Source of the DNA: Candidatus Thorarchaeota archaeon
Lineage (GTDB): Archaea; Asgardarchaeota; Thorarchaeia; Thorarchaeales; Thorarchaeaceae
DNA length: 35,867 nucleotides
Direction of reading: 5' to 3'
NCBI GenBank assembly: GCA_048882385.1
Contig: JBHLRQ010000010.1
Location: 15,950-51,816, forward strand
Shown: in pieces, positions 1 to 35,867 of the stretch
Layout of the letters: each line of letters begins with the position of its first letter
Numbering within the stretch: position 1 is the stretch's first letter
Notes under the pieces: model-generated
Seen by the model: only the letters and a program-made list of their open reading frames with translations
The model's database searches: none
What the model was told of the DNA's origin: nothing
Position numbers and translations under genes: made by a program

Positions 1-699
1 TTCAAGTTTCGATTTAGACTGCTTATTGAACCAAATTCTCCAATAAGTGCAAATATCTGCTTCGGGTTGGTTGAATATTTCTTTAAGGTCTTTGAAATCA
101 TTTGGCATTATCCTCAAAACTTCTTGGATAGTAAACCTAACCATTTCAGGTTTCGAATAGACCATCTGCCAAACTTCTTCTGAGGACGGATGAACCCGTT
201 TGAGTGTGTCTTCAAGTTCTTCTGCAACCAGACCAGGATCAAACACAGCACCAGGAGAGGAACCTGAATAGCCCCATGTCTCTCTTCTTCTTGAAGAAAT
301 ACAATAGATGAGAACATCAGGATTGGCTTGTTCAGTGTTGTTTCCTGCGTGAACTAAGACATTAATTCCAGATTCAGGGCAATTGAAAGAGCATATTGTC
401 ATATTACCTGAATTGGGTTTGTTTCCTCTAATCATCTTAGCTTTTAAACCATCATGAAGAATATCTACTGGATCCTCTAGGAACCATCCATCCGACTCCA
501 ATTCATTCTTGAGAATTGTCAGTGCAATTATGATTGCAGAGGCGTTATTATTCCACCATACTCTTTGTGTAACTATTGATCTATTGTATGCGATACGTGT
601 AGAAACCTTGATGTATCCACTATTACTATCAACTTTCTCTTCATGAGTTTTCCATTTGAACCTTGAATCTATTTTGATTGGAATAGGTTTCTTCCTCAT
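1..699 (-). CDS. Hypothetical protein, 3'-truncated by the window edge (at least 233 aa)
   Basis: Not in the ORF track because it has no stop in the window. Manual translation from ATG at 699 (GAGGA upstream, in-frame TGA at 709-711) is open to base 1: MRKKPIPIKIDSRFKWKTHEEK...YWRIWFNKQSKSKLE. No recognisable motif. Confidence 0.8.
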   Translation of the reverse strand, partial: MRKKPIPIKIDSRFKWKTHEEKVDSNSGYIKVSTRIAYNRSIVTQRVWWNNNASAIIIALTILKNELESDGWFLEDPVDILHDGLKAKMIRGNKPNSGNMTICSFNCPESGINVLVHAGNNTEQANPDVLIYCISSRRRETWGYSGSSPGAVFDPGLVAEELEDTLKRVHPSSEEVWQMVYSKPEMVRFTIQEVLRIMPNDFKDLKEIFNQPEADICTYWRIWFNKQSKSKLE

Positions 700-856
700 G
701 TCAGGTCCTCATCAAATGATGGCGTGCCCAATACCATACTCGAAAGAGTGAAGAAAAAACTATTGACTGGATTTCAGAAATTGTCGACAGTATGAAGAAG
801 AACGAGAGTTCAGAACCTCCCAAGGACCCACTACCTGCCTTTGATGAATCATGGAT

Positions 857-1699
857 CTAGGGAATTTCCACATCCTTTGCTCTCACGGAAAACCATCGAA
901 TTAGGATGATAATTATAGCCAATTCAATGAAGATACCTGCGCTTAATAGAGAATCCATTATGGGTTGAACAGTTGTGTATCCTGTTGTGGATTCAGTTGT
1001 TGTGGAAGTAGAACTTGTCAAAGGAGATTGGAATTCATCAAAGTTGCTATCAGTAATAGAGATTTCAAACTCATCTATGACTACACTATCATTGAGTCGT
1101 TCAGTAGTGCTGTATAGTCCAAGTAGGAGTCCAATTTCCGCGTGATAGAAAACAGTAGTCTTGTAAAATCCAAGCATCCCTGTGTGTTCATTCTCTAATT
1201 GAAAACATTCGTATGGCAATCCATTCCACTCTTGGATAGTCATGTCTTCAATTGTGTAGTCCTTCGATACATCAACAACATCATTGATAGTCCACGCAGA
1301 TGTATCTGCAAATACCAAGGGATTGCCAGGAAAATCTCGATTGATGTTAATTCCGTACAATGGACGACCAGTATATGTCCACGTTCCGTACCACGATTTG
1401 TTGAACCATACAAATTGATTCCAACCCACGCTGATGAATTCAAAGGTTGTAGTTAATACAATAGGATCTTCAGATGGCACCAAGCTCTCAGATCTAATGA
1501 GGTATGAAACATGTAATCCAGAAGGGAATTCAGTGTATGATTGACCTTCGACCACTGCTGTTGCATGATTCAAGAGAAGAAGACTAGAAATGATTAATAT
1601 CATGCTCAACCTTGACCAGTTTAGATTCAGTTTCTTACAACTCCTCCTGTTCGGATTATATTGTGAAAGGAGATAAATTCTAGTCCTAAATGAGAGCAC
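857..1699 (-). CDS. Secreted, C-terminally membrane-anchored surface protein
   Basis: Hydrophobic signal-like stretch MILIISSLLLLNHATA (true start may be ATG at 1603), Ser/Thr-rich linker TSSTSTTTESTTG, then a TM helix followed by basic residues. Confidence 0.75.
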   Translation of the reverse strand: MLSFRTRIYLLSQYNPNRRSCKKLNLNWSRLSMILIISSLLLLNHATAVVEGQSYTEFPSGLHVSYLIRSESLVPSEDPIVLTTTFEFISVGWNQFVWFNKSWYGTWTYTGRPLYGININRDFPGNPLVFADTSAWTINDVVDVSKDYTIEDMTIQEWNGLPYECFQLENEHTGMLGFYKTTVFYHAEIGLLLGLYSTTERLNDSVVIDEFEISITDSNFDEFQSPLTSSTSTTTESTTGYTTVQPIMDSLLSAGIFIELAIIIILIRWFSVRAKDVEIP

Positions 1700-1794
1700 A
1701 TGTCAGTTTTGAAAATTGCACCATCAAGCATGATTTCTGTACTAAAATCAAAGAGTTCTTAACCATCGTTCATCAAATATTATAGCTGATTGAT

Positions 1795-2175
1795 ATGACA
1801 ACAGTTGGCTATTTTGATGGAACAGATCCAATACTACTTACTAAACTCGCAGTAAATGGAGTCTGCACAGTTCCACTGGGTAACGGATGGGATGGTCATG
1901 GGAAGCTCGCCACACTTATTGAACCCGGAGAAGTTGATATAATAATTGTATATTTGCATAAACTTCTTCCACCTAAGGACGAAGAAAAAGGAGTAATTCC
2001 ATCACCTGTTAATCTACTTTACCGCGCGAAAACATACAAAATACCAGTATTTGTAATTGTGCCAAAGGAGTTCCACGAGGCTGCAACAGAGATCTTAGAT
2101 GAAGCGGCGGAATTTGTAAAAATCGTGGCACCTGAAGATCTTGATGAAAAGATTCGTAATAAGATAGGTTTCTGA
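1795..2175 (+). CDS. Small alpha/beta protein of unknown function (weak receiver-domain-like pattern)
   Basis: 126-aa ORF, ATG start, AT-rich promoter-like region upstream; alternating hydrophobic strands (VGYF, DIIIVY, IPVFVIV). Confidence 0.75.
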   Translation: MTTVGYFDGTDPILLTKLAVNGVCTVPLGNGWDGHGKLATLIEPGEVDIIIVYLHKLLPPKDEEKGVIPSPVNLLYRAKTYKIPVFVIVPKEFHEAATEILDEAAEFVKIVAPEDLDEKIRNKIGF

Positions 2176-2311
2176 TAGTTCATGATACATACAGACGTGT
2201 GATATCAGATTACAGCATAGTGAGAAATTCTCTCCAATATATTCAACTCCAACGACTGGAAAACCATTTATTCTGTCAATCCTCAGATGAGGTAAGCAGA
2301 GAGGCTAGTCC

Positions 2312-3604
2312 ATGACAAAGGAAGGGGAATCGCAAGAGAGGAAAAGAAAAACATCAGAGATTGGTATATGGTATTATTGTGTGCTATTCATTGGGCTAGC
2401 GTTCGTAGTTCTGGCTGTTCAGCTATATGGCCATCCTAGTGATGAGCCAATCACACAGACTGAGATTCTTACTGTGGTCTTCGTTTCCCTATTTGGTGTG
2501 ATAATAGCCATGTGTTGTATATCTTTTCCTTGTGAAACAAGAAAAGCGATATTACCACGCAAACCCGCAGAAAGAAGAGATTTGTTTGCGTCTGAAAGAA
2601 CAAAAAGGCTAGATATTGATAATGAAAGGAAACGAGTATTTCAATCTGAGAGGAGGAAGCTAGAGTACGAATATCAAAGAGCTAGTGAAATACCACGAGT
2701 GACTGTTAGGAAATCGCCGCCAGTAAGACCAAAGAAGCCTATACCTGGAGTGACACATGCCATAACAGATGTAAGAAAAGAACCTCCACGGAAAACAGAG
2801 GAGGGTGTGGAGGTCCGAAGGGGTGGTGAATTCATTGGCAATCGAATGAGATTCAAGGTGAAGGTGTTGAATGATTCACCATTCACCATTACAGATGTAA
2901 CCGTGTATCTCCTGTCATATCCAAAAGATGCTCTAAGATTTGCAGGTGAAGACCATGATACATTCTTCGCAAAGATAGAACCAGAAGGTTTTAGGAGTCC
3001 AACATTTGATTTTCTGCCTACGCAAGATTGTGTCAAGGGTGAGATAGTTGCAGGAGTATCCTATATGGACATGCGAGGAAAGCCACACACTCTCACGACA
3101 AAACCCTTTGTCATCAGATCTGTTTGTGATTTACTAATCCCTCAGCAAGTTTCGCCACAAGACTTCCAATTGAAACTAAAGGAATTAGAATGTGGTGAGA
3201 TTGTAATCAAAATACAAGAATGGACACCTGAGGAGATGTTCGAGAAATCACTTAGAATAGTAGATGAGTCAAACTTTTTTGAAGTCAGTAGCGACACTGA
3301 GGAAGCTGACGGTGTGTTCTTCGGAACCATTGTTGGTTTCGCTAAAGGAAAATACACGGGCAAAGATGTGGGTGTTGAGATTACAGTAACAGGGCCAAGC
3401 GGTGTGAAAGGTGCATCTTGCACTATACAAGTATCCGGTGAAGATCAAGCTATGATCCTCCCTGCAATTGATGACCTTCGTGAGCGACTCAGTGCTTGGC
3501 TATGTCCGATGTGCTCAAGTCCTTTGACTCTTGCAAATGTTGAAGAACTAAGGAAAGGCAAAGCTGTAGTATGCCCATTCTGCGGGGTTTCAATAGGTCG
3601 GTAG
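2312..3604 (+). CDS. Membrane protein: 2 N-terminal TM helices, charged linker, coatomer/adaptin appendage-like module (beta-sandwich + platform), C-terminal Zn ribbon
   Basis: Two hydrophobic helices in the first ~75 aa; C-terminal 262 aa colinear with 4650..5765; CPMC...CPFC ribbon. Appendage call rests on by-eye resemblance to the beta-COP C-terminus. Confidence 0.7.
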   Translation: MTKEGESQERKRKTSEIGIWYYCVLFIGLAFVVLAVQLYGHPSDEPITQTEILTVVFVSLFGVIIAMCCISFPCETRKAILPRKPAERRDLFASERTKRLDIDNERKRVFQSERRKLEYEYQRASEIPRVTVRKSPPVRPKKPIPGVTHAITDVRKEPPRKTEEGVEVRRGGEFIGNRMRFKVKVLNDSPFTITDVTVYLLSYPKDALRFAGEDHDTFFAKIEPEGFRSPTFDFLPTQDCVKGEIVAGVSYMDMRGKPHTLTTKPFVIRSVCDLLIPQQVSPQDFQLKLKELECGEIVIKIQEWTPEEMFEKSLRIVDESNFFEVSSDTEEADGVFFGTIVGFAKGKYTGKDVGVEITVTGPSGVKGASCTIQVSGEDQAMILPAIDDLRERLSAWLCPMCSSPLTLANVEELRKGKAVVCPFCGVSIGR

Positions 3605-3664
3605 TAAATCACCATTACTTGTTTTCGAATCATTATTAGGAAGGTTTCATACCTCACTGGCTTA

Positions 3665-4573
3665 ATGCAACTTGATCCATATGCTTTCGGAGTGCTCAGT
3701 GCTCTCGCTGCAACTATATTCTTTGGAGGTACAAATATTGTCTATCTCAAAATGAGCGAGGACATTGGAGTCTTGGACATCATGTTTACCCGAATATGGG
3801 TGAGTTTGCCACTAGCTTACATTTTTGCTGTAGGAGCTGTAGGAAATTTTGATATCGCAATCCCTATGGATGCTATGATACCTCTAGCATTCTCAATGAT
3901 AATCGGAATCATGATTGGGGATGGGATGTACTTTCTTAGTCAGCATCGAATTGGAGTATCAAGAGCCTTTCCTATTGCCATGAGTTATCCGCTTCTTGTT
4001 TATGTCCTCACTGCACTGTTTCTAGAAGAACCAGTGATTCTTCAACGAATTATTGGAGCAATCATTGCTGTAGTTGGTGTCGGCTTAATTGCGCGAGCAG
4101 GAGAAACTGAAAATTTGAATAATGGGGCTAGATGGGAAGAAAGAGACGTTCAAATCGGCTTTGTGTTAGCTATACTCACTGCAATTTGTTGGGCAATCAG
4201 TGATGCAACATTTCAGTTCGGTATGATAACTGTAGGTGCAGCGGAAAGCAATTTCTTCAGGCTACTTGTTGCATCAGCAATTCTTGTTCCAGTTTTCATT
4301 GCATCACTCAAGGGTGGACGGAAATTACCATCAAAACGAATTGCTGGACTAGCGCTTCTGACGGGACTCTTTGGTATCGGATTTAGTCTCATCACATACA
4401 GCTACGCGGTAAAATTCATAGGAGCTACTGTAACAGCTGTTATAGTCGCGGCTGCACCTGTCTTCACCGCTCCAATCTCAGCTTTTTATCTTGGTGAAGT
4501 AGTCAATAGAAAAGTAGGTCTTGGTACCATCCTGACGATTTTAGGAGTAATACTTGTCGTATTCCTATTTTGA
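3665..4573 (+). CDS. EamA/DMT-family transporter
   Basis: 302 aa, about 10 TM helices in two homologous halves; motifs IGVSRAFPIAMSYPL..LFLEE and IGATVTAVIVAAAPVF..YLGE. Confidence 0.9.
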   Translation: MQLDPYAFGVLSALAATIFFGGTNIVYLKMSEDIGVLDIMFTRIWVSLPLAYIFAVGAVGNFDIAIPMDAMIPLAFSMIIGIMIGDGMYFLSQHRIGVSRAFPIAMSYPLLVYVLTALFLEEPVILQRIIGAIIAVVGVGLIARAGETENLNNGARWEERDVQIGFVLAILTAICWAISDATFQFGMITVGAAESNFFRLLVASAILVPVFIASLKGGRKLPSKRIAGLALLTGLFGIGFSLITYSYAVKFIGATVTAVIVAAAPVFTAPISAFYLGEVVNRKVGLGTILTILGVILVVFLF

Positions 4574-4649
4574 TTTCGATGATTTTAAAGCCCTCCCTGC
4601 TATAGGCTACTCAAGTAGAGATGTGTTTGGGCTGGTGGGATAGAAAAGG

Positions 4650-5765
4650 TTGATTCCTGGAGATACATCATCATTCGCCTTGAACATAATACCGATAGTA
4701 ATCATCATCATTACCATCGTATTTGCATTCTACATTTGCGGAGGGGATACAAGATCGGAACCAATTCCAAAAGCACTAAGAGATGAATATGGTATCCATA
4801 TGGAAACAATGGCTACTGGCTCTCGCTCGATGCCATGGATTGTATATCCTACTGAACGAATTGCAACCGCTGATAGACTACGAAAGAAACCCATCTCTGG
4901 TGTTTCAAAAGCAGTAACGGTTGTCAAGAGACCAACTGCACTTTACGGTAGAAAGCAAAAAGAAGTTGTTGAAGCTCGTCGCGGTGGAGAGTTCATTGGA
5001 AATCGAATGCGGTTCAAGGTCAAGGTTCTAAACCAAACCAAGTATACAATCACTGATGTCACTGTATTCCTCATATCTTATCCCACTGAGGCTCTGAAAA
5101 TTGGTAGTGACCATCATTCTGTACGATTTCCAAAGATTGAACCTGAGGGATTTAGGAGTCCAGCTTTTGATTTCTTACCGACACAAGATTGTGTAAAGGG
5201 CGAGATTGTAGCTGGTGTATCGTACATCGATTATTTAGGGAAACCTCATACACTCAACACCAAACCGTTCGTAATCAGGTCTGTCTGTGATTTGCTTATA
5301 CCAGACAAAATAACAGCTGAAGAGTTCGAACTAAAACTGAAAGATCTAGAGTGTGGGGAGCTGCTTGTAAAAGTTGTAGAATGGACACCTGAGGAGATGT
5401 ACGAAAAATCGCTGAGAATTCTTGAAGATGCTAATTTCTATGAGGTGAGTAGTGAGATATCGGAATCAGATAACACAACTTTTGCCAAGATAACTGGTTT
5501 TGCAAAAGGAAAGTATACAGGAAAAGAAATAGGAGTCAAAATCAGTATTTCCGGTTCGACAAAGGAGGCAGGTGCATCTTGCACAATTCAGGTTTCAGGA
5601 GAGGATCAGGCAATGATACTCCCTGCAATCGATGATTTGCGAGAGAGACTTAGTGCGTGGTTATGCCCCAATTGCTCGAGTCCATTGAGTCTTGAAAATG
5701 TTGAAAAATTAAGAGAAGGACATGTCGTTAAATGCTCATTCTGTAGTGTGTCTATAGGGAGATAA
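4650..5765 (+). CDS. Paralogue of 2312..3604: single N-terminal TM helix, appendage-like module, C-terminal Zn ribbon
   Basis: TM helix IIPIVIIIITIVFAFYIC; long identical blocks with the upstream paralogue (RRGGEFIGNRMRFKVKVLN, FDFLPTQDCVKGEIVAGVSY, GASCTIQVSGEDQAMILPAIDDLRERLSAWLCP); CPNC...CSFC. Confidence 0.7.
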   Translation: MIPGDTSSFALNIIPIVIIIITIVFAFYICGGDTRSEPIPKALRDEYGIHMETMATGSRSMPWIVYPTERIATADRLRKKPISGVSKAVTVVKRPTALYGRKQKEVVEARRGGEFIGNRMRFKVKVLNQTKYTITDVTVFLISYPTEALKIGSDHHSVRFPKIEPEGFRSPAFDFLPTQDCVKGEIVAGVSYIDYLGKPHTLNTKPFVIRSVCDLLIPDKITAEEFELKLKDLECGELLVKVVEWTPEEMYEKSLRILEDANFYEVSSEISESDNTTFAKITGFAKGKYTGKEIGVKISISGSTKEAGASCTIQVSGEDQAMILPAIDDLRERLSAWLCPNCSSPLSLENVEKLREGHVVKCSFCSVSIGR

Positions 5766-5975
5766 CACACATTCGTTAGTATTGATTCTAGTAAATCCAA
5801 ATTTAGGAGCTTCTCGTTTACACGATAAACAGAGAGAGAAGAATCGAACTCCTAAGGCTCGTAGTAAATCATTGTATGCGACATTCAGACCAAGGTCTAA
5901 ATGAATCACAAAATGAAAATAATTCATACAAAGGTTAATCTGATTAGATAGTGATAACATCATGAGTGAGGTAAG

Positions 5976-6614
5976 GTGGAGATTCTCGATTTCTTCTTAA
6001 TAGCAATCGGAGCAGTGACACTCTTTGAAGCAGCAACAAGACTTGACATGATACGTGCAGCTAATGAATTCAAGAAATCATTTCTCGGAGCTCAGGAAGT
6101 TGGTAGCTACGAAAATAGCACTTCTTACAAGATTATGATGAAACCGTTAAATCGTGCATCATGGAATCCTGGAATTGGGTCATATTTAAACGATAGACCA
6201 ATTCTCCTATTTTTGGGGGTTATTGTAATTCTGGCAATAGCTGGTGAAGCAATAGGATTAGCCATGGTATATCCGAAGCTTACTATTGTATTTCTAGGTG
6301 GTGTCTTTGCTATTGCATTACACAACGGTCCAGATAAAATAAACATTGAAGAAAATTACCTGCAGCAGATTATTGATGAGGAGATAACCACAATGAATGG
6401 CCATGACCAGAATTATCTCACAGCTGCAATCTCTGAATTTAGAGGTTGGTCGTTCATGCAAGGATTCTTTGGATTTTGCATTTTAGTTGCAGCCTTTCTA
6501 CCACCATGGTTTCTACTAGCTGATTCAATATTGATTGCCGTACTTGGACTACTTTATCTTGGTAGTAAGTACTCAATTCATCGGGGAGTGTTTGGAGAAG
6601 CTCCGAAAATATGA
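5976..6614 (+). CDS. Hypothetical multi-pass membrane protein
   Basis: GTG start after GAGGT; about 5 hydrophobic segments. Confidence 0.75.
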   Translation: MEILDFFLIAIGAVTLFEAATRLDMIRAANEFKKSFLGAQEVGSYENSTSYKIMMKPLNRASWNPGIGSYLNDRPILLFLGVIVILAIAGEAIGLAMVYPKLTIVFLGGVFAIALHNGPDKINIEENYLQQIIDEEITTMNGHDQNYLTAAISEFRGWSFMQGFFGFCILVAAFLPPWFLLADSILIAVLGLLYLGSKYSIHRGVFGEAPKI

Positions 6615-6643
6615 GGTTAGACCTCATATTCCAAGCCTATTGC

Positions 6644-7315
6644 CTATACAAGACCTCTACTATGAGCAGAACCTAGACGTAACTGTGCATAGCGAGCATC
6701 ATCATGAGGCTTAGGGCCTTCAAGTTGACGTTGAAGCTTCTTGTATTCATCTTCGCATGTCGATTCAAGCTGGAATCTAGTGCGGTTGAGCTTGATATGT
6801 TTCCTGTCAACAGACTCTATGAAATGGGGAGGAACAAGAAGATCTATGTCTGGTTGCGCATGAATACGTTCCAGAAGCTCTTCAAAGAATCCACCTCCAA
6901 GAACTAGCCACATCTGACCTTCACTGTCATACCAGATATCAATGATGAATCCGATCTTGAAACCATCCGAATCCTCGACTTTGACATCAGATAAAGCTGA
7001 GAACTTGATATCATTCTCAGTCATAACACCAGGATCTAGAGTTTTCTTGAGAGACTCACATTGTACCTTTAGATGAACTTTGTCCCCAATATTCTCGATA
7101 TCATCAAGTTTCAAAATTGGGTCAATATCAGGTTTGGCCTTAATGGATTCCAAGAATTCTTCAACCATTCCACCCCCAACTACAAAATACTTCAAGTCGA
7201 TCTTGTTGTTAGAGATGTCGAAAATACAGTCCATTATTTCCCCAAATTTCTCTCCCTTCGAATCAATAACATCCTTTCCGCGAATTGTGCCATACTTCAT
7301 GTCATAGCATCTCAT
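6644..7315 (-). CDS. Tandem PRC-barrel domain protein
   Basis: Two copies of the PRC-barrel pattern (GKDVIDSKGEKFGEIMDCIFD; DVKVEDSDGFKIGFIIDIWYD), each followed by GGG..EE.LE.I.A.PDID. Confidence 0.85.
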   Translation of the reverse strand: MRCYDMKYGTIRGKDVIDSKGEKFGEIMDCIFDISNNKIDLKYFVVGGGMVEEFLESIKAKPDIDPILKLDDIENIGDKVHLKVQCESLKKTLDPGVMTENDIKFSALSDVKVEDSDGFKIGFIIDIWYDSEGQMWLVLGGGFFEELLERIHAQPDIDLLVPPHFIESVDRKHIKLNRTRFQLESTCEDEYKKLQRQLEGPKPHDDARYAQLRLGSAHSRGLV

Positions 7316-7410
7316 GTGTTCGAACCTCGTATTAGTTCACTATTGTTAATTATTTAAGTCTATGCCTCAACGTAAGACATCTACATTGCATGAAGTAATT
7401 AAACGTCCTT

Positions 7411-7447
7411 AAAAAGAGAATTGAGAGCCCGTTGGAGGGCTCAAAAA
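7411..7447 (-). terminator. Putative terminator of the gelsolin-like gene
   Basis: Stem GAGCCC (7425-7430)/GGGCTC (7437-7442) flanked by T runs on the minus strand, directly after the stop codon. Confidence 0.55.
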
Positions 7448-7750
7448 CTAATAGACCTCTCTTGGGCTCTCTCTCAAACGATCTGGTAGTTGGCCACCCT
7501 CGCCCAAGACTTCAAGCTCATGGTCCCTACCATAACGACCACCATCATTACACAAGAACCCAGTCTTTGTGATGCCTCTCGCTTGACGTTCGGCAGCACG
7601 TCTTGTAATCATAGTCTTCCCAGAGGGGACAGTCATTATCAACTTCTTCTGTGCTTCATCGATAACAAGCAAGATAGTATCATCACTCGCATTGCGTGTG
7701 GTCTCAAAGAATTGAGAGGTTGACTCATTAAACTCTAGATATACGGGCAT
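7448..7750 (-). CDS. Single-domain gelsolin-like protein
   Basis: 100 aa; SDDTILLVIDEAQKKLIMTVP..(helix)RRAAERQARGI...ELEVLGEG follows the gelsolin-repeat order (S-x-D, two strands, long helix with AA..A, final strand ending in EG). Confidence 0.6.
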   Translation of the reverse strand: MPVYLEFNESTSQFFETTRNASDDTILLVIDEAQKKLIMTVPSGKTMITRRAAERQARGITKTGFLCNDGGRYGRDHELEVLGEGGQLPDRLRESPREVY

Positions 7751-7852
7751 TCGGAATCAAAGCCTCCAACTGGCTAGTTTAGCTAGAATGGTTTCTAGGC
7801 GTTTATTAATGAATCTCGCGCGAGTTCCTACGACCTATTATGAAATCAATTA

Positions 7853-8626
7853 TCATAGAAGGTGCGCAGTTCCGCAATGAGCACAAACAATAGCATCATC
7901 AAACTCACCTGGAAGAGGCAGTGGTGCCCCACAGTTCTGACATTTCAGGTCTCGAATTTCTGACATTTTGTCTTTAGGTATGTTCAATTTGAATACACGT
8001 TCTGCAACATCTTGAATGGACTTTCCAATCTTCTGAGCGGCTCTGGCAACTGAACTACGTTCAGGATCACTGAGAGAGCCCAAGCCAACAGCTTGAAAGA
8101 AACTATCGATTGCCCTCCCAATCTTTCCGAAAACAGATCCAGCTTTCCATGCTATGACATCAGAAACATGTAGTTCCAGTAGATCCCCATCAGGATGATT
8201 TGGAATCTCGTACCCTCGTTTCCAATCAATCCGATCAGGTCTTTTCTGAGAGAGTGTATGTCCACAGTTTGGACAAAACATCTGCCATTCTTTACCAAAG
8301 AAACCCTTGCGAGATTTTCTCTCACCTACATTGTACCAACACCGTTTGTGCGCATAACTTTCACAGTTGGGACATGAGAAGAGATAGTATTTGTCAGGTT
8401 TTGATTTCACTGATTGATTAGTGTGAACCTTAAGATATGCAAAATCATCTGATGAATAATTAAGAAGATATTTGCCGCAGATGAAGCAGGTTCTTCCATC
8501 AAGTTTGTTCATTTTATCCGGGCTGATTCGCAACCTATGAACCTCATTAAATTTGTTTACACGAGACAATAAGAATCTTGCATCTGAGGAATCCGAAATG
8601 CTCATAGCATGGACTTGAACCTTCAT
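7853..8626 (-). CDS. Zn-finger protein: C4HC3 PHD/RING-like finger plus C-terminal Zn ribbon
   Basis: CFIC...CPNC-x4-H-x2-CW...W-x3-CPNC, and a separate CQNC...CAHC at the C-terminus. True start is probably downstream (MNKLDGRTC). Confidence 0.75.
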   Translation of the reverse strand: MKVQVHAMSISDSSDARFLLSRVNKFNEVHRLRISPDKMNKLDGRTCFICGKYLLNYSSDDFAYLKVHTNQSVKSKPDKYYLFSCPNCESYAHKRCWYNVGERKSRKGFFGKEWQMFCPNCGHTLSQKRPDRIDWKRGYEIPNHPDGDLLELHVSDVIAWKAGSVFGKIGRAIDSFFQAVGLGSLSDPERSSVARAAQKIGKSIQDVAERVFKLNIPKDKMSEIRDLKCQNCGAPLPLPGEFDDAIVCAHCGTAHLL

Positions 8627-8721
8627 GAATAAGCCATGAAGTCCTCTGAAAAAGCTGGTGAGAGGACTAAAGATTATGATACTTGGTTATATTAGTAACG
8701 TCGGAATGAATTCAATGGCGG

Positions 8722-9375
8722 TTGCATACAATGTTTGAGTACGTCCAAGAGAGAGAAGCAACTAGTCGGCTTATCCCTAGGACAATGGTCTATGTGATAA
8801 CTACTGGAGAGGCTGAAAAGGAAGACCAGGACGAGCTCTCTGAGAGAGGAAAGAACCAAGTTACTGAGATCGCATTATCACGTGTTGTCGCTGGTGTTCG
8901 AAAGATCTATTCCGCATCCTCAAAAATTGCTACAAGTACATCAAAAATCCTAGCGGAAGAATTCGGAGCGAAGACTCAGAAAAGAGACTGCCTGAATGAT
9001 GTTGATTTTGGAAAGGAAAAGGACTCTCAAGAATCACTCTTGGCGATGTGGAAGAATGAGGAATACGAACCGAGCGAGGGCGAATCATTTGTCATTGCAC
9101 GGGAGAGATTTGGAGAGTGCATGAATGACATTGCCAGTAAGCATTCAGGAGATGTATTTGCAGTCGTCACACACCCATTGATAGCATATCTATTTCATTC
9201 ATTGGTTACTGCAGCACCCCTAGATATCGATAATTGGCTTTCATCTGGAAATGCATCATGTGCGTCTTACGAATACTCGAGAAAAGGGTGGAGTGAGGTT
9301 ATGCCTCCGGATAACAGCTATCTTAGCGATCCAACCTCGGTTGCAGATGAATATCCTGATGGTCATTTTGACTGA
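8722..9375 (+). CDS. Histidine phosphatase (phosphoglycerate mutase) superfamily protein with degenerate active site
   Basis: Fold motifs LSERGKNQ, IYSAS, LNDVDFG, GESF, VVTH, NAS are present, but the RHG motif reads TTG. Likely start ATG at 8731. Confidence 0.8.
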   Translation: MHTMFEYVQEREATSRLIPRTMVYVITTGEAEKEDQDELSERGKNQVTEIALSRVVAGVRKIYSASSKIATSTSKILAEEFGAKTQKRDCLNDVDFGKEKDSQESLLAMWKNEEYEPSEGESFVIARERFGECMNDIASKHSGDVFAVVTHPLIAYLFHSLVTAAPLDIDNWLSSGNASCASYEYSRKGWSEVMPPDNSYLSDPTSVADEYPDGHFD

Positions 9376-9377
9376 TT

Positions 9378-9434
9378 AAAGAAAAACAGAAGCGGCACAG
9401 GTCAGACCAATGGCGGTCAGACCTGCATTGCCGC
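9378..9434 (-). terminator. Long stem-loop plus T-rich tract between convergent genes
   Basis: GCGGCA/TGCCGC, CAGGTC/GACCTG and GACC/GGTC nest into one hairpin (9392-9434), followed on the minus strand by TTCTGTTTTTCTTT. Confidence 0.65.
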
Positions 9435-9451
9435 GGTTATGTCAGGTATGT

Positions 9452-12400
9452 CTACCTTCTTCTGTATAGTACACAAACTATTACCACTAATGCAACCACA
9501 CCACCAACAGCCAAGTAAAGAACCATTGGATTACCATCACCTGGTGTATATGGAGTAGTTGTAGTTCCAGTACTCTGGAAAGCACTTGTGTATGCCACAA
9601 AGATAGGATCACAGATTATGTCGTGACCACCCCAGTGCTCATAACCTGATGTCATGAACAGCATGGAGGCATCGACAGTCCAATCAGTAACAGTCTGCCC
9701 AGAAGTAGACTGATACATCGCACTAAATGCTCCAATTGGCACAGTTGATGAACCAGAAACGTATGGATTAGCATAGTCATCACCGCCCCAATAGTATGTA
9801 AGTCCACCCATAGTCACGTTAGCATATGGACTATTCTCATTTCCGAACTGGTAGAATTCTGCACTAGCGCTATCAGCATTGGTATCTGTAATCGGTCGGT
9901 CTCCCACAGTTCTCTGTGTGCGACCAGTTGTACCTAGAACTCCAAAGAAGTTCACAGCAAGACTTCGTTCACTGAGAACGCTCTGATCGAACGTTTCTAA
10001 GGTGAAATCACCAATCTTCTGATCTATCTTGAAGGACACTGCATGGTTCCACTTCTGAGGATCGAGGGGGTCATATGTGACGAGATCTACAGTGAAAGAA
10101 ATATCGAATGCCATCTCATCGACGGTAGCGTGAGAGATTGCATAGTCAAAGTCCTTCTGATTCAGATCAAGAGCACCCTCATAGGACTCACGGAAGGCCC
10201 AAGGACCTCGGACTCCGCGGGAGTGTTCTATCTGAAGAGGATAGATTGTCACATCGACATCATAGATTGATACACCAAAGCTTACCTCTGTATCAGGAGA
10301 TACTGTGACTGCTCCGGTCCCGTTGGTTGCACCAAACGGTTGACGAAACTCCAAAGAGCCAACCGAGTCGATTAGTATCAAATGACTGACCTCATCGGTC
10401 ACAAGCTGACCATCTTCAAAGTAGAAGTCAGGAGCAGCTGGTGAAGCACCCAATGGATCATCGTTGAAGATGAGTAGACCTGCATATTGTGCTCTGAAGT
10501 GAGCAGCCAAACGACTACTGTCTGACACAGACACCATGAATGCCTGATGTGTTCCCCAGAAGAACCAAGTATTGGTCCACCTGTTGCTGTCGAGTCCTGT
10601 GGCTCCACTGAGGTCGATAGTACGATTCTCAGTCATCCAAGCTACGTATTTGTATTCAGGCCTAGCTAGTTCATCAACGGGATCAGCCCAAAGATCGTCA
10701 CGGATTGTGTTCAATTCGCTCTGACTTACTGGAGACATATCTGTATGATACCAATAGAAGGTCTCGTTGGCTTCAAATGCCATTTCAAAATCTAAGACAC
10801 CCATCCAGTTAGCAGACCAGAATTCATCTCCGGGTCGTCCTGGTGTTGGTTCAAATGCAACCCCAACCTCCATCTTCTCGATTGAGGTGTTACCCCAGTC
10901 GTGCCAATATCCAGTCCGCTTGATGAAGTATTGGTCATCAGTGGTGAAAACATTTCCATCGAGGTCTATTGCACCATCAGATGTAACGACCCACCTCTGA
11001 GGTTCGAAGAAATCAACCTCACCAAGGATAAAGTGACTTGGACTCCAGATTACATCAGCTTCAACTTCTTCATTGAAAGACTCAGTATTGTTGCCAGGTT
11101 CTGGACCTGTTGGATATAACACCCAGGTATTGAGACCAGCTAATGACGCATTCAACTGCCACCAACCAAGTCCTCCTGATGCTACATGCGCTGAGCTTAC
11201 CACCATGGATGGAGCATCAGTTGTGAATTCAAGACCTATATCAAGAATTGACTCTGTTGGTCCGATGACCCAGCTCCAGTCGTGGATAACTATCAGACCT
11301 ATATCAAGGTCTTCTTCAATGCCAGCAAAGACCCCTTCCAGTGTATGAACATACTTCGTTACCGTTGACGCAGACCAAACAACATTCGCTTTAAAATTCA
11401 CAAAGATGAAGTGCCGAGTCGTGTGTCGCCAGTAGTGTGTTGCATTGGACTCGAAACCTTCGGTTTCAAACCATAACGTGATGTTATGTCTATCAACATG
11501 GAAATACATTCCACCAATATCAATCTCCAGAGCATCCTCAGTTGTCACATTGAACTCATTAATCTCAATGTAGGATGTCCCATTGACTATACTCTCTGGA
11601 GCATGGATGTTGAGAGTCAGATTGAGAATATCTCCTTGAAGTGCTCTATCAGCAATGAAACCATCTTTTCTGAGAAAAGCTTCAATGAACTCTTGCTGGA
11701 ATGCAAGACTAACAGTGTTATGTTTTTCAATGTCAGGATGTGCTTGAAGTCGCTCTCTGTCTTGGTTGAGTACAAACCAGAAGAATGGTTCAGGAGTTAT
11801 TTTACCACCAACCTGATAGTCGTCTGGATTGAGATCAAGTTTGTCTGTGAAAGACCCAGTCCATGTTACTTTAGCTCCGCCATTCTCGATTGTTGTAGCA
11901 ATCGGGACATAGTACTCAGACACATCAATGCTAGCGTTGAATAGGAAATCAAAATCAACCATCCATTGAAGTATGTCGTAGTTGTATGTCCAGGTAATGT
12001 TATCGAGATATCCTGCAATCGGGAAGGCATTGGTTCCATTATAAGCAAAGAAGATTATCAAAGGCATCTCTGTTGCATTTATCCAAGTAGGATCTGGGGA
12101 GAACATGTTCAAAGGCATTGAGAAGTTGTAAGCTCTGGTGTGTTCACCATAAGTTGTAGCAAATGGCAAAACAGCTGCACCTAGAGGCTCATTAGCTTCT
12201 AGATTTAATGTGAACACGTCCCCTACGTCTATGTAGTGGAGGATATCTCCAGCTCCATCAACAACTTCTGCATAGTAGTAATTAGGTAATTCAAAGACAT
12301 GACTCTCAATATCAACTCCAAGACCTAGAGGTGGAACTGCAAAACCACCAGCGTTAACAGAAGCTAACCAAGAAGGTGTTGCTGGTCTACCCAAAATGTC

Positions 12401-12985
12401 AATAGCTTGCATACCAGTCCAGAAGATCCGTCTTACTATGCGAGTTGTAAATCTGAATGCAAACTTTACCTCAAAGCTGTGTAATGTCACTGTATATTCA
12501 CTACCACCAGCATCGAGTGCAACAAAATCAGATGATATCGGAATTTCTGCGCCAGCAACAGCGTGGAAGTTGAGTTTATTCCATTCATCAGCGGTGACAT
12601 TGTATTCTAACACGAAGAATGTACCACTTTCTCCTTCCTCACCTGCAGAACCCCAGAACTGAACTACATCGAGACCAATACCATCTCCAAGGAAAGACTT
12701 TGGAATTGTGATATCGATAATCAGGTCTACACCAGGTTCAACTCGGTAGAAGTTCTCGGAGATGGGTGTAGCATTATCAGCATAACTAATCCCCACTGTT
12801 GGTTGCGGGCCAAAAATCCACTGAGAGTGCTCCTCAGTATGCTCGAACGTGTCCTGTTCGTCTGTGACTTCCCAGGCTACATACAAGAATGGATCTCCAG
12901 TTGTCTGCGCACTAACAAAACTAGCTGTAGCAGCGAAGCTCAGAACGAGGAGTGCCACGATTAGTATAGTATTTGTTTTCTTCAT
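9452..12985 (-). CDS. Large (~1180 aa) secreted, membrane-anchored surface glycoprotein; S-layer-like candidate
   Basis: Signal peptide MKKTNTILIVALLVLSFAATASFVSA after SD GGTGAGGTG (ORF track starts at GTG 12994); acidic, aromatic, beta-rich; many N-x-S/T sequons; Thr-rich linker, TM helix, YRRR tail. Confidence 0.8.
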   Translation of the reverse strand: MKKTNTILIVALLVLSFAATASFVSAQTTGDPFLYVAWEVTDEQDTFEHTEEHSQWIFGPQPTVGISYADNATPISENFYRVEPGVDLIIDITIPKSFLGDGIGLDVVQFWGSAGEEGESGTFFVLEYNVTADEWNKLNFHAVAGAEIPISSDFVALDAGGSEYTVTLHSFEVKFAFRFTTRIVRRIFWTGMQAIDILGRPATPSWLASVNAGGFAVPPLGLGVDIESHVFELPNYYYAEVVDGAGDILHYIDVGDVFTLNLEANEPLGAAVLPFATTYGEHTRAYNFSMPLNMFSPDPTWINATEMPLIIFFAYNGTNAFPIAGYLDNITWTYNYDILQWMVDFDFLFNASIDVSEYYVPIATTIENGGAKVTWTGSFTDKLDLNPDDYQVGGKITPEPFFWFVLNQDRERLQAHPDIEKHNTVSLAFQQEFIEAFLRKDGFIADRALQGDILNLTLNIHAPESIVNGTSYIEINEFNVTTEDALEIDIGGMYFHVDRHNITLWFETEGFESNATHYWRHTTRHFIFVNFKANVVWSASTVTKYVHTLEGVFAGIEEDLDIGLIVIHDWSWVIGPTESILDIGLEFTTDAPSMVVSSAHVASGGLGWWQLNASLAGLNTWVLYPTGPEPGNNTESFNEEVEADVIWSPSHFILGEVDFFEPQRWVVTSDGAIDLDGNVFTTDDQYFIKRTGYWHDWGNTSIEKMEVGVAFEPTPGRPGDEFWSANWMGVLDFEMAFEANETFYWYHTDMSPVSQSELNTIRDDLWADPVDELARPEYKYVAWMTENRTIDLSGATGLDSNRWTNTWFFWGTHQAFMVSVSDSSRLAAHFRAQYAGLLIFNDDPLGASPAAPDFYFEDGQLVTDEVSHLILIDSVGSLEFRQPFGATNGTGAVTVSPDTEVSFGVSIYDVDVTIYPLQIEHSRGVRGPWAFRESYEGALDLNQKDFDYAISHATVDEMAFDISFTVDLVTYDPLDPQKWNHAVSFKIDQKIGDFTLETFDQSVLSERSLAVNFFGVLGTTGRTQRTVGDRPITDTNADSASAEFYQFGNENSPYANVTMGGLTYYWGGDDYANPYVSGSSTVPIGAFSAMYQSTSGQTVTDWTVDASMLFMTSGYEHWGGHDIICDPIFVAYTSAFQSTGTTTTPYTPGDGNPMVLYLAVGGVVALVVIVCVLYRRR

Positions 12986-13116
12986 TACATACACCTCACC
13001 AAAAGCCTAGCGTGCCGCGACCTCCTCTGCAAAAAAGTGGATGCTCGGAGTGAGGTGCCAGCTTTTGATTTATTATGGTGTTCATCATAGGATCAATCCT
13101 ATTGATCTCTGATGGA
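12986..13116 (-). promoter_or_regulatory. Putative structured 5' leader of the surface protein gene
   Basis: Perfect 8-bp inverted repeat 12992-12999/13050-13057 covering the SD; further hairpin at 13081-13116. Confidence 0.4.
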
Positions 13117-13375
13117 AAAAACCGATTACTGCATGTATTCACATAGAAAATTGCATATAATGTATTATGGATGATTCATCTATAGCTCATCAGTGACTGT
13201 AGTTGAACACTCTCTATCTATGCACCATTGAATACTAGGTTTTAGCACCTCCCTCATCACACTATATTCACTATTGTACTATACTGTTGACACCTTAGTA
13301 TTTTATTACATATTACACACTATGTGTTACAATATATGCATTACATGTATATAGAATAAAAGCGTGGTATTGTTA

Positions 13376-14578
13376 ATGAAGCATAATACAAAACTGGTGA
13401 TATTAGGATTAACTTTTACCGCTATCATTTTCCTCGGTCTTCTACCTTTTCAAGCACTTGCAGTTGCTAGAACTCAGAATTGGCCAAGTTGGGATATTTG
13501 GAGGGAAACCACTCCTGAATTACAGGGTATGGATTCAAGTAAGATTGAGGAAATGTATAGCTTTATCGAAACAAACGAGATAAACATTCAAAGTGTTTTG
13601 ATTATTCGAAATGGGTACATAGTTAATGAGGAATATCTCTATAACTCAATAAGGCTGGAAGAAAAAAGTTACTATTGGCCTGAAGCAGATCCATATTGGG
13701 AACTTAGAGACAACAGACTACATGCAGTCTGGAGTGTTACAAAATCTGTTGTATCTTTGCTTACAGGAATAGCTATTGAAAAGGGATATTTCGACTTAGA
13801 CACCAAATTCTTCGATGTGTTCCCTGAGAGGTGGGATTCCGCAAAATATAGTGATCCAGTGTTTTTTGATGCTAAGAAAGACATAACCGTTGAGAATCTG
13901 CTTCTTCAAAACGTTGGCATTCAATGGAATGAGTTCGATCCAGTGACCAATTACGAATGGACTATCGATGGTTTTAGTCTCGATTACTATCTAACGAAAC
14001 AAATGGATTATCTACCAGGAACAGACGATCCTCTCGCTTGGACATATTCGAGTGGTAATGCAGAGATGCTGTCTGTGATTCTCGCAAATAAGACTGGGAT
14101 GACAATGGCTCAATTTGCTCGAGAATATTTATTCAAACCCCTTAAGATCCGAGATAGCGAATGGGATTGGATGTATGGTCCTTCAGCATGGGGAACAGGA
14201 GATTTTGCAATCAAGTATCACGGGGGATTCGGACTTTTCATGACACACAGAGCGATGGCACGCATTGGATTGATGCTTCTTAATGAAGGAAAGTGGCATG
14301 GAAGACAAGTTGTTTCAGAAGAATGGGTTGAAACATCAACGAGTGCTCTAATTGACAGATTATTGTTTGGAGTATTTCCAATTCACTATGGATACTTATG
14401 GTGGGTTACTCCTGGGAAATATTATCAAGCATTTGGGGCAAATACACAGCGGATAATTGTGATACCGGAATATGATATTGTGGTGGTCTTCACTGCTAAT
14501 GATCCAAATGATTTGATATGGTCTGGCCCCGTCGATAGTCTGCTCATTGACTCATTCATTATACCAGCAGTTCTGTAG
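13376..14578 (+). CDS. Secreted serine hydrolase, beta-lactamase class C/AmpC-like family
   Basis: SxxK motif (WSVTKS), ITVENLL, YSS in the YxN position, MARIGLMLLNEGKW, YGYLWW, AFG; N-terminal signal peptide. ATG at 13376 preferred to GTG at 13364. Confidence 0.9.
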   Translation: MKHNTKLVILGLTFTAIIFLGLLPFQALAVARTQNWPSWDIWRETTPELQGMDSSKIEEMYSFIETNEINIQSVLIIRNGYIVNEEYLYNSIRLEEKSYYWPEADPYWELRDNRLHAVWSVTKSVVSLLTGIAIEKGYFDLDTKFFDVFPERWDSAKYSDPVFFDAKKDITVENLLLQNVGIQWNEFDPVTNYEWTIDGFSLDYYLTKQMDYLPGTDDPLAWTYSSGNAEMLSVILANKTGMTMAQFAREYLFKPLKIRDSEWDWMYGPSAWGTGDFAIKYHGGFGLFMTHRAMARIGLMLLNEGKWHGRQVVSEEWVETSTSALIDRLLFGVFPIHYGYLWWVTPGKYYQAFGANTQRIIVIPEYDIVVVFTANDPNDLIWSGPVDSLLIDSFIIPAVL

Positions 14579-14606
14579 TATAACTGCCAGAGGGGATAAA
14601 AGATGT

Positions 14607-14630
14607 ATTCGGGTGAAAATCACTCGGAAT
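14607..14630. terminator. Hairpin between convergent genes
   Basis: TTCGGGTGA-AAA-TCACTCGGA stem with G-U pairs, about 30 nt after the hydrolase stop; no clear T tract. Confidence 0.35.
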
Positions 14631-14805
14631 TAAACATGTGAGTATCGCGGGTTATCTCGTATTTGCAAGACATGTGTTGAAGCGCTGTTTCCACATATCG
14701 AATAGTTAACGGTGATGGTATCTTCGTATGACTGCTCTACAGTATTCTGAATGATGTATAAGCAGAGAATTATAGACGCTTTCCAATGTGATATGGATTT
14801 TCCAT

Positions 14806-16821
14806 CTATAGCTCATCGAAGTAGACCCGAAGAAGCTCTGCAACACTGCGTGCCCGTGATACTGTACCCCGATCTCTATGAGGTTTAGATCCATCGAACA
14901 TTCCTGATACAGTTCCAAGACAGCCACGGCGGACTGCATTCAAAACAGGTCGAAATATCCGTTTCTCAGCCTTTGCTCTATTCTCCTCTGTGCGTCCGTT
15001 CACGTTAAGCCAGGCTGTGATGTATGGTCCAATCAGCCAAGGATGTACAGTTCCTTGGTGTGTGGCTGCAGCTCTACTCTTGGGACCCCCTGTATAAGCA
15101 CGAGCGTACCTTTTGTCAGAAGGGGACAAGGTCCTAAGACCAAATGGTGTTAGTAATTCTTTTGTTACAACTTTGAGGACAGAGTTCGCTTTTATCCCAT
15201 CCAGAAGTGGAAAGGGTAGGCTGATAGAAAATATCTGGTTGGGGCGGATTGAAGCGTCTGAAGTTTCATCAGTCACGACATCATATAGGTAGCCAAGCTC
15301 ATCATCCCAGAATGTCTGTTCAAAGGCTTCTTTTATCCAAGAGGCTACAGCTTGAAACTCATATGGATCTCTCCCAACGAGATTGCTCATCTCACCCATG
15401 GCCATCAAAGCATTATACCAAAGAGCATTGACCTCTACACATTTTCCAATTCTTGGTGTTGCAAGCCAGTCTCCAAGTTGCTCATTCATCCAAGATACTT
15501 CAACGCCTTCGATTCCTGAGATAATCATTCCATCATGGTCTTCATGGATATTGTATTTTGTACCAATTCGATAGGCTGCAATGATAGATTCCATGGTGTC
15601 CCAGATTATGCCCCGAAGAAACTCTACATCACTAGTACATTCTATATATTTGCGAACAGCCATGATGTACCAGAGTGAAGCATCAACTGAATCGTATTCT
15701 GGTTGGATACCCCTATCTGGGAAGTCATTGGGAACGAGACCATATCTTGAATGTCGAGCATAGGTCGTGAGTACTGCGCGAGCGTCTTGGAATCTTCCAA
15801 TCGACATAGTCAATCCAGATAATGAAATAAGGGCATCCAGACCAACATCTGCTAGCTCATGATAACCGGCAATAATCGAACGCATTTTTGTTGAAGCCCG
15901 ATCTACAATGAAAGTATCTGCATCCAGAACTAGCCATTCGATGTCTTCATCTCTTTCTTTGGAGGACATTGCAAATGCCCGGTCATTCAATATCTTTCTC
16001 CGTCGTAGTTCTTCAAATCTGAGCTTGGCAAAATCTTTCCTTTCTGCTTTCGCCAAAGGTCCAAGGTCCCTCATCAGTTTCTTTCTAGTTGGATCGACTG
16101 CGAACAGAAATGATAGAAAATGCGATCCAGGTTGAAGAACAGTATGAAATACTCCTGGGATAATCATCTCTTCCAAATGAGGCAATCCCATAGCTTTGTC
16201 CTTTCTATAGATTTGAGGTTCAGTGATTCGTATCTCACTCGGCATGAACTCAGCATCTGGGGTGTATGCATACATCCAAGGACTGTTTGGTCGGTCATCA
16301 AATGAGAAATAGGAGTGCTCATCCACAATTTCAATTTCAGGTGTGAAGTCAAGGTGAGGAGGTCTTGCATGGAGGTCCCTACACGTTTGAATAGGAGTTA
16401 CTGTGAAGACAGTTTCATCATTTGTAAAGATTTCATAGTTAACTACTGTGAGATTCCGTCTGTACGCCATGAAAACTGTCTTTTCTAGTTCGAATGACCC
16501 AGTCTTGTAAACCATCTGTGGTAAAGGATTCAATTCAAATCTTTTCAGAAAGCGATATCCCCTGTGAGTGACTCCACTCTTAGTTTGTTCAACGCTCAGA
16601 CTACATTCTCCCTCTGTGTTTACAAGGGCTTCATCAAGTCTCGATAGTGTGAGCCATCGGTCAACAGGTGGACTCAACGAAGAAACAAGAAGACCATGAT
16701 ATCCACGGGCGTTGAGTCCCACTATTGTGGAAGATGTGTAACCCCCAAGACCGTTCGCATACAGCCACTCGAACGTGACTGCTCGATTCAGTCTAAGATC
16801 AGCATCTTCCAAAGTTATCAC
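14806..16821 (-). CDS. Glycogen debranching enzyme-like (amylo-alpha-1,6-glucosidase family), catalytic residues substituted
   Basis: N-terminal EWLYANGLGGYTSST..RGYHGLL; C-terminal IIAGY, VDASLW, TPRIGKCVEVNALWYNAL, IRPNQIF, LLTPFGLRTLSP, HQGTV, SVAELLR. GTG at 16821 follows AGGAG (ORF track start 16851). Confidence 0.9.
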   Translation of the reverse strand: MITLEDADLRLNRAVTFEWLYANGLGGYTSSTIVGLNARGYHGLLVSSLSPPVDRWLTLSRLDEALVNTEGECSLSVEQTKSGVTHRGYRFLKRFELNPLPQMVYKTGSFELEKTVFMAYRRNLTVVNYEIFTNDETVFTVTPIQTCRDLHARPPHLDFTPEIEIVDEHSYFSFDDRPNSPWMYAYTPDAEFMPSEIRITEPQIYRKDKAMGLPHLEEMIIPGVFHTVLQPGSHFLSFLFAVDPTRKKLMRDLGPLAKAERKDFAKLRFEELRRRKILNDRAFAMSSKERDEDIEWLVLDADTFIVDRASTKMRSIIAGYHELADVGLDALISLSGLTMSIGRFQDARAVLTTYARHSRYGLVPNDFPDRGIQPEYDSVDASLWYIMAVRKYIECTSDVEFLRGIIWDTMESIIAAYRIGTKYNIHEDHDGMIISGIEGVEVSWMNEQLGDWLATPRIGKCVEVNALWYNALMAMGEMSNLVGRDPYEFQAVASWIKEAFEQTFWDDELGYLYDVVTDETSDASIRPNQIFSISLPFPLLDGIKANSVLKVVTKELLTPFGLRTLSPSDKRYARAYTGGPKSRAAATHQGTVHPWLIGPYITAWLNVNGRTEENRAKAEKRIFRPVLNAVRRGCLGTVSGMFDGSKPHRDRGTVSRARSVAELLRVYFDEL

Positions 16822-16964
16822 TATGTGGAGCTCCTTCCAGTTATTCAGCAAATCTGCTATCGAAAGTTGAACACTTTAAGGGTTGTGTCACATTTTTGAT
16901 ACTTCAACAGACACTATCATAAAGGATTAGCATGTTCAGATACTCTGTTTTGGAGAAAAGCTGA

Positions 16965-18251
16965 ATGACCGAACGCAATTATGGAACATCAGATGAGGAG
17001 GAGTCCATAGTTGTGGTTAGGTCAGCTGAAAGGATTCGTTTCGGATTGAGTGGCAATCTCAGACGTCTAGCAATAGCTACTGGAATTGCACAGTTCTCGA
17101 TGAGTGTGTGGATTTGGCATTTTGGAATTTTCCTTGAAGCCAGTCTAAACCACCTCTGGCAAATAGGAATCACGTTCTCAATTGGTACATTTGCTATGAT
17201 TGTAGGCTATGGGATATCTGGAACAATTGCCGATTATATTGGAAGAAAGAATGTTATGATAATCGCTTTTATCCCAATGTTTGTAGGACTTGTCGCTCTT
17301 CGTTTTTATCCAGTCTGGCCATTGATACCACTTGAGTATGCATCAATCGAACTTGGGTGGGCATTCATCATCATTATGTCAAGTGCAATGCCTGCAGATG
17401 AGATTGCATTGACTGATGGCGTTAATGCTGCTAGAACCTTCAATATGGTTGTCTTACCAGCCTTCTTGGTTGATGGAATGAGCCCTGTGCTTGCAGGACT
17501 TCTTTTCAGTGTTGGGTATGTTGCTGGAGATCTTCATCTATTGGCTGCAGTTGGAGCTCTAATTGCTATGGTAGCGACCCGCATTGGGGTGAGAGAATCT
17601 CTTGGTGATGATATCATTGAGAAAGCTAAGTCGGGTTCGGTAATAACATTAAGAGGTCTCGGACGCAATTTTTGGATATTTTCAGCAGGAATGGCAGGGT
17701 TTGTCTTCGTAATGAACTTCGCATTTCCTTACTTGGGAAATCTCGTAGTGAACGAATGGGGTATAAGTGAATCATTCTATGCCTATGCATGGAGTGGATG
17801 GTCACTCGTATGTGTTATTCTAATGTACAATGTTGGAACTGCAACTGACAGAAATATCAGAGCTGCACTGATTACTGGAACATTGGCTACAGCCTTAATC
17901 GTGGGTTTGTATTCGTATGGGGTTTCCATTCTAGACCTCATCATATTGAACGTTTTACTGGCAGCACCCATAGTGATCTGGAGTGGAGCCGAAAAGACTC
18001 TAGCAGTCAATGGTGTCAGTAACGAGCTGAAAGGTCGTGCATTAGGAACATATCAGTTGATGATGAGCACAACACGATTGTTTGGTCAGTTTATCGGAGC
18101 AATACTCTGGGATATATTTGGTAGCTTGAGATCTGTATTTGGCATCGCAAGCATTGGGGGTATGATACTTGTCGTGGGTCTTACATATGCTCTTATGTCA
18201 CTAAGACTTGAATATAGAGGAGAATTTCCCAAACTCGCTGATTCCGAGTAA
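16965..18251 (+). CDS. MFS transporter
   Basis: About 12 TM helices; motif A GTIADYIGRK; ELKGRALG in the second half. Confidence 0.9.
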   Translation: MTERNYGTSDEEESIVVVRSAERIRFGLSGNLRRLAIATGIAQFSMSVWIWHFGIFLEASLNHLWQIGITFSIGTFAMIVGYGISGTIADYIGRKNVMIIAFIPMFVGLVALRFYPVWPLIPLEYASIELGWAFIIIMSSAMPADEIALTDGVNAARTFNMVVLPAFLVDGMSPVLAGLLFSVGYVAGDLHLLAAVGALIAMVATRIGVRESLGDDIIEKAKSGSVITLRGLGRNFWIFSAGMAGFVFVMNFAFPYLGNLVVNEWGISESFYAYAWSGWSLVCVILMYNVGTATDRNIRAALITGTLATALIVGLYSYGVSILDLIILNVLLAAPIVIWSGAEKTLAVNGVSNELKGRALGTYQLMMSTTRLFGQFIGAILWDIFGSLRSVFGIASIGGMILVVGLTYALMSLRLEYRGEFPKLADSE

Positions 18252-18308
18252 TGCTCTTATCTTCATTCAATGTATAACAATCATGTTTGGAGTTCTTGAG
18301 GGGTAACT

Positions 18309-20228
18309 ATGGAAGATGACTCTTCGTTCATTGGACGCCGCCTAAAGCAGACAGGAGAACTTCTACTCGGGGGTGCTCAAAAACAAGTAGTCGACTATAG
18401 AAACAAGTTCAAAGGGCTTGTAGGGGCATTTGATGATTTTCTGTCAAAATTACTTGTATCATATGCAGCAGCAAAGTTCGACATTTCTTTTGTAGATGAA
18501 TTCTTTGGAAAGAGAAACCTCACCTTTGCAGGCATAGATGGGACAGTCCTAAAGTATGATGTGTTTGACTTAGTCGTATTCTTCGCTGGTGCCTATAGTG
18601 CTCATGGTGTTATTTCGTTACAAAACGATGGTAGAGCTAAAATCGAATATGATGAGAAATACTTGGAGCGAGGAATGGGAGTATCAAGTGTTCTTCCAGT
18701 CTATATTAATGAGGTTCCCGCAATAGATCAGACGCTTCTAGTTCGTAGGGAAGACGGACAAATTGATAATTCAGTCACATTTACTGATGCTTGGGTTGTT
18801 GACAATTCAGCTTTTGCGGATTACCTAATGGGACTTGCTGAATTCTTTCTTGGCTACAAATTGGTTAGCTCTGATAACCCAGTTGATATCCTATTATTAG
18901 ACCGAGTTTTCTCATCAGAGATAGCATCTTTCTACGCAGAAACCTCTGATTTCAGATTGAGTCTTGACCATGAATGCGGCATTATTGGTCACAAAATCGA
19001 AGGGCAGCCATTCAACAAGACTGAGTGGGTATTTGCGCGGAAATTATTTGGAAATCTAGAAATGGGAACACCACCTGCACGAGGTGAATTTCTTCTTTCA
19101 CGAGTCGTAACTGAACTCGTAAATGAACCAGGACACTCATTAAACCGAGAAGAGCTTGTGGACAGACTTGGACTTAAAGACGAGTTTCATCTAGCAAGGC
19201 TTGACAAAGAACTTGAGAAAGGAATCAGAGGATCAGGAGAATCAGAGGGTATAATCATTCGCAAAGGAAAGCAATTCATATTGAAACCACAATACAAGGA
19301 TATCAAAGGCAGAATAAGACAGCTTGTAGATGAGATTTGTAATCGAATGTTTTCATCAGATCCAAGTGTTACATTTGAAGACAGGTTCAAGATTGATGGT
19401 AGATGGATTACTACGAATGATATTGCATTTCTAAGCCTTGCATCATTGTATCTTACCATTGAAGAATCTTGGAAAAACCGTACGTTGCTTGTGGGTGTAG
19501 CGAAAGACACCTCTGCGCGAGACCTCAAGAGACAAGTTCTCCCAGTACTAAATTATGTTGGCAGATTCAAAGGAGGATTCGGAGAAAAGGGACAGGATAC
19601 TCCGGATACGGACAGGATGATTCTCCAATGGGTTTCACTTCAGGAGCAAGGACGACTCAAAGTTCCTTGGGCAACAGTTGAGTATGATACTGCATTCAAG
19701 ACAATAGTGCCCCATTTTGACAGGAAACCGGGTCTAGTATCTGGTGCACGGAGAAACCAGATATCACTAGAGAAGACCTTTGTGAAGTCATATTTTCAAC
19801 TCTGTCAAGCGGCTTCTGATCCCAAATTGAGAAGTAATGTTCTTCTATACGATAGGTTAGTCTATCCCGAATTTGATAAGGGTTCGGATAGACTGACAAC
19901 GCTCCATCATGATTATGAAAACAGACCGGATAGTCCTGAGTCTGTTGATGTTGTGTTCTATGAAGGATTAGACAATAAGATTCAATCATTTGTTATTACA
20001 CTTTTTGAGAGAATGACAAGCATGAGTATTCCAGAGCTCTTTGGCCATTTACGTCCATTATACATTGCAGACAAAGTAGCAAAATACTATTGGAGTCAAT
20101 TCAAGGGAATGGTTGAGAGTGCAGGAATATGGCTGGTCAATAGACCAGATCTGAGAGAATTCTTATTCTATCTCAGTAGTTTTAGAGAAAGGAGGTCAAG
20201 TATTGAGCAATCAAGAAAGAAAGCCTAA
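18309..20228 (+). CDS. nurA: NurA-family nuclease with a large internal insertion
   Basis: FAGIDGT, ILLLDR, LLVGVAKDTS, TDRMIL, GHLRPLYIADKVAK in NurA order; overlaps a HerA-like gene. Confidence 0.75.
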   Translation: MEDDSSFIGRRLKQTGELLLGGAQKQVVDYRNKFKGLVGAFDDFLSKLLVSYAAAKFDISFVDEFFGKRNLTFAGIDGTVLKYDVFDLVVFFAGAYSAHGVISLQNDGRAKIEYDEKYLERGMGVSSVLPVYINEVPAIDQTLLVRREDGQIDNSVTFTDAWVVDNSAFADYLMGLAEFFLGYKLVSSDNPVDILLLDRVFSSEIASFYAETSDFRLSLDHECGIIGHKIEGQPFNKTEWVFARKLFGNLEMGTPPARGEFLLSRVVTELVNEPGHSLNREELVDRLGLKDEFHLARLDKELEKGIRGSGESEGIIIRKGKQFILKPQYKDIKGRIRQLVDEICNRMFSSDPSVTFEDRFKIDGRWITTNDIAFLSLASLYLTIEESWKNRTLLVGVAKDTSARDLKRQVLPVLNYVGRFKGGFGEKGQDTPDTDRMILQWVSLQEQGRLKVPWATVEYDTAFKTIVPHFDRKPGLVSGARRNQISLEKTFVKSYFQLCQAASDPKLRSNVLLYDRLVYPEFDKGSDRLTTLHHDYENRPDSPESVDVVFYEGLDNKIQSFVITLFERMTSMSIPELFGHLRPLYIADKVAKYYWSQFKGMVESAGIWLVNRPDLREFLFYLSSFRERRSSIEQSRKKA

Positions 20229-22143
20229 ACTTAGTCTATTCACAGACTTTGATGGTGCCTTTGAAGGCAGACTTGCAAGGGTTATACCAGTAGCAGCCAA
20301 CTATACATCAGAATGGGCTGGATCAGCTGCTAGATATGACTGTAGAATAAAAATACGTTACAACAAAGAATTGATGGCTCAACTAGAAGAAGGCATGCTT
20401 CTTGCTGTTAAGAACTTTAGAGGTCAGTCAAAGAAGTCAGCAAAGGAAGGAGTCCAACGCTATACTGTAATGGTGATTAGTAAAGTCTGGCCACTGCACT
20501 ACGGATTGGGAGGAGTCAACGATAGTCACTATTTCCCATTGCAGATGGAGATAATTGAACAATCAGTTCCAGACTGGTCTACTGATGATCAAGCAACTAT
20601 GATGGTACACATGAATGCAGTTCCTATCAACTATGATCTCGTTATAGACAAGCAGGGTGAGATAGAATTCCGGAAAGGATTCTCGTATCCATTAGTTGGT
20701 GAAAGAGCGTTTGTCATCAACATGGACACGGTAGATTTGATCTATAATGACAAGGTGAAGAAGGCAATTGGTTTTGCTAAGAAGACATCTGTAGCAGATC
20801 CAAAGAAGGATCCTCGTGTTGGAGTACTGAGAATGTTCGTGGAGTCAGAACAGGAAGTACCAATCTATGTTGATTTGACCAAGCTAGTTCGCTATCACTT
20901 CGGTGTATTTAGTTTCACTGGCGGAGGTAAAAGCAATCTTCTCTCGAATCTGTTCAGACGAATTTTATACCATGAGAAGGACACAAAGCTATTGATTTTC
21001 GACATCAGTTGTGAGTACCCGTTCTTACTCAGCGATGTGTTCATGGACCCAAAAATACCAAGTGTTATTGTACTAGAAGAAGAGGCGAAGACAGCTAACC
21101 ACTTTGCACGATCAATTGTCAAACCAAGAGACTTTGAGGAGGATGAGAGGGCCAATTCAGTCTTGGAGCAGATTTACGGAATAAAAGATAGGGTGACCTT
21201 CTACAACAGACCTCTAACACAGGTACCAACCTATGGTAGCCTATTACAAGAAATGAGAGGAATTCGAGCGGATAGCTCGAATAGACCAACCTATGTGCAA
21301 GCTATGGATGCAATCATGGATTTCGTGGCATCCTTCATAGAAAAGACTGGAAAGTCTGAGCATGATGAGATTGATTTTGAATTCATCGACCATCTTGACT
21401 CAACAGCACGACAGGCTATGGAAACCTTTCAGGTTCATGATAAATCAACAGTGTATGCTTGGGCGACAACAAGACTTACACTGAAGGGAATCCTTACACG
21501 CGCTCAGAAAGCAAAACGAAGTGGTGTCACGATAAAAGACCTAATGATGAAACTTAGCGGACCAGAAAGAGTTGTGTGCATTTCAATAGCTGATCCAGAC
21601 ACCCTGAGAGACCTCGTTATCAAACTAACAAGCGCGGCACTCCGATACCGGAAGAGAAGTTTTGAGATCAAACCCCAGATTCTATTTGTCTTTGATGAAG
21701 CACAAGAGTTCATTCCATCACAAGCTAGCGGTCATCTTGGACAGTGTAGTGCGGCTGTTGAAAGACTACTCAGGCAGGGCCGGAAATATGGTCTTGGAGG
21801 CGCAATAGCAACTCAGAGGATTGCATATCTGAACACGAATATCATGCAACAGCTTCACACATTCTTTGTTGGGACATTACCTAGACCTTATGATCGAACT
21901 GTTGTTAGTAGCTCGTTCCAGATAGACCTAAGCATTCTGGATAAGACGCTTGAATTCCCACCGGGATCCTGGTTGCTATCAAGTTATATCGCAACTGGAC
22001 TTGATAGTGTCCCAATATTCGTCAAAGCGGACAACTCTGAGGATATCCTTAGAAAACATATCGAATCAAGTAAACCCAAAACTTCGGATAAAGCCAAAAA
22101 TAGCAGCCATGACGAAGAGGCCCAACGAACAAAACTTGCATGA
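20203..22143 (+). CDS. herA: HerA-family ATPase/DNA translocase
   Basis: N-terminal HAS-barrel-like region; HFGVFSFTGGGKSN (Walker A), LLIFDISCEY, FVFDEAQEF (Walker B), RQGRKYGLG..ATQR. TTG start after GGAGGT, 26-nt overlap with nurA. Confidence 0.85.
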   Translation: MSNQERKPKLSLFTDFDGAFEGRLARVIPVAANYTSEWAGSAARYDCRIKIRYNKELMAQLEEGMLLAVKNFRGQSKKSAKEGVQRYTVMVISKVWPLHYGLGGVNDSHYFPLQMEIIEQSVPDWSTDDQATMMVHMNAVPINYDLVIDKQGEIEFRKGFSYPLVGERAFVINMDTVDLIYNDKVKKAIGFAKKTSVADPKKDPRVGVLRMFVESEQEVPIYVDLTKLVRYHFGVFSFTGGGKSNLLSNLFRRILYHEKDTKLLIFDISCEYPFLLSDVFMDPKIPSVIVLEEEAKTANHFARSIVKPRDFEEDERANSVLEQIYGIKDRVTFYNRPLTQVPTYGSLLQEMRGIRADSSNRPTYVQAMDAIMDFVASFIEKTGKSEHDEIDFEFIDHLDSTARQAMETFQVHDKSTVYAWATTRLTLKGILTRAQKAKRSGVTIKDLMMKLSGPERVVCISIADPDTLRDLVIKLTSAALRYRKRSFEIKPQILFVFDEAQEFIPSQASGHLGQCSAAVERLLRQGRKYGLGGAIATQRIAYLNTNIMQQLHTFFVGTLPRPYDRTVVSSSFQIDLSILDKTLEFPPGSWLLSSYIATGLDSVPIFVKADNSEDILRKHIESSKPKTSDKAKNSSHDEEAQRTKLA

Positions 22144-22208
22144 TCATTTTCGCGTGGGTCTTTTATGACCATGAGAAAAATCCATTGTGAGAACTAGGAG
22201 GAAAGAAA

Positions 22209-22769
22209 ATGATCATTGACTACGGAAACAAGACAGTAGGAATCAAAATCGTTTTCTTCGGCCCTGCAATGAGTGGAAAGACAACTGCTATCAAATGGTT
22301 ATTCAAGAGTCTTGGAGAGGAAGTCACATCAATTGAAAACACAGTGGGTAGGACTATGTTCATGGATTTTGGTGTCATTCCATTCTCTTTGGGTGACACG
22401 TGGACGATAAATGCCCATTTATGGTCCGCAACAGGCCAAGACTTCTACAAGTCAACAAGAGAAGTTGTGCTGGTTGGAGCTGATGGAATAGTCTTTGTGG
22501 TTGATGCTCAAGAACACCTTCAGGAAGAGAACCTAGTTAGCTGGAAGGAATTGGTTTCAACCATGGAGAGCAGTAGAGACCTTCTCCCTCTAGTAATCTT
22601 TCTAAACAAAACAGACCTACCAAACATTATCGATGAAACGAGGCTCCGTAGTCACCTACATATTCCAACTTCAATCCCAGTGATGCAAGGAATTGCAAAA
22701 GAAGGACATAATGTCATCGAAACATTTCAATTGTTATTCCAAGAATCATTAAAGTCCAATATCCACTAA
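22209..22769 (+). CDS. MglA-like small GTPase
   Basis: KIVFFGPAMSGKTT (G1), GRTMFMDF (MglA-type G2), SATGQDFY (G3 without Asp), GADGIVFVVD, NKTD (G4). Confidence 0.85.
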   Translation: MIIDYGNKTVGIKIVFFGPAMSGKTTAIKWLFKSLGEEVTSIENTVGRTMFMDFGVIPFSLGDTWTINAHLWSATGQDFYKSTREVVLVGADGIVFVVDAQEHLQEENLVSWKELVSTMESSRDLLPLVIFLNKTDLPNIIDETRLRSHLHIPTSIPVMQGIAKEGHNVIETFQLLFQESLKSNIH

Positions 22770-23494
22770 TCATCATCAGAATCAGTCATGGCAATGATAT
22801 CATCAACATCTCGTGTTTCTGCAAATTCGCCCAATAGGTGTCCAGACCGTCTGGCCTTAGTGGAAAGATACTCACGACTAAATTCTGTGGGAATAGTGAT
22901 GAGGGGAAGTCGCTCCACTATCTTGATTCCAGCCTCTGACAACTGCTTGATCTTAGCGGGATTGTTCGTGAGGAGTTTGATTGATTTAATCTGGAGATTC
23001 TTCAGGATGTTTGCGGCGATGCCATAATCACGTTCATCAGGTTTGTATCCTAGGTGGATGTTTGCATCAATCGTGTCAAGACCTTGATCTTGAAGAGCGT
23101 ATGCTTTGATTTTTTCTGTTAGTCCGATATTACGACCTTCTTGACGGAGATAAAGTACTGCACCTTCGCCTTGATTCTCAATGATTTTTAGAGATTCTAA
23201 CAACTGATCGCGACAATCGCATCTATTGCTCCCCATGACATCCCCTGTCAAACACTCTGAGTGAACTCGAGTTACTACTCCTTCTTTATCCACAACATCA
23301 CCTCTGATGATAGCAGTGTGCTCCTTTCCGTCGCATGGACTAACGAAACCAGCAATTTGGAAATCTCCAAACCTACTGGGCAAGTCAGCAATAGCCACAA
23401 GTTGTACACAGCACTCATCTGTTACGCAGACTTGCTTTTCACTTGCTACTAGTAATTGGTCAATTTGTTCAGGAGAGAGCTTCAATTGAGTCAC
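22766..23494 (-). CDS. ribA: GTP cyclohydrolase II
   Basis: RVHSECLTGDVMGSNRCDC Zn motif, YLRQEGRNIGL, AYALQDQGLDT..AN, DERDY, LLTNNPAK. Confidence 0.95.
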   Translation of the reverse strand: MTQLKLSPEQIDQLLVASEKQVCVTDECCVQLVAIADLPSRFGDFQIAGFVSPCDGKEHTAIIRGDVVDKEGVVTRVHSECLTGDVMGSNRCDCRDQLLESLKIIENQGEGAVLYLRQEGRNIGLTEKIKAYALQDQGLDTIDANIHLGYKPDERDYGIAANILKNLQIKSIKLLTNNPAKIKQLSEAGIKIVERLPLITIPTEFSREYLSTKARRSGHLLGEFAETRDVDDIIAMTDSDDD

Positions 23495-23619
23495 CCATAT
23501 TGGAAATCAATCTCGGTCCAAAGTAGGTCTTTGATATACCTTTGGATTCAGAATCAAATCCGGCATTGCTAAATACTACATCGCATTGGCTGTTTTTGCC
23601 AAAATCAGAGGGACAATTG

Positions 23620-24684
23620 ATGACTCGAGATCACACAGTCGCAGTTGAAAAGAGCGAAGCATGGTTGAAAGAGAATGTTAAACGATATGCATTCAAGAAG
23701 TTAGAACGGGAAATCATAAAGACTGGAGCTTGTGTAGAATGTGGCTCCTGTGTGGAGGGTTGCCCAGTGGATGCATTAACCGGGGAGTATGTTGAAGGCA
23801 AGTATACTCCAACTCTGACGGGAAAATGCTCAGCTTGTGGCATATGCTATGCTATGTGCCCAAGAACCTTCTTTATTGAGGATGTCAATGTTGGTGAATA
23901 TCTTAGTCTTTGGAAAGTGAGGTCTCTCGGAGACCACAGAAGACAAGATGGTGGGGCAGTAACAGCTATCTTGAGTCATATGCTTAATAGTGGTGCCATT
24001 GAAGGAGCAGTTGTGGTTGGACACTCAGATAAACCTTGGATGCCTAAAGCCAAGTTGGTCAAAGATAAGGAACAAATCCTCCAGAGTGGAGGTACAATGT
24101 ATACTCATGCTGCTATAGTTCAAGAGATGCTCAGAGGTTTCAAGGAAGGACTATCGTCACTGGCTGTTGTTGGTACAGCATGTAATATCGAAGCAGTGAA
24201 TAAAATGCAGACGCATCCAGCTGGTCTTTTCCAAGTTGATAGGACTGCTAAGATATTCAAAATTAGCTTGTTCTGCATGGAGTCATTTGACTACGAAAAG
24301 TTGAAGGAATTCTTAATGATAGAGGGGATTGATATTGAGAAAGTTGACCGATTCGCAATATCAAAGGGGCAGTTCAATGTCACAGTAGGTGATGATGAGA
24401 AGAGTTGGCCTGTTGCAGACCTCAATGCTATTGCCGCATCCTCCTGTTCGTATTGCCATGACTTGACTGGGATGAATTCTGACATCTCTTGTGGTAATAT
24501 TGGCACAGACGAGGGATTCACTACAGTGATAGTCAGAACAAAGGAGGGGGAGAAGGTCTTCAAGGAAGTCGTTAAAGCAAACCTAGTTGAAGCTGAAGAG
24601 ATTGATGAGAGTGCATTCGCTGCAGTTGTGAATACAGCTAGATCGAAGAGAAGTAAGTTATACAAACTGGATCCTCTTCATTAG
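23620..24684 (+). CDS. Coenzyme F420 hydrogenase/dehydrogenase beta-subunit (FrhB/FdhB/FpoF) family with N-terminal 2x[4Fe-4S] ferredoxin
   Basis: CVECGSCVEGCP and CSACGICYAMCP; QDGGAVT, VVGTAC, LFCMESF, CSYCHD..SDISCG, VIVRTKEG. ATG at 23620 follows GAGGG (ORF track start 23542). Confidence 0.9.
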   Translation: MTRDHTVAVEKSEAWLKENVKRYAFKKLEREIIKTGACVECGSCVEGCPVDALTGEYVEGKYTPTLTGKCSACGICYAMCPRTFFIEDVNVGEYLSLWKVRSLGDHRRQDGGAVTAILSHMLNSGAIEGAVVVGHSDKPWMPKAKLVKDKEQILQSGGTMYTHAAIVQEMLRGFKEGLSSLAVVGTACNIEAVNKMQTHPAGLFQVDRTAKIFKISLFCMESFDYEKLKEFLMIEGIDIEKVDRFAISKGQFNVTVGDDEKSWPVADLNAIAASSCSYCHDLTGMNSDISCGNIGTDEGFTTVIVRTKEGEKVFKEVVKANLVEAEEIDESAFAAVVNTARSKRSKLYKLDPLH

Positions 24685-24717
24685 AAAAAAAGAGTTAGTG
24701 AGAGGGGCTCCCCTCAC
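24685..24717 (-). terminator. Hairpin plus T tract terminating the 24731..25531 gene
   Basis: GTGAGAGGGGCTCCCCTCAC stem-loop (24698-24717) next to an A7 run (T7 on the minus strand). Confidence 0.55.
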
Positions 24718-24730
24718 CTACAAATATCTT

Positions 24731-25531
24731 CTAAAGCCTTCTCATAAAAACAACAGCTGCTATGATGACCACTCCCGCGACTCCACCTCCTATTAAGAGC
24801 AAGGTAGTATCAATTGGCGGAGGTGTTCCACCATCGGTTGTGGTTTCTGTGGTTGTTGTTGTGTTTTCGGTTGGTGTTGTAGGAGCAGGGGGTGTGATAT
24901 CAATCGTGTCACTTACAACGAAGTTGTCAAATCCATCACCACCACGACCCAATTGTTCAATTACAAACCTCTCTGAGTAGCTGTACTCTGTGTCTACGAA
25001 CGAAATAAGAGGTTCAGCAATATCAGATGTTGCATTAACATAGACATTGATTCCTCCCGTGGAGTTACGAGTTATGTCAATATACAACCATGCATAACGA
25101 AGATCTTCAAATACTGCAAGACCTAAGGATGATGCAGCTGATCCACCGTTCAGTTTTAGTAGTAAAACAGCGTCTCCTGAAACCCGAATTCCATAACCAT
25201 AGTAATCTGGATGCGTTCCGTTCGCCATGAACATAATATTAGCTTCCCATGCATACCAAGTATCTAGTGACCAATGATCAAAACTCCAAGTTCCTTCAAC
25301 CTGTGAACTGGGATGCCATATTCTTTGATATCCATAGCTTAAACCGAGGTCTTCTGATTCTAAGATTCCGGAATCAACACTCCAGGTTCCTTCAGTAACA
25401 GTCCAATCATTGTAGTTTCCATCTCCGAAGTCATCACTCCACACAGGAGCTGCTGCTGACTGAGGAAGAAGTGAAAGGACAAAGATCAGACCGATAAGAA
25501 CTCCAGTAAATTTCAATATTCCAGTTTTCAA
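24731..25531 (-). CDS. Membrane-anchored surface protein with concanavalin A/LamG-like beta-sandwich
   Basis: TTG start after GGAGGAG; signal peptide; WSDDFGDGNYNDW..GTWSV, W-x-x-I-x-ITR..G-x-I-x-VYVN, FDNFVVS; Pro/Thr linker; TM helix plus RR. Confidence 0.75.
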   Translation of the reverse strand: MKTGILKFTGVLIGLIFVLSLLPQSAAAPVWSDDFGDGNYNDWTVTEGTWSVDSGILESEDLGLSYGYQRIWHPSSQVEGTWSFDHWSLDTWYAWEANIMFMANGTHPDYYGYGIRVSGDAVLLLKLNGGSAASSLGLAVFEDLRYAWLYIDITRNSTGGINVYVNATSDIAEPLISFVDTEYSYSERFVIEQLGRGGDGFDNFVVSDTIDITPPAPTTPTENTTTTTETTTDGGTPPPIDTTLLLIGGGVAGVVIIAAVVFMRRL

Positions 25532-25676
25532 AATCTCTCCTCCACATTGTTAGCTTTTGAACTAATTTGTTCTTAAAATCATCAATCACCTTTGCAATAA
25601 ATTGGAACGATAGTTGGCTTATGCACAAAAAGTATTCGAGAAGTATTGATAAGTCACCAGCAAAATAGATGGTCAA

Positions 25677-26192
25677 GTGACACATAATATCTTACTCACT
25701 GGAAAGCCAGGAATTGGCAAAACCACTGCAATAAGACGAATCACAGAAAAGATTAAGCCCATGAGAGTAGGAGGTTTCTTTTCGTATGAGATTCGTGAGT
25801 GTGGAAAACGAGTGGGATTTGCCATTGAAACATTTTCAGGTGAAAGTGGTATTTTGGCACATGTCAATCTAGACACCAGATACAGAGTTGGCAAGTATCA
25901 GGTGTCTGTGGAGGATATTGATTCAGTCATCATTCCTGAGCTTCAAAGAGCACGAGAGGAAAAGGAAATCATAATCATCGACGAGATTGCAAAGATGGAA
26001 TTATTCTCGAAGTTGTTTGCTCCTGAAGTCCGAAGATGTCTGGACACAGCAAGAGTTGTTGGGACCATTCAAGTGAGAAGAGATCCATTCTTGGATGAAA
26101 TTAGGAAACGACATGATGTTACAATCCTTGAACTTACTCTTAGTAATAGAGATGTTGTTCCAATGCAAGTCCTCGCACTACTTAACGAATGA
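25677..26192 (+). CDS. THEP1-family nucleoside triphosphatase
   Basis: ILLTGKPGIGKTT, GGFF..EIRE.GKRVGF, RVGKY.V, IIIDEIAKMELFS. Confidence 0.92.
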   Translation: MTHNILLTGKPGIGKTTAIRRITEKIKPMRVGGFFSYEIRECGKRVGFAIETFSGESGILAHVNLDTRYRVGKYQVSVEDIDSVIIPELQRAREEKEIIIIDEIAKMELFSKLFAPEVRRCLDTARVVGTIQVRRDPFLDEIRKRHDVTILELTLSNRDVVPMQVLALLNE

Positions 26193-26197
26193 ACAGA

Positions 26198-27976
26198 TCA
26201 TCTAGTCTTTGTTCTGAAGTAGAGAACCAATATCACAAGTAGAGAGAGACTACCTAGAATCACTATAACGGCGTAGAGTGGTGCCGGAGCCCCTTCGAAA
26301 CTCTGACTAGTAATGTCTACATAAAGCCACCCAGAATCAAAAAGTAGCTGTACAGATGAATTATCTTGTGCAAGAATCTTGTACCATACCCTGACTCCAT
26401 ACTGATAATTCCCTAGATGAGTAACAAAGATATTTTCAATTTCAGTCTGTTCCATGTCCTTTGTTTCAAATGTGAAATCCAGACTCTCTGGATCACCAAC
26501 ACCCCATTGTATTTCCAAGCTACTAATTTTATTCAAATCCCACACATATGCTTGAATAGTGAGATTGTTTGATGTTGGAGTGCTGAAAACCTGAATGGCA
26601 GTGATACCAGACACTGTTGGAATGTGAGCATCAGGTGATACTTCCACCTCAATTATCGAATAAGCTGATTGATTGAAGAAATCCGTATAGGTCATGTTGT
26701 ATTCATGGACACCCACTTCAAGGTCGTCAACATTGAGTTCGTAGCCCTCTCCATCCCAAACTCCATTCACAACATCCACTCCATCAAGTGTTAAGTTGAA
26801 GAGAAGGGGATTATTCTCTTCTACAGTCCAGTTAATGCTGTATCCGGTGTATCCTTCCTCATATGTGAGATCTCCAGATGAAGTGATTATTGGAGCACGA
26901 ATGTCTTCATAGACAGTGACATTAACAGAGTCATTTGTCATTCTTCCAAAAATATCATAGAGAGTCAATGTAATTGTATAGTTACCAAGAAAGAGACCAT
27001 CAACAACTACAACAATATCATCGCCAAGAGGATCAATGAATACCCAATTAGATTCTATAACATCTATGAAGGTGTGGTATTCAGCATAGTTACCATATGT
27101 CGTATCGTTGTAGTGAATGACTGCTGTGATTGTGTAATTCTCTGGATTGCTGTCATAAGCATGCCACAATATTTCATAGCCTTCATCTCCAAATTCATAC
27201 TCGATATCATCTGGAGAAGTTATTGTTGGATTGGTCAAGTCCAGTGTGACTGTCACATTTACAACACCTGTCGTATTGCGACCAAATATATCTCTCACAA
27301 ACAGTGTGTAAATATGCCAATATGGAGCACTAAGGCCATCGATGCTTATTGAGAAATTCTCACCGGTCCACGTACCTGATTCTACTATTGTGAAGTTGTT
27401 AATTGGTTCGTTGGATTGACGAGTAATGTTGTAGAATTCAGGATTTGCTTCAGATACATTCCAGCGAATAAAATGACCAAAGCTACCTTCTTCATATGTG
27501 ATATTGTCGTGGGGATCAATCACTGGTGCAGTAGTATCAGGAACAACACGCACTAGAGTAGAAGCAGATGCGCCTTCACCTTGATCGTTGAATATTCTGA
27601 TTACGAAGTTCAAGTCTTTAGGCAGCGTGTCAATCCAATCGCCATCATAAAGTGGATCAAGAGAAACTGTGATATCGCCACCTATCCATGTTGCAGTTGA
27701 AAAGACAGTACCATCTACGGTGACGGAATAATTCTTTGGATTAGGATCAGATGCTTGGTATACAAGAGTTTCACCCATTGAACCATTCTCAAATTCAAGA
27801 TAACTTGGTCCAGAGAGAGTCGGAGCAGCTAATACCATTGTGTTGATAGGTGAGTATGACTGTTCTGGAGTACTAGTTGTCAGAGCATAGGGTGACAGTA
27901 TGAGCCACGCTAGCATGATAATGATTGCAATATTTCGGCGACCAAGTGAATCCATCTGATTACTTCCTATATTCAT
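26198..27976 (-). CDS. Surface protein with tandem Ig-like repeats
   Basis: Four ~95-110 aa repeats opening with P-x-I/L-x4-5-(I/L)-x-(Y/F)E-x-G-x2-G-x2-(I/L)-x-W/Y and containing NP-x2-(Y/F); N-terminal signal, C-terminal TM with basic tail. Confidence 0.85.
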   Translation of the reverse strand: MNIGSNQMDSLGRRNIAIIIMLAWLILSPYALTTSTPEQSYSPINTMVLAAPTLSGPSYLEFENGSMGETLVYQASDPNPKNYSVTVDGTVFSTATWIGGDITVSLDPLYDGDWIDTLPKDLNFVIRIFNDQGEGASASTLVRVVPDTTAPVIDPHDNITYEEGSFGHFIRWNVSEANPEFYNITRQSNEPINNFTIVESGTWTGENFSISIDGLSAPYWHIYTLFVRDIFGRNTTGVVNVTVTLDLTNPTITSPDDIEYEFGDEGYEILWHAYDSNPENYTITAVIHYNDTTYGNYAEYHTFIDVIESNWVFIDPLGDDIVVVVDGLFLGNYTITLTLYDIFGRMTNDSVNVTVYEDIRAPIITSSGDLTYEEGYTGYSINWTVEENNPLLFNLTLDGVDVVNGVWDGEGYELNVDDLEVGVHEYNMTYTDFFNQSAYSIIEVEVSPDAHIPTVSGITAIQVFSTPTSNNLTIQAYVWDLNKISSLEIQWGVGDPESLDFTFETKDMEQTEIENIFVTHLGNYQYGVRVWYKILAQDNSSVQLLFDSGWLYVDITSQSFEGAPAPLYAVIVILGSLSLLVILVLYFRTKTR

Positions 27977-28157
27977 CTAAATTGTGCTCTGTGACCGCCC
28001 GAACTTCTTGGCACGGTTTTATACTCTTCGGTGCACCTTTGGTTATGCACAAGGTGACCAATGATATCCGTATGGCATAGGCTGATAAGATAGAATGTAT
28101 CGAGAAAAATAGGACCTACTTCAATTAGGAGACAAGCAAGACTTAGGGGAAGCAATA

Positions 28158-29072
28158 GTGCCAAAGGCAATTCACTCGATATGGTGGGATGATAATCTCG
28201 GACCTTCAGTAGGACGGTCATATCCCGAAACAGAATCATTGACTGGGGAAGAAGCTCTGATTGTTTTCATGGGACATGGAGTGAACAGGGAAGCAGAAGT
28301 TGGATATTCAAAATTACCTCGTGGATTAGTCATTTCCTATATGAAACCACCAAACTGTATAGTAATCCATCTGAATGAAGATGAAAACGCAGCAGTTATT
28401 GAGAGAAATCTTCTGAGACTTGTGAAGTATATTGATTTCAATAGTGATACATGGGATAGAGAACTGCAGCGTGCCTTTGAACTGCTGAAAGAACTTATTG
28501 ATGAAACAAGTGGAGCTGAGCTGCTCACAAATCCCTCTGTCCAGAAGCTTGTTGAAGATATGACTACTAATAGAGTGAATGCAATCACTCCCAAACATGT
28601 CCTTCGTGTTTCAGTTAGATATCCTGATGCTCAGGACTACTTCGGGTCCGATGATGCAGAAGTCATTAGGATGTTAAAAGATCTAGAAGATGAATCCATT
28701 CTTGAGTCGCGTACGTTTGGAAGAAGAGTCGAATGTAGACAGTGCGGAGACTCAGATTTAACAATTGAACTCCTCTGTCCGAGTTGTGATTCCGCAGACA
28801 TTCACAAAGTCTACACCCTTTTCTGCCCTAAATGCAGTAATCAATTTCATGCAGTTATGCAAGAGGATATTGCTGAAGTTGCTTGTCAACACTGTAAAGA
28901 ACCTGTGAAAGTTGGAGAACTCGGAGTGATTGATGTTGAACCTCTGTGTAACAAATGTGGAACAGCATCAAATGATCCTAGAATCGTTTTCCGATGTGCA
29001 ACATGTGGCAAGCGTCTACAGGGTGCTGACTTGCTAGCAGGAACTGGACTTGCTTACTATTGGAAAAAGTGA
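28158..29072 (+). CDS. uDENN/longin-like N-terminal domain fused to a multi-Zn-ribbon (TackOD1-like) domain
   Basis: SIWWDDNLGPSVGRSYP opening motif; MLKDLEDESILES helix-strand, then six CxxC pairs. Confidence 0.65.
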   Translation: MPKAIHSIWWDDNLGPSVGRSYPETESLTGEEALIVFMGHGVNREAEVGYSKLPRGLVISYMKPPNCIVIHLNEDENAAVIERNLLRLVKYIDFNSDTWDRELQRAFELLKELIDETSGAELLTNPSVQKLVEDMTTNRVNAITPKHVLRVSVRYPDAQDYFGSDDAEVIRMLKDLEDESILESRTFGRRVECRQCGDSDLTIELLCPSCDSADIHKVYTLFCPKCSNQFHAVMQEDIAEVACQHCKEPVKVGELGVIDVEPLCNKCGTASNDPRIVFRCATCGKRLQGADLLAGTGLAYYWKK

Positions 29073-29126
29073 ACCGCAACAGTTTTGTCGAGCGTTGTTC
29101 AGCCTGACGTGGAGTGAGTATACAAA

Positions 29127-29993
29127 ATGTCAGTAACTACAATTAATGTAGGGGTCATTAAGCTTGGTGCGATAGCCTCGGCTCCTCTTCTCGATTTAAT
29201 ATTTGATGAACGCGCAGAACGTGATGATATCAATGTTCGGGCTTTCACAAGTGGTGCAAAAATGGATGAAGAGTCAAGCAAGTCACCTGCCGAATCGGTA
29301 ATCGCATGGGCACCTCACCTTGTGCTTGTTGTAAGTCCGAATGCTGCATTACCTGGTCCTACAAAGGTCAGAGAGATGTTGGCTGAAGCTAAGATTCCAA
29401 CCATATCAATCTCCGATGGTCCAGCTGAAAAGGCATTCTATAAAAAGGATGATGAGGGGAAGAAGAAACCTCATGTTCTTGATGGCCAAGGCTTCATCAT
29501 CATTCCAGCAGATTCTATGATTGGTGCAAAGAAGGAATTCCTGGATCCAACAGAGATGTCGCTATTCAATGCAGATGCGATAAAGGTACTTTCAATCACT
29601 GGGGTTGTGAGAGCTATCCAGAATGAGTTGGATAAAGTAATTGCTACACTTCAGGCTGGTGAAGCTACAGAGATGCCTATGTTAAAACTGACTGCTGAGA
29701 AAGCTGTCAATTGTGGGTATTTCAAAAATCCGTACGCCAAAGCAAAGGCCATCGCAGCATTGACAATTTCAGAAGCTGTTGCTGAAATAACTGCAAAAGG
29801 TTGTTTCAAGACAAAGGAAGCTGAGGATTACATCCCATTAGTAGCAGCTGGTCATGAGATGATGAGAATCGCAGCAATACTAGCAGATGAAATCAGAGAA
29901 CTAGAGAAGTCAGAGGATTCCGTGGTTAGAAATCCACATGTTTCCAAGGGCAAAGTAAAATCAAAGACTGCACTGATGGAGAAGCCGAAGTAG
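29127..29993 (+). CDS. mtd: F420-dependent methylene-tetrahydromethanopterin dehydrogenase
   Basis: KLGAIA..LLDLIFDERAERDDI..SGAKM, SPNAALPGP, ADSMIGAKKEFLDPTEMSLFNADAIKVL, NPYAKAKA, AAGHEMMR. Confidence 0.95.
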   Translation: MSVTTINVGVIKLGAIASAPLLDLIFDERAERDDINVRAFTSGAKMDEESSKSPAESVIAWAPHLVLVVSPNAALPGPTKVREMLAEAKIPTISISDGPAEKAFYKKDDEGKKKPHVLDGQGFIIIPADSMIGAKKEFLDPTEMSLFNADAIKVLSITGVVRAIQNELDKVIATLQAGEATEMPMLKLTAEKAVNCGYFKNPYAKAKAIAALTISEAVAEITAKGCFKTKEAEDYIPLVAAGHEMMRIAAILADEIRELEKSEDSVVRNPHVSKGKVKSKTALMEKPK

Positions 29994-30001
29994 CGGGTCA
30001 A

Positions 30002-31570
30002 CTACTTCTTCTTCTTCACACTCTTCTTTACGACTTTCCTGGCATCCTTCAGGATCTTCTCAGCACGAGCTACACTCAGCCCATCAATTTTCTGGGCGAG
30101 TCTTTGAGCAGATTCTCCAGCTAACTGAGCGGCGGATTCGTACCCCGCCGCATTCAGCTTTTTCTCAAGACTTTCACCAATCCCAGGTACTCTTCTGAGA
30201 GGAAGCATATCCTTGAAATTTTCGCCGAGGATAGCATCCATTTCTGAATCACTTAAATCAGTTCCAGCATCCATGATATCAATCTGACTTCGAATAGATG
30301 CGAAATCATCTGCTCTAACAAATGCATCTACTGTTCGTTTTACTTGTCGCTCATCAAAATCAAAGTCAAGGTCTTCCATCTCGATTTCTCTTCCAAGTGT
30401 AGTTGGTAACGGTCCTGTCAGATAGAGAGCACCAAGAGAAAGTAGAATCGCAACCTGTCCACCTACTTCTGGAAGCCACCAAGGAAGATCAAAAACAATT
30501 CCAAGCAATTCGATTTGTAATTCCAAAGCCCAAAAGAGGGTCATATACCCCAAAAAGAAGAACCAATACAAAGAGAGACGGAATCCTTTCGTTTTCACAG
30601 GGCCAAGTTCAGGCCATATTAATAGTAAACAAAGCCCAAGCAAGTATCCTTCAACTAACCTCTCTGAAATCAGTAGTAGAAAAAGGTAGTCTAGGCCATA
30701 CAGTGTTGAACCAAAGATGGTTAGAAGCCCCATAAGGAGAATCACAAATCGAAATGCAGTTTTTCTTCCTAGTCGATCGGACATGATTCCTGCAAGAATA
30801 ATGGCAAAAACAAAGGGAACATACTCAAGAAAACCAATATTGACAGAATTGCTGAGTGACACAAAAGTTGGATCTGCTGAAAGTTCATGCTTGGTGACAA
30901 GATACCAGAGTAAATGAGCACCCATAATCAGAGTAGTAGGAATGAAGTATTTGAAAGAACTACCTGCAATTGTTAATGAGGCACGAGCAACTTTCCAGGG
31001 TCTAAACGTAGCTGAAATTATCATAGCAACTAGTGAAACGAAGGCCGGCAATAGTATAGTATTTTGAAAAGCTGCTATGATTGACAGGCTATCAAAAAAA
31101 GTGAATAGAACATATACAAAAACAGCTAAGGCTAGAAAGCTAGATACTGTCCTTCCCCGAAATCGCACGACGACACTCTGATTTATTCGAGCTGACCAAG
31201 ATATCAACATCAGAGCAAGGCAGCAAAAAGTCATTGTTGTGAGTAGTATTGGATAGATGTCCAAGAAGTCAGGAAAAACATCAAGAAAACTGAGAATTCC
31301 AATAAGACTTGGTAGCAGTGCTCCTAAATACATTAGAAAATCATGTCTTCTGACTCTATCAACAAGAAGACCTGAGAGAGGTAATGCAAAGGTTGCTGCA
31401 AGAGCCCCATAACCTAGAAGTCCATGATGTTCGAGAATAGTTAGACCTAGGAAGCCAAACAAATTACCTGACAAAAGACCTGTGATTACATAGATAGAAA
31501 GTGCCATTGGAACTGCCACTAGCACATAGATGAACATTGTCTTCCAAGGAAATTCTCTGTACTCCAACAT
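30002..31570 (-). CDS. MFS-fold membrane protein fused to a C-terminal helix-hairpin-helix domain
   Basis: About 12 TM helices with GLLVDRVRR and GIMSDRLGRK loops; tail LRRVPGIGESLEKKLNAAGY...IDGLSVARAEKILKDA. Confidence 0.8.
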   Translation of the reverse strand: MLEYREFPWKTMFIYVLVAVPMALSIYVITGLLSGNLFGFLGLTILEHHGLLGYGALAATFALPLSGLLVDRVRRHDFLMYLGALLPSLIGILSFLDVFPDFLDIYPILLTTMTFCCLALMLISWSARINQSVVVRFRGRTVSSFLALAVFVYVLFTFFDSLSIIAAFQNTILLPAFVSLVAMIISATFRPWKVARASLTIAGSSFKYFIPTTLIMGAHLLWYLVTKHELSADPTFVSLSNSVNIGFLEYVPFVFAIILAGIMSDRLGRKTAFRFVILLMGLLTIFGSTLYGLDYLFLLLISERLVEGYLLGLCLLLIWPELGPVKTKGFRLSLYWFFFLGYMTLFWALELQIELLGIVFDLPWWLPEVGGQVAILLSLGALYLTGPLPTTLGREIEMEDLDFDFDERQVKRTVDAFVRADDFASIRSQIDIMDAGTDLSDSEMDAILGENFKDMLPLRRVPGIGESLEKKLNAAGYESAAQLAGESAQRLAQKIDGLSVARAEKILKDARKVVKKSVKKKK

Positions 31571-31688
31571 GATTCTCGCCTACTTCCCTTTCCGAGTTGA
31601 AATTCAGAAAAGGATATGGATGTTTCGGGGTGTATGCGATATCTTAAAGACCCTTCAGAATCTGGACTGAAACAAGGAGATATGCTAC

Positions 31689-32597
31689 TTGGCTGGAAAA
31701 CTTGGTGTCCATGAATTCATGGTTCTTACTGCAGGAGGAAGTCCAATCTTCCACTATTCAGTAACAGAGGAACGAAAACTGGACGAATTGCTTTCAGGTT
31801 TTCTAAGTGCAATTACAAGTTTTGCATCTGAGTTTGGAGAGAAATCAATTCAGAGTCTTTCCTTTGAAGGTTCTGAGCTTCTTTACGAGCAGTTTGGATC
31901 AGAATACCTCTTCATCTTCCTAGTTGAATCAGGTTCATCTGAAAAGGTTTTGAGAGCGGTTCTTCGGGAGCTGAGTAAAAGATTTCTGTCAAGATATCAA
32001 AACGAATTACGAATGGACATTCCAGTACTTGATGTCTTCTTTGATTTTGAGAATGAGGTTCGCAGTGTCTTCACATATTATGAGGAGGTACTTGTTGTCA
32101 CATCAAGTCTGAGCTCTTTTGTGATTCCTAGGTTGATGAAAGATAACTTAAATCTTGCAATAAAATCGGGTGTGTTCCTAGATGAGTTCCATCGAGATTT
32201 AGGAGGATCAGGAAATCGTATTCTTTCGGCAATCGATGGAAAGACATCAATCTATGATATGGGTAGAAATCTTGGCGTATCTGATGAAGAGATATCTGAT
32301 GTTGTGGAATACCTCGCAATCAGAGGACTCCTGAAAATTTCAAAACTATGTCCTGTGATAAAACATAATGACAGCAGGTTTGATGCATATCTGGACTTGA
32401 TTGGCTTACCCAGCAAGGATTATCAGTTATTGGAACGCGCAAAGTTGCTATGTAACGGGGATCGCTCACTAGTTGAAGTGAGTGAGAGACTGGGAGTCGT
32501 TCCAGAGAGATTGTATGAGGTCTTCGAGAAATTAGGTGATGAAATAGGATGGAATCTTGTTGAAGTTAGCGGCCTTGTAGATGATTTAACAACCTGA
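31689..32597 (+). CDS. Longin domain + two winged-helix domains
   Basis: Longin-type FMVLTAGGSPIFHYS...LLSGFLSAITSFASEF...LFIFLV..LRELSKRFLSRY; wHTH ILSAIDGKTSIYDMGRNLG..LAIRGLL and LCNGDRSLVEVSERLG. TTG start after AGGAG. Confidence 0.75.
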   Translation: MAGKLGVHEFMVLTAGGSPIFHYSVTEERKLDELLSGFLSAITSFASEFGEKSIQSLSFEGSELLYEQFGSEYLFIFLVESGSSEKVLRAVLRELSKRFLSRYQNELRMDIPVLDVFFDFENEVRSVFTYYEEVLVVTSSLSSFVIPRLMKDNLNLAIKSGVFLDEFHRDLGGSGNRILSAIDGKTSIYDMGRNLGVSDEEISDVVEYLAIRGLLKISKLCPVIKHNDSRFDAYLDLIGLPSKDYQLLERAKLLCNGDRSLVEVSERLGVVPERLYEVFEKLGDEIGWNLVEVSGLVDDLTT

Positions 32598-32678
32598 TAA
32601 CTCCACTACTTTTGTGACAAAGGTATTAAATTGGTTCAGTCAAAACGGAAAGCGGCCGTATGACTAGGAGGCCACCAG

Positions 32679-33956
32679 TTGGTAAAAGAGATAGTTGTAC
32701 TACGTGATTCTGGCATATTGCTGTTTCATTATAGTGTAAGTGGAACACGTAAACTAGATGAGTTGGCAGCTGCATTTCTTTCTGCAGTTGGTTCTTTTGC
32801 CAAAGAGGTGAGCCAAGACAGAATTACAGTGATGTCATTCGAGACAAACAAATTGGTTTGGGAGAGAAAAGGAGACCTGTATTTCATTGCCCTTGTATCC
32901 GAAGAAGATAGCGGCGAGATACATCGTGTTATCCTACAGGACCTAGCAGACCAATTCGTTAGTATATTCTATTCTGAGATTATGAAAGAACTTCCAAACT
33001 CGAAAAAATTCAGACCTTTTGCTGATATAGTTGAAGTCACATTACAGAAATTTAATGGGATTCCCGGCTTGGCACGTCGATATAAGACGATACTTCTCCC
33101 TGCTGCAGAATTGAACAAGTTGAAGGAAATTCTAGCTGAGGTTGAGGTAAATCGTGATATCCTACGGGGTGGGATGGTTACTACAGATGGATATGTAGCA
33201 GTATCCAATTTGAGAGCCTACGAACTTGAGGCAGTCTTGGATTTCGTACCTACATTGAAAGAGAAGGTTGAGATGAAAGAACACTCTAGTCTTGACAAAA
33301 ATACATCAATCATGATGATACAACTTCCCAAGAAGGGAGTCGTTGCATTTGTTGTCAAACTTGGATTATCAGAGAAAACATACCTTGAGCTAGTAAATCC
33401 CTTCATCTCGTTGCTGCAACTTACAAGTTTCGCAGACGCAAGGAAATTTGAACCTGATAAAATAGAAGGTCCAATCTCGTTCTATGATTACGACACAGTT
33501 GAAGCAACAATGTCTAGTGAGGATCTGAGAAGAGAAACAAAGATGGCACTATCATCGTTCTCTGAGAGTGTGCAATCCGGTGCAATGCGCATGGTAAATG
33601 CCATCCATGAAACATCAACAGTATCAGAGATACATGAAGCAAGTGGTTTGATTCGAGAACAAGCAGATGAGATTCTCGCACAACTTATTGCCAAAGGTAT
33701 AGTTCGAATTGTGAAACTATTCCCAGTCATGGAAGATAGAGATGAGCGATTTGTGGCATATTTGGAAGTCATAGGAATTAAGAAAAGAGACTTTGAGGTA
33801 GTTGAGTCAATCTGGAAATACTGCAATGGTAGCCTCTCACTTAGAGAAATAGAAGAGAGATCTGACATTCCAGCATCCAGGATAATCGAAGTCCTCAGAG
33901 AATTAGGAAATCATGTAAAATGGCCAAAAGAACGGGTGCTTAGTCATGTCAGGTAA
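32679..33956 (+). CDS. Longin domain + roadblock-like domain + two winged-helix domains
   Basis: IVVLRDSGILLFHYS..KLDELAAAFLSAVGSFAKEV (paralogous to the upstream gene); central LKEILAEV..ILRGGMVTTDGYVAVSNL; TVSEIHEASG..LIAKGIV and YCNGSLSLREIEERS. TTG start after GGAGG. Confidence 0.75.
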   Translation: MVKEIVVLRDSGILLFHYSVSGTRKLDELAAAFLSAVGSFAKEVSQDRITVMSFETNKLVWERKGDLYFIALVSEEDSGEIHRVILQDLADQFVSIFYSEIMKELPNSKKFRPFADIVEVTLQKFNGIPGLARRYKTILLPAAELNKLKEILAEVEVNRDILRGGMVTTDGYVAVSNLRAYELEAVLDFVPTLKEKVEMKEHSSLDKNTSIMMIQLPKKGVVAFVVKLGLSEKTYLELVNPFISLLQLTSFADARKFEPDKIEGPISFYDYDTVEATMSSEDLRRETKMALSSFSESVQSGAMRMVNAIHETSTVSEIHEASGLIREQADEILAQLIAKGIVRIVKLFPVMEDRDERFVAYLEVIGIKKRDFEVVESIWKYCNGSLSLREIEERSDIPASRIIEVLRELGNHVKWPKERVLSHVR

Positions 33957-34698
33957 AATAGTATCAATTCACAGTTTTAGAGGAGGGACAGGTAAATCCA
34001 ATATAGCTGCGAATCTCGCTGCAGCTGTGGCGCTTGATGGAAAAAGAGTAGCAGTTATGGACACAGATATGGCATCACCAGGAATACATGTCATATTTGG
34101 AATGGGTCGGGAGAAGATGAAGTACACCCTCAATGACTATCTGAGGGGTTCATGTGATATTACAGATGCCTGTGTTGATTTGACAGATAGGTTGAGTATC
34201 AAGGGAGGGAAACTGTTTTTGATTCCAAGCTCAATGGCAGCCACTGACATTACAAGGATTCTCAGAGAAGGCTATGAGGTTGGGGACTTGAAGAAAGGTT
34301 TCACAGATGTGATCAAGAAGAAAGACCTAGATTATCTCATCATTGATACACATCCAGGTTTGGATAGAGAGACCTTGCTTTCAATGGCCACGGCAGATTA
34401 CTTGTTTGTTGTTGCTAGAATCGATGAACAAGACCTTCTAGGAACAGCTGCTACACTAAGTGTTGCTCGGAAACTTCAGGTTCCAGATATCAAGATCATT
34501 ATCAATAAAAAACCAGGCATATATGAGAACAAAGCGATTATCAAAGAGGTTGAACAGAAGTTCAAGACCAGTGTTGCTACTATCATCCCGTTACTCCCTC
34601 TGCTTATTGAAGCGGGTAGTCGCTATGTTGTAACTTTACGTCATCCTGATAGCGAATTCACAAAGAATGTTGAAGAAATCTATCGAATGATGAAATGA
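33946..34698 (+). CDS. MinD/ParA-family ATPase
   Basis: IVSIHSFRGGTGKSN, RVAVMDTD..SPG, DYLIIDTHPG, IINK; start overlaps the previous gene by 11 nt. Confidence 0.9.
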   Translation: MSGKIVSIHSFRGGTGKSNIAANLAAAVALDGKRVAVMDTDMASPGIHVIFGMGREKMKYTLNDYLRGSCDITDACVDLTDRLSIKGGKLFLIPSSMAATDITRILREGYEVGDLKKGFTDVIKKKDLDYLIIDTHPGLDRETLLSMATADYLFVVARIDEQDLLGTAATLSVARKLQVPDIKIIINKKPGIYENKAIIKEVEQKFKTSVATIIPLLPLLIEAGSRYVVTLRHPDSEFTKNVEEIYRMMK

Positions 34699-34705
34699 TG
34701 ATGGA

Positions 34706-34822
34706 TTAAATTAATCTTGGTATGTAGATAAGCGCGAGTGCAAGTAAGAGAATAATCAGACATACCACAAGTAATAGTGGTAGAAGGTCTGATTGTCCGT
34801 CATCGACTCTTTTCATTTCCAT
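34706..34822 (-). CDS. Small (38 aa) single-TM protein, not in the ORF track
   Basis: MEMKRVDDGQSDLLPLLLVVCLIILLLALALIYIPRLI*; AGGA 6 nt upstream; fills the intergenic gap without overlaps. Confidence 0.55.
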   Translation of the reverse strand: MEMKRVDDGQSDLLPLLLVVCLIILLLALALIYIPRLI

Positions 34823-34933
34823 ATTCGTCCTGTGAAGCATATTGCTGCCAAACCAAATTAAATTACGCATTAGCAAAACACTTCTATCTAGTTTCGTTAT
34901 AACTTCAAATCAATTCAGGAGGATACAACACCA

Positions 34934-35380
34934 ATGGACATCGATGTAAGATTAGCAACAGCTTCAGACCGGTCTCTCATTGAGGAGTTTTATGTTCGAG
35001 AGAGAAAGAATTTTCAAAAGATGGTAATTCAATCGTCTGCAACTCCTGTTGGTGCGAGTATCGAAACAATGTTTGTCATAGCTGCCACAAAGAGCATGGT
35101 AGTAGCTGCATTGAAACTTGATGTTGCTAAAGATCCTGCTCTTGGTCGAGTGGGATTTATCAAGCACTTTGAGATTGAGGATGCCCTCGAAGATTCAGAC
35201 ATAGGTCTTCGGATGCTTGAAAAAACTAGTGAGATTGCTGACGATAAGGGTCTCAGAGCGTTGGATGCAATTTTTGATGTATCGAGAGCTGACCTTTTCG
35301 ATTTATTCACTGAATCGGGCTATGTAGAAGAGCGGAAAGAGGTCTGCCTCAGAAAAGATTTTGGGCTTAGAGTATTCTAA
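34934..35380 (+). CDS. GNAT-family N-acetyltransferase-like protein
   Basis: VRLATASD start, MFVIAA..VVAALKL, GFIKHFEI, degenerate motif A (EDSDIGLRML), LFTESGY; strong SD AGGAGG. Confidence 0.75.
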   Translation: MDIDVRLATASDRSLIEEFYVRERKNFQKMVIQSSATPVGASIETMFVIAATKSMVVAALKLDVAKDPALGRVGFIKHFEIEDALEDSDIGLRMLEKTSEIADDKGLRALDAIFDVSRADLFDLFTESGYVEERKEVCLRKDFGLRVF

Positions 35381-35390
35381 TAATTCAACC

Positions 35391-35867
35391 TCATCTTACT
35401 ATTGAACTCAGTCTGAGTTTTTCAATAGTGTCTTTTGTTGGAATACCCTCTTTGCTCCATCCGCGAAGCTCGTAGTATAAATCAAGCGATTTCTCAAAAT
35501 CGTCATGGTTAATGAAAGCCTTCATTCCTTTGGAAGGTCCAAGTGTTTCAGCTTTCCAGAATTTTGGAGGCACAACGTCATCCTTTCGTTTTATTCCTTC
35601 ATTGATATTGAAGAGGCGTATCAGAGTTTCAACTCTTTGACCAAAAGCAGAAACTTGGTTGTCGTCATAACCAACTCCTGTTGCACTATTCAGCAGTTGG
35701 ATCTTTTCTTCACGGCTCAATGGAAAGTTCCATGTGAAATGACAGATTATCAGCGAGTCAGTCAATATTTTTGTGTCACGCTCTACAACCATCGACTCGA
35801 TTACATCAATTGCGGACGATTCTGGTTTTTCAGTCGTCTGTGGCCAACCTCGGAGATGGCTTGAACC
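35391..35867 (-). CDS. aor: Aldehyde:ferredoxin oxidoreductase (tungstopterin AOR family), C-terminal part, 5'-truncated by the window edge
   Basis: Frame open to the window end: GSSHLRG..., DSLIICHF, GQRVETLIRLFNINEG...DD..P, YYELRGW..EGIPT..LRL. Confidence 0.9.
   Translation of the reverse strand, partial: GSSHLRGWPQTTEKPESSAIDVIESMVVERDTKILTDSLIICHFTWNFPLSREEKIQLLNSATGVGYDDNQVSAFGQRVETLIRLFNINEGIKRKDDVVPPKFWKAETLGPSKGMKAFINHDDFEKSLDLYYELRGWSKEGIPTKDTIEKLRLSSIVR

Follow-up and report, generated by a model that had tools for sequence, protein, structure and literature searches.

Platforms built from longin and roadblock domains serve small GTPases in eukaryotes and bacteria. For Asgard archaea we know of almost no longin/roadblock family with a known partner, and the question raised by the locus analyzed here is which enzyme such a platform may serve in these organisms. 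Well over a hundred longin/roadblock families have been described in Asgard genomes (Liu et al., bioRxiv 10.1101/2020.10.19.343400). The window, a stretch of 35,867 nucleotides from a Candidatus Thorarchaeota contig (JBHLRQ010000010.1), contains an operon in which, according to a preliminary description, two adjacent longin and winged-helix paralogues of NPRL2/NPRL3-like layout are coupled to a MinD/ParA-type ATPase. The paralogues are called LngS and LngL here. All three open reading frames lie on the same strand, with the following features.

30002-31570, minus strand: membrane protein gene (522 aa, polytopic), divergently transcribed
31571-31688: divergent intergenic region of 118 bp, read from the sequence, the presumed promoter region for the membrane protein gene and LngS
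31689-32597, plus strand: LngS (302 aa), with a predicted longin domain at about residues 7-139 (nt 31707-32105)
32166-32573, plus strand: the two winged helices of LngS, at about residues 160-225 and 226-295
32679-33956, plus strand: LngL (425 aa), with a predicted longin domain at residues 1-135 (nt 32679-33083)
33102-33422, plus strand: domain of LngL with roadblock topology in the AF2 model, residues 142-248
33516-33938, plus strand: the two winged helices of LngL in the AF2 model, residues 280-420
33946-33956, plus strand: overlap of LngL stop and ATPase start (11 nt, ATGTCAGGTAA), read from the sequence
33946-34698, plus strand: MinD/ParA-superfamily ATPase (250 aa, pI 8.7)
34709-34816, minus strand: candidate small ORF of 36 aa with a single hydrophobic helix, immediately behind the ATPase gene and convergent with it

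The overlap of the second gene with the ATPase start had been reported correctly. LngS and LngL both start with TTG, with an AGGAG/AGGAGG motif 7-9 nt ahead. The preliminary description is extended here by a middle domain of roadblock type in LngL, by an arginine in the Walker A motif and by a membrane protein gene that is conserved as a neighbour.

LngS and LngL are paralogues. Compared by BLASTP, their N-terminal domains share 34% identity (E 4e-21) and their C-terminal tandem winged-helix blocks 29% (E 9e-22), the motifs quoted for this relationship are present in both translations, and comparison of their N-terminal domain alignments with hhalign gave a probability of 99.9 and an E-value of 2.2e-36. 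Between the two shared blocks, LngL carries about 140 extra residues. The longin fold that had been proposed for the N-terminal domains is also predicted by AF2. The LngS model (pLDDT 82.6, pTM 0.77) has the topology bb-a-bbb-a-a followed by two winged helices, and its longin elements were assigned by DSSP in the order E7-14, E19-24, H30-49, E55-59, E62-69, E73-80, H85-102 and H120-139. In the LngL model (pLDDT 79.1, pTM 0.42) a longin domain is followed by a middle domain of the order a-bb-a-bbb-a, predicted to adopt a roadblock topology, and by two winged helices. The succession b-b-a-b-b-b-a(-a), taken as the secondary-structure signature of a longin fold, is present in both models.

Structural searches with Foldseek matched the longin domain of LngS to those of VAMP7, Sec22b, sigma-adaptin and SRX with target-normalised TM-scores of 0.52-0.68, and MglB was among its matches. 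Over its whole length, the 11 best PDB matches of LngS were all GATOR1/SEA chains, namely NPRL2/NPRL3 (E 1.7e-7 to 1.7e-5; TM-scores 0.26-0.33), in agreement with the layout first suggested for the pair. LngL found Fuzzy-Inturned, Mon1-Ccz1 and BLOC-3 (E 4e-9 to 5e-7), then SEA/GATOR1. These best matches all come from complexes in which paired longin proteins act on GTPases; because the TM-scores are low (0.21-0.34), the likeness is one of domain content and order and not of a rigid whole. The best longin model in Pfam is Fuz_longin_1 for both proteins, with 25.8 bits in LngS against a cut-off of 26.1 and 20.9 bits, also below the cut-off, in LngL. TrmB passes in LngL (42.5 bits) and stays below the cut-off in LngS, as does HTH_47, and the winged helices give Pfam matches of the TrmB, MarR, IclR and HTH_24 type. 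The winged-helix domains, two in each protein, are all acidic (pI 4.6-5.6), as expected of protein-binding rather than DNA-binding winged helices, although a net acidic charge is compatible with DNA binding too.

The likeness to an NPRL2 segment that had been pointed out in the preliminary description proved faint in sequence searches: the LngS profile reached the NPRL2 chain 6ces_N among PDB sequences at an E-value of 0.26, whereas the single LngS sequence did not match this chain. Neither LngS nor LngL matches the Pfam models NPR2 (PF06218) or NPR3 in searches at E-values up to 1. HTH_NPRL3 gives sub-cut-off matches in 7 of 25 LngS and 16 of 39 LngL family members, and among distant relatives there are matches to HTH_NPRL3 (E 4.5e-5) and, in P0153, to the C-terminal end of NPR2 (E 6.9e-4; 18.9 bits against a cut-off of 27.5).

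The third gene encodes an ATPase that passes the Pfam cut-offs of AAA_31 (65.2 bits), ParA (58.0 bits) and CbiA (51.8 bits) and none of those of the NCBIfam MinD/ParA models, among which minD_arch scores best (85 bits against a cut-off of 201.75). By sequence, the nearest solved structure is Archaeoglobus MinD-1 (1hyq, E 1.5e-16), and the protein is closer to the MinD and Mrp/NBP35 structures than to ParA/Soj. Its deviant Walker A motif is a variant, HSFRGGTGKSN (residues 9-19, nt 33970-34002), in which an arginine (R12) replaces the signature lysine of K-G-G-x-x-G-K-[ST]; the motifs DTD and DTHPG follow at residues 39-41 and 134-138. GKS of the P-loop, the switch residues D39/D41, the Walker B residue D134, R12 and P137-G138 are invariant in all 32 aligned orthologues. 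Longer relatives (n=99, 35-52% identity), named response regulators or cyclic-nucleotide-binding proteins in their sources, carry PF00072 in 75 cases and PF00027 in 8, and the motif R-G-G-x-G-K-S was found in each of the seven that were fetched. Stand-alone relatives in Nostoc and Deinococcus sit amid Cache/HAMP, cNMP-binding, STAS and SpoIIE genes. Elsewhere, then, ATPases of this type are connected to sensors, which speaks for a regulatory platform here as well.

Exactly one ATPase orthologue per genome was found in 62 of 76 genomes of family f1, 17 of 19 of family f12 and the single genomes of families f2 and f28, and none in 203 genomes of 26 other families. LngS orthologues (best E<=1e-86) were found in f1 alone, where 60 of the 76 genomes have them, and full-length LngL orthologues occur in f1, f2 and f12. 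The order LngS-LngL-ATPase is contiguous, with both gaps <=300 bp, in 20 of the 28 fetched f1 loci; where both LngL and the ATPase were called (23 f1 loci), the 11-nt overlap recurs in nine, and an overlap or a gap of <=17 nt is seen in 21. Families f2 and f12 keep LngL alone with the ATPase, directly adjoining in 11 of 12 loci by script count, and in the twelfth (L061) an ATPase match lies just behind LngL, where the contig end cuts the ATPase. In genus g12 (L042, L046) LngL is missing, and the ATPase gene comes directly after LngS. The link between the LngL and ATPase genes across three archaeal families is real and old, and the coupling to the ATPase claimed from the single locus extends to a conserved gene order. 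The chromosomal neighbourhood is fixed across genera, and among its eight conserved neighbours there is no Rag-type GTPase, other small GTPase or DEPDC5-like gene. In conservation, the ATPase outranks the other genes of this neighbourhood in 23 of 23 loci, with a median identity to the window within f1 of 81%, against 57% for LngS, 48% for LngL and 42% for the membrane protein. Together with the single copy per genome and the fixed neighbourhood, this resembles the behaviour of housekeeping genes.

The membrane protein gene is divergent from the first longin gene in all 28 f1 loci and 10 of 11 f12 loci and was not detected at the single f2 locus, and the spacing between the two genes is 113-209 bp in 25 of the 28 f1 loci. 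Its product matches Pfam HHH_5 (E 1.3e-7, residues 458-512) and, weakly, MFS_1. In the ESM Atlas, compared by features, the nearest cluster is the protein's own Thorarchaeota cluster, with HHH_5 on 97% of its members, and the next-nearest are archaeal MFS clusters (0.94-0.95). An MFS-transporter-like protein with a cytosolic C-terminal helix-hairpin-helix tail is predicted, and it is a candidate for the membrane partner of the module.

Both halves of the module are already in the literature. An NPRL2-like family with the same organisation is described in most Thor MAGs (Liu et al., bioRxiv 10.1101/2020.10.19.343400), and a 2026 preprint (10.64898/2026.10.19.760177) describes archaeal ParA-wHTH systems, with immunity as the predicted function. 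The view that no such system had been described has to be narrowed by what these two texts report and otherwise stands. The NPRL2-NPRL3 pair (yeast Npr2-Npr3; GATOR1/SEACIT core) is resembled in the N-terminal longin and C-terminal winged-helix-type domains and in the two paralogues side by side. Unlike in GATOR1, the operon is without DEPDC5-like and Rag GTPase genes, the linked NTPase is a MinD/ParA-type ATPase and LngL has a roadblock-type insert. With the tri-longin-domain Rab GEFs (Mon1-Ccz1, Fuzzy-Inturned/CPLANE and HPS1-HPS4/BLOC-3), LngL shares a longin followed by a second longin/roadblock-type domain. Those proteins work as paralogue pairs, an arrangement that LngS and LngL may share. 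They have three such domains in succession, whereas LngL in its model has two and then two winged helices, and no Rab-like GTPase is linked to it.

Actinobacterial conservons, in which a roadblock and a DUF742 protein are described to regulate a small GTPase (PMC13343842, PMC13621833, PMC11343762), and MglA-MglB offer a likeness of working principle only: an NTPase switch is controlled by two proteins of its own operon, one of roadblock type and one small and HTH-like (CvnB roadblock, CvnC DUF742, CvnD GTPase). There the switch is a Ras-like GTPase and each regulator is a small protein of its own, whereas here a fused chain stands beside an enzyme of MinD/ParA type; in some bacteria, MglB is said to have ParA at its side in place of MglA (preprint 10.64898/2026.10.19.760177). 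MinD, the partner of MinE, and further ATPases with a deviant Walker A motif belong by Pfam to the fold family of the ATPase in the window and, like it, are small, stand-alone and basic. The ATPase of the window differs from MinD by the invariant arginine in place of the signature lysine and has no MinE or MinC linked.

The reading that we favour, and to which we would give an even chance of being correct, is that of a cellular module which Asgard archaea of the Thorarchaeota type inherit vertically and in which a longin/roadblock and tandem winged-helix platform serves a dimerising MinD/ParA-type (SIMIBI) ATPase. The contacts and the direction of regulation that we infer are the following. 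Either LngL by itself or a pair of LngL and LngS held together by the longin domains would bind the ATP-bound ATPase and set its nucleotide cycle or location, in parallel to MglB-MglA, the conservon roadblock and DUF742 proteins acting on CvnD, NPRL2-NPRL3-RagA and MinE-MinD. The invariant arginine at the place of the signature lysine may act from one ATPase subunit to the other across the dimer interface, the transporter-like protein of the divergent gene would be the likely membrane site or input, and the output would be signalling or positioning and not defence. A LngS-LngL heterodimer cannot be obligatory, because in some lineages the ATPase is accompanied by a single paralogue. A further version, an archaeal counterpart of eukaryotic lysosomal nutrient sensing, appears quite unlikely. 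Here a transporter-like 'transceptor' would recruit the NPRL2/NPRL3-like longin/roadblock platform, which would switch a dimeric SIMIBI ATPase in the role of the Rag GTPase dimers; if true, longin-platform logic would predate the commitment to small GTPases.

Features of the ATPase itself weigh against the platform reading. Its arginine and PG marks (R12, P137-G138) correspond to those by which the preprint's text defines its ConB2 ParA assemblage, an arginine for the Walker A lysine plus a PG motif, and which it reads as immune. The nearest Asgard outgroup, an ATPase of Helarchaeota with 49% identity, sits in a simple pair in which the ParA gene precedes a long-helix and wHTH gene, and the metagenomic protein P0200 fuses an ATPase of this type to the wHTH partner (E 2e-28 and 31% identity to the partner). 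In a ParA-wHTH system that gives immunity against selfish elements, as the preprint (10.64898/2026.10.19.760177) proposes, winged helices would recognise invader DNA, the ATPase would multimerise on it and longin domains would extend the assembly. The preprint describes such systems as mostly archaeal, with the wHTH sometimes fused to a profilin-longin-like domain. We nevertheless consider immunity unlikely. The module is single-copy and near-universal in f1 and f12 in one fixed neighbourhood, no effector gene is linked to the operon, and relatives of the ATPase at E<=1e-20 occur in only 14 of 72,556 plasmid records. The wHTH of the preprint is rapidly evolving (PwHTH1) and lies behind a long N-terminal helix, a partner also seen in the Helarchaeota relatives, whereas the partners in the window are upstream, conserved, not fast-evolving and equipped with two NPRL-like winged helices in tandem; among the genes of the locus, the ATPase evolves most slowly, the opposite of the behaviour that the preprint describes. 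The winged helices of LngL, which are also acidic, have no detectable kinship to the Helarchaeota-type wHTH (hhalign probability 1.2).

Type Ib par loci have a small ParA-type ATPase and HTH-type genes in one operon. The window follows this classical partition layout, its ATPase coming after HTH-type genes, and the locus lies on the chromosome in a single copy and is inherited vertically. In DNA segregation or nucleoid anchoring, the ATPase would act as ParA on the nucleoid, LngL and LngS would use their winged helices to bind sites as adaptors in the role of ParB, and DNA would be tethered to the membrane by the protein with the HhH tail. The basic ATPase (pI 8.7) and the HHH_5 motif of the conserved neighbour, a non-specific DNA-binding type, both fit a DNA-related role. 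The probability of segregation is nonetheless low: the winged helices are acidic and resemble protein-binding domains of the NPRL type, the domains found fused to relatives of this ATPase are signalling domains and not partition proteins, and the sequence is nearer to MinD and Mrp/NBP35 than to ParA/Soj. The module was not found in the 203 genomes of 26 other Asgard families, which means that it is not the phylum's general segregation system. A role of LngS and LngL as ordinary transcription factors is very improbable; in it, the longin domain would sense a ligand, the winged helices would bind DNA to regulate the membrane protein gene, and the ATPase would merely be co-transcribed. The regulator-type Pfam matches of the winged helices and the common regulator-target layout, divergent from a transporter-like gene, agree with this proposal, whereas the tight LngL-ATPase spacing and adjacency across three families, the retention of the ATPase with LngS after the loss of LngL in g12, the acidity of the winged helices and whole-length matches to platform proteins instead of regulators argue against it.

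Regulation of a MinD/ParA-type ATPase by a longin platform, if it takes place, would make longin/roadblock platforms general NTPase regulators and not GTPase-specific ones, and the immune reading of the ATPase clade would then fail for some of its members. The locus provides a pair of NPRL2/NPRL3 layout tied by old and tight linkage to one enzyme and one membrane protein, so that the platform reading is testable with three or four recombinant proteins. The candidate ORF of 36 aa may belong to the module: tblastn matches (E<=1e-3), which hydrophobic composition can inflate, occur in 11 of 40 loci, and 10 of them lie within ~220 bp of the ATPase gene end.

The preliminary description had proposed an operon of two longin-winged-helix paralogues and a MinD/ParA-type ATPase, and the three ORFs are indeed present on one strand of the window. 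The window stems from contig C10, part of a MAG of 3.7 Mb and 95% completeness, and public data contain near-identical proteins under the label Candidatus Thorarchaeota.

Genes of the operon and its neighbourhood (window positions)
28158-29072, plus strand: TackOD1 protein, 304 aa, with Pfam TackOD1 output domain and zinc ribbons (63.4 bits)
29127-29993, plus strand: methylene-tetrahydromethanopterin dehydrogenase gene (Pfam MTD, E 7e-110)
30002-31570, minus strand, divergent: polytopic membrane protein, 522 aa
31689-32597, plus strand: LngS, first longin-winged-helix paralogue, ORF of 302 aa
32679-33956, plus strand: LngL, second longin-winged-helix paralogue, ORF of 425 aa
33946-34698, plus strand: ATPase, ORF of 250 aa
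34934-35380, plus strand: orf148, 148 aa, no Pfam match

The proposed paralogy of LngS and LngL is borne out by two aligned blocks, one in the N-terminal domain (34% identity, E 4e-21) and one at the C-terminus (29% identity, E 9e-22), and by a profile-profile comparison of the N-terminal domains (E 2.2e-36). Both ORFs start with a TTG codon downstream of a strong ribosome-binding motif, and the 11-nt overlap between LngL and the ATPase gene, also part of the initial proposal, can be read directly from the sequence.

The distribution of the module was surveyed in 300 other genomes of the phylum, many of which are incomplete. LngS orthologues (best E <=1e-86) are restricted to the window's own family, f1 (60 of 76 genomes). 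ATPase orthologues (E <=1e-50) occur as one copy per genome in 62/76 genomes of f1, 17/19 of f12 and 1/1 of both f2 and f28, and none of 203 genomes from 26 other families yielded one at this threshold. Synteny across Asgard genomes agrees with a linked module: LngS, LngL and the ATPase gene are contiguous, with both gaps <=300 bp, in 20 of the 28 fetched f1 loci, and the gap between LngL and the ATPase gene is -11 in 9 of 23 f1 loci and <=17 nt in 21 of them. The 12 loci of f2 and f12 lack LngS, and the ATPase gene directly follows LngL in 11; at the twelfth (L061) a contig end cuts the ATPase match. Conversely, the ATPase gene directly follows LngS in genus g12 (L042, L046), where there is no LngL. 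Since g12 has the LngS-ATPase and f2/f12 the LngL-ATPase combination only, the core of the module consists of the ATPase and a single longin-winged-helix protein, the paralogue pair being an elaboration of f1. Insertions of 1.2-3.7 kb are found in genus g6 and two other genomes, and in one genome the ATPase gene sits on a separate contig. In a quick tree of 64 rows, LngS formed one clade (SH-aLRT 96) and LngL of f1 and f12 another (90), with a base that is not resolved. The ATPase is the most conserved protein of the neighbourhood in 23/23 f1 loci, with a median identity to the window of 81% within f1, followed by LngS (57%), the TackOD1 protein (55%), LngL and orf148 (48% each) and the membrane protein (42%).

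Several irregular loci were seen. The operon is interrupted in genus g6 (L075, L057, L078), where an insertion of about 3.6 kb separates LngS from LngL in two genomes. In L075 (G075:C6, 3614-3751), a remnant of the C-terminal end of LngL lies directly upstream of the ATPase gene, 3.3 kb away from an intact LngL. The LngS orthologues of L046 (G242) and L050 (G146) contain one internal stop codon each, which may reflect decay of the module or an assembly error, and the ATPase match of L046 is shortened to residues 1-164.

AlphaFold2 models were computed from alignments of orthologues from 40 related loci, leaving out two rows with an internal stop. The LngS model (mean pLDDT 82.6, pTM 0.77) predicts the strand and helix order of a longin domain at residues 7-139, followed by two winged helices at 160-295. 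For LngL (pLDDT 79.1) a longin domain, a stretch in roadblock order a-bb-a-bbb-a (142-248) and two winged helices are predicted, in an arrangement that is uncertain because of the pTM of 0.42. Residue K58 of LngL is invariant. All four winged helices are acidic (pI 4.6-5.6). In Foldseek searches of the PDB, the top 11 matches of LngS were NPRL2/NPRL3 (Npr2/Npr3) chains of GATOR1/SEA (E 1.7e-7 to 1.7e-5), followed by single longin domains; for LngL the best matches (E 4e-9 to 5e-7) were Fuzzy-Inturned, Mon1-Ccz1 and BLOC-3, ahead of SEA/GATOR1. The TM-scores are low (0.21-0.34), so the likeness is one of domain content and order. Together with the tandem paralogy, these eukaryotic look-alikes suggest that LngS and LngL would form a heterodimer. 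The structural part of the preliminary description, which had likened the pair to NPRL2/NPRL3 of GATOR1, was largely right. The likeness at sequence level is faint. The LngS profile reached the NPRL2 chain 6ces_N among PDB sequences at E 0.26 only; the single LngS sequence did not reach it, and its C-terminal half alone gave no NPRL match. Pfam NPR2 and NPR3 do not match LngS or LngL of the window; HTH_NPRL3 was matched below cut-off by 7/25 LngS and 16/39 LngL members, and two distant relatives match HTH_NPRL3 (E 4.5e-5) and the C-terminal end of NPR2 (E 6.9e-4). When proteins of 537-2000 aa were searched for fused forms using the LngS profile, none was found at E <=0.001, which is weak evidence.

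The ATPase scores above the Pfam cut-offs for AAA_31, ParA and CbiA and passes no NCBIfam model; its nearest solved structure by sequence is archaeal MinD-1. The P-loop HSFRGGTGKSN is invariant in 32/32 aligned orthologues, as are DTD and DTHPG, and an arginine (R12) thereby replaces the signature lysine of MinD/ParA proteins. In Soj and MinD, this lysine extends across the dimer to the nucleotide of the other subunit. The invariant arginine suggests that a dimer-dependent step may be kept in altered form.

This P-loop recurs in an ATPase of 49% identity encoded by a Helarchaeota genome (f28) and by one related archaeon. The gene that follows it specifies a 202-aa protein combining a long helix with a winged helix, and a metagenomic protein, 31% identical to this partner (E 2e-28), is a fusion of the two. 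No relation of the partner to the LngL winged helices was detectable (hhalign probability 1.2). Among longer proteins, 99 ATPase relatives were found at 35-52% identity, 75 of them with PF00072, 8 with PF00027 and several with PF00512, PF00672 or PAS models, and their source names are response regulators or cyclic-nucleotide-binding proteins; R-G-G-x-G-K-S is present in all seven that were fetched. Of 72,556 plasmid records, 14 contain a relative at E <=1e-20. Two were inspected, one from Nostoc amid Cache/HAMP and cNMP-binding genes and one from Deinococcus amid STAS and SpoIIE genes. This ATPase type is therefore regularly coupled to sensor domains.

The membrane protein, which the preliminary description had not listed, is nearest to archaeal MFS transporters by its features, and its predicted cytosolic tail (aa 400-522) carries a helix-hairpin-helix (Pfam HHH_5, E 1.3e-7). 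Its gene and the first longin gene are transcribed away from each other in 28/28 f1 and 10/11 f12 loci, the f12 proteins showing 24-30% identity; the membrane-protein gene was not found at the sole f2 locus. The best-supported reading, to which we assign about an even chance, is that a longin/roadblock-winged-helix platform of the LngS/LngL type would regulate or position a MinD/ParA-type ATPase switch, with the transporter-like membrane protein as a putative working partner, in a lineage-specific and vertically inherited cellular role.

The module had been thought not to be described, which holds in part. According to Liu et al. (bioRxiv 10.1101/2020.10.19.343400), most Thor MAGs encode an NPRL2-like family of this organisation, and NPRL2-like longins also occur fused to two-component domains; the available part of that source makes no mention of an ATPase alongside them. 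Supplements of the literature may list the operon. GAP-type longins have been tied to Asgard longins (Traffic, PMC12290439). The words ParA, MinD, ATPase, NPRL and winged are absent as whole words from PMC10933270, and preprint 10.64898/2026.10.28.762692 holds nothing on NPRL or GATOR. In conservons, a small GTPase is acted on by roadblock and DUF742 proteins (PMC13343842, PMC13621833, PMC11343762). The available part of preprint 10.64898/2026.10.19.760177 reports that ParA displaces MglA beside MglB in some bacteria. It also defines a ConB2 ParA assemblage by two marks, a PG motif and an arginine in Walker A. To this assemblage belongs a ParA-wHTH system found mostly in archaea, in which a profilin-longin-like domain is sometimes fused to the wHTH; the system is predicted to coat invader DNA.

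The ATPase carries the clade marks, which would fit an immune role; this is nevertheless unlikely for a module that is single-copy, syntenic and slowly evolving. Partition or DNA anchoring, conceivable for a basic ATPase next to a membrane protein with a helix-hairpin-helix tail, is equally improbable in view of winged helices that are acidic and NPRL-like and of ATPase kin that belong to signalling. A plain regulator, the transcription-factor-only reading, leaves the kept overlap of LngL and the ATPase gene unexplained; it appears very improbable and was dropped as main explanation.

Further neighbours were noted. The TackOD1 protein is syntenic in 26/28 f1 loci. Its 125-aa N-terminal domain, starting IWWDDNLGP, gave hhalign probabilities of 20.6 and 0.1 against the longin profiles, Atlas scores of 0.80-0.81 and one cluster with NPR2 on 19% of members, all to be taken as leads only. 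The dehydrogenase gene lies between the TackOD1 and membrane-protein genes, a place it takes in some f1 loci only, and orf148 is downstream of the ATPase gene in 18/28 f1 loci (39-76% identity). Convergent with the ATPase gene lies a 36-aa ORF (34709-34816, minus strand) that contains a single hydrophobic helix. About 10 related loci have a comparable ORF in this position, and the ORF may encode a small membrane protein or be a chance match.

The window's own genome contains a second tandem paralogue pair (L081, G000:C84, 4702-5520 and 5524-6402, minus strand; 272 and 292 aa), likewise with a longin domain and two winged helices. The LngS profile matches its 292-aa protein over 245 aligned columns (hhalign probability 84.8, E 6.5e-6). 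This pair has no ParA-type gene nearby and is flanked by a Roadblock/LC7 gene (3467-3859), two radical-SAM genes and a DUF2797 gene; tandem pairs of its kind recur in many f1 genomes.
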